Source: Actinomycetes bacterium (GTDB lineage Bacteria > Actinomycetota > Actinomycetes > Streptosporangiales > Streptosporangiaceae). Taken from it: a stretch of 57,082 nt of DNA. The position numbers were made by a program, and so were the translations under genes. Location of the stretch: positions 1-57,082 of the forward strand of contig QGUZ02000001.1 in NCBI GenBank assembly GCA_003242605.2, in the 5' to 3' direction. The notes beneath the pieces were generated by a model. That model searched no databases. It had not been told where the DNA came from and saw only the letters and a list, made by a program, of their open reading frames with translations. Positions 1-57,082 of this stretch are shown here, piece by piece. Each line of letters opens with the position of its first letter. The stretch's first letter is position 1.

Positions 1-814
1 TCGCCACCCCGGTGGTGCCGATCTGCCGGTCGTGCCCGGCCCAGCCCGCGTCGGTCACCACCCGGGTGGCGCCGGTGGCCGCGCCGAGCCGCGCCCCGAC
101 CCGGGTGAGCAGCTCGAGCACGGCCCGGGCCGCGGCCGGGTCGCTGCTCGGCGGCACCAGCCCGGCGCCCGCGCCGAGCACGCGCCGCGCCTCGGCGAGG
201 TCCATCGTCGCCACGTCCGGCCCGAGCACCTCGATCGGCTCCACGTCCGGCCGCTCCGGCACCGGGCCCAGCTCGATGGGGGTCACCAAGGCGTCCCCGG
301 CCGGCTCGGCGGTGCGCGAGCCCGGCACCAGGGTCACCACGGCGGGGCCCTTCGCGGTGGCCGGGACGAGCAGCCGGTCGTCGAGCCGGGCCAGCTCGGC
401 GCGCACCTCCCCGTCGGCCCACTCGGCGCGGATCGCCTGCGCGAGCAGCGGCCGGCCGAGCACGGCGGCGAGCCGCGGCGCCAGGTCGCGCCCGTCCGGG
501 GAGGCGGGCAGCACCACCAGCGGGGAGGCGGCGACCACCGGGGCGAGCGCCTCGGCGAGCGCCCCGAACCGCACCGCGGCCCCGGTGTCGCACCACCAGA
601 TCCGCTCGGCCGCGGCCAGCTCCTTGGCCGCCCGCTCGGTGCCCGAGCCGACCACGATCGCCGCGCCGCCCGCCTCGGCCACGGCCTCGCCGGCCCCGGC
701 CGGCGGCGCCCCGTCCCGCGCCACCACCACGGCGACCGGCCGCCCGGCGAGCCCGGGCGGGGCCGTACGCGCGCTCACAGTGCCGTTCATAGGGCCGTTC
801 ATAGGGCCGTTCAT
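1..814 (-). CDS. Mycofactocin-associated electron transfer flavoprotein alpha subunit (3' end outside window)
   Basis: Not in the ORF track; translated by hand: MNGPMNGPMNGTVSARTAPP...DGRDLAPRLAA...LAEARRVLGAGAGL...GATRVVTDAGWAGHDRQIGTTGV, which contains ETF-alpha FAD-domain motifs. Start ATG overlaps the upstream stop (ATGA at 814-811). Confidence 0.85.
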   Translation of the reverse strand, partial: MNGPMNGPMNGTVSARTAPPGLAGRPVAVVVARDGAPPAGAGEAVAEAGGAAIVVGSGTERAAKELAAAERIWWCDTGAAVRFGALAEALAPVVAASPLVVLPASPDGRDLAPRLAAVLGRPLLAQAIRAEWADGEVRAELARLDDRLLVPATAKGPAVVTLVPGSRTAEPAGDALVTPIELGPVPERPDVEPIEVLGPDVATMDLAEARRVLGAGAGLVPPSSDPAAARAVLELLTRVGARLGAATGATRVVTDAGWAGHDRQIGTTGVA

Positions 815-820
815 AGGGCC
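782..820. repeat. 12-bp tandem repeat (GCCGTTCATAGG, about 3.25 copies) spanning the stop/start junction
   Basis: Read directly from the sequence; encodes MNGP-MNGP-MNG on the minus strand. Confidence 0.95.
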
Positions 821-2775
821 ACCGCCACTCGATGGCCCTCGACGACCGCGGCGTGCGCCCGGCGCGGGGCGAGGCAGTCGCCGACCCGGTGCACCGGGAA
901 CGGCGCGCCGCGCAGCGCGTGCCACAGCTCGTCCTCGGGCCGCTGGTGCACCGCGCACACCACCCAGTCCGCGGTGCGGGTCCGCTCGGTGCCGGTGGGG
1001 TGGTGCTGCAGGGTGAGCGTCACCCGGCCGTCGCCGGTCGCGGCGGCGCCCATCGGCACCAGGTCGGTGCTCTGCCGGATGCCGCGTTCGTGCGCCTTCA
1101 CGTTCCACGTCTCCAGGTCGAGGGTGATGCCGAGGTCCTGGCCGACCACCATGCCGGGCGTGACGATCTCCACGTCGCAGCCGCGGTCGGCGAGCAGCTC
1201 GGCGACCGAGGTCGCCTGGTGGAAGCCGAGCTCGTCGACGACCACCACCTGCCCGGACGGCCGGGCGCGGCCCTCGAGCACGTCGCGGACGTCGACCACC
1301 CGGTCGAGGTCGCCCGCCCACCACGGCCGGGCCGGGCGGGCGCCGGTGGCGAGGATCACCGCGTCCGGGTTCTCCGCCCGCAGCATCGCCACGTCGGCCG
1401 CCACACCGGTGCGCACGTCCACGCCGAGGTGGCGCGCCCGGGCGGCGAGGTTCCGGGTGAGGTCGAGGAACTCGGCCCGGGACGGCACCGACGCCGCCAC
1501 CGCCACCTGCCCGCCGAGCGTCGGCGCGCGCTCGTACAGCGTGACGTGGTGGCCGCGCTCGGCCGCGGTGACCGCGGCCTGCAGCCCGCCGGGGCCGCCG
1601 CCGACCACGAGCACCCGCCGGCCGCGGCGGCGCGGCTCGGGCAGCGGGACCGCCTCCCGGCCGGTGCGCGGGTTCTCGATGCAGCCGAGCCACCGGTTGA
1701 GGCCCATGCGGCCGACGCACTCCTGGTTGCACGACAGGCAGGTGCGGATGCGGTCGGCGTGCCCGGCGCGGGCCTTGGCGACGAAGTCGGGGTCGGCGAT
1801 CTGGCCGCGCACCACGCCGATCAGGTCGGCCTGGCCCTGCTGCAGCGCCCGGTCGGCCTGCAGCGGGTCCTTGAACCGGCCCACGCCGACCACGGGCAGC
1901 TTGACCGCGGCGCGGATCGCGCTCGGGATGAACATCGCGTACCCCGGCGGGATCCGCATGCTCGCCTCGATCATGTAGAGGGTCGAGGTGGCGACGCCGA
2001 TCGAGGTGTTGATGTAGTCGACCTTGCCGCTCGCCTCGACCATCCTCGCCACGGCCACGGCCTCGTCGATCGTGGTGCCGCCCTCGATCAGCTCGTCGCC
2101 GCAGAGCCGTACCCCGAGCACCTTGCCCGGGCCGATCACCTCGCGCACCGCGGCGACGATCTCCAGCAGCAGCCGGGCCCGGTTCTCCAGCGACCCGCCC
2201 CACCGGTCGGTGCGCTTGTTGGTCGCCGGGGAGAGGAAGCCGCGCACGATCGACGAGTGCGAGCACTGCAGCTCGACGCCGTCGAAGCCGCCCGCCATGC
2301 AGTGCCCGGCGACCTTCGCGTACCCGGCGATGATCTCCCGGATCTCGTGCTCCTCGACCGCCTTCGGCACCTCGCGGAACAGCGGGTCGGCGACCGGGCT
2401 CGGCGCCCACACCGGCAGCCGCGAGTACATGCCCGAGGCCTGGCCGCCGTTGTGGTTGATCTGGGCGAGGATCGGCACCCCGTGCGCGTGCACCGCCTCG
2501 GTGATCCGCCGGTAGCCGGGGATCACCTCCGGGTTGAAGCCGTGGATGAGCTTCTCGTACGGCCAGTCGGTGGGGTGGGTGGAGTGCTCCTCGGTGATGA
2601 TCATGCCGGCGCCGCCGGCGGCGCGGGCCGCGTAGTAGGCGGCGTGCTGCTCGCTCGGCAGCCCGTCCTCGGCGTAGTTGGTGAGGTGCGCCGAGAACAC
2701 GATCCGGTTCCGCAGCGTCAGCGGGCCCAGCCGCAGCGGGCTGAACAGGTACCGGTACCGGCCGGTTCCGCTCAT
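811..2775 (-). CDS. Mycofactocin system FadH/OYE family oxidoreductase 2
   Basis: MSGTGRYRYLFSPLRLG...NRIVFSAHLTNY TIM-barrel start, CLSCNQEC Fe-S motif, GGGPGG Rossmann motif. Real start is the ATG at 2775 (ATGA overlap), not the ORF-track 4830. Confidence 0.9.
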   Translation of the reverse strand: MSGTGRYRYLFSPLRLGPLTLRNRIVFSAHLTNYAEDGLPSEQHAAYYAARAAGGAGMIITEEHSTHPTDWPYEKLIHGFNPEVIPGYRRITEAVHAHGVPILAQINHNGGQASGMYSRLPVWAPSPVADPLFREVPKAVEEHEIREIIAGYAKVAGHCMAGGFDGVELQCSHSSIVRGFLSPATNKRTDRWGGSLENRARLLLEIVAAVREVIGPGKVLGVRLCGDELIEGGTTIDEAVAVARMVEASGKVDYINTSIGVATSTLYMIEASMRIPPGYAMFIPSAIRAAVKLPVVGVGRFKDPLQADRALQQGQADLIGVVRGQIADPDFVAKARAGHADRIRTCLSCNQECVGRMGLNRWLGCIENPRTGREAVPLPEPRRRGRRVLVVGGGPGGLQAAVTAAERGHHVTLYERAPTLGGQVAVAASVPSRAEFLDLTRNLAARARHLGVDVRTGVAADVAMLRAENPDAVILATGARPARPWWAGDLDRVVDVRDVLEGRARPSGQVVVVDELGFHQATSVAELLADRGCDVEIVTPGMVVGQDLGITLDLETWNVKAHERGIRQSTDLVPMGAAATGDGRVTLTLQHHPTGTERTRTADWVVCAVHQRPEDELWHALRGAPFPVHRVGDCLAPRRAHAAVVEGHRVAVAL

Positions 2776-4742
2776 CGTGCTCCTCCGGTGGCGAGTTCCA
2801 CGGCGCGGCGGCGGCCCTCGAGCACGGCCTCGAGCACGGTGCGCGGGGCGACGCAGTCCCCGGCGCGCGGCGTGCCGGGCCGGGCGAGGTAGAGCGTCTC
2901 CTCGGGAAGCTCGTAGCCGCAGTCGACGAGCACCGCGCAGGGCAGGCGGCGCCGCTCGCCGGTCCACACGTGCTCCACGGTGACGTGGCCGTCGCCGACC
3001 TCGCGCAGCCGGGAGCGCAGCACCCGCTCCACCCCGGCCCGCTGCAGCCGCGCGTTGGCGTCGGCGAGGTCGCCGGTGAGGGCGAGCTTGTTGCCCGCCG
3101 TACCGTCCGGCGTGATCAGCGCGACTCTGCGGCCGGCCGCGGCGAGCCACTCGGCGGCGGCGACCGCGATCGGGCCGCCGATCGGGTCGTCGAGCACCAC
3201 CGGGCCGTCCGGCAGCGCGGCCGGGCCGCGCTCGCACAACTCGCGCACGCCGAGCACGGTCACGGTGCCGTCCGGGCACTCGGGCCGCGGCCCGGGGCGG
3301 GCGCCGGTGGCGAGCACCACCTCGCCGTCCAGGTCGGCCGGGGTGGCCGCGACGCCGGTGTCGATGCGCACCCCGAGGCGGCGGCACTCGGCCTCCAGCC
3401 AGTCGGCGAGGCGGGCGAGCCGCTCCCGGAACGGGCCGCCGGTCGCGGCGAGCCGCAGCGCCCCGCCGGCGCGCTCGCGGGCCTCGACCACCCGCACCTT
3501 GCGGCCGAGCGTGGCGAGCACCCGGGCGCACTCGAGCCCGGCGGGCCCGGCGCCCACCACCAGCACCTCGCGGTCGCCGGCGGGGGACGCGGCGACGGCG
3601 GGCGCCTCGCCGGGGAGCGGGTCGAGGTAGGCGTCCTCGGTCTCGTGGCCGCTGCCCGGGTCGCCGATGCAGGTGACGATCGGGTTGCGGTTGTCCCGCA
3701 CCAGGCAGGTCTGGTTGCACAGCACGCACGGCCGCGCCCGGTCGGCGAGCCCGGCCCGGGCGAGCGCCACCAGCCGCGGCTCGGCGATCTGCGCCCGGGT
3801 CATCTCCACCAGGTCGGCCGCGCCCGCGTCGAGCGCGGCCTGCGCCGCGTCGAGGTCGACGACGCTGCCCTGCAGCGCCACCGGCACCCGGCCCGCGGCG
3901 GCCTTGCGCATCGCGTGGCACAGGTCGAGGTTGAAGTTCGGCGGGGTGTGCCCGTCGGGCCGGTAGGCGGAGGTGGCGAACGGCCCGCCGCGCACCACGG
4001 TGAGCAGGTCGATCGAGCCGGCGAGCGCGTCCACCTGGGCGGCGGCCTGCTCCGGGGTGACCCCGGCCCAGGGGGCGAGCTCGTCGCAGGACAGCCGCAG
4101 CGCGAGCACCCGTTCCGGGCCGATCGCCTCCCGCACCGCGGCGATCACCTCGCGGGTGAACTTGAGCCGGTCCTTGCCGTAGGCGTCGCCGCGCAGGTTG
4201 GTCAGCCCCGAGTGGAACTGGCGCAGCAGCGAGAACGCGCCCGCGTCGAGCTCCACCCCGTCGAGCCCGGCCGCGACCGCGCGGCGGGCGCCGTCGGCGA
4301 ACCCGGCGACCACCGCGTCGATCTGCTCCTGCTCCATCTCGGCCGGCATCTCCCGGCTGACCGCGTCGGCCACCGGCGAGGGCGCCCACAGCACCGACTG
4401 GGAGTAGGCGCTCGACCCCTGGGAGCCGGTGTGGCCGAGCCCGGCGAGCACCACGGTGCCGTACGGCCGGCACGCCTCGGCGATCGCCGCCCAGCCGGGC
4501 CCGCAGTCCGCGGCGAGCGGGGCGCGCTCGTAGGGGTGGTCGTCGGGGGTGACCGACGCGGTCTCCACCACGATCACCCCGGCGCCGCCGGCCGCCCGCC
4601 GCCGGTAGTAGGCGACGTGGCGGTCGGTGAGCGCGCGGCGGCGGCCCAGGTTCGTCACGTGCGGGCCGAAGATCACCCGCGAGGGGGCGGTACGGCCGGC
4701 CAGCCCGATCGGGTCGGTCAGCCTGGGGGACTCCTCGGTCAC
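2772..4742 (-). CDS. Mycofactocin system FadH/OYE family oxidoreductase 1
   Basis: SRVIFGPHVTNLG, CVLCNQTC, GAGPAGLE; paralog of the adjacent OYE; start overlaps the mftC stop. Confidence 0.9.
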   Translation of the reverse strand: MTEESPRLTDPIGLAGRTAPSRVIFGPHVTNLGRRRALTDRHVAYYRRRAAGGAGVIVVETASVTPDDHPYERAPLAADCGPGWAAIAEACRPYGTVVLAGLGHTGSQGSSAYSQSVLWAPSPVADAVSREMPAEMEQEQIDAVVAGFADGARRAVAAGLDGVELDAGAFSLLRQFHSGLTNLRGDAYGKDRLKFTREVIAAVREAIGPERVLALRLSCDELAPWAGVTPEQAAAQVDALAGSIDLLTVVRGGPFATSAYRPDGHTPPNFNLDLCHAMRKAAAGRVPVALQGSVVDLDAAQAALDAGAADLVEMTRAQIAEPRLVALARAGLADRARPCVLCNQTCLVRDNRNPIVTCIGDPGSGHETEDAYLDPLPGEAPAVAASPAGDREVLVVGAGPAGLECARVLATLGRKVRVVEARERAGGALRLAATGGPFRERLARLADWLEAECRRLGVRIDTGVAATPADLDGEVVLATGARPGPRPECPDGTVTVLGVRELCERGPAALPDGPVVLDDPIGGPIAVAAAEWLAAAGRRVALITPDGTAGNKLALTGDLADANARLQRAGVERVLRSRLREVGDGHVTVEHVWTGERRRLPCAVLVDCGYELPEETLYLARPGTPRAGDCVAPRTVLEAVLEGRRRAVELATGGAR

Positions 4743-6085
4743 GGCCGCTCCACACCGGACGCGACGCCCGCCACCGCCGCCTCCTCGGCCGGTCGCGGCG
4801 CGGGCAGACCGGCGAGCGGGTTCTCGTCACACGGCTTGGCCGGGGCGTGCGCGGGCGTCGCCGCGTGGGCGGGCTCGGGCAGCGGCATGCCGCTGAGCGG
4901 GTTCTCGTCGCACGGCTTGGCCGGGATCGCGGCCGGGGCGGCGGGGCGGCGCATGCCGATCGTCACCGGCACCGGCCCGCCGCGGCGGCGCGGCCTGGCG
5001 GTGCGGGAGTGGTCCTGCGACGGCTTGGGCGCGCTGCCCTCGGGGACCGTGGCGAGCGCGGCCTGGCCCGCGCCCCGCACGCACTCGGGGTCGGGGCCGT
5101 CGAGCGGCAGCCCGGTGAAGAACTTCGCCGCCATGCAGCCGCCCTGGCAGGCGTCGTAGTGGCCGCACGAGGCGCACGCGCCCGCGGCCTGCGGCCGGCG
5201 CAGCTCGCGGAAGAGCGGCGACTCCCGCCACACCTTGGCGAAGCCGCCCTCGTCGCGCACGTTCCCGGCGAGGAACGCCTCGTGGATGGCGAACGGGCAG
5301 GCGTACACGTCGCCGATCGGGTCGATGAGGCACACCACCCGGCCCGCGCCGCACATGTTGAGGCCCGGCAGCGCCTTGCCGTACGCGGACAGGTGGAAGA
5401 ACGAGTCGCCGGTGAGCACGTTGTCGCCGTGCGCCAGCAGCCACTCGTACAGCTGCCGCTGCTGCTCCGGCAGCGGGTGCAGCTCGTCCCAGGTGTCGGC
5501 GCCGCGGCCGGAGGGGCGCAGCCGGGTGATCCGCAGCTGCGCGCCGTACCGGTCGGCGATCGCCTTGAACTCGTCGAGCTGCGGGATGTTGTGGCGGGTG
5601 GCGACCACCGAGAGCTTGAAGCCGCGGAAGCCCGCCTCGGCGAGGTTCTCCATCGCCCGGATGGCGGTGGCGTACGAGCCGGGGCCGCGTACCGCGTCGT
5701 TCACCTCGGGGGTGGCGCCGTCGAGCGAGATCTGCACGTCGACGTAGTCGCTCTTGGCGAGCCGGGCGGCGATCTCCGGCGTGATGCGCACCCCGTTGGT
5801 GGAGAACTTCACGCCGACGTGGTGGCTGGTCGCGTAGTCGACGAGCTCCCAGAAGTCGGAGCGCACGGTCGGCTCGCCGCCGCCGATGTTGACGTAGAAG
5901 ACCTGCATGCGCTCCAGCTCGTCGATGACGGCCTTGCACTCGTCGGTGGTGAGCTCGCGCGGGTCGCGGCGGCCCGAGCTGGACAGGCAGTGGACGCAGG
6001 CGAGGTTGCAGGCGTAGGTGAGTTCCCAGGTGAGGCAGATCGGTGCGTCCAGACCGGCCTTGAAGTGGTCGACCAGGGCGGTCAT
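4739..6085 (-). CDS. mftC: Mycofactocin radical SAM/SPASM maturase
   Basis: LDAPICLTWELTYACNLACVHC (CxxxCxxC), SPASM cysteines CGAGRVVC...CASC...CQGGC; start ATG at 6085 overlaps the mftB stop. Confidence 0.97.
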   Translation of the reverse strand: MTALVDHFKAGLDAPICLTWELTYACNLACVHCLSSSGRRDPRELTTDECKAVIDELERMQVFYVNIGGGEPTVRSDFWELVDYATSHHVGVKFSTNGVRITPEIAARLAKSDYVDVQISLDGATPEVNDAVRGPGSYATAIRAMENLAEAGFRGFKLSVVATRHNIPQLDEFKAIADRYGAQLRITRLRPSGRGADTWDELHPLPEQQRQLYEWLLAHGDNVLTGDSFFHLSAYGKALPGLNMCGAGRVVCLIDPIGDVYACPFAIHEAFLAGNVRDEGGFAKVWRESPLFRELRRPQAAGACASCGHYDACQGGCMAAKFFTGLPLDGPDPECVRGAGQAALATVPEGSAPKPSQDHSRTARPRRRGGPVPVTIGMRRPAAPAAIPAKPCDENPLSGMPLPEPAHAATPAHAPAKPCDENPLAGLPAPRPAEEAAVAGVASGVERP

Positions 6086-6384
6086 GAGTCCTCCGAATCG
6101 GCGGGCCCGCGGCGACGCTCGACGATCATGTCGGTGCGGGCGAGCACGGCCAGGGCCTTGGCGTAGCGGGCGATCGCGGCGTCGCCGGTGACTCCGGCGG
6201 CGGCGCACGCGGCGCGGGCGGTGGGATGGGATCCCAGCGCCCGCACCACGTCGAGCAGCACCCGGTCCTTCAGAAACGACAGGCGCCTGGTGCCGAAGTG
6301 GTAGAGAAGTGCCCCGAAGGGCTCGGGGCGGACGGACACCTGCGGGTGCAGGTCCCAGGCCCGGTCGAGGTCGAAACCGTTCAT
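6082..6384 (-). CDS. mftB: Mycofactocin precursor-binding chaperone
   Basis: LHPQVSVRPEPFGALLYHFGTRRLSFLK signature; lies between mftA and mftC. Confidence 0.97.
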   Translation of the reverse strand: MNGFDLDRAWDLHPQVSVRPEPFGALLYHFGTRRLSFLKDRVLLDVVRALGSHPTARAACAAAGVTGDAAIARYAKALAVLARTDMIVERRRGPADSEDS

Positions 6385-6420
6385 CTCAGCGGCCCTTCGG
6401 GGTCGATGCGGGCGGCTGGA

Positions 6421-6531
6421 TCAGTACACGCCGCACATGCCGTCGATGGACACGTCCTCGACGAGCAGCTCGTCCTCGATCATCTCGGTCGACTCGACGG
6501 CCGAAGCGTTGAGCGCCGCGCTGTCGGACAT
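6421..6531 (-). CDS. mftA: Mycofactocin precursor peptide (36 aa)
   Basis: MSDSAALNASAVESTEMIEDELLVEDVSIDGMCGVY with the invariant IDGMCGVY C-terminus; SD-like AGAGGAG upstream. Confidence 0.98.
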   Translation of the reverse strand: MSDSAALNASAVESTEMIEDELLVEDVSIDGMCGVY

Positions 6532-6605
6532 GGCAGGCTCCTCTTGTGTACGTAGGGGCAGGTAGGGGCCCGGGCGGACGCGGCCCGGGGCGTGTTGCCC
6601 CATAT

Positions 6606-6626
6606 TTAACGCACTCGGTGCAAAAA
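6606..6626. promoter_or_regulatory. Probable MftR operator
   Basis: GCAC-TCG-GTGC inverted repeat (6611-6621) with AT-rich flanks between divergent mftA and mftR; resembles the GGCA-N5-TGCC MftR operator as I recall it from mycobacteria. Confidence 0.65.
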
Positions 6627-6640
6627 AGGGAAGGGGCAGG

Positions 6641-7270
6641 ATGGAGACGTCGCGACCGGTCGCCGTCGACCGGCCGGCGCGGGGCCGCAGGCAGCGCACG
6701 TCGCACGCCGAGCTGGAACGCGTCGCCTTCGGCCTGTTCGCGGAGAAGGGTTTCGACCAGACCACGATCGACGACATCGCCGAGGCCGCGGGGATCGGTC
6801 GCCGGACGTTCTTCAACTACTACGCCTCGAAGAACGACCTGGTCTGGGGCAGGTTCGAGCACGACGTGGCCCGGCTGCGGCGGCTGCTCGCCGCCGCGCC
6901 GCCGGACGTGCCGATCATGGACGCGCTGCGCCAGGCGGTGGTCGAGTTCAACACCTACGACGCCTCGGTCCTGCCCGAGCACCGCACCCGGATGCGCCTG
7001 ATCCTCAACGTGCCCGCGCTGCAGGCCGACTCCACCCTGCGCTACCACCTGTGGGCCGCGGCGGTCGCCGAGTTCGTCGCGCAGCGCACCGGGCACCCGG
7101 TCACCGGCCTCGTGCCGCGCCTCGTCGCGCAGACCGCGCTCGCCGCGGCGATCACCGCCTACCGGCAGTGGCTCGACGACGAGTCGAGCGACCTCACCGC
7201 GCTGATCGACGAGGCGATGCGGCTGATCGGCACCGGCTTCACCGACGAGGCCCTCACCGCCCGCGGCTGA
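6641..7270 (+). CDS. mftR: Mycofactocin system TetR-family regulator
   Basis: TetR HTH (GFDQTTIDDIAEAAGIGRRTFFNYYASKNDLVWG), VPALQADSTLRY C-terminal motif; divergent from mftA. Confidence 0.93.
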   Translation: METSRPVAVDRPARGRRQRTSHAELERVAFGLFAEKGFDQTTIDDIAEAAGIGRRTFFNYYASKNDLVWGRFEHDVARLRRLLAAAPPDVPIMDALRQAVVEFNTYDASVLPEHRTRMRLILNVPALQADSTLRYHLWAAAVAEFVAQRTGHPVTGLVPRLVAQTALAAAITAYRQWLDDESSDLTALIDEAMRLIGTGFTDEALTARG

Positions 7271-7306
7271 GGCACGGCGCCGCCGTACGCCGCCCGGGCC
7301 GCGCGG

Positions 7307-8095
7307 TCAGACGGTGAGCCCGCCGTCGACCGGGATGACCGCCCCGGTGCAGCCGGACCCGGCGGGGGAGCACAGCCAGCCGATCGCCTCGGCGACCTCG
7401 GCGGGCTCGAGCAGCCGGCGGGTCAGCTGCTGCTCGGCGAACTTCTCCTGGTCGGGCAGCCCGTAGACGGCGGCGCTCGCCTCGAGCATGGCGCCCCGGG
7501 TGGAGCCCGGGCAGATCGCGTTCGCGGTCACCCCGGTGCCGTCGAGGTCGGCGGCGAGCGCGCGCACGTACCCGATGACCGCGGCCTTCGCCGCCGAGTA
7601 CGCGCCGAGCTTGCGCATGCCGCGCAGGCCGGCGGCCGAGGCGACCGCGACGAACCGGCCGCGCCCGGCGGCGATCATGGCGGGCACGGTGGCCTCGGCG
7701 AGGCGGCGGGTGCCGTGCAGGTTGACGCGGAGCAGCGCCTCCCAGGCGTCGTCCGGGGTGGCCCAGGCGTCCGCGCCGTGGATGAGCCCGGCGACCGCGA
7801 TCGCGGCTGTGGGGGCGCGGCCGGCGAGCGTGCCGCGCACCAGCACGGGCAGCCGGGGGTCGGCGACGTCCGCGATCCGGGTGCGCACCCCGGCGGCGCC
7901 CGCCCGCAGGCACTCGTCGGCGACGGCCTCCAGGTCGTCGGGGTCCGGCATGGGGTAGGTGGCCGGCGGCTGCGGCCGGCACGCGTCGATGAGCAGCAGC
8001 GCCCAGCCGTCCCGCGCCAGCCGCAGCGCGGTCGCCGCGCCGATGCCGCGGGCCGCGCCCGTGATCACGGCGATGGGGGCGTCCTTGCCTGGCAT
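7307..8095 (-). CDS. SDR oxidoreductase, probably mycofactocin-coupled
   Basis: TGAARGIG, YSAAK; insertion loop after beta-2 (DACRPQPPATYPMPDPDDL) typical of mycofactocin-linked SDRs; adjacent to mftR. Confidence 0.85.
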   Translation of the reverse strand: MPGKDAPIAVITGAARGIGAATALRLARDGWALLLIDACRPQPPATYPMPDPDDLEAVADECLRAGAAGVRTRIADVADPRLPVLVRGTLAGRAPTAAIAVAGLIHGADAWATPDDAWEALLRVNLHGTRRLAEATVPAMIAAGRGRFVAVASAAGLRGMRKLGAYSAAKAAVIGYVRALAADLDGTGVTANAICPGSTRGAMLEASAAVYGLPDQEKFAEQQLTRRLLEPAEVAEAIGWLCSPAGSGCTGAVIPVDGGLTV

Positions 8096-8292
8096 CGCTT
8101 CTCTCCCTCCCCACCGGACGGCGCCTCCGCCGGAGACGCCCGGCACCCGGCCTGCCGCCGGGATCGGTGCACCGCAGGCCCGCGCCGTCCCCGCGGAAAC
8201 CGGGGAGCCGCCACGCCCGTCTCGTCCGCGCGGCCCGGCCCGGGCCGCGGACCATGATGGCATCGGCCCGTTCCGCGCCCGGACACGGGCCC

Positions 8293-8340
8293 CCGCGGGC
8301 CGCCGGTACGGCGCGGCCGGGCCGTACCGGCGGCTCGCGG
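8293..8340 (-). terminator. 20-bp GC-rich inverted repeat (19/20 match), probable terminator
   Basis: CCGCGGGCCGCCGGTACGGC ... GCCGTACCGGCGGCTCGCGG directly after the stop at 8341. Confidence 0.6.
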
Positions 8341-9177
8341 TCAGAGCGCGGGGGAGCGGCGGCGGGGCGGCGGGGTGCCGACGACGACCACGTCGTTGTC
8401 GAGGCGGACCAGCACGACCGTGCGGCTCCCGTCCCGCTCCCGGCGGAGGAACATGCACGCGTCCTCGCCGCAGGCGATCTGCCGCAGCTCCCCGTAGCGG
8501 TACCGGCAGCCGGAGCGGTCGTCCTCGGCCGCGGGAATGGGCAGGGCGAGGTCCCGCCCGGCGCACAGTGTCACGGGCCGCTGCCCGTCGACCTCGCCGG
8601 CGGCGGCGAGGCCGCTGTTGCGGGCGTAAACCCCCATGATCCACAGGGCCAGGAAGGTGTCGATGAGAATGATGCTGGCGGCGATCGCGCTCCCGGCGAG
8701 CGCGCTGAAGTGCACCGCGCGGCGGCAGAGGAACAGGCCGTAGGGCATGAGGTTGACGGCCGCCGCGACGAGCATCGGCGGCACCGGGTGGGTGGTGCTG
8801 AACACGTACAGGTCGGCCATTCCGATCGCGCCGAGCACCAGCGCGACGGAGCCGACGACGACGCACCCGGTCCCGATGGCGAGGCGCGCGCCGCGGGCGA
8901 GTCTCCGGATCCCGGCGTGCGCGAGGAACATCGCGAGACCGATCCCGGCGGTGAGGCCCACCGAGAGCGCGGCCGGTTTGATCCCTTTCTCGATGTAATC
9001 GGTGAACGTGGGGTTGAGCAGGCCCACGCTCATTCCGTAGTGCCGGGTCACGGCGTTGTAGCGGTGCAGGCCCATATACACCGCGAGGGCCACGAGGGTG
9101 GGTGCGGAGAAGAGCGGGATCAGCCACCGCGCCGCCCGCGACAGGTGGATGAGTATCTGGTCAGGGTCGTTCGGCAT
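8341..9177 (-). CDS. Hypothetical multi-pass membrane protein
   Basis: 278 aa with several hydrophobic segments and a soluble C-terminus (RYRYGELR); more A/T-ending codons than its neighbours. Confidence 0.7.
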   Translation of the reverse strand: MPNDPDQILIHLSRAARWLIPLFSAPTLVALAVYMGLHRYNAVTRHYGMSVGLLNPTFTDYIEKGIKPAALSVGLTAGIGLAMFLAHAGIRRLARGARLAIGTGCVVVGSVALVLGAIGMADLYVFSTTHPVPPMLVAAAVNLMPYGLFLCRRAVHFSALAGSAIAASIILIDTFLALWIMGVYARNSGLAAAGEVDGQRPVTLCAGRDLALPIPAAEDDRSGCRYRYGELRQIACGEDACMFLRRERDGSRTVVLVRLDNDVVVVGTPPPRRRSPAL

Positions 9178-9691
9178 CGTCGGTCTCGCTGATGACGATC
9201 TCCTGCCAGAAAAGCCGCACCTCGGGGAAACCCGGGTTGCCGACCTCCTCCTCGGGCGGCCACTGGTCCGCCAGCGGGCCGACGGTCTCGGTTTCCACGG
9301 GGTCGGGCGTGGAGGCGGGGTGCGTGGGCTCCGGCCATTCGGCGGGGCGCGGCGGCGGGGTCCGCTCGGGGACCTTGGGCCTGTGGTAAGACGGGACGGC
9401 CCGGGTCGCGGCGGCGCTCGGCCGGGTGGCGGCCGGGCGGTGGCGGCGGTGATCCCGGGGAGAGACGGCCTGCTCGCCGCGGTTGCGGCTGCGAGCCGGG
9501 CGCGACCCGGTCGGCACGGGATCCGGGATCGGGTGCGCGTCCACCGACGGCGGGGCGGCGGGTTCGTCCGGGCGCCGCTCCCGGACGCCCGTCGGCGAGA
9601 AGAGGTATATCGCCGCCGACGCCAAAAGGGAGACGCCGCACAGCGCCGCGACTAAAACGATGACCGCACGGCGTCGGTTCTGTTTCTCCAT
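9161..9691 (-). CDS. Hypothetical single-TM Pro/Arg-rich protein
   Basis: MEKQNRRR followed by a hydrophobic helix; GGAGG SD upstream; overlaps the downstream gene by 17 bp. Confidence 0.6.
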   Translation of the reverse strand: MEKQNRRRAVIVLVAALCGVSLLASAAIYLFSPTGVRERRPDEPAAPPSVDAHPIPDPVPTGSRPARSRNRGEQAVSPRDHRRHRPAATRPSAAATRAVPSYHRPKVPERTPPPRPAEWPEPTHPASTPDPVETETVGPLADQWPPEEEVGNPGFPEVRLFWQEIVISETDDAERP

Positions 9692-10258
9692 CTTGTCGCC
9701 TCCCGCGAAGTTCGGGCGGTCGGCGTCCTTCGCTTTATGGGCGGTCGCCGTCGCCGGATCCGAGTGACAGAAGACGGAGGCCGCCTTCGCGGACGGTGAT
9801 CATACATTACTCCGGCTGTGCACGGAAATCGCGTACGGACACGCGAGTTGCCTTACAGAAAAGCACGTCGAGGGCCTCCTGCGGGGCCTTGCCGGGCATT
9901 TTCCCGAGCAATTACCGAGCACTGATGAGTATTTGAAACCGCACCGTCATATCGGCATGGACGGTGGGATCAACAAAGGCGGACGGCGTCGTTGAGATCG
10001 GTGCGGACGCGCTGCGGTCGGGGCTCGTTTCCGTGGTTCTCGACGCGCCAATTCGGGAGATATCAGAGTCAATTCCGCGAACCGGGCGGGTGGCTGAGGC
10101 GGGCGGCCCATCGTCGCGTTGCGTGCCGGACCCGCGCCGTGCCCGCCGGGACGTGCGGCCCGCAGGGTCGGCGGGGCCCGGGGTCCACCGGGCCGTCCGG
10201 CCGCCCGCCGGGCGCGCGGCCGGGTGGCCGCGCGGAGCCGGGAGCGGCCCCAGGGATC

Positions 10259-10768
10259 TCAGGCCCGGCGGCGACCCCACGGCCACCACCGGCGGCGCCG
10301 GGGCGCGGCCTCCTCGCGGGCCGGCGGGGTCTCCGGCTCGGCGGCGGCCGCCTCGGCCTCGCGGGCGCGCCGGGCGGCCCGCCACAGCTCGAGCATCTCG
10401 TCGAGGTCGACCAGCCCGACCGGGACGTTCGGGCCGGACGGGGCCCGCCAGTGCTCCCTGATCTGCGCGTTGAGGTCCTCGACCGCGTCCCGGACCGCCT
10501 GCTCGGACGGCAGGTCGGCGACCGTCTCCCGCAGGCGTTGCCGCTCCTTGCGCAGCCGCAGGGCGGGCGGCAGCATCGCGGACGGGTCGAGCCCTTCGGC
10601 GATGGCCTTCTGCCGCGCCCACCACATCGGATCGCTCGCCCGGTGCAGGTTGCGCAGCGGCTTCCCGGCGCCGGGCAGGTTGTCGAACTTGCCCTCCTCG
10701 ATCGCCCGGCGGATCTGCACCTCCACCCAGGTCTCCTGGCTCATGCCGGGCGGCTTGCGTTCGGTGAT
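10259..10768 (-). CDS. DUF1992 (DnaJC28-like) domain protein
   Basis: ETWVEVQIRRAIEEGKFDNLPGAGKPL motif. Start placed at ATC 10768 by SD and family N-terminus; the first ATG is at 10744. Confidence 0.85.
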   Translation of the reverse strand: MTERKPPGMSQETWVEVQIRRAIEEGKFDNLPGAGKPLRNLHRASDPMWWARQKAIAEGLDPSAMLPPALRLRKERQRLRETVADLPSEQAVRDAVEDLNAQIREHWRAPSGPNVPVGLVDLDEMLELWRAARRAREAEAAAAEPETPPAREEAAPRRRRWWPWGRRRA

Positions 10769-10865
10769 GATGCCCTCCTCGACGGCGTCCCGGACACGTG
10801 CGGCCCGTCTCCCACGGTAGGCGGTGCCGTAACGCGGGGGACGGGCCGGGCGGGGCGACGCGGGG

Positions 10866-11531
10866 TCAGCGGCGGGTCAGCGTCCAGGCGCCGTCGGCCT
10901 TGACCGTGACGAGCCGGGTGCCGGTGGGGAGCACGACCCTGCCGCGGTAGCGGCCGATCTCGTTGACGAGCAGCTCGGGGAAGCGGCCGAGCCGGGTGTG
11001 GCCGTGGACGATGAAGTTCGACCCGCCGGTGTGGACGGCGCGCATCGTGCGCAGCCCTCGGGTGGGGGTGAGCTTGAGCACCTGGTCACCCCGGCCGCGG
11101 ATGGTGCCCTTGCACCAGCAGCGGGCCTTGCCGACCGGCATGAACGTGGCGGTCCAGTGGCCGTCGGCCCGGATGCTCAGCGCGGCCACCTCGCGCGAGC
11201 CGTACCCGTTGTAGAGGACGGTGCCGTCGTACTCGCCGATCTCGTTGACGAGGTACTCGCTCACCTTCCCCCGGCGGTCGAGCGTGCGGACGATGAAGTT
11301 CGAGTCGCCGTCGTGGGTGAACCGGATGAGCCCGGGCTTGCGGGTCACGCGGACGCGGATCACGTCGTCGCCCACCCCCTGGTAGCGCCGGTCGGCGGCG
11401 GCCGCCTGGGAGGCCCGATCGGCGGCGGCCGCGGCGGGGGCGGAGACGAGGCCGGTGACGAGCACGGGGGCGAGCAGAGTGGCGAGCAGAGTGGCGAGCA
11501 CGGCCGGTACGGCGAGCATGCGGCGGAACAT
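10866..11531 (-). CDS. Secreted hypothetical protein with two internal beta-rich repeats
   Basis: Signal peptide ending in an Ala-rich cleavage region; repeated G.GD.V / H.G.SNFIV / LVNEIG.Y.G.V / .ADG.W units. Confidence 0.8.
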   Translation of the reverse strand: MFRRMLAVPAVLATLLATLLAPVLVTGLVSAPAAAAADRASQAAAADRRYQGVGDDVIRVRVTRKPGLIRFTHDGDSNFIVRTLDRRGKVSEYLVNEIGEYDGTVLYNGYGSREVAALSIRADGHWTATFMPVGKARCWCKGTIRGRGDQVLKLTPTRGLRTMRAVHTGGSNFIVHGHTRLGRFPELLVNEIGRYRGRVVLPTGTRLVTVKADGAWTLTRR

Positions 11532-11690
11532 GGCTGATCTCCTCGACGAGGCTTTTCGGGACTGTGCTGCGGACGGGACCGGCGGGGCCCGGAAGGCGAC
11601 GCGTCGAACGCGCGCGGCGGCCCGTGGCGGCCGACGGGCGGGCCCGCCGGGGCGGAGGGAACCGGCGGAGAGGACCGGAGGAGAGGAAGG

Positions 11691-12464
11691 TCAGCGGAGC
11701 GCGACGGTGACGCCGCCGGAGAACGGGGAGTCGTGCAGCTCGATCGCGGTGAGCACGGCGTCCTTCGGCACGTCGAACAGCAGGATCCCCTTGACGCTGT
11801 TCCCCGGGTTGATCGTGGTGAGGAACGCGTTGGAGTCCTTGAGGCTGACCGCGGCCGTGCCGGAGTCGGCGTCGAACCGGCGGCCCTTGGCGTCGATGAG
11901 CTTCTGCGACGAGCCGTGGAACACCTGGGCCTCGTCGCCGATGTTCTTCACGGTCACGTGGACGAGCACGTACTGGCCCTGGGCGGTGGACGCGGCGAGG
12001 CCCTCGCCCACCCGGGACAGGCCCTTGCGCACCTTGGTCACCTTGAAGGCGAACCTGCCGTCGCGCACCACGTCCCCGATGCCGGGCGTGCGCGGGTTGG
12101 CGCCGCCGGAGGGCCTGGACTCGCCCGCGGCCGCGCCCGCGGACGCCGACCGGTCGGCCGCGATGCCGTCACCGCCGCCGGACAGGACGCCGACGACGCC
12201 GAGCACGAGGAGCACGGCGACGCCGGTCAGCACCGCCGTGAGGCGGCCGCCGCGCCGCCGTGCCACGGCGGGTCGCCGCGGGTACGGCGCGGCCGGCCCG
12301 CCGGGCGGCGGCGCGACCTGACCGTAGGGGACCTGATGCGGGCCGGGATGACCTGGGTTGCTGTGCACGGGACTCCAAGCGGGTGCTGCAGGAACGGGAA
12401 CGGTGGGTGCGGCGCACCCCGGCAGGCCCGGCGTGCGCGGCGCGGCGGAACGCCCCGCCGCCAC
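11691..12464 (-). CDS. DUF4352 domain membrane-anchored protein (start uncertain)
   Basis: PGIGDVVRDGRFAFKVT...AQGQYVLVHVTVKNIGDE...INPGNSVKGILLFDVP...IELHDSPFSGGV. Confidence 0.8.
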   Translation of the reverse strand: MAAGRSAAPRTPGLPGCAAPTVPVPAAPAWSPVHSNPGHPGPHQVPYGQVAPPPGGPAAPYPRRPAVARRRGGRLTAVLTGVAVLLVLGVVGVLSGGGDGIAADRSASAGAAAGESRPSGGANPRTPGIGDVVRDGRFAFKVTKVRKGLSRVGEGLAASTAQGQYVLVHVTVKNIGDEAQVFHGSSQKLIDAKGRRFDADSGTAAVSLKDSNAFLTTINPGNSVKGILLFDVPKDAVLTAIELHDSPFSGGVTVALR

Positions 12465-12831
12465 GTGCGGGGTGCGCGCGACGCGACCGCGCCGGTCGCG
12501 TCGCGCCCACGAGCCACACCATCGCCAGCGCTGTCGACAGCCACTATTAGAGCACCTGTGTACTCAAAACACAACCGAATTAGAGGCGTTCTGATCCACG
12601 ACGAATGAACGCCGGGCTCGGACGTCACGAATGGGCATGCCGCGCGGCCCGCCGTTCCCGCCGCCGACGCAGCGCAGCCAAGGAAAACGCCCCGGGAGGC
12701 GCGGGGCGCGCGGCGAGGTGAAGGACGCCTCGCGTTCATCCGGACGCGACCGCGGTGCCCTGGCTCTCCGGCCCGTCCGCTGCCGCGGCCCGCGTGCCCC
12801 AGGGGACGCGCGAGGCGCGCCGTCCGTGGGG

Positions 12832-15057
12832 CTACTGGGCCCCGGCCGCCACCGCGGCGGGCCCGGACGCGTCCCGGGTCGCCCCGTCCGGGTCGGCGCC
12901 GGGGAACGCGATGCCGAGGGCGCGCAGCAGCGGGATCGCCTTGACCGCGGTCTCCTCGTACTCCGCCGCCGGGTCGGAGAGCGCGACGATCGCCCCGCCC
13001 ACGCCGTACGACAGGCCCTCGGGCGTGATCACCGCGGTGCGGATCACCATGCTCAGGTCGGCCGCGCCGGTGAGCGAGAAGAAGCCGATCGCGCCGGAGT
13101 AGACGCCGCGCGGCCCGGCCTCCAGCTCGTCGATGATCTGCATCGTGCGGATCTTCGGGGCCCCGGTCATCGAGCCGCCGGGGAACGCGGCCCGCACGCA
13201 GTCGACCGCCGAGGCGTCCGGCCGCAGCCGCGCCCGTACCGTGCTGACGAGCTGGTGCACGGTGGCGTACGTCTCCACGTCGAAGATCTTGGCGACGTGC
13301 ACCGAGCCGACCTCGGCGACCCGGCCCAGGTCGTTGCGGACCAGGTCGACGATCATCAGGTTCTCGGCGACGTCCTTCTCGCAGGTGGCGAGCTCCTTGG
13401 CGATGAGCGCGTCCTCGGCGGGGGTGCGGCCGCGCGGCCGGGTGCCCTTGATCGGCTTGGACTCCACGGTGCCGTCCGCCGACACCCGCAGGAACCGCTC
13501 GGGCGAGGAGCTGAGCACCGAGACCGGGCCGAGCCGCAGGTAGGCGCCGAACGTGGCCGGGCTGATCCGGCGCAGCGCCCGGTAGCACTGCCAGGGGTCG
13601 AACTCGCCGGCCACGTGCAGCATGTTGGTGAGGCACACCTCGTACGTCTCGCCGCGGCGGATCGCGTCCTGGCAGGCGGCGATCAGCTCCAGGTAGCGGG
13701 CGCGGTCGTGCCGCAGCCGCACCGGCCCCGCCGTACCGGGGGAGCCGACCGGGCCGGGGCGGCGGCCGGCGAGGGCGCGCAGCCGTGCCGCGGTCTCCGC
13801 CAGCCAGGCGAGCGCCGGGTCCCGGTCGCCGCCCGCGGCGAGCGCGAGCAGGTGCGTGGTCGCGGTGGCGTGGTCGAACACGATCGCCCGGTCGGCGAAG
13901 ATCATCGCCGCGTCGGGGGTGGGGGAGCGGTGCGCGTCCGCGCCGCCGCACTCGGCCTTCAGCTCGTAGCCGAGGTAGCCGACCCAGCCGAGCGCGAACT
14001 CCAGCGGCAGCGCCGGCGTCCGCGCCCGCCACCGGCGCAGGTCGGCGTCGAGCCAGTCGAGGAAGCGCCGCTCGGCCGTGCGCGTCCGCCCGCCCTCGGT
14101 CACGGTCACCGTGCCGTGCCGTACGTCGGCGGTCACCACGCGCGCGAGCGGCCCGGAGGCGTCGCCCATCACCGAGAACCGCCCGGCGCCCTCGTGCACC
14201 AGGCCGCTGTCGAGCCAGAAGGCGTGCTCGGAGCCGCCGAACAGCGCCTCGAATACCACCTCGTCGTGCCACTCGGTGGGCAGCGAGCGGACGAGCACCT
14301 CCGCCTCCACCGGGTCCGGCGCGGCCGGCCGGTCCGGCATGCTGAGGGACCCTGTGACGGACCCTGTGAGGGACCCTGTTACGGATGCTGTGAGGGACGC
14401 CGGGACGGACGCTGCGGGGGACGCGACCGGGGGCGGCGGGGCGGGCGCCGCGGAGAGGCGGACCACCGGGCGCGGCCGGGGGTGCTCGCGGGTGAGGTCG
14501 CGGAAGTTTGCGAGGATGCGGTGCCCGTACCGGGTGCGGATCGACTCGGGGTGGAACTGCAGGCCCCAGATCGGGCGGGTGCGGTGGCGCAGCGCCATCA
14601 GCACCCCGTCGGGGGTCCACGCGGTCGCCTCCAGCTCCTCGGGCAGCGAGGTCACCGCGAGCGAGTGGTAGCGCACCACCTCGAAGGGGGACGGCACCCC
14701 GGCGAACAGCCGGTCGCCGCGGTGCTCGACCGGGGAGAGCCGGCCGTGGCGCGGCTCGGGCGCGGGCCCGACCGTGCCGCCGTGGACGTACGCCACGCCC
14801 TGGTGGCCGAGGCAGACGCCGAGCAGCGGGATCTCGGCCCGCTCGATCACCTCGCGGCAGATGCCGAAGTCCGCCTCCCGGTACGGCGCGCCCGGCCCCG
14901 GCGAGATGACGACGTTGTCGAAGTGCGCGAGGTCGGACGGCCGCCAGCGGGGGTCGTCGTTGCGGATGACGACCGGGGGACGGCCGTTCAGCTCCGCGAG
15001 GTAGTGCCAGAGGTTGTAGGTGAACGAGTCGTAGTTGTCTATCAGCAGCGTCCGCAT
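12832..15057 (-). CDS. pabAB: Fused aminodeoxychorismate synthase (glutamine amidotransferase plus component I)
   Basis: MRTLLIDNYDSFTYNL, LGVCLGHQ, QFHPES, PIKGTRPRG, ENLMIVDLVRNDL, FPGGSMTGAPK. Confidence 0.93.
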   Translation of the reverse strand: MRTLLIDNYDSFTYNLWHYLAELNGRPPVVIRNDDPRWRPSDLAHFDNVVISPGPGAPYREADFGICREVIERAEIPLLGVCLGHQGVAYVHGGTVGPAPEPRHGRLSPVEHRGDRLFAGVPSPFEVVRYHSLAVTSLPEELEATAWTPDGVLMALRHRTRPIWGLQFHPESIRTRYGHRILANFRDLTREHPRPRPVVRLSAAPAPPPPVASPAASVPASLTASVTGSLTGSVTGSLSMPDRPAAPDPVEAEVLVRSLPTEWHDEVVFEALFGGSEHAFWLDSGLVHEGAGRFSVMGDASGPLARVVTADVRHGTVTVTEGGRTRTAERRFLDWLDADLRRWRARTPALPLEFALGWVGYLGYELKAECGGADAHRSPTPDAAMIFADRAIVFDHATATTHLLALAAGGDRDPALAWLAETAARLRALAGRRPGPVGSPGTAGPVRLRHDRARYLELIAACQDAIRRGETYEVCLTNMLHVAGEFDPWQCYRALRRISPATFGAYLRLGPVSVLSSSPERFLRVSADGTVESKPIKGTRPRGRTPAEDALIAKELATCEKDVAENLMIVDLVRNDLGRVAEVGSVHVAKIFDVETYATVHQLVSTVRARLRPDASAVDCVRAAFPGGSMTGAPKIRTMQIIDELEAGPRGVYSGAIGFFSLTGAADLSMVIRTAVITPEGLSYGVGGAIVALSDPAAEYEETAVKAIPLLRALGIAFPGADPDGATRDASGPAAVAAGAQ
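14343..14402. repeat. Degenerate 12-bp tandem repeat x5 in the PabA-PabB linker
   Basis: TGAGGGACCCTG/TGACGGACCCTG/TGAGGGACCCTG/TTACGGATGCTG/TGAGGGACGCCG, encoding ASLT-ASVT-GSLT-GSVT-GSLS. Confidence 0.9.
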
Positions 15058-15522
15058 GTTCCCCGCCCGCCGCCATCCCACCCGGACGGCCCGGCGCCCG
15101 CCGATCGGCGTGCCCGCGTCGCCGACGCCCCGGCGGATGACCGTCCGGTGACCCGGTCCTGCCCGCGGGGACGACGGGCGGCCGGTGGGCCGCGGACCGG
15201 TCCTCCCTCGCGAGGCACTTCATCCTAGGTCAGCCGGGAGGAATCGGGCACCGCGCATCGTCCCGGCGCCCCTCGGAGCCATGACCCGGCCGCCCAGCGA
15301 CATTTGACGGATGCGCCGCCCGCGCGCGCCCGAACCGCCGTGCGGCGCCCGGCCAGAGGGCCGGGACGGGCGGGAACGCCGCCCGGTCATGCGTGCCTTG
15401 TGGCGGTATCGGATGACATGCGCCCTTGACCGGCAGAAGGGCGCGAAGGGTCAATTGCGACCAAATGCGTCCCCTGTCTGCGCCAATATGGGCAGGTACC
15501 AATCTGACGGGGGAGGAATCAG

Positions 15523-16608
15523 ATGAACGAGGGACGAGCAGAGCAGACGGACGTCACGCTGCCGTCCTGGAAGGAGGTGCTGTCGACGCCGCCGCCGCGG
15601 CGGGTGTTCGACGAGCCGGCGACACCGGCGGACGAGCCCGAGGTGCGTGACCGCATCGCGGTGCACGTGGTGTGGGAGATCCTGCTGGCGATCGCCGCGG
15701 CGGGGCTCGTGATGGCGAACCTCTCCCAGGCGTCCGCCCAGCACCTCACCGGACTGCTCGGCTCCGCGGGCGTCGTGGGGCTGCTCGCGGTCGGCCTGTC
15801 GTTCTCGTTCCGCACCGTGGCGCCCAACCTCGCCGTCGGCGCGATCGCCGCGGCCACCGGCGCGTTCGTCGCCGTCCTGGTCCGGGACGGCTGGTCCGCG
15901 ACGACGGCGATCGCGGCCGGGATCGGCGCGGCCCTGGCGGTGGGCGTGCTGCTCGGCCTGCTCGTCATGGTGCTGTCGGTGCCCGCCTGGGCGGTCACGC
16001 TCGGCGCGGCCGTCGTGCTGGCCGCGGCCGTCCCCGGGCTCACCCAGGGGACCGCGGTCGAGGCCTCGCTCGGGACGTTCCCGGCCATCCCGGCCTTCGT
16101 GGCGTTCGCCGCGCTGTCCATGATCGGGGGAGCGGTGTGGCTGATCCCCGGGGTACGGCGGGCGCTCGCCGGCCTGCGGCGCGAGGGGGACCCCGCCGAG
16201 CGGGCCGGGCTGCGGGCCGGGCTCGGCGCGCTCGCCGGGCTGGCCGGGTCGAGCCTGCTCGCGGGCGCGGCCGGCATCCTCGACCTCATGCGGCTCAACT
16301 CGGCCGCGGCGGCGGCCGAGATCGTGCCGGTGACCGCGCTCGCCGCGGTCCTCATCGGGGGCGTGAGCGTCTATGGGCGCCGGGCGGGCATCTTCGGCAC
16401 CCTCCTCGGTGTCGTGATCATGGTGAGCGCCGGGTCGCTGCTCGCCATGCAGAACACGCCCGCGTGGCTGGTCCAGGCCTTCGGCGGGGGGATGGTCGTG
16501 GCCGGCCTGCTCGTGTCCCGGCTCGTCGAGGGGGTCAACGCGACGCTCAACCGCCGTCGCGGGCGCCGGGAGCCGCGCCACGCCGCGTCGGATGCCGGAA
16601 AGGCATGA
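15523..16608 (+). CDS. Orphan RbsC-like ABC transporter permease
   Basis: Multiple TM helices, ALAAVLIGGVSVYGRRAGIFGTLLG motif; GGAGG SD. Confidence 0.75.
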   Translation: MNEGRAEQTDVTLPSWKEVLSTPPPRRVFDEPATPADEPEVRDRIAVHVVWEILLAIAAAGLVMANLSQASAQHLTGLLGSAGVVGLLAVGLSFSFRTVAPNLAVGAIAAATGAFVAVLVRDGWSATTAIAAGIGAALAVGVLLGLLVMVLSVPAWAVTLGAAVVLAAAVPGLTQGTAVEASLGTFPAIPAFVAFAALSMIGGAVWLIPGVRRALAGLRREGDPAERAGLRAGLGALAGLAGSSLLAGAAGILDLMRLNSAAAAAEIVPVTALAAVLIGGVSVYGRRAGIFGTLLGVVIMVSAGSLLAMQNTPAWLVQAFGGGMVVAGLLVSRLVEGVNATLNRRRGRREPRHAASDAGKA

Positions 16609-17013
16609 ATGGCCGGCTCGTGACCGACCGCCGGTAGCGTGACAGACCGCGCTCGCCGCCGTTCCCCATCCCCACGGCGGCGGGCGCCCCTTCCGCCGTG
16701 ATCTCGCCGCCGGCGGCGGGACGGCGGCCCGGATCGGCGGCGCCCGCGTGACCTCGATCGGCGCTTCCGCGCGTCGCACCGGCACGGCCGCACACGACGC
16801 CGCGCGAGGCGGGCGGCGTGCCGAGGCCGGGGACGCGACACCGCCGGGAAGACGCCGGCGTGCAGTGGATTTCGTACGACAGGACGGCGTGGCCGGATCC
16901 GGATGGCCGCGAGCATACGCGTGCCCGAAGAAGGCGTGCTAGCCTTCACTCTTGCACGCTATAGCGCTGATGCGCAAAGTCCCTCACTTCTATTCTACCG
17001 GAAGGGTGGGCAA

Positions 17014-19473
17014 TTGGTCAACACCGAGATCGCGCGCGAGCAGGCGTACGTGGAGCGGCTCTACCGGCGCGTCGACGAGCTGCGGGACGAGGCCGAACGG
17101 CGGCTCGCCACGGTGCTCCGCGAGGACGGGGAGACCGAGCAGTCCCGCGTGGAACGCGAGGCGATGTTCGCCCGGTACGCCGCGCGGGTGGCCCAGCTCG
17201 ACGCCGCCGAGCACGGCCTGTGCTTCGGGCGCCTCGACATGCGCGACGGCCGCCGCCGCTACATCGGGCGCATCGGCATCTCCGACGACTCCGGCACCGC
17301 CGACGGGGACGACGAGCCGCTGCTGCTCGACTGGCGCGCCCCGGCCGCCCGCCCCTTCTACATCGCCACCGCCGCCGCCCCCGAGGGGGTACGGCGGCGC
17401 CGCCACATCACCCTGCGCGGCCGCCGCGTGGTCGCCCTCGACGACGAGATCCTCGACCGGGACGCGGTCGGCGCCGAGGAGGAGGGGCTCGTCGGCGAGG
17501 CCGCGCTGCTCGCCGCGGTGACCGCCGCGCGGACCGGCCGGATGCGCGACATCGTCGAGACCATCCAGGCCGAGCAGGACGAGATCATCCGCGCCGACGC
17601 CCGCGGCGTGCTCGTCGTGCAGGGCGGCCCCGGCACCGGCAAGACCGCGGTCGCGCTGCACCGCGCCGCGTACCTGCTCTACACCCACCGGCACCTCGCC
17701 ACCCGCGGCGTGCTCGTGGTCGGCCCGAACGACGCCTTCCTCCGCTACATCGGCCAGGTGCTGCCCGGCCTCGGCGAGACGAGCGTGCTGCTCACCACCG
17801 TCGGCCGGATGTTCCCCGGCGTGGTCGCCGACCGGCCCGAGCGGCCGGAGACCGCCGAGATCAAGGGCCGGGCGGTGATGGCCGAGGTGATCGCCAACGC
17901 CGTACTGGACCGCCAGGCGCCACCCCGCGGGGACATCCCGTACCAGGACGGGACGCTGGTGCTGGCCGAGCGCGACTACCTGCGGCTCGCCCGGCGGGCA
18001 CGCGCCCGCCGGGCCACCCACAACGAGGCCGGGCGCGCCTTCCTGCGCGCGGTCGTCGACCTGCTCGCCCGGCAGGTCGCCGAGCGGCTCGAGGCCGTCG
18101 TGCTCGACGAGAACGGCGAGCCGCTCGACGGCGCCCCGGGCGGGGCGCTCACCGAGGAGGACCGGCGCGCCCTGATCGCCGCCGGATACCCCGAGGAGCT
18201 GCTCGACCTCGAGCTCGCCCTCGCCGGCGACGAGGCCGGGGACGGGCCGCGCCCGCTGCTCGACGAAACCGACCTCGCCGAGCTGCGCAAGGAGCTGTAC
18301 GCCGATCCCGGGGTGCGGGCCGCGCTGCGCGGGCTGTGGCCCATCCTCACCCCGCAGCGTCTGCTCGCGGACCTGTTCGCCGACGCCGACCGGCTCGCCG
18401 CCGCCGCGCCCATGCTCACCGAGCGGGAGCGCGAGCTGCTGCTCCGCGAGCCGGGCGGCGGCTGGAGCACGGCCGACGTGCCGCTGCTCGACGAGGCCGC
18501 CGAGCTGCTCGGCGAGGCCCGCCGTACCGGCCGCACGCGGGAGGAGATCGAGCGGGCCGAGGAGGTCGCCTACGCGCAGGGCGTGCTCGACGTCCTGGTC
18601 GGCTCCCGGTCGAGCGACCTGGAGGAGGGCGAGGAGGCGGAGATCCTCATCGCCTCCGACGTGATCGACGCCCACCGGCTCGCCGACCGGCACCGCGCGG
18701 CCGACCTGCGCACCCTCGCCGAGCGCGCCGCGGGCGACCGCACCTGGACGTTCGGGCACGTCGTCGTCGACGAGGCGCAGGAGCTGTCGGAGATGGCCTG
18801 GCGCATGCTCATGCGGCGCTGCCCCACCCGGTCGATGACGATCGTCGGCGACGTGGCCCAGACCGGCGACCCCGCGGGCACCACCTCGTGGAGCCGGGTG
18901 CTGGAGCCGCACGTGGGCGACCGGTGGCGGCTCGCCCGGCTCACCGTGAACTACCGCACCCCCGCGGAGATCATGACCGCGGCGACCCGGGCGCTCGCCG
19001 CCGCGTCCGGCGACCCGGACCTCGAGGTGGCGGCGCCCCGCTCGGTACGGGAGACCGGCGTGCCGCCGTGGCGGATGAGCACCGAGCCGGACGAGCTGCC
19101 GGAGATGCTCGCCCGGTGCGCCGCGTTCGAGCTGGCCACGCTCGACGAGGGGCGGCTCGCGGTGATCGTCCCGGACGCCCGGCGCGACGAGCTCGGCGCG
19201 GCCGTCGCCGCCGTGGTGCCGGAGACCTCCTACGGCGACGACCCGGACCTGGAGAGCCCGCTCGTGGTCCTCGGGGTGCGCCAGGCCAAGGGCCTGGAGT
19301 TCGACTCGGTGCTCATCGCCGACCCGGGCGGCATCCTCGCCGCCGGCCCGCGCGGCCGCAACGACCTGTACGTCGCAATGACCCGCGCCACCCAGCGCCT
19401 CGGGGTGATCCACCCGGGCCCGGCGCCCGAGCCGATCGCCGTCGCCATCCCCGGCCGGGACGCCGAGCGCTGA
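17014..19473 (+). CDS. helD: HelD-family RNA polymerase-associated helicase-like ATPase
   Basis: FGRLD, YIGRIGI, LDWRAPAA, TIQAEQD, GGPGTGKT, VDEAQE, KGLEFD, YVAMTRATQ. Likely start is TTG at 17014. Confidence 0.9.
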   Translation: MVNTEIAREQAYVERLYRRVDELRDEAERRLATVLREDGETEQSRVEREAMFARYAARVAQLDAAEHGLCFGRLDMRDGRRRYIGRIGISDDSGTADGDDEPLLLDWRAPAARPFYIATAAAPEGVRRRRHITLRGRRVVALDDEILDRDAVGAEEEGLVGEAALLAAVTAARTGRMRDIVETIQAEQDEIIRADARGVLVVQGGPGTGKTAVALHRAAYLLYTHRHLATRGVLVVGPNDAFLRYIGQVLPGLGETSVLLTTVGRMFPGVVADRPERPETAEIKGRAVMAEVIANAVLDRQAPPRGDIPYQDGTLVLAERDYLRLARRARARRATHNEAGRAFLRAVVDLLARQVAERLEAVVLDENGEPLDGAPGGALTEEDRRALIAAGYPEELLDLELALAGDEAGDGPRPLLDETDLAELRKELYADPGVRAALRGLWPILTPQRLLADLFADADRLAAAAPMLTERERELLLREPGGGWSTADVPLLDEAAELLGEARRTGRTREEIERAEEVAYAQGVLDVLVGSRSSDLEEGEEAEILIASDVIDAHRLADRHRAADLRTLAERAAGDRTWTFGHVVVDEAQELSEMAWRMLMRRCPTRSMTIVGDVAQTGDPAGTTSWSRVLEPHVGDRWRLARLTVNYRTPAEIMTAATRALAAASGDPDLEVAAPRSVRETGVPPWRMSTEPDELPEMLARCAAFELATLDEGRLAVIVPDARRDELGAAVAAVVPETSYGDDPDLESPLVVLGVRQAKGLEFDSVLIADPGGILAAGPRGRNDLYVAMTRATQRLGVIHPGPAPEPIAVAIPGRDAER

Positions 19474-19586
19474 CCCGGCCGCGCCGTACCGCGCGGAAGA
19501 CGACCTGCCGGGGACGCCCGCGGCACGGCGCACTGGGCCGCCAGGGCGATGTGCGAATACGGCCGCCGTGGCGGGCGTCCCGCCAC

Positions 19587-19894
19587 GTGCCACGGACCCG
19601 GCTCGCGGCGTACACGGTCTGCCTGCGGGACGACGAGGTGCTGCTCGCGCACCGGATCGGGCACGACAGGCCGCGCTGGACGCTGCCCGGCGGGGGCGTC
19701 GAGCCGGGGGAGGACCCGTACGACGCGGCGATCCGGGAGGTGGCGGAGGAGACCGGCTACCGGGTGGCGATCGAGCGGCGCTGGCCGCCGCCGGCCAGGT
19801 CAGGAAGGTGCGGTTCGGCCCCGGCGGCCGCGTCCTCGCCGTGGCCGCGGGCGACGTCGTGCAGCTGTGGACCGTCGACCGGCCGGGCGGCTGA
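19587..19894 (+). pseudogene. Truncated NUDIX hydrolase joined out of frame to a WD40-like C-terminal fragment
   Basis: Nudix box GGGVEPGEDPYDAAIREVAEETGY, after which similarity stops; another frame reads VRKVRFGPGGRVLAVAAGDVVQLWTV to the stop at 19894. Confidence 0.65.
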
Positions 19895-19922
19895 GCCCGC
19901 CCCGCACGCCCGTGCGCGCCCC

Positions 19923-19946
19923 GGTACGGCACGGCCGTGCCGTACC
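19923..19946. repeat. Perfect 24-bp palindrome GGTACGGCACGGCCGTGCCGTACC
   Basis: Read directly from the sequence. Confidence 0.9.
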
Positions 19947-20015
19947 CGTCCGCGCGGGCGCGGATGCCCCGGCCCTGGCGGGGAAGGGACCAGACCGCCA
20001 GGGAGGTGACGAGCC

Positions 20016-20318
20016 ATGGGGTTCGGACGGAATCGCAGCGGGACCGAGCCGGTCACCGCGCGCAGCCCGCTGCGGGCGCGCGCCGTGCTGTCGGGGGTGG
20101 TGCTGCCGATCGCGCTGATCGCCGCGGTCTACTTCACGGTGCGCGCGCTGCGCGAGGGGGCGCCGGTGTGGTGGGCCGAGGCGATCATCTCGGCCGCCGT
20201 CGCCGTGATCGCCGCGATCGACCTGCTCGTGCTGCGGCGGCGCCTGCGCGAGGCCCGCGAGGCGGCCGCTGCCGCGGAGGCCGCCGCCCGCCGGGACGGC
20301 GGAACGCCCCCGGCCTGA
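20016..20318 (+). CDS. Small two-TM actinobacterial membrane protein (DUF6343-like)
   Basis: RSGTEPVTARSPLRAR...AAIDLLVLRRR; GGAGG SD. Confidence 0.75.
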   Translation: MGFGRNRSGTEPVTARSPLRARAVLSGVVLPIALIAAVYFTVRALREGAPVWWAEAIISAAVAVIAAIDLLVLRRRLREAREAAAAAEAAARRDGGTPPA

Positions 20319-20324
20319 GGCGGC

Positions 20325-21536
20325 TCAGCGGGTGCCGCGGACGACCGCGAGGGACTGCGCCGCGATCTCGAGCTCCTCGTCGGTCGGGATGACGAGTACG
20401 GCGACCTCGGCGTCCGGCGGGGAGATGAACCGCTCCGCCGGCGCGGCGGCGAAGTTCCGCTCCGGGTCGACGGCGATGCCGAGCCGGTCCAGGCCGGCGA
20501 GGGAGTCGGCCCGGGTGTACGGGTCGTTCTCGCCCACCCCGCCGGTGAACACCACCGCGTCCACCCGGCCGAGCACCGCGTAGTAGGCGCCGACGTACTT
20601 GCGGATGCGGTAGCAGTACACCGCCAGGGCGAGCCGGGCGCCCTCGTCCCCGGCCTCGGCCTTGGCGCGCACCTGCCGCATGTCGCTCGCCCCGGCGAGG
20701 GCGAGCAGGCCGCTCCGCCGGGTCAGCGCGTCGTCTACCTCCTGCAGGGTGAGGCCCGCGGTCCGGGCGAGGTGCGCGGGCAGCGCCGGGTCGACGTCGC
20801 CCGAGCGGGTGCCCATCACCAGGCCCTCCAGCGGCGTCAGCCCCATCGAGGTGTCCACGCTGCGCCCGCGCTCGATCGCCGCCGCGCTCGCGCCGTTGCC
20901 GAGGTGCAGCACGATCTGGTTCAGCTCGGACGGGTCCCGGCCGAGCAGCTCGGCCGCGCGCCGCGAGACGTAGGCGTAGGAGGTGCCGTGGAAGCCGTAG
21001 CGGCGCACCCCGTGCTCGGCGGCCCACTCGGCCGGCACCGCGTAGGTGTACGCCTCCGGCGGGAGCGTCTGGTGGAACGCGGTGTCGAACACCGCCACGT
21101 GCGGGATGTCCGGGAAGATGCGCAGCGCCGCTCGGATGCCGATGAGGTTGCCGGGGTTGTGCAGCGGGGCGAGCACGGCGAGCTCGTCGATCGTCCGCAG
21201 CACCTCGTCGTCGATGAGCACCGGGTCCCGGAACCGGGCGCCGCCGTGCACCACCCGGTGCCCGACCGCGCGCAGGCTGAGCCGCTCCAGCGCCAGCCCG
21301 GTCTCGGCGAACGCCCGCACCACCGCGGTCATCCCGGTCTCGTGGTCCGGGTACGGCTCGTGCCGCACGTACGGCTCGGCGCCCGCGGGCCGGTGGGTGA
21401 GCATGCCCTCGTCCTGGCCGATGCGCTCCACTCGCCCGGTGGCGAGCCGCTGCCGCCCGGTCATGTCGAGCAGCTCGTACTTGATCGAGGAGGAGCCGAT
21501 GTTGAGCACCAGGACGTGGTCGGGCGTCTCCGTCAC
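20325..21536 (-). CDS. ackA: Acetate kinase
   Basis: VLVLNIGSSSIKY, GHRVVHGG, APLHNP, FDTAFH, RRYGFHGTS, HLGNGAS, DTSMGLTPLEGLVMGTRSGD, FTGGVGEN, PTDEE. Confidence 0.95.
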   Translation of the reverse strand: MTETPDHVLVLNIGSSSIKYELLDMTGRQRLATGRVERIGQDEGMLTHRPAGAEPYVRHEPYPDHETGMTAVVRAFAETGLALERLSLRAVGHRVVHGGARFRDPVLIDDEVLRTIDELAVLAPLHNPGNLIGIRAALRIFPDIPHVAVFDTAFHQTLPPEAYTYAVPAEWAAEHGVRRYGFHGTSYAYVSRRAAELLGRDPSELNQIVLHLGNGASAAAIERGRSVDTSMGLTPLEGLVMGTRSGDVDPALPAHLARTAGLTLQEVDDALTRRSGLLALAGASDMRQVRAKAEAGDEGARLALAVYCYRIRKYVGAYYAVLGRVDAVVFTGGVGENDPYTRADSLAGLDRLGIAVDPERNFAAAPAERFISPPDAEVAVLVIPTDEELEIAAQSLAVVRGTR

Positions 21537-21624
21537 CGCTTCCTCACCGTCTCCCCGCACCCCGGTCCGTCGCCGGCGCCGCACCGGCACCGCCCCCCGC
21601 CGCTGCCGTGCCCCGGCCGTCCGT

Positions 21625-21654
21625 GTTCCTGCTGATTTCGTTCCTGCTGATTTC
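21625..21654. repeat. Perfect 15-bp tandem duplication (GTTCCTGCTGATTTC x2) upstream of ackA
   Basis: Read directly from the sequence. Confidence 0.9.
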
Positions 21655-21781
21655 TTCGCGTACCACCCTATCGGGATCTTCCTGCGCCCCGGGGCGCGGG
21701 TGTGCGGAAGGGGAGGGCCCGGGGAACCGGGCCGGCCGGCCCGCCGTGCCTCGCGCGGGCCGGCCGGCGTGCGGGCCTGGT

Positions 21782-22774
21782 TCACCGGGGAATCCAGTCC
21801 TGCCAGACGATCTTGTTGGCGTCGACCCACTTCTTCGCCGCCTGCTCCGGGGTGAGGCCGTTGTTCACGATGTCGTTGGCGACCGCGTTCTGGTCGTCGT
21901 TGGTCCACTGGAAGTTGCGGACCAGCTCGTAGGCCGTCCCGCCGTTCCGGGCGAAGTCCGCCGAGACGATCTTGTCGAGCAGGTAGGGCGGGTAGTCGCA
22001 GGCCACCTTCTTGGGGTCGGCGTCGCACCCGATCGCGTACGGCGGCAGGTTGACCTTGACGAGCTTGAGCTGGGTGAACAGCCACTGCGGCTCGTAGAAG
22101 TACATGAGCAGCGGGGTCTTGTTCCGGGTGGCGCGCTTCGCCGCCGCGATGAGCGCCTTCTCCGAGCCGCTGTAGACCACCTTGTAGTCCAGCTTCAGGT
22201 TCCGCACCAGCGCCTCGTCGTTGGTGACGTACGTCGGGTCGCCGTCGAGGAGCTGGCCCTTGTCGCCGGACTTGGCGGTGCGGAACAGGTGGGCGTACTT
22301 GTTGAGGTTCCGCCAGTCGGTGATGTCGGGGTACTTCTCGGCCATCCACTGGGGCACGTACCAGCCGATCACGCCGATGTTGCCGTTCGGCCCGGCGTTC
22401 ACCGCGAGCTTCTTCTGCTCGATGTACTCCTTCTTCTCGGCCTCCCGCCCCCAGTTCTCGATGATGATGTCGACCGAGCCGTTCTCGAACCCCTTCCAGG
22501 AGTCGGGTTCGGTCAGCTCCTTGGTCTCGACCTGGTAGCCGAGCTCGTGCTCGAGCAGGTACTTCACGACGGCGGCGCTGGCCTGGTAGCCCACCCAGGG
22601 GTTGATCGCGAGGCGGATCGGGCGGTTGAGGCCGCTCTGCGCCTCGCCACCGCCCGTCCCCGTCGGCTCCGTGTCGCCGCTGCACGCGGCGAGGGGGAGC
22701 AGGACCGCGACGGCCGCGATCACCGCGAGCGGGCCGCGGCCGGCCCGCCGTCCGGCGGCGCCGAAACCGATCAT
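21782..22774 (-). CDS. Glycine betaine/choline-type (OpuAC/ProX) substrate-binding lipoprotein, copy 2
   Basis: Lipobox LAAC; INPWVGY, ENWG, GWYVP, DGDP, YFYEPQW; ATGA overlap with copy 1. Confidence 0.9.
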   Translation of the reverse strand: MIGFGAAGRRAGRGPLAVIAAVAVLLPLAACSGDTEPTGTGGGEAQSGLNRPIRLAINPWVGYQASAAVVKYLLEHELGYQVETKELTEPDSWKGFENGSVDIIIENWGREAEKKEYIEQKKLAVNAGPNGNIGVIGWYVPQWMAEKYPDITDWRNLNKYAHLFRTAKSGDKGQLLDGDPTYVTNDEALVRNLKLDYKVVYSGSEKALIAAAKRATRNKTPLLMYFYEPQWLFTQLKLVKVNLPPYAIGCDADPKKVACDYPPYLLDKIVSADFARNGGTAYELVRNFQWTNDDQNAVANDIVNNGLTPEQAAKKWVDANKIVWQDWIPR

Positions 22775-23751
22775 TGCGGGATCCACGCCTTCCACTTGTC
22801 GGGGTTGGCGTCGACCCACTTCTTCGCCGCCTCCTCGGGCGTCATCCCGTTGTTCACCATGTCATTGGCGACCTGGTTCTGGTCGTCGTTGGTCCACTGG
22901 AAGTTCTTGACGAGCTCGTACGCCTTGCCGCCGGTCTCCGCGAATCGCTTTGACACGATCTTGTCAAGGTCGTACTCCGGATAGTCACAGGCGACCTTCT
23001 TCGGGTCGTCGGCACACCCCTCGGTGTATTCCGGCAGCTTCACCCGCACCAGCTCGATCTGGGAGAACAGCCACTGCGGCTCATAGAAATACATGAGCAG
23101 CGGCTTGCGCTGGGCGGTGGCCTGCTGCGCCGCCTTGATCAACGCCGGCTCGCTCCCGGCGTAGACCACCTTGAAGTTGAGCTTCAGATTCTTGACCAGC
23201 GCCTCGTCGTTGGTGACGAAAGACGGGTCACCGTCGAGCAGCTGCCCCTTGTCGCCCGACTCGGAGGTCTTGAACAGGTCGGCGTACTTGTTGAGGTTCC
23301 GCCAGTCGGTGATGTCGGGATACTTTTCCACCATCCACTTCGGGACGTACCACCCGATGATGCCCTTGTTGCCGGTGGGGCCGGCCTCGACGGCGACCTG
23401 GTCCTGCTCGATGTACTTCTTCTTCAGGTCCTCGTGGCCCCAGTTCTCCAGGATGACGTCGACCTCACCGTTGGCGAAGCCCTGCCAGGAGATCTCCTCC
23501 TTGAGCTCCTTCTTCTCGACCTTGTATCCCAGCTCGTGCTCGAGCAGGTAGGAGACGACCGCCGCGTTCGCCTCGTACCCCACCCACGGGTTGATCGCGA
23601 TCTTCACGGTGCCCGCGGACGACGCCCCCGCGCCTCCCGCCGACGGAGCCGCCGAACCGGAGGACGTTCCGCCGTCCACCGTCGCGCCACCGCAGCTCGT
23701 CGAGGCGAGGGCGAGCAGGAGTGCCCCGGTGATGAGCCGAATTCGTCGCAT
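22771..23751 (-). CDS. Glycine betaine/choline-type substrate-binding lipoprotein, copy 1
   Basis: Signal peptide ending in Cys (STSC), same motifs as copy 2; GGAGG SD before the ATG at 23751. Confidence 0.9.
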   Translation of the reverse strand: MRRIRLITGALLLALASTSCGGATVDGGTSSGSAAPSAGGAGASSAGTVKIAINPWVGYEANAAVVSYLLEHELGYKVEKKELKEEISWQGFANGEVDVILENWGHEDLKKKYIEQDQVAVEAGPTGNKGIIGWYVPKWMVEKYPDITDWRNLNKYADLFKTSESGDKGQLLDGDPSFVTNDEALVKNLKLNFKVVYAGSEPALIKAAQQATAQRKPLLMYFYEPQWLFSQIELVRVKLPEYTEGCADDPKKVACDYPEYDLDKIVSKRFAETGGKAYELVKNFQWTNDDQNQVANDMVNNGMTPEEAAKKWVDANPDKWKAWIPQ

Positions 23752-23868
23752 ATTCGTGTCCTCCAGAGGGCGTTGACCCGGCGTCGGGAGTCGCCGGCGA
23801 CGACGCACATAACGGTCGTGTTTGACAATTTCGGCCGACGACTGCGGTGGCCAATCGCCGGCCCGTAA

Positions 23869-23901
23869 TTCCGGCGGGAACGCACGCGAGTCCCGCCGGA
23901 A
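23869..23901. other. 11-bp perfect-stem hairpin upstream of the binding-protein operon
   Basis: TTCCGGCGGGA-N11-TCCCGCCGGAA. Confidence 0.6.
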
Positions 23902-24292
23902 CCGAGGAACGCTAACGCTATCCGCGGTGTATCCGAGCCTACGAGTACTGCGCGGGAGGATAGGGCAAAACGCCGGGAATCGGTACGCCGTGATGCTACG
24001 GAGATGTCGCGAGGTCCATTCTGTTACCTCTTGTCGAGTTGAGTTGTTGAGCGTGATGTCCGGTTAAGCCCATGATGTGCGTGTTTGCGCGTCATGCGTC
24101 AAGTTGGGGCTCCAGCTTTCTGGTAATGGGGGGGTGTCAGATCCCTTTTTTCGTGACTACGTTCAACTTGGTGCGCCTGGTATTGGTGTGCTCAATTTGC
24201 TGCTCCCCCAACTGGCTTCTTCAGGGGTCGCTTGGCTCACCTAGGCCGGGCGTCCCGCTGTGGGCCGAGGTCGGCGAGAGGTCGGACCTGGC

Positions 24293-27265
24293 GTGAGTAC
24301 GACACATGTGCCCCACACCGGAAAAGGACCGGGTGACGCGCCCGCCGCGGGCGCGCCGCGGGCGGGTGGTCCCGCCGCCGGGCGGGCGCGGACGGCGCCG
24401 CCGGGCGGTCTGCTGAGCGTGCTCGACGTGCGCAACTGGCGGGTGCGCACCCGGCTGGTCGCGCTGATCCTGGTGCCCACCGTGGCGGTGGTGCTGATCG
24501 GCGGCTACCAGATCGCCTCGGCGATGAGCGCCGCCGAGGAGTTCCAGCGCGTCAACCAGCTCGCCAAGCTGGTGCAGAGCGTCTCGGAGCTCGGCCACGA
24601 GCTGTCCGCGGAACGCGACATGACCGCCATGCACATCGCCCGCGGCCACCCCGACGCGGAGAAGGCGGGCCTGGACGCCCAGATGGGCCGGGTGGACGCC
24701 GCGGCCGCCGCGGTGCGCGCCCAGGCGGCGGTGGTGCAGAACGAGGTCACCGGCCGCACCGCGGACGAGGTGGCGACGGTGCTCAACCGGATCGGCAACC
24801 TGCCCACGCTGCGCCGGCAGGCCGCGAGCCGGCAGCTGCTGCCGGACGCCGCGTTCGAGCAGTACTCGTTGATCATCGGAGACCTGCTCTCGCTCTACGA
24901 CGAGCTGGGCAAGGGCAGCGGCGACGACGAACTGTTCGGCGGCGCGGCGACCCTGGAGTCCCTCACCAGGGCGAAGGAGGCGCTCTCCCGGCAGCGCGGC
25001 CTCGTCGCCGTCGTCATCACCGCCGACCGCTTCGAGCAGCGGCAGCTGCAGGACTTCCTCGGCGCGATCTCCCAGGAGGAGGCCCACCGCCGGGCCTTCC
25101 TCGCCGAGGCGAGCAGGGCCGACCGGCGCTTCTTCGACGAGACCGTCAACGGCAGCGTCACCGAGCGGGCGTCCTTCCTGCGGCAGCTCGTGCTGATCCG
25201 CGCCACCGTCGGCGCGAGCCTCAAGGGCCTCGACCTCACCAGGGGCAGGCAGGACGACGCGCAGGAGTGGTTCAAGGCCGCGAGCGCCGTGATCGACGCG
25301 ATGCACCGGGTCGAGCAGCGGCACATGCAGGCGATCCTCACCCGCAGCGCCGACCTGGAGAGCTCCGAGCGCGGCTCGGCCTTCCTGCTCGCCGGCGCCG
25401 TCGGCCTCATCGTGGTCGTGGTCCTGCTCGTCACCACCGGCGTCGCCCAGTCCCTGGTACGGCCGCTGCGGCGGCTGCGCAGCGACGCGCTCGACGTGGC
25501 CCTGCGCCGGCTGCCCGAGGTGGTGCAGCGGCTCCGGGAGACCGCCTCGGACGCGCCCCCGCCGGAGATCGCCCCGATCGGCATCCACACCAAGGACGAG
25601 ATCGGCGAGGTCGCGCGGGCGTTCGACGAGGTCCACCGCGAGGCGGTGCGGCTGGCGAGCGAGGAGGCGCGGCTGCGCAGCAACATCAACGCGATCTTCG
25701 TCAACCTGTCGCGGCGCAGCCAGACCCTGGTCGAGCGCCAGCTCGCCCTCATCGAGCGGCTGGAGCAGGGCGAGGAGAACGAGCGGCGGCTCGCCGACCT
25801 GTTCACCCTCGACCACCTCGCCACCCGCATGCGCCGCAACAGCGAGAACCTGCTGGTCCTCGCCGGCCAGGACGTGTCGCGGCGGCACAGCGAGCCGGTC
25901 GAGCTGATGGACGTGGTGCGCGCCGCGCTGTCGGAGGTGGAGAACTACGAGCGCGCCGTGCTGCGGCTGCAGTCGGAGGTCGCGATCGCCGGGCAGGCGG
26001 TCAACGACGTGGTCCACCTGCTCGCCGAGCTGATCGAGAACGCGCTGTGGTTCTCCCCGGCCGACACCAAGGTCTACATCTCCAGCAACCGCATCGACGG
26101 CAGCGGCGTGATGATCTCGGTGACCGACCAGGGCATCGGCATGTCGCCGGAGGAGCTCGCCCAGGTCAACTGGCGCCTCGCCGACCCGCCGGTGGTGGAC
26201 GTCGCCGCCTCGCGGCGCATGGGCCTGTTCGTGGTCGGCCGGCTGGCGATGCGGCACGGCATCCGGGTGCAGCTCCGCTCCCAGGACTCCGGCGGCCTCA
26301 CCGCCATGGTGCTGCTGCCGGAGAACCTCATCGTGCCCATCCCCGGCGCGTTCCCCGGCATGCCGATGCCGCCCGGCCAGGCGCCGGTGACCGGGCAGTT
26401 CGCGCCCCCGCCCGGTGCGCCCTTCGGCACGATCCCGCCGCAGGCCGGGCCCGGCCCGCTGTCCGGCCCGGCGGAGGCCGCGCCGTTCCCCGGCGCCGCA
26501 CCGGCCGGCGGCCCCGCCGCGCGCACCGGCGAGACCCTCGGCATGGACCGGCTGCGGCCGTTCACGCCGCCGGAGCCGCCGCACCTCAACGCGCCCTGGC
26601 CGGGCGCGGAGACGCTCGACGCACCGGCCGAGCAGGCCGCGGGCGACGCCCCGGCCTGGCCGGAGCTGCCGCCGGCCCGGTCGGGGTTCCCCGAGCCCCC
26701 GTCGTTCCGGCCCGTCGGCGCGCAGCCCGAGGCCCCGGCCGACCCGCTGTCCGGGCCGGGCTGGAGCGCCGCGCCGTCCGACCCCGGCGACCGGGGCTCC
26801 GCGACCGGTGGCGAGTGGGGTGCCGCCGAGCGGCCCGCCGCCCAGGAGGCCGGGCGGACGGAGCAGCAGGACGACGAGTACCTGCCCATCTACGCCGAGG
26901 TCGAGTCGCACTGGTTCCGGCGCTCGTCCTCGGCCTCCGGCGACGGCAAGGGCTCCGCCGGCTGGTCCTCGCCCGCCGACGAGGGGTGGCGCGCGGCCCA
27001 GTCCGCAGCCCAGCCCACCAAGGGCGGCGTCACCGCCGGGGGCCTGCCGAAGCGGGTGCCGAAGGCGAACCTCGTGCCCGGCCGGGTGGGCCCGGCGGCC
27101 CCGCCGGGCCCCCGCCAGCGGCCGCAGCTCTCGCCCGACCGCATGCGCAGCCGGCTGTCCAGCTACCAGTCCGGGCTGCGGCGCGGCCGGGAGGCGATCC
27201 GCCGCGAGAACGCCGGGACCGCGGCCGACGGCACTACCGGAACGACCGAGGAGAAAGGGGAGTGA
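24293..27265 (+). CDS. Conservon CvnA-type sensor histidine kinase (NIT-like extracellular domain, HAMP, HATPase, low-complexity tail)
   Basis: Two TMs; LSRRSQTLVERQL, LDHLATRMRRNSENLLVLAG, LLAELIENA..FS, DQGIGM, RRMGLFVVGRLA, GLPKRVP tail. Confidence 0.9.
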   Translation: MSTTHVPHTGKGPGDAPAAGAPRAGGPAAGRARTAPPGGLLSVLDVRNWRVRTRLVALILVPTVAVVLIGGYQIASAMSAAEEFQRVNQLAKLVQSVSELGHELSAERDMTAMHIARGHPDAEKAGLDAQMGRVDAAAAAVRAQAAVVQNEVTGRTADEVATVLNRIGNLPTLRRQAASRQLLPDAAFEQYSLIIGDLLSLYDELGKGSGDDELFGGAATLESLTRAKEALSRQRGLVAVVITADRFEQRQLQDFLGAISQEEAHRRAFLAEASRADRRFFDETVNGSVTERASFLRQLVLIRATVGASLKGLDLTRGRQDDAQEWFKAASAVIDAMHRVEQRHMQAILTRSADLESSERGSAFLLAGAVGLIVVVVLLVTTGVAQSLVRPLRRLRSDALDVALRRLPEVVQRLRETASDAPPPEIAPIGIHTKDEIGEVARAFDEVHREAVRLASEEARLRSNINAIFVNLSRRSQTLVERQLALIERLEQGEENERRLADLFTLDHLATRMRRNSENLLVLAGQDVSRRHSEPVELMDVVRAALSEVENYERAVLRLQSEVAIAGQAVNDVVHLLAELIENALWFSPADTKVYISSNRIDGSGVMISVTDQGIGMSPEELAQVNWRLADPPVVDVAASRRMGLFVVGRLAMRHGIRVQLRSQDSGGLTAMVLLPENLIVPIPGAFPGMPMPPGQAPVTGQFAPPPGAPFGTIPPQAGPGPLSGPAEAAPFPGAAPAGGPAARTGETLGMDRLRPFTPPEPPHLNAPWPGAETLDAPAEQAAGDAPAWPELPPARSGFPEPPSFRPVGAQPEAPADPLSGPGWSAAPSDPGDRGSATGGEWGAAERPAAQEAGRTEQQDDEYLPIYAEVESHWFRRSSSASGDGKGSAGWSSPADEGWRAAQSAAQPTKGGVTAGGLPKRVPKANLVPGRVGPAAPPGPRQRPQLSPDRMRSRLSSYQSGLRRGREAIRRENAGTAADGTTGTTEEKGE

Positions 27266-27326
27266 GACGTGATCAACGCGCTTCGCGTGAGTCGTTTATT
27301 CCGCCACGAGTGACAGGAGAGACGCG

Positions 27327-27737
27327 TTGTCAGGTGGATCCTGGAACCCCCCGGAACGCCCGCACTACGGCGGCGGCTACCGGCAGGAGCCGCAGGAGCC
27401 GAGACCGTCCCTGGTGCGGATGTACACCGTCACCGGCGGGCGGACCGCCCCGCGCATGCACCTCGCGCTCGAGGCGCTCGTCTCCTCGGCCACATCGATG
27501 CAGCTCGGCCTCAACTACTCCCGGGAGTACCGGGCGATCAGCCGGCTCTGCCTCCAGGTACGGTCGGTGGCGGAGATCTCCGCCCTGCTCAACATCCCGC
27601 TCGGCGTGACCCGCGTGCTGGTCGCGGACATGGCCAACGAGGGCCTGGTCCGCGTCTACCAGCCGCAGCTCGAGTCGAGCGGCGCCCCCGACCGGAACCT
27701 GCTGGAACGCGTCCTGACCGGCCTGCGCAGGCTGTGA
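27327..27737 (+). CDS. DUF742 (CvnC-type conservon) protein
   Basis: VRMYTVTGGRT, SVAEISALLNIPLGVTRVLVADM, LLERVLTGLRRL. Confidence 0.92.
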   Translation: MSGGSWNPPERPHYGGGYRQEPQEPRPSLVRMYTVTGGRTAPRMHLALEALVSSATSMQLGLNYSREYRAISRLCLQVRSVAEISALLNIPLGVTRVLVADMANEGLVRVYQPQLESSGAPDRNLLERVLTGLRRL

Positions 27738-27936
27738 GGCCGCGCCGCCGCCGGGCGACGCCCCGCGCCTCCCGCCGCACCGCACCCGGCGGGACCGGCG
27801 CCCGGCACACCCGGCGCCGCCCGGGGACGCCCGCGTGGCGGCCGCTCCCGGCACCGCCGAGGCCGCAGGTCATGGCGGCCGTCACGAGGACGGCGTGGCG
27901 AGGACGGCGTCATGAGACGGCGTCACGGGGACGGTG

Positions 27937-29421
27937 TCATGGGGACGCTGCGCCGCCGCTCGCGCCGGGACCGGCGGGCGCGCCTCCCTCCGCGAACGCG
28001 GGCTCCTCGTGGAAGAGCCGCTCGGCGACCCGGGCCGCGGTGGCACGGGCGCGAGGGCCGGTGGTGGCGAGGCCCAGCGCGAGCACGAGCGCGCCGTACC
28101 CGGCGACCATCCACCACACCGCCTCGCTCGCCTGCGCGAACGCGGGCCCCCGCGGTACGGCGAGCGAGGAGGCGACGATCGAGCCGGCGATCGCCACCCC
28201 GAGCAGCTGGCCCACCTGGCGGCCGGTGGAGGACACCGCGGCCGCGACCCCGGCCTGCGCGCGCGGCATGCCGGACACCGCGGTGTTCGTGAGCGGCGCG
28301 TTCACCAGGCCGAACCCGGCGCCGAACACCACGTACACGACGAGCAGCGGGAAGGTCGGCGTGTCCGCGGTCACCCGGGTGAGCAGCAGCCCGGCGAGGG
28401 TGAGCAGCGCCCCGGCGATCACCAGCGGCGGGCGGGCGCCGCGCGCGGCGACGAGCCGGCCGGACACCGGGGAGAGCACGAGCGTGGCCAGGGCCATCGG
28501 CAGCGTGTGGACACCGGCCTCGAGCGGGGACAGGCCGCGCACGTTCTGCAGGTAGAGCGTGTTGATGAAGAGGAAGCCGCCGAGCGCCGCGAACGAGCAC
28601 ACCGCGATCGCCACCGCGCCGGAGAACGGCGCGCTGCGGAAGAACCGCGGGTCGATCAGCGGGTCCTCGCGGCGCGGCTCGTACCACAGCAGGGCGGCGA
28701 GGCAGAGCGCGGCGGCCGCGAAGCAGCCGAGCACCGGGGCCGCGCTCCAGCCGAGGTTGGGGCCCTCGATGATGCCGAAGCACAGCGCGGTGAGCGTCAC
28801 CATGACGAGCAGCTGGCCGAGCGGATCGAGGCGGCGGGGCCGCGGCGCCCGCGACTCGGGGACGAGCAGCGCGGTGAGGACGATCACCGTGACGCCGATC
28901 GGCACGTTGATCCAGAAGATGCCCGGCCAGCCGAAGCCCTCCACAATGAGCCCGCCCACCGGCGGGCCGGCCGCCAGGCTGATGCCGCCGATGCCGCCCC
29001 ACACGCCGATCGCGCGGGCGCGCTCCCGCGGGTCGGTGAACACGTTCGCGATGATCGACATCGCGACCGGGTTGAGCATCGAGCCGCCGGTCGCCTGCAG
29101 CATCCGGAACGCGATCAGCCAGCCCAGGCTCGGGGCGAGACTGCACAGCAGCGAGCCGAGCGAGAACAGCGCGAGGCCGGTCTGGAAGACGCGGCGCCGC
29201 CCGATGCGGTCGGCGGTGGAGCCGGAGAGCATGAGCAGGCCGCCGACCACGAGCACGTAGCCGTCGACCACCCACTGCATGCCGGAGATCGGGGCGTTCA
29301 GGTCGCGGGCGATCACCGGCAGGGCGATGTTGACGATGGTGGCGTCCAGGGACACGACGAAGAGGCTCGTGCAGCAGAGCAGTAGGACGGCCACCCGTCG
29401 GCGGCGGCTCAGCTCGGTCAC
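27937..29421 (-). CDS. DHA2-family (14-TM) MFS efflux transporter
   Basis: SLDATIVNIALP, QWVVDGY, ADRIGRRR, ERARAIGVWG, IFWINVPIG. Confidence 0.92.
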   Translation of the reverse strand: MTELSRRRRVAVLLLCCTSLFVVSLDATIVNIALPVIARDLNAPISGMQWVVDGYVLVVGGLLMLSGSTADRIGRRRVFQTGLALFSLGSLLCSLAPSLGWLIAFRMLQATGGSMLNPVAMSIIANVFTDPRERARAIGVWGGIGGISLAAGPPVGGLIVEGFGWPGIFWINVPIGVTVIVLTALLVPESRAPRPRRLDPLGQLLVMVTLTALCFGIIEGPNLGWSAAPVLGCFAAAALCLAALLWYEPRREDPLIDPRFFRSAPFSGAVAIAVCSFAALGGFLFINTLYLQNVRGLSPLEAGVHTLPMALATLVLSPVSGRLVAARGARPPLVIAGALLTLAGLLLTRVTADTPTFPLLVVYVVFGAGFGLVNAPLTNTAVSGMPRAQAGVAAAVSSTGRQVGQLLGVAIAGSIVASSLAVPRGPAFAQASEAVWWMVAGYGALVLALGLATTGPRARATAARVAERLFHEEPAFAEGGAPAGPGASGGAASP

Positions 29422-29836
29422 GGTGACACCATTCGTTGACCCCGGTGCGAGTTGACGCATGCGAGCCTATTCGGCCGGTCCGGACGCTCCGGCATCGCCC
29501 CGCGGCGCCCGCCGGGCACCCCGCCCGGCCGGATCGGCGGCGCCGTGCCGCCGGTGACGGGACCGTCGCGGCGACGGCGGCCGGATCGCCCGCGTCCCTT
29601 TTCCTTCCCGCCTTTCCTCCCCGCCCTGGCGGCGGTCACGCCGGACGCCGGCATCGGCGCCCGCGGAGCCGGCCCGGCCGTACCCCGTCGCGATGGCCAT
29701 GGATCGGAGTTTGGCGTCTTGTGCACGAAGAGCGACATATTGAACACAGATAGTGATCTCTTGCCCGATTTCGTGGGGTTTCGCGGCTAGGATCGCAGTA
29801 GTTGATCTTTTGGCGATCCGGTCACGGGGGGCACGC

Positions 29837-30487
29837 GTGCTGCAGGGCATCGACGTCTCGAACTGGCAGCGCCGCGTCGACTGGCGGGCGCATGCCGAGC
29901 GCGGCGTCGCCTTCGCGTTCGCCAAGGCCACCGAGGGCGACTCGTTCGTCGACCCGTGGTTCGCGCGGAACTGGGAGGGCATGCGGGAGAACTGGATCGT
30001 CCGCGGCGCGTACCACTTCGCCCGGCCGGGCGGCAAGAACCCCGAGGAGCAGGCGCTGCACTTCCTGCGCACGGTACGGCGGGCCTCCGCCGCCTCCGGC
30101 CGCCCCGGGCTGCGGCACGGCGACCTGCTCGCCCTCGACCTGGAGACGAACGACCGGCGCAAGCCGCACGAGGTGGCCCGGTTCGCCCGCCGCTGGTGCG
30201 CCGCGGTGATCGAGCGCACCGGCGTGCGCCCGTTCGTCTACACCCACTACACCTTCGCCAAGCAGGGCCACTGCGACGGGCTCGAGGTGCTGCCGCTCTG
30301 GATCGCCGCGCCCAGCCATCCCAAGGGCGAGCCGATCGTGCCCGAGCCGTGGGAGACGTGGACCATCCACCAGTACGCCAACAGCCCCATCGACCGGAAC
30401 GTCTTCCCCGGCACCCGTGCCGAGCTCATCCGGTACGGCAAGCAGCGCCGCAAGCGCCGGCGCCGCGACCGCCGCGCCGACCGGTGA
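29837..30487 (+). CDS. Glycoside hydrolase family 25 muramidase (lysozyme)
   Basis: [22 protein letters not shown] catalytic motif, LWIA, WTIHQY. Confidence 0.9.
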
Positions 30488-30543
30488 CCGGCCCGCGCCG
30501 CCCCGGTGTCGATGTATCGGACACGTGCGCGCTCCGGCGGGCG

Positions 30544-30549
30544 TATGAT
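30544..30549 (+). promoter_or_regulatory. Putative -10 box (TATGAT) of a leaderless thrS leader transcript
   Basis: TANNNT hexamer 7 nt before the leader ATG at 30557; no convincing SD. Confidence 0.55.
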
Positions 30550-30556
30550 GGGGGCC

Positions 30557-30625
30557 ATGGCGACCGCTGTCGGATTCCTGACGACCACGCCGGGCGGGTC
30601 CCGGCGGCGCGGTCGCGTGCACTGA
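30557..30625 (+). CDS. Putative thrS attenuator leader peptide [22 protein letters not shown]
   Basis: 22-aa ORF with tandem Thr codons ACG-ACC-ACG, upstream of a terminator and thrS. Confidence 0.7.
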
Positions 30626-30643
30626 GGAAGTGGCGTAGCCAAC

Positions 30644-30675
30644 GGCCCCGGGAGCGGTCCCGGGGTTTTGTTCTT
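30644..30675 (+). terminator. Intrinsic terminator (attenuator) in the thrS leader
   Basis: CCCCGGGA-GCGG-TCCCGGGG followed by TTTTGTTCTT. Confidence 0.85.
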
Positions 30676-30801
30676 CCTCGGCCCGCTCCCTCGACGGTGG
30701 AAGGAGAGGAGCGCATGGCGCCGCCGGTACCCGGTGACGACCGTGACTCGGTAGCATCTGACCCCAGCGAATCCGCCTCATCGACCAGTCAAGGAGTCCG
30801 T

Positions 30802-32766
30802 GTGTCCACCGTGTCCGAGATCCGCATCACCCTCGACGGAACCGAGCGTGCGGTGGCGGCGGGCACCACGGCCGGTGAGGCGCTCTCCGCCGATGGCCGC
30901 ACCGTGATCGCGGCCCGGGTGAACGGCCAGGCCCGCGATCTCGACCACGTGCTCGCCGACGGGGACGTCGTCGAGCCGATCGCCATCGACTCGGAGGAGG
31001 GCCGCGCGATCCTGCGGCACTCCACCGCGCACGTCCTCGCCCAGGCCGTGCAGGACCTGTTCCCCGAGGCGAAGCTGGGCATCGGCCCGCCGGTGGAGAA
31101 CGGCTTCTACTACGACTTCGACGTCGCCGAGCCGTTCACCCCGGACGATCTCAAGCGCATCGAGAAGCGCATGCGCGAGATCGTCAAGCAGGGCCAGCGG
31201 TTCCGCCGCCGCCCGGTCAGCGACGAGGAGGCGCGGCGGGAGCTCGCGGCCGAGCCGTACAAGCTGGAGCTGATCTCGCTCAAGGGCGGTGCCTCCGAGG
31301 AGGAGAGCGTCGAGGTCGGCGGGGCCGAGCTGACCATCTACGACAACGTCGACCCCGCCTCCGGTGAGGTCCGGTGGAAGGACCTGTGCCGGGGGCCGCA
31401 CGTGCCCTCCACCCGGGTGATCCCCGCCTTCAAGCTGATGCGCAGCGGCGGCGCCTACTGGCGCGGCAGCGAGAAGAACCCGCAGCTGCAGCGCATCTAC
31501 GGCACCGCGTGGGAGTCGAAGGAGCGGCAGGACGAGTACCTGCACATGCTCGAGGAGGCCGAGAAGCGCGACCACCGCAAGCTCGGCGCCGAGCTCGACC
31601 TGTTCTCCTTCCCGCCGGAGATCGGCGGCGGCCTCGCGGTCTGGCACCCCAAGGGCGGCATCACCCGCCGGGTGCTGGAGGAGTACTCGCGGCGGCGGCA
31701 CGAGCAGGCCGGGTACCAGTTCGTCGTCACCCCGCACATCTCCAAGTCGACCCTGTTCGAGATCTCCGGGCACCTGGGGTGGTACGCCGAGGGCATGTAC
31801 CCCCCGATGGAGATGGAGGGGGCGACCTACTACCCCAAGCCGATGAACTGCCCCTTCCACATCATGATCTACAAGTCGAGGGGGCGGTCCTACCGCGAGC
31901 TGCCGCTGCGCATGTTCGAGCTCGGCACCGTGTACCGGTTCGAGAAGTCGGGCGTGCTGCACGGCCTCACCCGGGCGCGGGGCTTCACCCAGGACGACTC
32001 GCACATCTTCTGCACCCCCGAGCAGCTCGCCGACGAGCTCGCCTCGCTGCTGCAGTTCGTGCTCGACCTGCTGCGCGACTACGGGCTCACCGAGTTCGAG
32101 GCCGAGCTGTCCACCCGCCCGGAGAAGTTCGTCGGCGACCCGGAGGAGTGGGAGATCGCCACCGAGGCGCTGCGGCACGCGCTGGAGAAGTCCGGCCTGC
32201 CGTACAAGGTCGCCGAGGGTGAGGGCGCCTTCTACGCCCCGAAGATCGACGTCCACATCAAGGACGCGATCGGCCGCCGCTGGCAGCTGTCCACCCTCCA
32301 GGTCGACCTGCAGATGCCGCAGCGGTTCGACCTGGAGTACCAGGCGGCCGACGGCACCCGGCGCCGGCCGTACATGATCCACCGGGCGCTGTTCGGGTCG
32401 GTCGAGCGGTTCTTCGCCATCCTGCTCGAGCACTACGCGGGCGCGCTGCCGCCGTGGCTCGCCCCGGTCCAGGTGGTCGGCATCCCGATCGCGGACGAGC
32501 ACGTGCCGCACCTGGAGCGGGTGGTGGCGAAGCTGCGCGAGAAGGGCATCCGGGCCGAGGTCGACGCGTCCGCGGACCGCATGCAGAAGAAGATCCGCAA
32601 CGCGCAGAAGCAGAAGGTCCCGTACATGCTGCTCGCGGGCGACGACGACGTGTCGAAGAACGCGGTGTCGTTCCGGTACCGCACCGGCGAGCAGAAGAAC
32701 GGCGTGCCGATCGACGAGGCGATCGCGGAGATCGTGAACGCCGTGGAGAACCGCATCCAGATCTGA
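30802..32766 (+). CDS. thrS: Threonine--tRNA ligase
   Basis: RHSTAH, DLCRGPH, RDHRKLG, KPMNCP, GEGAFY.PKID, IHRA; AAGGAG SD before the GTG at 30802. Confidence 0.98.
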
Positions 32767-33000
32767 GCCTGACCGCCGCCGCGGGGCGCCCCGGAGGACC
32801 GGGCCGTGCCCCGCGGCGCCGTTTTTCTCCGCGCCTTCCGGCCGTGTCCGGCCGCGTCGTGCCCGACGATCGGACGGCGGGCTTCCCGTGCCTTCGGGGG
32901 TCGCGCCGTGCGGCCCGCCCTGGCGGCCAAGGGTGCCGTGGCCCGCGTGTCCGCGGGCACCGGTACGGCGGGACCATCTGGCGGCGGCCCCGCCGTCACG

Positions 33001-34251
33001 TCAGGCGAGCGCGGCCGCGGGGTCGTCGGCGTCCTGCGCGTCCGGGGACGGGCCGGGCATGCGCACGTCCTCGACGGTGACGTTCACCTCGACCACGCGC
33101 AGGCCGACCATGCGGCTCACCGCGCGGGCCACGTTGATCTTGACCTCGTTCGCGACGTCGAGGATCACGCGGCCGTACTCGACCACGATGGTGACGTCGA
33201 TCGCGACCTGACGATCCTCCACCCGGGCGCGCACGCCCGGGGAGGGGCGCGCGTCCTCGGCCTCCGCCGGTGCGTCGTCCGGCTCCCGGCCGGGCTCCGG
33301 CTCACCGCCGAGGCCGGCCACGCCGGGCACCTCCCGGGTGGCGAGGGCGGCGATCTTCTCCACCACCTCGTCCGCGACCCGGATCCGGCCCTTCACCACG
33401 GCGGCGGCCACCGTCTCCATCGTGGTCGTCCGGCGCGGCCGCGGCCGCGGCGCCGGGCGCACGACGGGCTCCGCGCCGGAGCCGGTCTCGGTGGCGGTAC
33501 CGGCGGCGGGCTCCGCCTTCGCCTCCGCGTCGCCGGACCCGCCGTCCGCCGGGGCGGGGCGCTCGGCCGGGGACTCGGGCGCGTCCGGGGCGCCGGTCGC
33601 GGGCGCGGGCCACAGGGCACCCGCCGGCGCTGACGCGGTGGCCGAGGCGGACGACGCCGGCGGCCGGTCCGCGGCCGGGCCGGCGTCCGCCGCGGGCGTC
33701 GCGTCGTCCGAGCCGTCCGCGGACGGCTCGGACACCGCCGTGTCGGTCACCACCGCCTCCATCGTCATCGTGTCGGACACCGGGTCGGACACGGTGTTGG
33801 ACACGGTGTCCGACGCTGTGTCGGACGTCGTGCCGGAGGTCGTGCTGGACACCGCGCCGGACTCCGCCGGAGCGGACCCCGCCGTCTTGCCGGATTCGGC
33901 CGGCGCGTCCTCGGCGGAGCCGTACGACGACCCCGCAAGGCCCGTGCCGGCCAAGCCGGTGGACGCGTAGCCGCCCGTGGCCCGCGGCGAGGAGGACCCG
34001 GCGGACGGCTCGGCCCGCGTGGACTCGGCCGAGGAGAACCGCTCGGACGAGAACGCCGAGGAGGAGAAGTCGGTCACGGCCGGCTCCGCGGAGAACACCG
34101 ACGTGGAGAGCGTGGGCGAAGAGAACGCCGATGAGGACCGCGAGGCCGACGAGGCCGGCGGGCGCGAGAGCGTGTGCTCGTCGCCCTCGGGGCCGCGGGC
34201 CGTGCCGGGCGTCGTCTCGGCCGAATCCTCGGCGGCGATGACTTCGGACAT
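33001..34251 (-). CDS. Asp23/Gls24-family protein with long Ser/Ala/Thr-rich N-terminal region
   Basis: GRIRVADEVVEKIAALATREVPGV...IDVTIVVEYG...GLRVVEVNVTVEDV; AAGGAG SD. Confidence 0.85.
   Translation of the reverse strand: MSEVIAAEDSAETTPGTARGPEGDEHTLSRPPASSASRSSSAFSSPTLSTSVFSAEPAVTDFSSSAFSSERFSSAESTRAEPSAGSSSPRATGGYASTGLAGTGLAGSSYGSAEDAPAESGKTAGSAPAESGAVSSTTSGTTSDTASDTVSNTVSDPVSDTMTMEAVVTDTAVSEPSADGSDDATPAADAGPAADRPPASSASATASAPAGALWPAPATGAPDAPESPAERPAPADGGSGDAEAKAEPAAGTATETGSGAEPVVRPAPRPRPRRTTTMETVAAAVVKGRIRVADEVVEKIAALATREVPGVAGLGGEPEPGREPDDAPAEAEDARPSPGVRARVEDRQVAIDVTIVVEYGRVILDVANEVKINVARAVSRMVGLRVVEVNVTVEDVRMPGPSPDAQDADDPAAALA
33770..33853. repeat. Degenerate 12-bp repeat, about 7 copies (GTGTCGGACACC-like), in the Asp23 gene
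   Basis: Encodes VSST-TSGT-TSDT-ASDT-VSNT-VSDP-VSDT. Confidence 0.75.
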
Positions 34252-34433
34252 CGAATCGCTCCTTCGGGTGCCTCTGCGCAGCGATTCGGAATTCTGCCGG
34301 AATCTTCCGCCCCTGTCGCCTCAGACGTCACACCCGGCGGCGGGCGCGCGGCGGGGCGGCGGCCGGAAGCGGACATCCGCACGGCGGAGACACCCTGTCC
34401 GGAACGGGGGGCGGGGGTCCTATGCTGCAAGAC

Positions 34434-34976
34434 ATGCAGGAGCCGATTGAGCAGGCCGGGGTGGGGGTGCCGGACAACTTCCAGCGCCTGTGGACGCCTC
34501 ACCGGATGGCCTACATCAGAGGGGAGAACAAGCCGACCGGCTCCGGACCGGGAGACGGCTGCCCGTTCTGCGAGATCCCGAAGATGAGCGACGAGGACGG
34601 CCTCATCCTCGCGCGCGGCAGCACCGTCTTCGCCGTCCTCAACCTGTACCCGTACAACTCGGGTCACCTGATGATCTGTCCGTACCGGCACATCGCCGAC
34701 TACGTGGAGCTGTCCGAGGCGGAGACGGCCGAGATCGCGGACTTCACCAAGCGTGCCATCCAGGCCCTCCGCAAGGCGAGCGGCGCCCAGGGCTTCAACG
34801 TCGGCCTCAACCTCGGGCAGGTCGCCGGTGCCGGGATCGCCGCCCACCTGCACCAGCACATCGTCCCGCGGTGGGGCGGCGACACGAACTTCATGCCGAT
34901 CGTCGGCCACACCCGCGTGCTTCCCCAGCTGCTCCGCGACACCCGCCGGCTCGTCGCCGAGGCCTGGCCGTCCTGA
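34434..34976 (+). CDS. HIT-family protein (Ap4A phosphorylase-like)
   Basis: RLWTPHRMAYI, CPFC, NLYPYNSGHLM, HLHQH triad; conserved position after thrS; TATGCT 7 nt upstream suggests a leaderless start. Confidence 0.92.
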   Translation: MQEPIEQAGVGVPDNFQRLWTPHRMAYIRGENKPTGSGPGDGCPFCEIPKMSDEDGLILARGSTVFAVLNLYPYNSGHLMICPYRHIADYVELSEAETAEIADFTKRAIQALRKASGAQGFNVGLNLGQVAGAGIAAHLHQHIVPRWGGDTNFMPIVGHTRVLPQLLRDTRRLVAEAWPS

Positions 34977-35048
34977 CCGCCGCCGGTCCGGCCGTACGGC
35001 GGGCACGCCACGGCGCTCCGGTGACGCCGGGGGTACGGCGGGGCGCGG

Positions 35049-37427
35049 TCAGATCAGCCCGGGGAGGCCCTCGGCGCGGCCCGAGCGCTCCGTGGCTGGT
35101 TTGTTCGGGTCCGCCCGGTGTGCGGCACCGGGGGAGCCCGCGCGTCCGCCCGAGGGGCCGTCGGAGGGCCCGGGGGAGGCCTGGCCCGCCGGCCCGGCCG
35201 GGGCGAGCCGCCCGCGCACCATGCCGATCCCGGTGGCGAGGACCAGCGGCACCGCCAGGGCGAGCGCCATCGACAGCACGGCGATGCCCGAGTCGTTGAC
35301 GAGGGTGCCGATCACGCCGCAGGCGAGGGTTCCGGCGAGGCCCGCCCTGAGCATCGGGGACCGCTCGAACACGAGCGGGATGAGGCCCGCGCTGACCGTG
35401 CCGGGGCGCAGCACCGCGAACACCAGGAAGGCGAGCGCGGTGATCACGACCGGCAGCAGGTTGGGGTTGAGCATCGTGCCGAGCATCGCCTCCAGCTTGC
35501 GGACGATCACCGGCAGGAAGGTGCCGTCGGCCACCTCGCCGACGAAGCGGCCCAGATGGGTCTGGTCGGCCGGGGGACGCAGGTGGTCGAGGAACGCGAT
35601 CGCCATGATGAGCACGGCCCCGGCGGCGCAGAAGCCGCCGAGCCGGACCAGCGACACCCGCCCGCCCACGATCAGCAGCGCGGTGACCGCGATGCCCGGG
35701 AAGAAGGCGATCACGCCGCCGAAGTCGCTGCCGATCCCCGGCCAGCCGTCGAGCAGCATCGCCACCCCGCCGCACCCGGCGACGAGCCCCACCGCGGCCC
35801 GCGGCCGCCCCGCGGCCACCAGCCGTTCCGCGCCCGCGGCGGTGAGCAGCAGCACCGAGGTGGCGAGCAGCGCGAACGAGACGTTGCCGAGGCCGTAGTA
35901 GCGGCCGCCGACCACCGCGGTGTAGCCCATCAGGCCGTCGATCTGCAGCGTGGTGCCGGTGACCAGGTCGGCGAGGAGGACCGCGGCGGTGACACCCGCG
36001 ACCACCGCGGGGGGCCCGAACGGATGCCGCCGCCACGGGCCGGCGAGGGCCGCCGCGGTGAGCAGCGCGGTGAGCACGACCACGCCGCCGAGCAGCGCCG
36101 CCGTGGGCGCGGCCGCCCGGTCCCACGGGAACAGGTTCACCATCGAGGTCGAGATCGGGATCGACGCCACCGCCAGTGCCGCGACCCGCACGCCGCCGAG
36201 CCACCGCCGGCGGCGCAGCAGCACGAACGCGGCCGCGTAGAACAGCACCTGCACGGCCGCCACCCCGTAGAAGAAGTAGAACGTGGCGTTCCGCACGGTC
36301 TGCCCGCGCAGGTCGGCGCGGCGCAGCAGGTCCACCGCCTCCTCGAGCGGGGCGGCGGCGGTGATCGCCCACGGGGTGCCGATCACCCGGTCGGGCACCG
36401 CGATCCCGGCTCCGGAGAGCATCGTCGCGGTGATGTCCGGCAGCAGCACGATGTGGTCGCGGTGGGTGGAGGCCGCGCCGACGAGGTGCCCGGCGCCGCC
36501 CGGGGTGCGCCACATCGCCACCCGCAGGTGCGGCACGCCGCCGTGGTCGGAGAGCCCGGCGAGCAGGACGGCCGTGTCCGCCGGGAGCCGGGCGAGCACC
36601 TGCCCGACCTTCGCGTCGGCGGCGGCGACCGCCGCGGCCCGGCCGGCCGGGGGGAGCAGGTCGGGCTCCTTGGTGAGCGCGTCCCCGTCCAGGTACGGCC
36701 GGATCAGGTCGTCGACGTCCACCGCGAGCAGCGGGCAGCGCGACCACTCGGCCGCCGGCAGCGCCTCCGGGGTGGCGGCGTAGACGTCCACCCGGCCGTC
36801 GCCGTCGGCGAGGGCGAGCGCGGCGCCCGGGCCGACCGCGACCGTGCACCGCCCGGCCGCCCGCGCCGCGGCGCCCAGCGTGCCCGCGCCGTACCGGCCG
36901 TGCTCGCCGCGCAGCCGGGCGAAGCCGGGCACCACCGCGCCCGCGCCCGCCGCCTCCGGCTCCGGCGGCCCGGCGCAGGGGCCGCCGGTCGACGTGCGCA
37001 CGCCCGCCGACACCGTGAGCCAGCCGTCGTACGGGCAGGTGGCGGTGGCGACCGCGCGCGGCGAGAGCGTGCCGAGGGCGCTGTCGCGGGCGAGCCGCCA
37101 CAGGTGCGGGGTGCGCCGCGGCCCGATGTCGTTCCAGTGCAGCCCGGGCACGCCGATCAGAGCGACCCGCCGCGGATCGGGGGCGCCCGGCGGAGCGCCG
37201 TCCACCCCGTCGGCCCGGGCCGCGGCCGCCCAGGCGACGACGACGGCCAGCACGATCACGGCCGGCAGCGCCAGCACGCGCCTCACGATCGCCTCCCTCC
37301 CGCCCACGGCGGGTCCCAGCACCATGGGCGGAACCGCCCCTCGGCCCGGGGCGGACGGCGGCCCGCCGCGCCCCGCGGGCACGGCGGCGAGCGGCGCGGC
37401 CGCGCCCGTGGCCGTGTCACCTGACAC
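35049..37427 (-). CDS. Large hypothetical membrane protein (extracellular alkaline-phosphatase-like region plus many TMs); start uncertain
   Basis: VALIGVPGL.W.D, CPYDGWLT, GGRYYGLGN, GSDFGG, NDSG motifs; many hydrophobic helices. Confidence 0.7.
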   Translation of the reverse strand: MSGDTATGAAAPLAAVPAGRGGPPSAPGRGAVPPMVLGPAVGGREAIVRRVLALPAVIVLAVVVAWAAAARADGVDGAPPGAPDPRRVALIGVPGLHWNDIGPRRTPHLWRLARDSALGTLSPRAVATATCPYDGWLTVSAGVRTSTGGPCAGPPEPEAAGAGAVVPGFARLRGEHGRYGAGTLGAAARAAGRCTVAVGPGAALALADGDGRVDVYAATPEALPAAEWSRCPLLAVDVDDLIRPYLDGDALTKEPDLLPPAGRAAAVAAADAKVGQVLARLPADTAVLLAGLSDHGGVPHLRVAMWRTPGGAGHLVGAASTHRDHIVLLPDITATMLSGAGIAVPDRVIGTPWAITAAAPLEEAVDLLRRADLRGQTVRNATFYFFYGVAAVQVLFYAAAFVLLRRRRWLGGVRVAALAVASIPISTSMVNLFPWDRAAAPTAALLGGVVVLTALLTAAALAGPWRRHPFGPPAVVAGVTAAVLLADLVTGTTLQIDGLMGYTAVVGGRYYGLGNVSFALLATSVLLLTAAGAERLVAAGRPRAAVGLVAGCGGVAMLLDGWPGIGSDFGGVIAFFPGIAVTALLIVGGRVSLVRLGGFCAAGAVLIMAIAFLDHLRPPADQTHLGRFVGEVADGTFLPVIVRKLEAMLGTMLNPNLLPVVITALAFLVFAVLRPGTVSAGLIPLVFERSPMLRAGLAGTLACGVIGTLVNDSGIAVLSMALALAVPLVLATGIGMVRGRLAPAGPAGQASPGPSDGPSGGRAGSPGAAHRADPNKPATERSGRAEGLPGLI

Positions 37428-37552
37428 CCTGGCACAGATGATCAGCCGAGCCGAGGGGTTTGCGGACGCTCGTCCGCAACGATTCGATCAGCGGCCCGCC
37501 GGCCGGATCCGGGCGCGGTACGGCGGGGCCGGGGCGGCGCCCGCCGCGCGGA

Positions 37553-39148
37553 TCAGCCGGCGACGGTGATCCGGGCCGCCGCGCTCTCGTGGGTCAGCCG
37601 GTCGAGCGCGGTCACGTAGTAGGTGCCGCCGGAGCGGATCGGGTAGGACTGCCGCGCCCCGGCGGCCGCGGGCACCACCGCGACGAGGTTGCGCGCGGAC
37701 GCGGTCGCGCACTCGTCGCCCTTGCCGTCCACCCGGTAGATTGCGTACGCGCGGGCGCCGGGCGAGGAGGCCCAGCTGAGCGTGCCGCCCTCGGCCTTGA
37801 GGTCCGTCACCTTCGCGGGCGCCTTGCCGTCCAGGCCCTTGATCAGCGGCAGCAGCGCCGGGCGGCGGTAGTAGTCGGCGACGATGCGGTCGAACACGCC
37901 GAGCGGGTTGCTCAGCAGCTGCTTGGCGCTGAAGTAGACGTCGCCCTTCACCTCCGGCTGCTTGCGGTCGAGCCCGATGTGCGCGGGCAGCTCGCCCGCC
38001 TTGGCCCAGGCCGGCTCGTCCTTGGTGCCCACCCGGTACAGCGCCTGGCCGATGTACAGGTGCACGTCGGTGCCGCGCACCTCCTTGGCCCACCACGGCA
38101 GCAGCACCGAGTAGCTCGCCGCCTTGTTCGACCGCGACCAGTAGAGCTGGGGCAGGATGTAGTCCACCGTGCCGTTCTTGATCCAGTGCCGGGCGTCGGC
38201 GTGGATCGCGTCGTAGGCGGACATGCCGTTGGTCGCCGACCCGGTCGGGTCCTGCGCCTTGTTCCGCCAGATGCCGAACGGGCTGATGCCGAACTTCACC
38301 CAGCCCTTGGTGCGGTGCACGGCGGCCGAGACCTCGGCGACCAGCCGGTTGACGTTGTCCCGGCGCCACTCCGCCAGCGGCTTGCCCTTGCCGTACTTCC
38401 GGTAGGCGGCCGAGTCGTCGAACTTCGCCCCCTGGACGGGATAGGGGTAGAAGTAGTCGTCGAAGTGCACCCCGTCCACGTCGTAGCGGCGCACCACGTC
38501 GGTGACGACCTTGACGACGTGCTCGCGCACCTGCGGCAGGCCCGGGTTGTAGTAGGCGCGCCCGCCGTACTTCACCACCCAGCCGGGGTTGCGCCGGGCC
38601 GGGTGGTTCGCGGGCAGGGCGGAGAGGTTGGCGTCGTCCGCGGCCCGGTACGGGTTGAACCAGGCGTGGAACTCCAGGCCGCGCTTGTGCGCCTCGTCGA
38701 TGAGGAACGGCAGCGGGTCCCAGCCGGGGTCGCCGCCGGCCTTGCCGGTGAGGAACTGCGACCACGGCTCGAGCGAGGACCGGTAGAGGGCGTCCCCGGC
38801 CGGCCGTACCTGGACGAAGACGGCGTTGAGGCGGCGCTGCACCGCGGTGTCGAGGATGCGCCGGTACTCGGCCTGCTGCCGCTCCACGGACAGGCCGGGC
38901 TTCGACGGCCAGTCGATGTTGCGCACCGTCGCGATCCACACGCCGCGCAGCTCGCGCTTGGGGAAGGCGGCGTCGGCCGGGCACTTCTTCCGCGCGGACT
39001 CGGCGGAGGCGACGCTGGAGGTGGCCACGGCGGCCGGCTTCCGCTTCTCCTTCTCCTGCTCGGCCTGCGCCCGCGGCCCGAACGCGTACGCGGCCCCGGT
39101 CGTGGCGACGGCGATGAGGGTGGCGACAAGCAGCGGACGGTGGTGCAT
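37553..39148 (-). CDS. Secreted glycosyl hydrolase-like 10 (YddW/YngK family) protein
   Basis: ELRGVWIATVRNIDWPS, QVRP.GDALY, EFHAWFNPYR, DGVHFDDYFYPYP, PQLYW. Confidence 0.9.
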   Translation of the reverse strand: MHHRPLLVATLIAVATTGAAYAFGPRAQAEQEKEKRKPAAVATSSVASAESARKKCPADAAFPKRELRGVWIATVRNIDWPSKPGLSVERQQAEYRRILDTAVQRRLNAVFVQVRPAGDALYRSSLEPWSQFLTGKAGGDPGWDPLPFLIDEAHKRGLEFHAWFNPYRAADDANLSALPANHPARRNPGWVVKYGGRAYYNPGLPQVREHVVKVVTDVVRRYDVDGVHFDDYFYPYPVQGAKFDDSAAYRKYGKGKPLAEWRRDNVNRLVAEVSAAVHRTKGWVKFGISPFGIWRNKAQDPTGSATNGMSAYDAIHADARHWIKNGTVDYILPQLYWSRSNKAASYSVLLPWWAKEVRGTDVHLYIGQALYRVGTKDEPAWAKAGELPAHIGLDRKQPEVKGDVYFSAKQLLSNPLGVFDRIVADYYRRPALLPLIKGLDGKAPAKVTDLKAEGGTLSWASSPGARAYAIYRVDGKGDECATASARNLVAVVPAAAGARQSYPIRSGGTYYVTALDRLTHESAAARITVAG

Positions 39149-39317
39149 GGTCCCCAAGTCTGGCACCGCGCCCGCCATGGCACGGTCGGAAAACCGTTTT
39201 GATTCACGAAGACAAACCGGATCGTTGCCCAAATTAGGGACAGGTCGGGGCGACCGCGCGCGGGCACGGCCGCCCCGGCCCGCCGTGATCCGGCCGGAAC
39301 CGTCCGGCCCGGGGGCG

Positions 39318-41483
39318 TCAGCTCGCCGCCTTCATCTCACCCGTCACCTTCTCGGCCAGGTGCTGCGGCAGCGGCTCATAGCGCAGGAAGGACCGGGTGA
39401 AGGTGCCGGTCCCGTGCGACATCGAGCGCAGGTCGATCGCGTAGCGGATGATCTCCAGCTCGGGGACCTCGGCCTTGATCAGCGTGCGGCCGGTGCCGCC
39501 GACCGGCTCGGTGCCGAGCACCCGGCCGCGCCGCGCGGACAGGTCCGACATGATCGTGCCGACGTAGTCGTCGGGCACGAGCACGGAGACCTCGTCCACC
39601 GGCTCCAGCAGCAGCATCGGCGCCTTCGCCGCGGCCTCCTTCAGCGCGAGCTGCCCGGCGATCTGGAAGGCCATGTCCGAGGAGTCCACCGAGTGCGCCT
39701 TGCCGTCGTAGAGCGTCACCCGGATGTCCACCACCGGGTACCCGGCGACGAGCCCGCGCTCCATCTGGGTGCGGATGCCCTTCTCCACCGACGGGATGAA
39801 CTGGCGCGGGATCACACCGCCGACGATCTGGTCGACGAACTCGAAGCCGCCGCCGGACGGCAACGGCTCCACCCGGATGTGGCAGATCGCGTACTGGCCG
39901 TGGCCGCCGGTCTGCTTGACGTTGCGGCCCATCGCCTCGGCCGGGCCGCCGAAGGTCTCCCGCAGCGGCACCCGCAGGTCGACCTTCTCCACGCCCACGC
40001 CGTGCCGCTTCTCCAGCCGCTCCAGCAGCACGTCGGCGTGCGCCTCGCCCATGCACCACAGCACGAGCTGGCGGGTCTCGGAGTTGTTCTCCAGCCGCAG
40101 CGTCGGGTCCTCGGCGACCAGCCGGTTCAGTGCCTGGGACAGCTTGTCCTCGTCCGCCTTCGACCTGGCGCGGACCGCCACCGGCAGCAGCGGCTCGGGC
40201 ATCGTCCAGGCGGTCATCAGCAGCGGCCGGTCCTTGTCGGACAGCGTGTCGCCGGTCTCCGCCCGGGACAGCTTCGCGATCGCCACCACGTCACCGGCGA
40301 TCGCCTTGCCGATCGGCCGCTGGTGCTTGCCGAGCGGGCAGGAGAGCGCGCCGATCCGCTCGTCGACGTCGTGGTCCTCGTGCCCGCGGTCGGCGAGGCC
40401 GTGCCCGGAGACGTGCACCACGGTGTCCGGGCGCAGCGTGCCGGAGAACACCCGCACCAGGCTGATCCGGCCCACGTACGGGTCGCTCGTCGTCTTGACC
40501 ACCTCGGCGACGAGCGGGCCGTCCGGGTCGCAGGTGATGTCGGTCACCGGGGTGCCGTCGATCGTGGTGATCTCGGGCAGCGGGTGCTCCAGCGGCGAGG
40601 GGAAGCCCTGCGTGATGCCGTCGAGCAGCTCGACCAGGCCCACCGCCGGGCCGGTGCCGGGGGCCGCGCAGACCGGCAGCACCGGGTAGAAGCCGCCGCG
40701 GGCGACCGCCTTCTCCAGGTCCTGGATGAGCATCTTGGGGTCGAGCTCCTCGCCCGCGAGGTAGCGGTCCATGAGGGACTCGTCCTCGCTCTCCTGGATG
40801 ATCCCCTCGATGAGCTCGCCCCGGTAGGTCTCGATCGCGTCGGCGTACGCCGGGTCCGGCTCGCGCTCGGTGCGCTTGCCGCTCGAGTAGTCGTAGAAGG
40901 TCTGGGTGAGCAGGCCGATCAGCCCCTGGACCCGCTGGTCGCTCACCACCGGGAGGTAGAGCGGGGCGACCCCGTCGCCGAAGGCGTCCTGGCAGCTCGC
41001 GAGGACCTCGTCGAAGTCGGCCCGCTGGTGGTCGAGCTTGGTGATCACGACGGCGCGCGGCATGCCGACGGCCGCGCACTCCTCCCAGAGCATCTTGGTG
41101 AGGCCGTCCACGCCCTCCGCCGCCGAGACGACGAAGAGCGCCGCGTCGGCCGCCCGCAGCCCGGCCCGCAGATCGCCGACGAAGTCGGCGTAGCCGGGGG
41201 TGTCGAGAAGGTTGATCTTGATGCCGTTGTGCACGACCGGCGCGAGCGAGAGGTTCACCGAGCGCTGCTGGCGGACCTCGACCTCGTCGTAGTCGCTGAC
41301 CGTGGTGCCGTCCTCGACCCGGCCGGCGCGCGTGATGGTGCCGGTCGCGGCGAGCAGCGCCTCGACCAGCGTCGTCTTGCCCGATCCGGAATGGCCGACC
41401 AGCACGACGTTGCGCACCTTCTCAGGCCGGTCGGCCTCGGGTGCCCTGCCGGCGACTCCCGCTGCCCCTGACTTCTCCGCCAC
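39318..41483 (-). CDS. fusA2: Elongation factor G-like protein EF-G2
   Basis: GHSGSGKT, DTPGYADF, TKLD, KQTGGHGQY, DGKAHSVDSSDMAF; GGAGG SD. Confidence 0.93.
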   Translation of the reverse strand: MAEKSGAAGVAGRAPEADRPEKVRNVVLVGHSGSGKTTLVEALLAATGTITRAGRVEDGTTVSDYDEVEVRQQRSVNLSLAPVVHNGIKINLLDTPGYADFVGDLRAGLRAADAALFVVSAAEGVDGLTKMLWEECAAVGMPRAVVITKLDHQRADFDEVLASCQDAFGDGVAPLYLPVVSDQRVQGLIGLLTQTFYDYSSGKRTEREPDPAYADAIETYRGELIEGIIQESEDESLMDRYLAGEELDPKMLIQDLEKAVARGGFYPVLPVCAAPGTGPAVGLVELLDGITQGFPSPLEHPLPEITTIDGTPVTDITCDPDGPLVAEVVKTTSDPYVGRISLVRVFSGTLRPDTVVHVSGHGLADRGHEDHDVDERIGALSCPLGKHQRPIGKAIAGDVVAIAKLSRAETGDTLSDKDRPLLMTAWTMPEPLLPVAVRARSKADEDKLSQALNRLVAEDPTLRLENNSETRQLVLWCMGEAHADVLLERLEKRHGVGVEKVDLRVPLRETFGGPAEAMGRNVKQTGGHGQYAICHIRVEPLPSGGGFEFVDQIVGGVIPRQFIPSVEKGIRTQMERGLVAGYPVVDIRVTLYDGKAHSVDSSDMAFQIAGQLALKEAAAKAPMLLLEPVDEVSVLVPDDYVGTIMSDLSARRGRVLGTEPVGGTGRTLIKAEVPELEIIRYAIDLRSMSHGTGTFTRSFLRYEPLPQHLAEKVTGEMKAAS

Positions 41484-41842
41484 TTCGCCTCCTGGTGACT
41501 CGGAGGGCCGTGCCCGGATCGGAGAGCCTCGCCTCGCCGTGTGTTTCCCGGCCGTTCTCGTGGCCGCCGCCAAGCGTTCCGGTGGCGCCCGCTAGACTTC
41601 CGGGAGTCCGCCTCCTTTCCCGTTGGTCCGGCTCGGCTCGTCGCCCGGACGCGACCACGCTGTCTCACCACGTTGTCTCGCTGCCACGCCCGGCGCCCCC
41701 AGCCGGACGCGCGCAGTGGGGGTATCGCTCGTGTGTCTCACCCTTTACCCATACGGCGGCTATCACAAGAGCCTGACGGTAAAAGTGCGGAATCAGACAC
41801 GGATATCGGCCCGTGCTCGCGGTGTCCTACGATCGGACGGCA

Positions 41843-42445
41843 ATGCTCAACGTCCTTCGTCCCACCGTGAGCCGCGTGCTGAACCCCGTGGGCCGGGCGC
41901 TCGCCGACCGCGGGGTCAGCCCCAACATGGTGACCGCCGCCGGCACGCTCGGCACGGTCGCCTCCGCGCTGTACTTCTTCCCCCGGGGTGAGCTCGTGTG
42001 GGGGGCGCTCGCCGTTGCCGTGTTCGCCTTCTCCGACATGATCGATGGGGCGGTGGCCCGCGCGAGAGGGGGAACCGGCAGCAGGTGGGGCGCCTTCCTC
42101 GACTCCAGCCTCGACCGCATCTCCGACGCCGCGATCTTCTCCGCGCTGACCTGGCACTTCTTCACCGACGGACAGCCGGTGCTCGCCGGGGTGACGCTGT
42201 TCTGCCTCGTGGCCGGGATGCTCGTCTCGTACGTCAAGGCCCGGGCCGAGGGACTCGGCATGACCTGTGACGTCGGCCTCGCCGAGCGCCCCGAGCGGCT
42301 CGGCGTGGTGCTGCTGTCCGCGCTCCTCGGCGGCCTCGGCGTGCCGTACCTGCCCGCCGCCGGGCTGTGGCTGCTCGCCGTGGCGAGCGCGTACACCGTG
42401 GTCCAGCGCCTGCTCCATGTGCGGCGTCAAGCGATGACACAATGA
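41843..42445 (+). CDS. pgsA: Phosphatidylinositol phosphate synthase (CDP-alcohol phosphotransferase)
   Basis: SPNMVT, DMIDGAVARARG...GAFLDSSLDR motif, VSYVKARAE; upstream of patA-pimA. Confidence 0.92.
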   Translation: MLNVLRPTVSRVLNPVGRALADRGVSPNMVTAAGTLGTVASALYFFPRGELVWGALAVAVFAFSDMIDGAVARARGGTGSRWGAFLDSSLDRISDAAIFSALTWHFFTDGQPVLAGVTLFCLVAGMLVSYVKARAEGLGMTCDVGLAERPERLGVVLLSALLGGLGVPYLPAAGLWLLAVASAYTVVQRLLHVRRQAMTQ

Positions 42446-42658
42446 AGGTCAACAGAGGCCAACGCCGCCGCCCCGGGCGCCGGGTGCGGCGGCGTCGCCG
42501 CGCCGCCGGAAGGCCCGCGGGCGCGCGGTGCGCACGGCGGGGGAGAGCGCCGTAGGGTCGGTGCTGAATCCGGCCCGTACGGCCCGGCCGGGCCGCCGCG
42601 GCGGGCGGGACGGGGCCGGGTGGACCACCGCGTGGACGACCGTATGGGGTGAATCGCG

Positions 42659-43621
42659 CTGATCGATCGCATCGTCGCCGCCGCCCTCCACGCCGGATGG
42701 GTGCTGGTGCCGCGCCTCCCCGAGCGGGTGGCCGCCTGGATCTTCCGGCTCATCGCCGACGTCCTGTGGCTGCGGCAGGGCAAGTCGGTGCGGCGGCTGC
42801 AGTCGAACTACGCCCGGGTGCTCGGCTGTGACCCGGCCGACCCGCGGGTGCGCCGGCTGGGCCGGGCGGGCGTGCGCTCCTACATGCGCTACTGGATGGA
42901 GGCGCTGCGGCTGCCCGCGATGAGCCGGGAGCGCATCCTCGCCGGCACTCGCATCATCGACGGCGAGATCATGTTCAAGTACCTCGACCGGGGGCAGGGC
43001 GCGGTGATGGCCCTGCCGCACATGGGCAACTGGGACCTCGCCGGCGCCTGGCTGGTGCACAAGGGGCACCCGTTCACCACCGTGATGGAGCGGCTCAAGC
43101 CCGAGTCCCTGTACGAGCGGTTCGTCGCCTACCGGGAGGGGCTCGGCATGGAGGTGCTGCCGCTCACCCGCCGGGAGGGCGGCAGCGCGGGCGCCTTCGG
43201 CGTGCTGGCGCGGCGGCTGCGCGAGGGGCGCCCCGTCTGCCTGCCCGCCGACCGGGACCTCACCGCCACCGGCGTGGAGGTGGACTTCTTCGGCGCCCGC
43301 ACCCGCATGGCGCCCGGCCCGGCGCTGCTGTCCATCCAGACCGGCGCGCCGCTGATCCCGGCCGCGATCTGGTTCGAGAAGGACGGCTGGGGCGTGCGGA
43401 TCTTCGACGAGATCCCCGTCCCCGAGCACGGCACCCGCCAGGAGAAGGTCCAGATCATGACCCAGGCGATGGCGCGGGCCTTCGAGAAGGGCATCGCCGA
43501 GCACCTGGAGGACTGGCACATGATGCAGCGCCTGTGGCTCGACGACCTCGAGCCGCGTCCCGCGCCCGCCGGGGCCGCCGAGTCCGCTGCGGACCCCAAC
43601 CCCCCTGCGAGCGGGACATGA
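42659..43621 (+). CDS. patA: Phosphatidylinositol mannoside acyltransferase
   Basis: SYMRYWMEALRLP, LPHMGNWD, ERLKPE, ADRDL, DWHMMQ; probable CTG start at 42659 (first GTG is 42701). Confidence 0.9.
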   Translation: MIDRIVAAALHAGWVLVPRLPERVAAWIFRLIADVLWLRQGKSVRRLQSNYARVLGCDPADPRVRRLGRAGVRSYMRYWMEALRLPAMSRERILAGTRIIDGEIMFKYLDRGQGAVMALPHMGNWDLAGAWLVHKGHPFTTVMERLKPESLYERFVAYREGLGMEVLPLTRREGGSAGAFGVLARRLREGRPVCLPADRDLTATGVEVDFFGARTRMAPGPALLSIQTGAPLIPAAIWFEKDGWGVRIFDEIPVPEHGTRQEKVQIMTQAMARAFEKGIAEHLEDWHMMQRLWLDDLEPRPAPAGAAESAADPNPPASGT

Positions 43622-44751
43622 GGATCGGAATCGTCTGCCCCTACACCTGGGACGTGCCGGGCGGGGTGCAGGCGCACGTGCGCGACCTCGCCGAGGCCCT
43701 GATCGCCGACGGCCACCACGTGTCGGTGATCGCCCCCGCGGCCGACGACGCGCCGCTGCCGCCGTACGTGGTGCCCGCGGGCCGCGCGGTGCCGGTGCCG
43801 TACAACGGTGCGGTGGCCCGGCTCGCGTTCGGCTTCCTGTCGGCGAACCGGGTGCGCAAGTGGGTGCGCGAGGGCCGCTTCGACGTGCTGCACGTGCACG
43901 AGCCGCAGGTGCCCTCGCTGGGCCTGCTCGCCTGCTGGGTGGCGCGCGGCCCGATCGTCGCCACCTGGCACTCGTCGATCCCGCGCTCCCGGATGCTCGC
44001 CGTCGGCGCGCCGATGCTGCAGAGCGCCCTGGAGAAGATCACCGGCCGGATCGTGGTCTCCGAGGCCGCCCGCAAGACGCTCGTCGAGCACCTCGGCGGC
44101 GACGCCGTGATCATCCCCAACGGGGTGACCGTCGACCGGTACGCGCACGGCGAGCCGCTGCCCGGCTGGCGGGACAAGGGCGAGGTGATCGGCTTCCTCG
44201 GCCGCATCGACGAGCCGCGCAAGGGCCTGCCCGTGCTGCTCGACGCGTTCACCATGCTCGCCCCCGAGCGGCCGAACCTGCACCTGCTCATCGCCGGGCC
44301 CGGCGACGGGGACGAGGTGCGCGAGCGGGTACCCGCCGCCTACCGCGACCGGGTGGCCCTGCTCGGCATGGTGAGCGAGGAGGACAAGGTCCGGGCGTAC
44401 CACTCGGTGGACGTGTTCTGCGCCCCCAACCTCGGCGGGGAGAGCTTCGGCATCGTGCTCGCCGAGGCGATGGCGGCCGGCGCGCCGATCCTCGCCAGCG
44501 ACATCCCGGCGTTCCGCCGGGTGCTGGGCGAGGGGCAGGCCGGCGCGCTGTTCGAGACCGGCAACCCCGCCTCGCTCGCCCGGGAGGCCGCCCGGCTGCT
44601 CGACGACCCCGAGCGGCGGGCGAAGCTGTCCGACGAGGCGCGGGTCGCGGTGCGCCGGTACGACTGGTCGACGGTGGCGCGCGACGTGCTGCGCGTGTAC
44701 GAGACGGTGACCGCCGCCCAGGCGGGCGTCACCGAGGACGAGGACCGGTGA
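43618..44751 (+). CDS. pimA: Phosphatidyl-myo-inositol mannosyltransferase (GT4)
   Basis: MRIGIVCPY.WDVPGGVQ.H, HVHEP, EPRKG, GGESFGIVLAEAMAAG. Confidence 0.95.
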   Translation: MRIGIVCPYTWDVPGGVQAHVRDLAEALIADGHHVSVIAPAADDAPLPPYVVPAGRAVPVPYNGAVARLAFGFLSANRVRKWVREGRFDVLHVHEPQVPSLGLLACWVARGPIVATWHSSIPRSRMLAVGAPMLQSALEKITGRIVVSEAARKTLVEHLGGDAVIIPNGVTVDRYAHGEPLPGWRDKGEVIGFLGRIDEPRKGLPVLLDAFTMLAPERPNLHLLIAGPGDGDEVRERVPAAYRDRVALLGMVSEEDKVRAYHSVDVFCAPNLGGESFGIVLAEAMAAGAPILASDIPAFRRVLGEGQAGALFETGNPASLAREAARLLDDPERRAKLSDEARVAVRRYDWSTVARDVLRVYETVTAAQAGVTEDEDR

Positions 44752-44811
44752 ACGGGGAACGATGACGACCGCACTGGTCAGGGCATGGTCCGCCGGTGAG
44801 CGGAGGCGGCC

Positions 44812-45354
44812 GTGAACGCGACGCTGATCCTGGTGGTGGGCGTGATCGTGGTGCTCACCGCCGTGTACATCTCCTGGCGGGCCGGGCGGCTCGACCGGAT
44901 GCACATCCGGCTGGAGACCGCCCGCGAGGCGATCGACGCCGCCCTGGTACGGCGGGCCGCGGTCGCCCTCGAGCTCGCCGCCTCGCGCATCCTCGACCCG
45001 GCGACGAGCCTCGTGCTCGCCACCGCGGCCCACCACGCCCGCACCGCCGGGCCGGAGGAGCGCGAGCTCGCCGAGAGCGACCTGTCGAAGACGCTGCGCG
45101 CGGTGGTGGACCAGGAGCGGTTCCGCGAGCGCATGGCCGAGGCCCCGGGCGGCCCGGAGCTCATGGCCGAGCTCGACGCCGCGGTGAAGAAGGTCGTCTA
45201 CTCGCGCCGCTTCTACAACAACGCGGTCGCGGTGACGCGGGCGGCGCATCGCCGCTGGCTGGTGCGCACGCTCCGGCTCGCCGGTCATACCGAGTTGCCG
45301 CAGTTCTTCGAGATCGACGACGATCCTCCGAAGACGTTCACAACAGAGAAGTAA
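44812..45354 (+). CDS. Conserved LemA-like membrane-anchored protein
   Basis: N-terminal TM, RLDRMH, RELAESDLS, RRFYNNAV; typical position after pimA. Confidence 0.75.
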   Translation: MNATLILVVGVIVVLTAVYISWRAGRLDRMHIRLETAREAIDAALVRRAAVALELAASRILDPATSLVLATAAHHARTAGPEERELAESDLSKTLRAVVDQERFRERMAEAPGGPELMAELDAAVKKVVYSRRFYNNAVAVTRAAHRRWLVRTLRLAGHTELPQFFEIDDDPPKTFTTEK

Positions 45355-45408
45355 GTCAACGTCAGTAAACTTCTTCCCAATTTCCGGAGCATTGGGAGGA
45401 GTTTTGCG

Positions 45409-46422
45409 GTGCGCTTGACCCGGTTGGCCTGCGTCGTCCTGGCCGGTGGGGCGTTGCTCGCGCCTGCGGCCTGTTCGTCCGACGAGCCCGCGGCGGCCCC
45501 GCCGCAGGCGGCCTCGGAGTCGCAGACGCAGGCCCCGCCGGAACCGACGCCGCCGCCGGCCCACCCGTTCACCGGGGCGGCCACCGACAAGCGCAACCCC
45601 GTGCTCGCCGTGAAGATCGAGAACACCGCGGCGGGCAAGCCCCAGATGGGGCTGAAGAGCGCCGACATCGTCTACGTCACCCAGGTCGAGGGCGGGCTCA
45701 CCCGGCTGATCGCGATCTACTCCACGCGGCTGCCGAAGAAGGTGGGCCCGGTGCGCAGCGCGCGCATCTCCGACCTGTACATCCTGTCGATGTTCGGCAA
45801 GCCGGCGCTGGCGTACTCCGGGGTCCAGACGAAGATGATCCCGTTCATGCAGCGGGCGTCGCTGTTCGACGTCTCCGACAGCGCCGCCCCCGGCGCCTAC
45901 CAGCGCGAGCCCGGCCGCGTCGCGCCGTACAACCTGGTCGCCTCCCCGCGCAAGCTGCTCGCCCAGGCCCCCGGCGCGACCAAGGCGAAGGACATCGGGT
46001 TCGTGTTCGGCGACGCCCCCGAGGGCGGCACCGAGCGCAAGACGTTCACCGTGCGCTATCCGGCCGCCCGGTTCACCTTCGGCTGGTCCGAGCGCCGCAA
46101 GGAGTGGCTCATCTGGCAGGACGGCAAGCGGAACATGGCGGCCGAGGGCGGCCAGCTCGGCGCGCCCACGGTCGTGATCCAGTACGTCAAGACCACCCGG
46201 TCGCAGTTCCACGACGTCAACGGCAGCTACACGCCGCTGCTGCACACGGTCGGCAAGGGCCGGGCGATCGTGCTGCGCGACGGCAAGGCCTACCAGGCCC
46301 GCTGGTCGCGGCCGAACCAGCGGTCCGGCACCACCTTCACCACCCCGGACGGCGAGCCGATCCCGTTCGCCAAGGGCCAGGTCTGGGTGGTGCTCGCCGC
46401 GCCCAAGCCGGTGCAGCCCTGA
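45409..46422 (+). CDS. DUF3048 domain lipoprotein
   Basis: Lipobox-like PAAC; VLAVKIEN, VEGGLTR, GPVRSAR, APYNL. Confidence 0.87.
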   Translation: MRLTRLACVVLAGGALLAPAACSSDEPAAAPPQAASESQTQAPPEPTPPPAHPFTGAATDKRNPVLAVKIENTAAGKPQMGLKSADIVYVTQVEGGLTRLIAIYSTRLPKKVGPVRSARISDLYILSMFGKPALAYSGVQTKMIPFMQRASLFDVSDSAAPGAYQREPGRVAPYNLVASPRKLLAQAPGATKAKDIGFVFGDAPEGGTERKTFTVRYPAARFTFGWSERRKEWLIWQDGKRNMAAEGGQLGAPTVVIQYVKTTRSQFHDVNGSYTPLLHTVGKGRAIVLRDGKAYQARWSRPNQRSGTTFTTPDGEPIPFAKGQVWVVLAAPKPVQP

Positions 46423-46625
46423 CCCGCCCGCTCCGCCGGTCACCGGCCTGATCCGGCGGCCGGATCGGGCCCGGCCGCGCGCGCCCCGGCGGGCCGCGCC
46501 CGCGCCGGGGCACCGCCGTGCGCGAATTTCCCGGCGCTGCGGGGCCGGACGTCCCGTCTGTCCGGATCTCGCGACCGCGTATCCTTGGTGCTTGAGCAAG
46601 CATGTCCGTCATGTGAGGTAGGACC

Positions 46626-47558
46626 GTGTCCAGCAGCCCCGAGACCACCGAGACCACCGACGCCCGCGGCACCGCTCCCGAGGTGGGCACCGCCCGGGTG
46701 AAGCGCGGCATGGCCGAGATGCTCAAGGGCGGCGTCATCATGGACGTCGTCACCCCCGAGCAGGCCAAGATCGCTGAGGACGCGGGCGCCGTCGCCGTCA
46801 TGGCCCTGGAGCGGGTGCCGGCCGACATCCGGGCCCAGGGCGGTGTGGCGCGGATGAGCGACCCCGACCTGATCGAGGGCATCATCAACGCGGTCTCCAT
46901 CCCCGTGATGGCGAAGGTGCGGATCGGGCACTTCGTCGAGGCGCAGGTGCTCCAGGCGATCGGCGTCGACTACATCGACGAGTCCGAGGTGCTCACCCCG
47001 GCCGACGAGACGCACCACATCGACAAGTGGGCCTTCACCGTGCCGTTCGTCTGCGGCGCCACCGACCTCGGTGAGGCGCTGCGCCGCATCGCCGAGGGCG
47101 CCGCGATGATCCGGTCCAAGGGCGAGGCGGGCACCGGCAACGTGGTCGAGGCCGTCCGGCACATGCGCAAGATCCGCGAGGGCATCCGGTGGCTCACCAC
47201 CCTCGACGACGCCGAGCTGTACGCGGCGGCCAAGGAGCTGCGCGCGCCGTACGAGCTCGTCGCCGAGGTGGCGAAGACCGGCAAGCTGCCCGTGGTGCTG
47301 TTCACCGCCGGCGGCATCGCCACCCCCGCGGACGCGGCGATGATGATGCAGCTCGGCGCCGAGGGCGTGTTCGTCGGCTCGGGCATCTTCAAGTCCGGCG
47401 ACCCGGCCAAGCGGGCCGCGGCGATCGTGAAGGCGACCACGTACTACGACGACCCCGACGTGATCGCGAAGGTGTCGCGCGGGCTGGGCGAGCCCATGGT
47501 CGGCATCAACGTCTCCGCGCTGCCGGAGAGCGAGCGCCTCGCCAACCGCGGCTGGTGA
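46626..47558 (+). CDS. pdxS: Pyridoxal 5'-phosphate synthase, synthase subunit
   Basis: [44 protein letters not shown]. Confidence 0.98.
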
Positions 47559-47693
47559 GCCCGGCCGGCCCGCAAAGCGGGGCCCCGGGACCGGTAAACG
47601 TTCCGGCCGTCGCGCCCTGACGGCGCGCACGCGGCGGCGATCTTCGAGAGGCTGCGGTCGTCCGACCGCAGCGATCATCTCGGAGGTCGTGCC

Positions 47694-49394
47694 GTGCCCG
47701 CACTGCCGACCAGGAGGTCGTTTCTCGTCGCCGGCATCGGGGGGATCGCCGGACTCGGCGGGGTCGGGGCGTTAACCGGCGGCCCCGCCCGCGCGGCCCG
47801 CGTCCGCCGCGAGCCGGCGTGCGACCCGGACCCCGCGCCGCCGCCCGCCCCCTCCCCGCGGCCCGACCCGTTCACCCTCGGCGTCGCCTCCGGCGACCCG
47901 GCCCACGACGGCTTCGTCATCTGGACCCGGCTCGCCCCCGTCCCCGACGCCGAGGACGGCCACGGCGGCATGCCGTACCGGAACGTGCCGGTGTACTGGG
48001 AGGTGGCCGCGGACGAGCGGTTCCGCCGCGTGGTGCGCAGCGGGATGTACCTCGCCCGGCCGGAGTGGGCGCACAGCGTGCACGTCGAGCTGCGCGGCCT
48101 GGCGCCCGGCCGCGACTACTGGTACCGGTTCAAGGCCTACGGGCACATCTCGCCGGTGGGGCGGGCGCGCACCGCGCCCCACCCCGGCGTGTTCGGGCCT
48201 CCGCTGGTCATGGCGTTCGCCTCGTGCGCCCACTACGAGCACGGGCTGTTCACCGCCTACCGCAGGCTCGCCGAGGACGAGCCCGACCTCGTGCTCCACC
48301 TCGGCGACTACATCTACGAGAACGCCGCCACCGGCAAGTGCACGGCGGTGCGCCGCCACGACGGGCCCGAGGCCGTCGACCTCGCCGGGTACCGGCTGCG
48401 GCACGCCTTATACAAGACCGACCCGGACCTGCAGGCCGCGCACGCCGTCGCGCCCTGGCTCGTGGTCTGGGACGACCACGAGGTCGACAACAACTGGGCG
48501 GGCGACATGCCGGAGGAGAAGTCGCCCACGCCGCCGGAGGAGTTCCCGCTCCGCCGGGCCGCCGCGTTCCGCGCCTACTACGAGCACATGCCGCTGCGCC
48601 GCTCCTCGATGCCGCGCGGGCCGTACCTGCCCATCCACCGGCGGGTGCGGTGGGGGCGGCTCGCCACCTTCCACGTGCTCGACACCCGGCAGTACCGCCA
48701 CGACCAGTGCTGCGGCGACGGCTGGAAGCACTGTCCCGAGTCCGCTGGCCCGGAGCGGTCGATCCTCGGCCGGGCGCAGGAGCGCTGGCTGCTCGACGGC
48801 CTCGCCGCGCGGACCGCGCGCTGGGACCTCATCGCCCAGCAGGTGTTCTTCGCCCAGCGCGACGCCGACGCCGGGCCGCTCAAGCTCACCAGCCAGGACG
48901 CCTGGGACGGCTACGCCGCCTGCCGGGACCGGATCACCCGCGGCTGGGTGAGCGCCGGGGTGCGCAACCCGGTGGTGCTCACCGGGGACGTGCACACCCA
49001 CTGGGCCGCGGAGCTCAAGACGGACTACGACGATCCGGACTCGCCGAGCGTCGGCGTGGAGCTCGTCACCACCTCGATCACCAGCGGCGGCGACGGCCGC
49101 GACATCGACCCGGCCACCGACCCGTTCCTCGCCATCAACCCGCACCTGCGCCACCACGACGCGCGCCGCGGGTACGTGCGCACCCGCATTACCCGCGAGA
49201 CGCTCACCGCCGACTTCATGGTGGTGCCGTACGTCACGCGGCCGGGGGCCCCGGCCGAGCCGCGGGCGCAGTTCGTCGTCGAGGACCGGGTGCCCAGGCT
49301 GCACTGCACCTACCGGCGCTCGCCCGGCCCCGGGGCGTTCCGGTCGGGCACGGACATTATCCAGTGGACGATCGAGGAGGAGACCCGGCCGTAG
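47694..49394 (+). CDS. phoD: Tat-secreted alkaline phosphatase D
   Basis: TRRSFL twin-Arg signal, FTLGVASGDP, HLGDYIYE, WDDHE, LDTRQYR, WDGY, LTGDVH. Confidence 0.93.
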   Translation: MPALPTRRSFLVAGIGGIAGLGGVGALTGGPARAARVRREPACDPDPAPPPAPSPRPDPFTLGVASGDPAHDGFVIWTRLAPVPDAEDGHGGMPYRNVPVYWEVAADERFRRVVRSGMYLARPEWAHSVHVELRGLAPGRDYWYRFKAYGHISPVGRARTAPHPGVFGPPLVMAFASCAHYEHGLFTAYRRLAEDEPDLVLHLGDYIYENAATGKCTAVRRHDGPEAVDLAGYRLRHALYKTDPDLQAAHAVAPWLVVWDDHEVDNNWAGDMPEEKSPTPPEEFPLRRAAAFRAYYEHMPLRRSSMPRGPYLPIHRRVRWGRLATFHVLDTRQYRHDQCCGDGWKHCPESAGPERSILGRAQERWLLDGLAARTARWDLIAQQVFFAQRDADAGPLKLTSQDAWDGYAACRDRITRGWVSAGVRNPVVLTGDVHTHWAAELKTDYDDPDSPSVGVELVTTSITSGGDGRDIDPATDPFLAINPHLRHHDARRGYVRTRITRETLTADFMVVPYVTRPGAPAEPRAQFVVEDRVPRLHCTYRRSPGPGAFRSGTDIIQWTIEEETRP

Positions 49395-49659
49395 CGCCGT
49401 GCGGGCCGCGGCCGTCCCGCGGCCCGCACCGGCCTCGCCGCCCCCGGCGCGGAGCCCGGCGAGACGCCCGTGCCCGCCCATGACGCGCCCGTCACGACCC
49501 GTCCGTCGCGAGGCGTCCGCGGCGGTCCGACGGGGGATACCGCGTTGCGGAGCACGCCCGCCGTGGCCTTAGGCTGTCTGGCGGATTTCCGTGACGGGCA
49601 CAGGGCCCGGGGCGTGCCGTCGCACGCCCGGCCCTGGACGAGAGGTGAAGGGACCGTTT

Positions 49660-50286
49660 GTGGCGACTGCGCCTGCCATCGGGGTGCTCGCCCTCCAGGG
49701 CGACGTGCGCGAGCACGTGCGCGCGCTCGAGGCGGCCGGGGCCCGCGCGACGACCGTGCGCCGCCCGGCCGAGCTCGCCGCCGTGGACGCGCTGGTGATC
49801 CCCGGCGGGGAGTCCACCACGATGTGGAAGCTGGCCGAGGCGTTCGAGCTGCTCGAGCCGCTGCGGCTGCGGGTGAAGGAGGGCATGCCCGCGTACGGCT
49901 CGTGCGCCGGCATGATCATGCTGGCCGACCGGATCGAGGGCGGCATCGAGGGACAGCGCACGATCGGCGGCATCGACATGACCGTGCGCCGCAACGCGTT
50001 CGGCCGCCAGGTCGACTCGTTCGAGGCCGACCTCGAGTTCGCCGACCGCGGGCGGATACGCGGCGTATTCATCCGCGCGCCGTGGGTGGAGTCGGTCGGG
50101 GCGGGGGTCGAGGTCCTCGCCAGGGTCCCCGCCGGCGGCGGTCCACGGGCGGCGTCGGGCACCGCCGATGACGGTAGGATCGTCGCGGTCCGGCAGGGAC
50201 CGCTGCTCGCCACAGCGTTCCATCCGGAGCTCACCGGGGACGGGCGAGTGCATTCGTACTTTGTCGAGATGGTAAGGGAGCTCTAG
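49660..50286 (+). CDS. pdxT: Pyridoxal 5'-phosphate synthase, glutaminase subunit
   Basis: [31 protein letters not shown]. Confidence 0.97.
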
Positions 50287-50289
50287 GCG

Positions 50290-51045
50290 ATGGCCGGCCA
50301 CTCCAAATGGGCGACGACGAAGCACAAGAAAGCCGCGCTCGACGCCAAGCGGGGCAAGCTGTTCGCCAAGCTCATCAAGAACATCGAGGTGGCGGCGCGG
50401 ACCGGAGGTCCGGACCCCGACGGCAACCCGACGCTGTACGACGCGATCCTGAAGGCCCGCAAGAACAGCGTGCCGCTCGACAGCATCGAGCGGGCCCGCA
50501 AGCGGGGTGGCGGCCTGGAGGCCGGCGGCGCCGACTACCAGACGATCACCTACGAGGGCTACGGCCCCGGCGGCGTCGCCCTGCTCATCGAGTGCCTCAC
50601 CGACAACCGCAACCGGGCCGCCTCCGAGGTGCGGACCGCGATGACCCGCAACGGCGGGTCGATGGCCGACCCGGGCTCGGTGGCGTACATGTTCAACCGC
50701 AAGGGCGTCGTGATCGTCCCCAAGGCCGACGGCCTCACCGAGGACGACGTGCTCGCCGCGGTGCTCGACGCCGGTGCCGAGGAGGTCAACGACCTCGGCG
50801 AGTCCTTCGAGGTGATCAGCGAGGCGAGCGACCTCGTCCCGGTCCGCAAGGCGCTGCAGGACGCCGGGATCGAGTACGAGTCGGCCGAGGTGTCCTTCCT
50901 GCCGTCGGTGACCGTCCCGCTCGACGAGGAGAACGCCCGCAAGGTGTTCCGGCTCATCGAGGCCCTCGAGGACAGCGACGACGTGCAGAACGTCTACGCG
51001 AACTACGACGTCAGCGACGAGATCATGGAGAAGGTCAACGCCTGA
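50290..51045 (+). CDS. yebC: YebC/PmpR family protein
   Basis: [21 protein letters not shown]. Confidence 0.96.
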
Positions 51046-51187
51046 TCCGTCGCACGCCGGTCACCCGGCCGGAAGGCGGCCCGAGACCCGGACCCGCGGG
51101 CGAAATCCCGCGGCCCTGCCGATCTCCCGCGCCATCCCGTTGTAAGGTCGGGGTGGCGAACTGATGTTCGGTGGGTTGGGAGGGCTT

Positions 51188-51802
51188 GTGCGGGTGCTCG
51201 GCGTCGACCCGGGATTGACCCGATGCGGGCTCGGTGCCGTCGAGGGGCGGCCCGGAAGCCCGCTCACCCTGGTCCGGGCGGGGGTGGTGCGCACCCCGGC
51301 CGGGGACGACATCGGCGCGCGGCTCGTCGCGCTCGAGGCGGGCGTCGAGCGGTGGCTGGAGGAGATCCGGCCCGACGTGGTCGCGGTGGAGCGCCTGTTC
51401 GCCCAGGTCAACATCCGCACCGTGATGGGGGTGGCGCAGGCCTCCGGCGTGATCATCGCCTGCGCGGCGCGGCGCGGGCTCCCCGTCGCGCTGCACACGC
51501 CGAGCGAGGTGAAGGCCGCGATCACCGGGTACGGCAACGCCGACAAGCGGCAGATCGGCGCCATGGTCACCCGCCTGCTGCGCCTGGACGCCCCGCCCAG
51601 GCCCGCCGACGCCGCGGACGCGCTCGCGCTCGCCATCTGCCACGTGTGGCGGGGCGGGGCGAGCGAGCGCCTCGCCGCCGCCGTCGCCCGGGCCCGCGGC
51701 GGCCTGCGGCCCGCCGCCGGTCGCGACGCCGGCCGGAGCGCCGGACCCGGGGCCGGGGCGGTCACCGGGCGGACGCCGTCATCGAGGAGGGCCGTGGAGT
51801 GA
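51188..51802 (+). CDS. ruvC: Holliday junction resolvase
   Basis: [29 protein letters not shown]. Confidence 0.96.
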
Positions 51803-52422
51803 TCGCCTCCGTCGAGGGCACGGTCGCCGCGATCCGGCCGGGCGCCGCCGTGATCGAGGTCGGCGGCGTGGGCATGCTCGTGCACTGCACCCCGGCCACC
51901 CTCGCCACGCTGCGCGTGGGGGAGCGGGCCCGGCTCGCCACCTCGCTCGTGGTGCGCGAGGACTCGCTCACCCTGTACGGCTTCGCCGACGAGGACGAGC
52001 GCGCCGTCTTCGACCTGCTGCAGACCGCGAGCGGCGTCGGGCCCCGCCTGGCGCTGGCGATGCTCGCGGTGCACACCCCGAACGCGCTGCGGGTCGCGGT
52101 GGCGAGCGCCGACGTCAAGGCGCTCACCCAGGTGCCGGGCATCGGCCCGAAGGGCGCGCAGCGCATCATCGTGGAGCTGAAGAACAAGCTCGGCACGCCC
52201 GAGGAGGCGGTGAACGCGGCTCTCGGCGACGGCGGCCGGGCCGAGCCGCCGTGGCGGGAGCAGGTGCACTCCGGCCTCGTCGGCCTCGGCTACTCGGCCC
52301 GGGACGCCGACGAGGCGGTCGCCGCCGTCGCCCCGCAGGCCGACGCCGAGATCGCGGCCGGCCGTACCCCCGACGTGGCCGCCCTGCTCAAGGCCGCCCT
52401 GCGCGTGCTCAGCGTCCGGTAG
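51799..52422 (+). CDS. ruvA: Holliday junction DNA-binding subunit
   Basis: MIASVEG, VVRED...LYGF, SGVGPR, VPGIG.KGAQRI; GTGA overlap with ruvC. Confidence 0.96.
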
Positions 52423-52445
52423 GCCGAGGGGACAGGTGATCGTGC

Positions 52446-53516
52446 ATGACCGATGATCGTGACCTGGTGTCGCCCGACGCCGCCGGGGACGAGCGCGCGA
52501 TCGAGGCGGCGCTGCGCCCCAAGCGGCTCGATGAGTTCGTCGGCCAGGCGCGGGTGCGCGAGCAGCTCTCGCTCGTGCTGGAGAGCGCCCGGGCCCGCGG
52601 CCGCCCGCCGGACCACATCCTGATGAGCGGCTCGCCGGGGCTCGGCAAGACCACCCTCGCCATGATCATCGCGGCCGAGCTGGGGGTGCCGCTGCGGGTC
52701 ACCTCCGGCCCGGCGCTGGAGCGCGCCGGGGACCTCGCGGCGATCCTCTCCACGCTGTCGGAGGGAGAGGTGCTGTTCATCGACGAGATCCACCGCACCT
52801 CCCGCCCCGCCCAGGAGATGCTCTACCTGGCGATGGAGGACTTCCGCGTCGACATCGTCGTCGGCAAGGGGCCGGGCGCGACCGCGATCCCGCTCGACAT
52901 CGCGCCGTTCACGCTGGTCGGGGCGACCACCCGGGCCGGGCTGCTGCCCGCGCCGCTGCGCGACCGGTTCGGCTTCGTGGCGCACATGGACTTCTACGAC
53001 GTGGCCGAGCTGGAGCAGGTGCTGCACCGCTCGGCCCGGCTGCTGTCGGTGAACCTGCCGCCGGACGGCGCCAACGAGATCGCCCGCCGCTCCCGCGGCA
53101 CCCCGCGCATCGCCAACCGGCTGCTGCGGCGGGTGCGCGACTACGCCGAGGTGCGGGCGGACGGGGTGATCTCCCGCGAGGTCGCGGCCGCCGCGCTCGA
53201 CCTGTACGAGGTGGACGCCGAAGGGCTCGACCGGCTCGACCGCGCGGTGCTGCACGCGCTGCTGCACAAGTTCGGCGGCGGCCCGGTCGGCCTGTCCACG
53301 CTCGCCGTGGCGGTCGGCGAGGAACCGGAGACGGTCGAGGTGGTGGCCGAGCCGTTCCTGGTACGGCAGGGCCTGCTCGCCCGCACCCCGCGGGGCCGGG
53401 TCGCCACCGCCGCCGCGTGGCTGCACATGGGCCTCACCCCGCCCCCGGACGCGGTCGGCGCCTCCCCGGCCCCGGGCGCGGACCCGGGCGGCGAGGCCTC
53501 CGGCGGGGACGGCTGA
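52446..53516 (+). CDS. ruvB: Holliday junction branch-migration ATPase
   Basis: LRPK, GLGKTT, DEIHR, GATTR, RGTPR, EPFL. Confidence 0.98.
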
Positions 53517-53647
53517 CCCAGGCCCGGGTGACGCCGGTGGCCGGCCGTGACGGCCGGGCCGTACGCGACGAGCGGACACAGTGTGATCACAAAACGGTCA
53601 CCGGGTCTCGATCGGGGAACTTTCCCGCGCGCCGGAGCGTGGGTTCG

Positions 53648-53677
53648 TTGCCGGGTCTTGACCGGCTCGCCTACACT
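53648..53677 (+). promoter_or_regulatory. Putative housekeeping-sigma promoter for yajC-secDF
   Basis: TTGCCG-N18-TACACT. Confidence 0.5.
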
Positions 53678-53794
53678 CCGTGCCTTGGTCGGCCACGGGG
53701 CGCTTGGTGAGCGGCGGGCCGGCCACGCGATCTCGCGTACTGACAGACCTCCGGCGCGAAGGCCGGTCATCCTCGTAGTGGAAGGACAGCCCCC

Positions 53795-54154
53795 GTGCAG
53801 GGCAATCCGATTGGGACATTTCTGCCGCTGATCCTGCTGATCGTGGTGTTCTACTTCCTGCTCATCCGCCCCCAGCGGAAGCGGCAGCAGGAACACCTGC
53901 GCATGCAGCAGAGCCTGACGCCCGGCACCCGGGTGATGACGACCACCGGACTGTTCGGCACCGTGACCGCCGTCGACGACGACGAGATGGTGCTGGAGAT
54001 CGCCCCGGGCGTCGAGACCCGCTGGCTCAAGGCCGCGGTCGGCCGTGTGATCACCCCCGGCGAGGAACGGCCGGGTGACACGTCCGCCTCCGCCGCCGCG
54101 AGCGAGGAACCCCGGGACTCCGCCGACGGGGAGGAGTCCGAGAAGAAGTCCTGA
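53795..54154 (+). CDS. yajC: Preprotein translocase subunit YajC
   Basis: FYFLLIRPQRKRQ, G.RVMTTTGLFGTV, LEIAPGV. Confidence 0.95.
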   Translation: MQGNPIGTFLPLILLIVVFYFLLIRPQRKRQQEHLRMQQSLTPGTRVMTTTGLFGTVTAVDDDEMVLEIAPGVETRWLKAAVGRVITPGEERPGDTSASAAASEEPRDSADGEESEKKS

Positions 54155-54182
54155 CCGGACGCCCCGGAGCACCCGACGACCC

Positions 54183-55832
54183 GTGGCCTCCCCGCCGAAG
54201 AGCCCGTCGCGAACCCGGAGGGGACCGGGGCGGATCCTGCTGGTCCTCCCGGCGATCATGCTCGTGATGGCCGCGCCGATCGTCCAGCAGCGGGCGTTCG
54301 TCCCCCGGTACGGCCTCGACCTGGCGGGCGGCACCACCGTGACGCTCTCGCCGGTCACTCCGGACGGGAGCCGGCCCTCCCGGGAGAGCCTCGACCAGGC
54401 CGTGGAAATCATCCGCGACCGGGTCAACGGCTCCGGCATCTCCGACGCCGAGACCGTCAGGTCGGGCGACACCATCGTCGTCACCGTGCCCGGCCGGGGG
54501 CGGCAGGAGGTCCTCGAACTCGTCGGAACCACCGCGGAGCTGCGGTTCCGGCAGGTGCTCGCGGTGGCCCCCGCGCGTGCGGACGCGGCCGGCGCGCCCA
54601 CCCCCTCGGGAACGCCGGCCGCGTCCGCACGCCCCGCGGCGCTCCCGCACCCGTCCGGCGGCCCGGTGCCCGGACCGTCCCCCACCGCCCCGGCCTCCGC
54701 CGGGCCGCGGGCGAGCCCCGGCGCCCAGCGGGACGACCCGCTCGCCGGCCTCGACCTGACCGGCATCGAGCCCGCCCTGGTCGAGGAGTTCCGCCGCGTC
54801 GACTGCTCGGCCCGCGCCCGCGGCCAGGGCGTCCCCGACGATCCCGGCGCCCGGATCGTCGCGTGCAGCCAGGACGGCTCCTCCCGCTACATCCTCGACC
54901 GCGCCGCCGTGCGCGGCACCGACGTGCGCAACGCCACCCCCGCCGTCGATCCGGCCACCGGCGAGTGGTACGTGTCGGCCGAGTTCACCGACGCGGGCGC
55001 GGCCGCGTTCGCCCGGGTCACCGGCCGGATCACCGGCCTGCCCGAGCCGCGCAACCGGCTCGCCGTGGTCCTCGACGGGGTCGTCGTCTCCGCGCCCGCG
55101 ATCCGTGAGCCGGTCGTCGGCGGCTCCGCCCGCATCGGCGGCGACTTCACCCGGGAGAGCGCCACCCGGCTCGCCCGGCAGCTCCGGTACGGCGCGCTGC
55201 CGCTGCGGTTCGAGCGCGGCACGGTCGAGGAGATCTCCTCCACGCTCGGCGCCGACCAGCTCCGCGGCGGGCTGATCGCCGGCGGCCTCGGACTGCTCGC
55301 GGTCGTCGGCTATGCCATGCTCTACTACCGGGGCCTCGGCCTGGTCGCGGTCTCCGGCCTTGTGGTCGCCGCGCTCCTGACCTACCTCAGCGTCGCCCTG
55401 CTCAGCGCGTACGCCGGGTTCCGCCTGTCCCTGCCGCACATCGTCGGCCTCATCGTCTCCATCGGCGTCACCGCCGACTCGTTCATCGTCTACTTCGAGC
55501 GCATCCGCGACGGGCTGCGGGCCGGCCGCCCGCTGCACGTCGCCGTGGAGACCGGCTGGCGGCGGGCGCGGCGCACGATCCTCGTCGCCGACGCGGTCAC
55601 CCTGATCGCGGCGGTGACCCTCTACCTCCTCGCGGTCGGCGGCGTGGCCGGGTTCGCCTTCGCCATGGGCCTCACCACGCTGATCGACCTCGCGGTGGTG
55701 TTCCTGTTCACCAAGCCCCTCCTCACCGTGCTCGCCCGGGTGCGGTTCTTCGCCGAGGGGCACCGGCTGTCCGGGCTCGGGCGGCCCCGCCGTACCGCGG
55801 CGGGCGCGCGCCCCGCCCCGCGGGGGACGTGA
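54183..55832 (+). CDS. secD: Protein translocase subunit SecD
   Basis: GLDLAGG, LAVVLDG, LRYGALPL, IGVTADSFIVYFERIRD; likely GTG start at 54183. Confidence 0.95.
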   Translation: MASPPKSPSRTRRGPGRILLVLPAIMLVMAAPIVQQRAFVPRYGLDLAGGTTVTLSPVTPDGSRPSRESLDQAVEIIRDRVNGSGISDAETVRSGDTIVVTVPGRGRQEVLELVGTTAELRFRQVLAVAPARADAAGAPTPSGTPAASARPAALPHPSGGPVPGPSPTAPASAGPRASPGAQRDDPLAGLDLTGIEPALVEEFRRVDCSARARGQGVPDDPGARIVACSQDGSSRYILDRAAVRGTDVRNATPAVDPATGEWYVSAEFTDAGAAAFARVTGRITGLPEPRNRLAVVLDGVVVSAPAIREPVVGGSARIGGDFTRESATRLARQLRYGALPLRFERGTVEEISSTLGADQLRGGLIAGGLGLLAVVGYAMLYYRGLGLVAVSGLVVAALLTYLSVALLSAYAGFRLSLPHIVGLIVSIGVTADSFIVYFERIRDGLRAGRPLHVAVETGWRRARRTILVADAVTLIAAVTLYLLAVGGVAGFAFAMGLTTLIDLAVVFLFTKPLLTVLARVRFFAEGHRLSGLGRPRRTAAGARPAPRGT

Positions 55833-56881
55833 TGGCGGGCCTGGCGGACCGGCTCCGCGGCGACGGGCCGGACCTCGACATCCTCGGCCGCCGCAGGCTG
55901 TGGTACGGCCTGTCGCTCGCCCTGCTGGTGCTCTCGCTCGCCGGGCTGCTCGGCCGCGGGCTGAACCTCGGCGTGGAGTTCACCGGCGGCTCGGTCTTCA
56001 CGTTCACCTCCGCCTCGGCCACGGTGGAGCGGGTCCGCGAGGCGGCCGCCGGCGCGATCCGGGGGAGCGGCGACGGGCAGGTGATCGTGCAGCGGACCGG
56101 CGCGCACGGCTGGCGCGTCACCACCGGGCTCACCTCCGGCGACCGACAGTCCGACGAGCGGGTCGAGCATGTGCGGCGGGCGATCGCCGAGCGGCTCGGC
56201 CTGCCGCCCGGCGAGATCGGGGTCCAGGTGATCGGCGCCTCGTGGGGCGGCCGGGTCACCGAGCGGGCCGCGCTCGGCCTCGCCGTGCTGCTGGCCGCGG
56301 TTATCGGCTATTTGTCGTTCGCCTTCGAGTGGCGCATGGCGCTCGCCGCGGTCGCCGCGCTCGGCCACGATCTGGTCGTCACCGCGGGCGTGTACGCCTG
56401 GACGGGTTTCGAGGTGACCCCGGCCACCCTGCTCGGCTTCCTCACCATCCTGGGATACTCGCTGTACGACGCGGTCGTCGTCTTCGACATGATCAAGGAG
56501 GTCACCGCCAGGCTCGGCAGCACCGGAAAGATGACCTACACCCAGGCCGCGAACCGCGCGCTCAACGCGACCCTGGTCCGCTCGCTCAACACCACGCTCG
56601 TGGCGATCCTGCCGGTGGCGTCGATCCTATTCATCGGCACCACGCTGCTCGGCGCGGGTACGCTGAGGGACCTGTCGCTCGCGCTGTTCGTAGGCATGAT
56701 CGTCGGGACCTACTCCTCGCTGTGCGTGGCCACGCCGCTGCTGGCCGCGCTCAAGGAGCGGGAGCCGCGGTACGCCGCCCTCGCCAGGCGGGTGGCCGGG
56801 CGCGACCGGGCGCTCGCCGGGGCGGGCAGGTCCGCCGGCCCGGCGACCACGGCGCACAAACGCAGGAAGAGACAGAGTTGA
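55829..56881 (+). CDS. secF: Protein translocase subunit SecF
   Basis: LNLGVEFTGG, HD, GYSLYDAVVVFD, RSLNT, GTYSS. Confidence 0.95.
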   Translation: MMAGLADRLRGDGPDLDILGRRRLWYGLSLALLVLSLAGLLGRGLNLGVEFTGGSVFTFTSASATVERVREAAAGAIRGSGDGQVIVQRTGAHGWRVTTGLTSGDRQSDERVEHVRRAIAERLGLPPGEIGVQVIGASWGGRVTERAALGLAVLLAAVIGYLSFAFEWRMALAAVAALGHDLVVTAGVYAWTGFEVTPATLLGFLTILGYSLYDAVVVFDMIKEVTARLGSTGKMTYTQAANRALNATLVRSLNTTLVAILPVASILFIGTTLLGAGTLRDLSLALFVGMIVGTYSSLCVATPLLAALKEREPRYAALARRVAGRDRALAGAGRSAGPATTAHKRRKRQS

Positions 56882-57035
56882 ACGGCCCGCTGTTGATCGG
56901 CCCGCTCCGTGGGCTCCGCGCCGACCGGCCCGCCCGTGCCGGCCGGCCCGCCTGCGGGGTGCCGCGGCACGGCGCGAGGGGCGCCGGGCCGGGCCCCGGC
57001 GGGCCCCGGTTGTGAAGGCAGGTGCCAATCCCCCC

Positions 57036-57082
57036 ATGGGTGCGACGGACGTCTCCGCGCTGATCCTCAGCCGGATCCGCGA
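57036..57082 (+). CDS. apt: Probable adenine phosphoribosyltransferase, 5' fragment
   Basis: MGATDVSALILSRIR...; conserved secF-apt gene order. Only 15 codons are visible. Confidence 0.55.
   Translation, partial: MGATDVSALILSRIR

What the first reader, a model, noticed from the sequence alone, without database searches (positions are those of the whole stretch)
30544..30675. Unannotated Thr-rich leader peptide and complete attenuator upstream of thrS
Seen: TATGAT, then 7 nt later a 22-aa ORF (30557-30625, [22 protein letters not shown]) with three consecutive Thr codons (30581-30589). A 1:2 hairpin covers those codons (CGACC..CGCCGGG pairs with CCCGGCG..GGTCG). Segment 2 (TCCCGG, 30599-30604) can instead pair with the 5' arm of a strong terminator (CCGGGA, 30648-30653), which is followed by a U-tract. 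Established: this is the geometry of ribosome-mediated transcription attenuation (trp/thr/his type); thrS is controlled by T-boxes in Firmicutes and by translational autorepression in E. coli. Inference: a leaderless-uORF attenuator senses Thr-tRNA charging. I am not aware of this being characterised for actinomycete thrS.
Basis: partly seen in the sequence, partly recalled or inferred. Interest (0 to 1): 0.8.

Follow-up and report, generated by a model that had tools for sequence, protein, structure and literature searches.

The report
Threonine leader switch before actinomycete thrS
A tiny conserved gene with three threonine codons and switchable RNA hairpins sits before the threonyl-tRNA synthetase gene and likely raises its expression when charged threonine tRNA runs short; a homologue is already annotated in Streptomyces, but here the element precedes the main enzyme gene and carries extra predicted helices.

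Summary
Observation confirmed. The leaderless 22-codon ORF, Thr run, 1:2, 2:3 and terminator helices are at the stated places. The element is conserved: 75 leaders were parsed, and the Thr run was in frame with the leaderless start in 24 of 24 and 51 of 51 tested. It is not unknown in actinomycetes: Streptomyces lividans thrL before thrS (PMC8079986; mapped leaderless TSS, no functional test) is a homologue. (1) A downstream segment pairs either with the terminator loop and 3' arm (4:5) or with the Shine-Dalgarno (5:6); both show compensatory changes in 47 relatives, most of which lack a U-tract. (2) In Streptomyces-type genomes the leader precedes a short, editing-less, Thr-poor thrS2; in 21 of 21 genomes tested where it precedes the full-length thrS, no thrS2 was found. 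(3) thrS keeps a likely second promoter (TAGCAT, 30752) below the terminator, and the leader transcript has its own in-frame start 29 codons upstream. Thr sensing is inferred, not tested. The scan earlier noted Thr leaders before thrS in other phyla, none similar in sequence. New variant of a known kind; interest 0.4.

The parts
30544..30549 (+). -10 box TATGAT of the leader promoter (P1); TSS predicted at 30557
   Evidence: TAnnnT + 6-7 nt + start in 75 of 75 parsed leaders; homologue's TSS mapped on the ATG in S. lividans; four RNA contigs start 30564-30569 (weak hint)
30557..30625 (+). leaderless leader ORF thrL, 22 aa, [22 protein letters not shown]
30581..30589 (+). three Thr control codons ACG ACC ACG
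30560..30567 (+). 5' arm of outer protector helix (predicted to pair with 30609-30616)
   Evidence: similar helix by eye in relatives; not counted for covariation
30588..30594 (+). segment 1 (pairs with segment 2)
30599..30606 (+). segment 2 (pairs with segment 1, or with segment 3 as antiterminator)
30644..30667 (+). 3:4 hairpin (terminator stem, loop GCGG 30654-30657), -19.5 kcal/mol
30666..30675 (+). U-rich tail TTTTGTTCTT
30676..30692 (+). segment 5: predicted to pair with 30650-30665 (4:5 hairpin, -25.6 kcal/mol) or with the SD region (5:6, -14.1)
   Evidence: covariation in thrS2-type homologues
30700..30717 (+). segment 6: SD-like GAAGGAGAGGAG and ATG 30715, in frame with thrS (29-codon extension)
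30752..30757 (+). TAGCAT, likely -10 box of an internal, unattenuated thrS promoter (P2)
   Evidence: same nonamer is a mapped -10 at other S. lividans genes; no TSS data for this site
30802..32766 (+). thrS, full-length ThrRS (654 aa; TGS, editing SAD, class II core, anticodon domains), SD AAGGAG 30791-30796; only thrS found in this 78%-complete genome
29837..30487 (+). upstream GH25 (lysozyme-family) gene; neighbour, not part of the element

Best explanation
This is a conserved leaderless leader ORF with three Thr codons and alternative RNA helices upstream of thrS that likely acts as a ribosome-mediated attenuator, turning on an extra thrS transcript when charged tRNA-Thr is scarce. Shown from sequence and comparison: the ORF, its frame, the helices and their conservation. 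Inferred steps: with ample Thr-tRNA the ribosome runs to the stop at 30625, masks segment 2, the 3:4 hairpin forms and transcription ends in the U-tail near 30670; any read-through RNA would pair segment 5 with the SD of ATG 30715 (5:6). When the ribosome stalls on the Thr codons, segment 1 is masked, segment 2 captures segment 3 (2:3), polymerase passes the U-tail, and segment 5 then takes over the loop and segment 4 (4:5), which would lock the open state and loosen the SD. Basal ThrRS would come from the internal TAGCAT promoter and GTG 30802. The element is homologous to the leader of the auxiliary editing-less thrS2 of Streptomyces and appears to have been moved in front of the main thrS in this lineage.
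For: Thr run in frame with nearest leaderless start in 24 of 24 class A and 51 of 51 class B loci, over 7 and 5 different spacings. TTT in 70 of 75 leaders. All 30 best covariance-model loci in the order lie directly before a thrS, as do the 30 best in another family. 1:2 + 3:4: 98.7% paired, 5 pairs with both-side change, 0 of 500 shuffles. 2:3 forms in the minimum-energy fold of the stalled-ribosome transcript in 75 of 75 leaders, -33 kcal/mol in the window. 4:5: 14 cells with both-side change, 0 of 500 shuffles, far above slid controls, in 47 class B rows; 3:4 + 5:6: 8 pairs with both-side change. Window loop:segment-5 duplex -18.3 against shuffle mean -11.6, 1 of 100 shuffles as good. Short ThrRS proteins hold about 1-5% Thr, mostly near 2%, against 5.5% in the genome's long ORFs, as expected of a starvation-induced enzyme. 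S. lividans homologue has a mapped leaderless TSS. Four RNA contigs start 7-12 nt into the leader and bridge the terminator into thrS.
Against: No experiment shows Thr dependence, here or in the S. lividans paper. The 2:3 core is nearly invariant, so it shows no covariation, and its T-A pair is kept in only 11 of 25. A U-tract of 5 or more T in 8 follows the hairpin in only 5 of 25 class A and 1 of 49 class B leaders, so intrinsic termination is not the conserved output. The 4:5 duplex beats shuffles in only 13 of 26 class A and 31 of 49 class B leaders; its count of covarying pairs alone is not significant (51 of 500), and relatives are not independent. The equilibrium change in SD access is small: 0.17 to 0.41 in the window for 30703-30711, none (0.80 vs 0.83) when measured at the upstream purine run; up in 11 and down in 5 of 25 class A. 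RNA contigs cannot show starts or ends, the four runs may be one campaign, and one RNA-labelled run has a contig across the promoter (30329-30727). No 3' end at the terminator was seen.
Confidence: 0.78

Rival explanations
1. Same Thr sensor, but the output is translation initiation (SD hidden by 5:6, followed by Rho-dependent termination or decay), and the 3:4 hairpin is only a relay, not a terminator, also in this genome.
For: U-tract lacking in 20 of 25 class A and 48 of 49 class B leaders; 4:5 and 5:6 covary; SD access rises in 27 of 48 class B and falls in 1; the S. lividans paper found no U-tract; Cys leaderless ORFs in mycobacteria work this way (10.1101/834739). This is probably the better reading for class B.
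Against: The window's genus has the best U-tails (5-6 T of 8) and a scan-positive terminator; SD hiding is weak in the window; 8 of 25 class A leaders have no extra SD-start and several lack 4:5.
Confidence: 0.12
2. The ORF senses general ribosome stalling (translation-targeting antibiotics) rather than Thr-tRNA; the codons are kept for RNA structure.
For: S. coelicolor thrS2 is WblC-activated under tetracycline (PMC7157823); GAAA lies at the WblC position in 35 of 49 class B promoters; the third Thr codon and the Pro codon are segment 1; ACG dominates all three codons (73, 65, 74 of 75).
Against: The first two Thr codons are outside the 1:2 core yet stay Thr: 8 synonymous against 4 non-synonymous departures from ACG; the target is always a thrS; class A promoters have GAAAWY in 0 of 25.
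Confidence: 0.06
3. The hairpin merely ends the GH25 transcript, or the leader is a dead relic, and thrS is driven only by the internal TAGCAT promoter.
For: Internal TAGCAT/TACCAT in 20 of 25 class A loci and in most leaderless relatives; the extra start is out of frame in 3 of 17; many relatives lack the leader.
Against: GH25 is in the locus in only 3 of 25 class A cases and precedes thrS without leader in 3 others; all parts stay intact across thrS genes only 73-82% identical; 5 of 25 class A loci have no internal TAGCAT; extra start in frame in 14 of 17 with five different lengths.
Confidence: 0.04

Closest known systems
thrL (SLIV_19412) before thrS (SLIV_19410) of Streptomyces lividans TK24 (PMC8079986; passages, section 14 part 1 and supplement rows read)
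   Same: Leaderless Thr leader ORF before a thrS; peptide has FLETTPG against FLTTTPG here and matches the class B consensus (MKR..TTP..VPAR); -10 box 7 nt before the ATG. Its upstream sequence matches the S. coelicolor thrS2 (SCO3778) ChIP primer, and the other primer matches class B leader 3' ends.
   Different: It precedes the auxiliary thrS2 (short, editing-less in the homologues examined), has a WblC-type GAAATC and no U-tract; the paper called termination unclear, gave no alternative helices and no functional test. Here the target is the only, full-length thrS, there is a U-tail, no WblC motif, and a likely second promoter.
Classical leader-peptide transcription attenuators: E. coli thrL (Rfam Thr_leader) and pheM-pheST (recalled); predicted Streptomyces trpS and leuS attenuators (PMC1262725, passages)
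   Same: Cognate codon run, 1:2 / 2:3 / 3:4 geometry, aminoacyl-tRNA synthetase as target.
   Different: No Rfam match; leaderless start; only three control codons; two further helices 4:5 and 5:6. PMC1262725 has no mention of thrS in its main text.
Mycobacterial poly-Cys leaderless sORF translational attenuators (10.1101/834739; abstract and section 11) and ermCL-ermC
   Same: Leaderless amino-acid-sensing ORF; stalled ribosome frees a sequestered SD.
   Different: Here the SD is reached through a relay of a terminator-like hairpin and a fifth segment, not by direct pairing with the ORF; no sequence relationship tested.
Indolmycin-responsive trpRS1 attenuator of S. coelicolor (Vecchione and Sello; recalled, not read)
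   Same: Leader-peptide control of an auxiliary synthetase in an actinomycete.
   Different: Different amino acid; experimentally tested there, not here.

Membership tests
Classical ribosome-mediated transcription attenuator | Short translated leader ORF with a run of cognate codons | tested here: met
   Frame kept in 24 of 24 and 51 of 51; TTT in 70 of 75; translation itself not observed
Classical ribosome-mediated transcription attenuator | Mutually exclusive 1:2, 2:3 and 3:4 helices placed correctly against the stall site | tested here: met
   2:3 is invariant so not shown by covariation
Classical ribosome-mediated transcription attenuator | Intrinsic terminator with U-tract | tested here: inconclusive
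   Met by pattern in the window, but 5 or more T in 8 in only 5 of 25 class A and 1 of 49 class B; no 3'-end data
Classical ribosome-mediated transcription attenuator | Read-through rises when the cognate tRNA is uncharged | not testable with these tools
   needs reporter or starvation data
Actinomycete thrL (S. lividans SLIV_19412 type) | Leaderless ORF with TTP core before a thrS, homologous leader RNA | tested here: met
   Model built from window-type leaders finds thrS2-type leaders; primers and TSS row tie S. coelicolor and S. lividans to class B. The S. lividans DNA beyond those rows was not examined
Actinomycete thrL (S. lividans SLIV_19412 type) | Target is the auxiliary short thrS2 under a WblC-type promoter | tested here: not met
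   Target is full-length; GAAAWY in 0 of 25 class A promoters
Rfam Thr_leader, T-box or any Rfam family | Covariance-model match | tested here: not met
   0 hits at gathering in the window; no relevant hit at E up to 1 in 5 loci
Translational attenuator (SD sequestration) | Conserved SD-hiding helix with a competing helix | tested here: inconclusive
   Supported in class B; weak in the window and mixed in class A

The most novel reading that the evidence does not exclude
A six-segment leader relay (1:2 + 3:4 + 5:6 off; 2:3 handing over to 4:5 on) couples Thr-tRNA sensing to both termination and SD access. It controls the editing-less thrS2 in Streptomyces-type genomes and has been transplanted before the housekeeping thrS in lineages without thrS2, so one gene now makes a basal ThrRS and a starvation-induced, N-terminally extended ThrRS from two promoters, with the sensor tuned to the ACG-reading tRNA.
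Probability: 0.35. Interest if true: 0.6.

Novelty: new variant of a known kind. Interest (0 to 1): 0.4.

Why it matters
If true it supplies the mechanism left open for S. lividans thrL (hairpin without U-tract) and makes it testable in a model streptomycete with defined compensatory mutations. It would also show a regulatory RNA moving from a spare synthetase gene to the main one, and would predict how actinomycetes answer threonine starvation or ThrRS inhibitors such as borrelidin. The principle, leader-peptide attenuation, is textbook, so the gain is for specialists.

Tried and rejected
Rfam: no match. A short pattern over 201 genomes matched every genome and was useless. Weak model hits are often generic hairpins: of 9 further loci read, 4 lay before a short thrS and 5 did not, including the second hit in the own genome; L199-L205 and the weaker hits were not examined. 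A pattern for the exact S. lividans peptide found 0 of 151 Streptomyces-genus genomes. A mapped TSS for the housekeeping thrS of S. lividans was not found in the supplement. Searches used a wrong-frame ThrRS query; corrected from then on. Three leaders (L220, L227, L234) failed my parser and are outside the 75; L110 and L181 were left out of alignment A4. Thr content of full-length ThrRS differs little with or without leader (4.2% vs 4.7%). The tree is the quick one only: the leader needs 4-5 changes on it, so one gain with losses or several gains cannot be told apart, and direction of transfer is not shown. The N-terminal extensions do not resemble thrS2 N-termini by eye, so a thrS2 remnant is not supported. 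Lopatovskaya et al. 2010 (PMID 20198868) is not held; I recall that it lists thrS among genes with predicted attenuation but could not check the taxa, so it may anticipate part of this.

Full report
Observation. The leader folds better than 197 of 200 shuffles. The gene downstream is a full-length ThrRS, GTG 30802 to 32766, the only thrS found in this 78%-complete genome. Upstream lies a GH25 gene. Rfam has no match.

Conservation. Of 30 thrS loci fetched from relatives, 7 carry the leader. A covariance model from those 7 matched 57 of 150 genomes of the order; the 30 best loci all lie directly before a thrS, 16 before a full-length gene (class A) and 14 before a short gene whose match starts near residue 250 (class B). 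The one class B protein scanned has only the class II core and anticodon domains. A class B model matched 36 of 61 genomes of another family, and its 30 best loci again precede short thrS genes. In all, 75 leaders were parsed of 78 tried (25 A, 49 B, 1 unplaced). The Thr run is in frame with the nearest -10/start motif in 24 of 24 class A and 51 of 51 class B loci over several spacings. TTT is kept in 70 of 75; the codons are ACG in 73, 65 and 74 of 75, whereas ACG is 28% of Thr codons in the genome's long ORFs and 1 of 25 in thrS. Across the class few other families matched (11 and 14 of 150 genomes, many weak), so the element was found mainly in mycelial actinomycetes among those searched.

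The four classical segments. In 25 class A leaders the 1:2 and 3:4 helices are 98.7% paired with 5 pairs changed on both sides, above all 500 shuffles and all slid controls. With the ribosome modelled as stalled on the Thr codons, the transcript up to segment 3 folds into an extended 2:3 antiterminator of -33 kcal/mol, and segment 2 pairs with segment 3 in 75 of 75 leaders. The 2:3 core is nearly invariant, so this is feasibility, not covariation. The hairpin is not the GH25 terminator: GH25 occurs in 3 of 25 class A loci and precedes a leader-free thrS in 3 other loci.

A U-tract of at least 5 T in 8 follows the hairpin in only 5 of 25 class A and 1 of 49 class B leaders; the window is one of the good cases. 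Downstream lies a fifth segment, 30676-30692, complementary to the hairpin loop and 3' arm (4:5, -25.6 kcal/mol) and, alternatively, to the SD before ATG 30715 (5:6, -14.1). In 47 class B leaders 4:5 shows 14 cells with both-side change (0 of 500 shuffles; number of covarying pairs 3, 51 of 500) and 3:4 plus 5:6 shows 8 such pairs. The loop:segment-5 duplex beats at least 95 of 100 shuffles in the window, in 13 of 26 class A and in 31 of 49 class B leaders. Predicted SD access rises in the open state in 27 of 48 class B (falls in 1) but only 11 of 25 class A (falls in 5), and modestly or not at all in the window, depending on which purines are scored. So the relay is well supported for class B and plausible here. 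Relatives are not independent, which inflates these controls.

Two promoters and two starts. TAGCAT at 30752-30757 lies below the terminator. The same motif precedes thrS in most relatives without leader, in 13 of 14 housekeeping thrS genes of class B genomes and in 20 of 25 class A loci; the nonamer is a mapped -10 box at other S. lividans genes, but no TSS was found for thrS itself. An extra SD and start follows the hairpin in 17 of 25 class A loci and is in frame with thrS in 14, with extensions of 28, 29, 33, 34 and 46 codons. I infer a basal transcript from the internal promoter and an inducible one through the leader, possibly giving a longer isoform.

Which gene carries the leader. All 21 class A genomes tested have one thrS; all 14 class B genomes tested have a full-length and a short one, and their full-length genes lack the leader (0 of 14). 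Short ThrRS proteins are Thr-poor, mostly near 2% against 5.5% in the window genome's long ORFs. These genomes were picked by best model score and are kin, so exclusivity is a lead. On a quick ThrRS tree the class A label needs 4-5 changes; direction and number of events are not shown. Many relatives have no leader before the full-length thrS.

Expression. In four phyllosphere RNA runs a contig starts at 30564, 30564, 30569 and 30564 with no unlaid letters and runs through the terminator into thrS, while a run of unrecorded kind continues upstream. This fits a start near 30557 and some read-through but is a weak hint: contigs show neither ends nor strand, the runs may be one campaign, and one RNA-labelled compost run has a contig across the promoter.

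Literature. PMC8079986 (passages, section 14 part 1, supplement rows) reports thrL before thrS in S. lividans, leaderless, with a mapped TSS, one hairpin and no U-tract, termination unclear, no functional test. Its promoter row matches the S. coelicolor thrS2 (SCO3778) ChIP primer of PMC7157823 (passages and supplement rows), whose reverse primer matches 2 class B loci in full and whose core is in 45 of 49; that paper places thrS2 in the WblC regulon, and GAAA lies at the expected place in 35 of 49 class B against 2 of 25 class A promoters. PMC1262725 (passages) does not mention thrS. 10.1101/834739 (abstract, section 11) is the tested precedent for SD-level control by leaderless ORFs. PMC4833913, PMC10274678 and PMC4787780 (passages) added nothing specific. 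Ten searches of the open library showed no functional test of an actinomycete thrS leader and no description of the 4:5/5:6 helices or of a leader before the full-length gene; subscription papers are not covered and Lopatovskaya 2010 could not be read. E. coli thrL, pheM and S. coelicolor trpRS1 are recalled. Earlier scan notes describe Thr leaders before thrS in archaea, CPR bacteria, spirochaetes and others; none is similar in sequence, and they are unchecked.

Verdict. A real, conserved Thr leader that most likely works as a ribosome-mediated attenuator (0.78). It belongs to a family already annotated in Streptomyces, so the headline is not new; the extra helices, the second promoter and the change of target gene are the new parts and are inferred from comparison only. 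New variant of a known kind, interest 0.4.

Noticed in passing
window 30715-30801: In-frame 29-codon, acidic Pro/Ser-rich N-terminal extension of ThrRS from a second SD-ATG; frame kept in 14 of 17 relatives although the peptide is poorly conserved.
   Followed up: partly
class B loci L167-L180, L194-L198, L206-L235: Short ThrRS (about 400-490 aa) without TGS and editing domains, Thr-poor, often with His/Asp-rich N-terminal repeats such as MHDH; G110's copy is split into two matches.
   Followed up: partly
L181 (G054) and L110: Leaders of the window's type (TTxPG) sit before a short thrS in distant genomes, possible intermediates between the two classes.
   Followed up: no
L025, L129, L160, L162, L164: Class A loci with no internal TAGCAT: the only thrS may depend wholly on the attenuated promoter.
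   Followed up: no
window 29837-30487: GH25 lysozyme-family gene with an Arg-rich C-terminal tail and no obvious signal peptide by eye; next to thrS in 6 of the loci tested.
   Followed up: no
G000:C28:12-96 (L190): Hairpin resembling the leader's 3:4 stem directly after a tRNA-like 3' end; similar GGCCCCGGG hairpins occur as generic terminators in other genomes.
   Followed up: partly
/data/genome.fa: ARAGORN lists tRNA-Thr TGT once and CGT twice but no GGT, although ACC is the main Thr codon; probably assembly incompleteness.
   Followed up: no
window 34422-34976: HIT-family-like ORF downstream of thrS (label from recall of the usual actinobacterial neighbourhood; not scanned).
   Followed up: no
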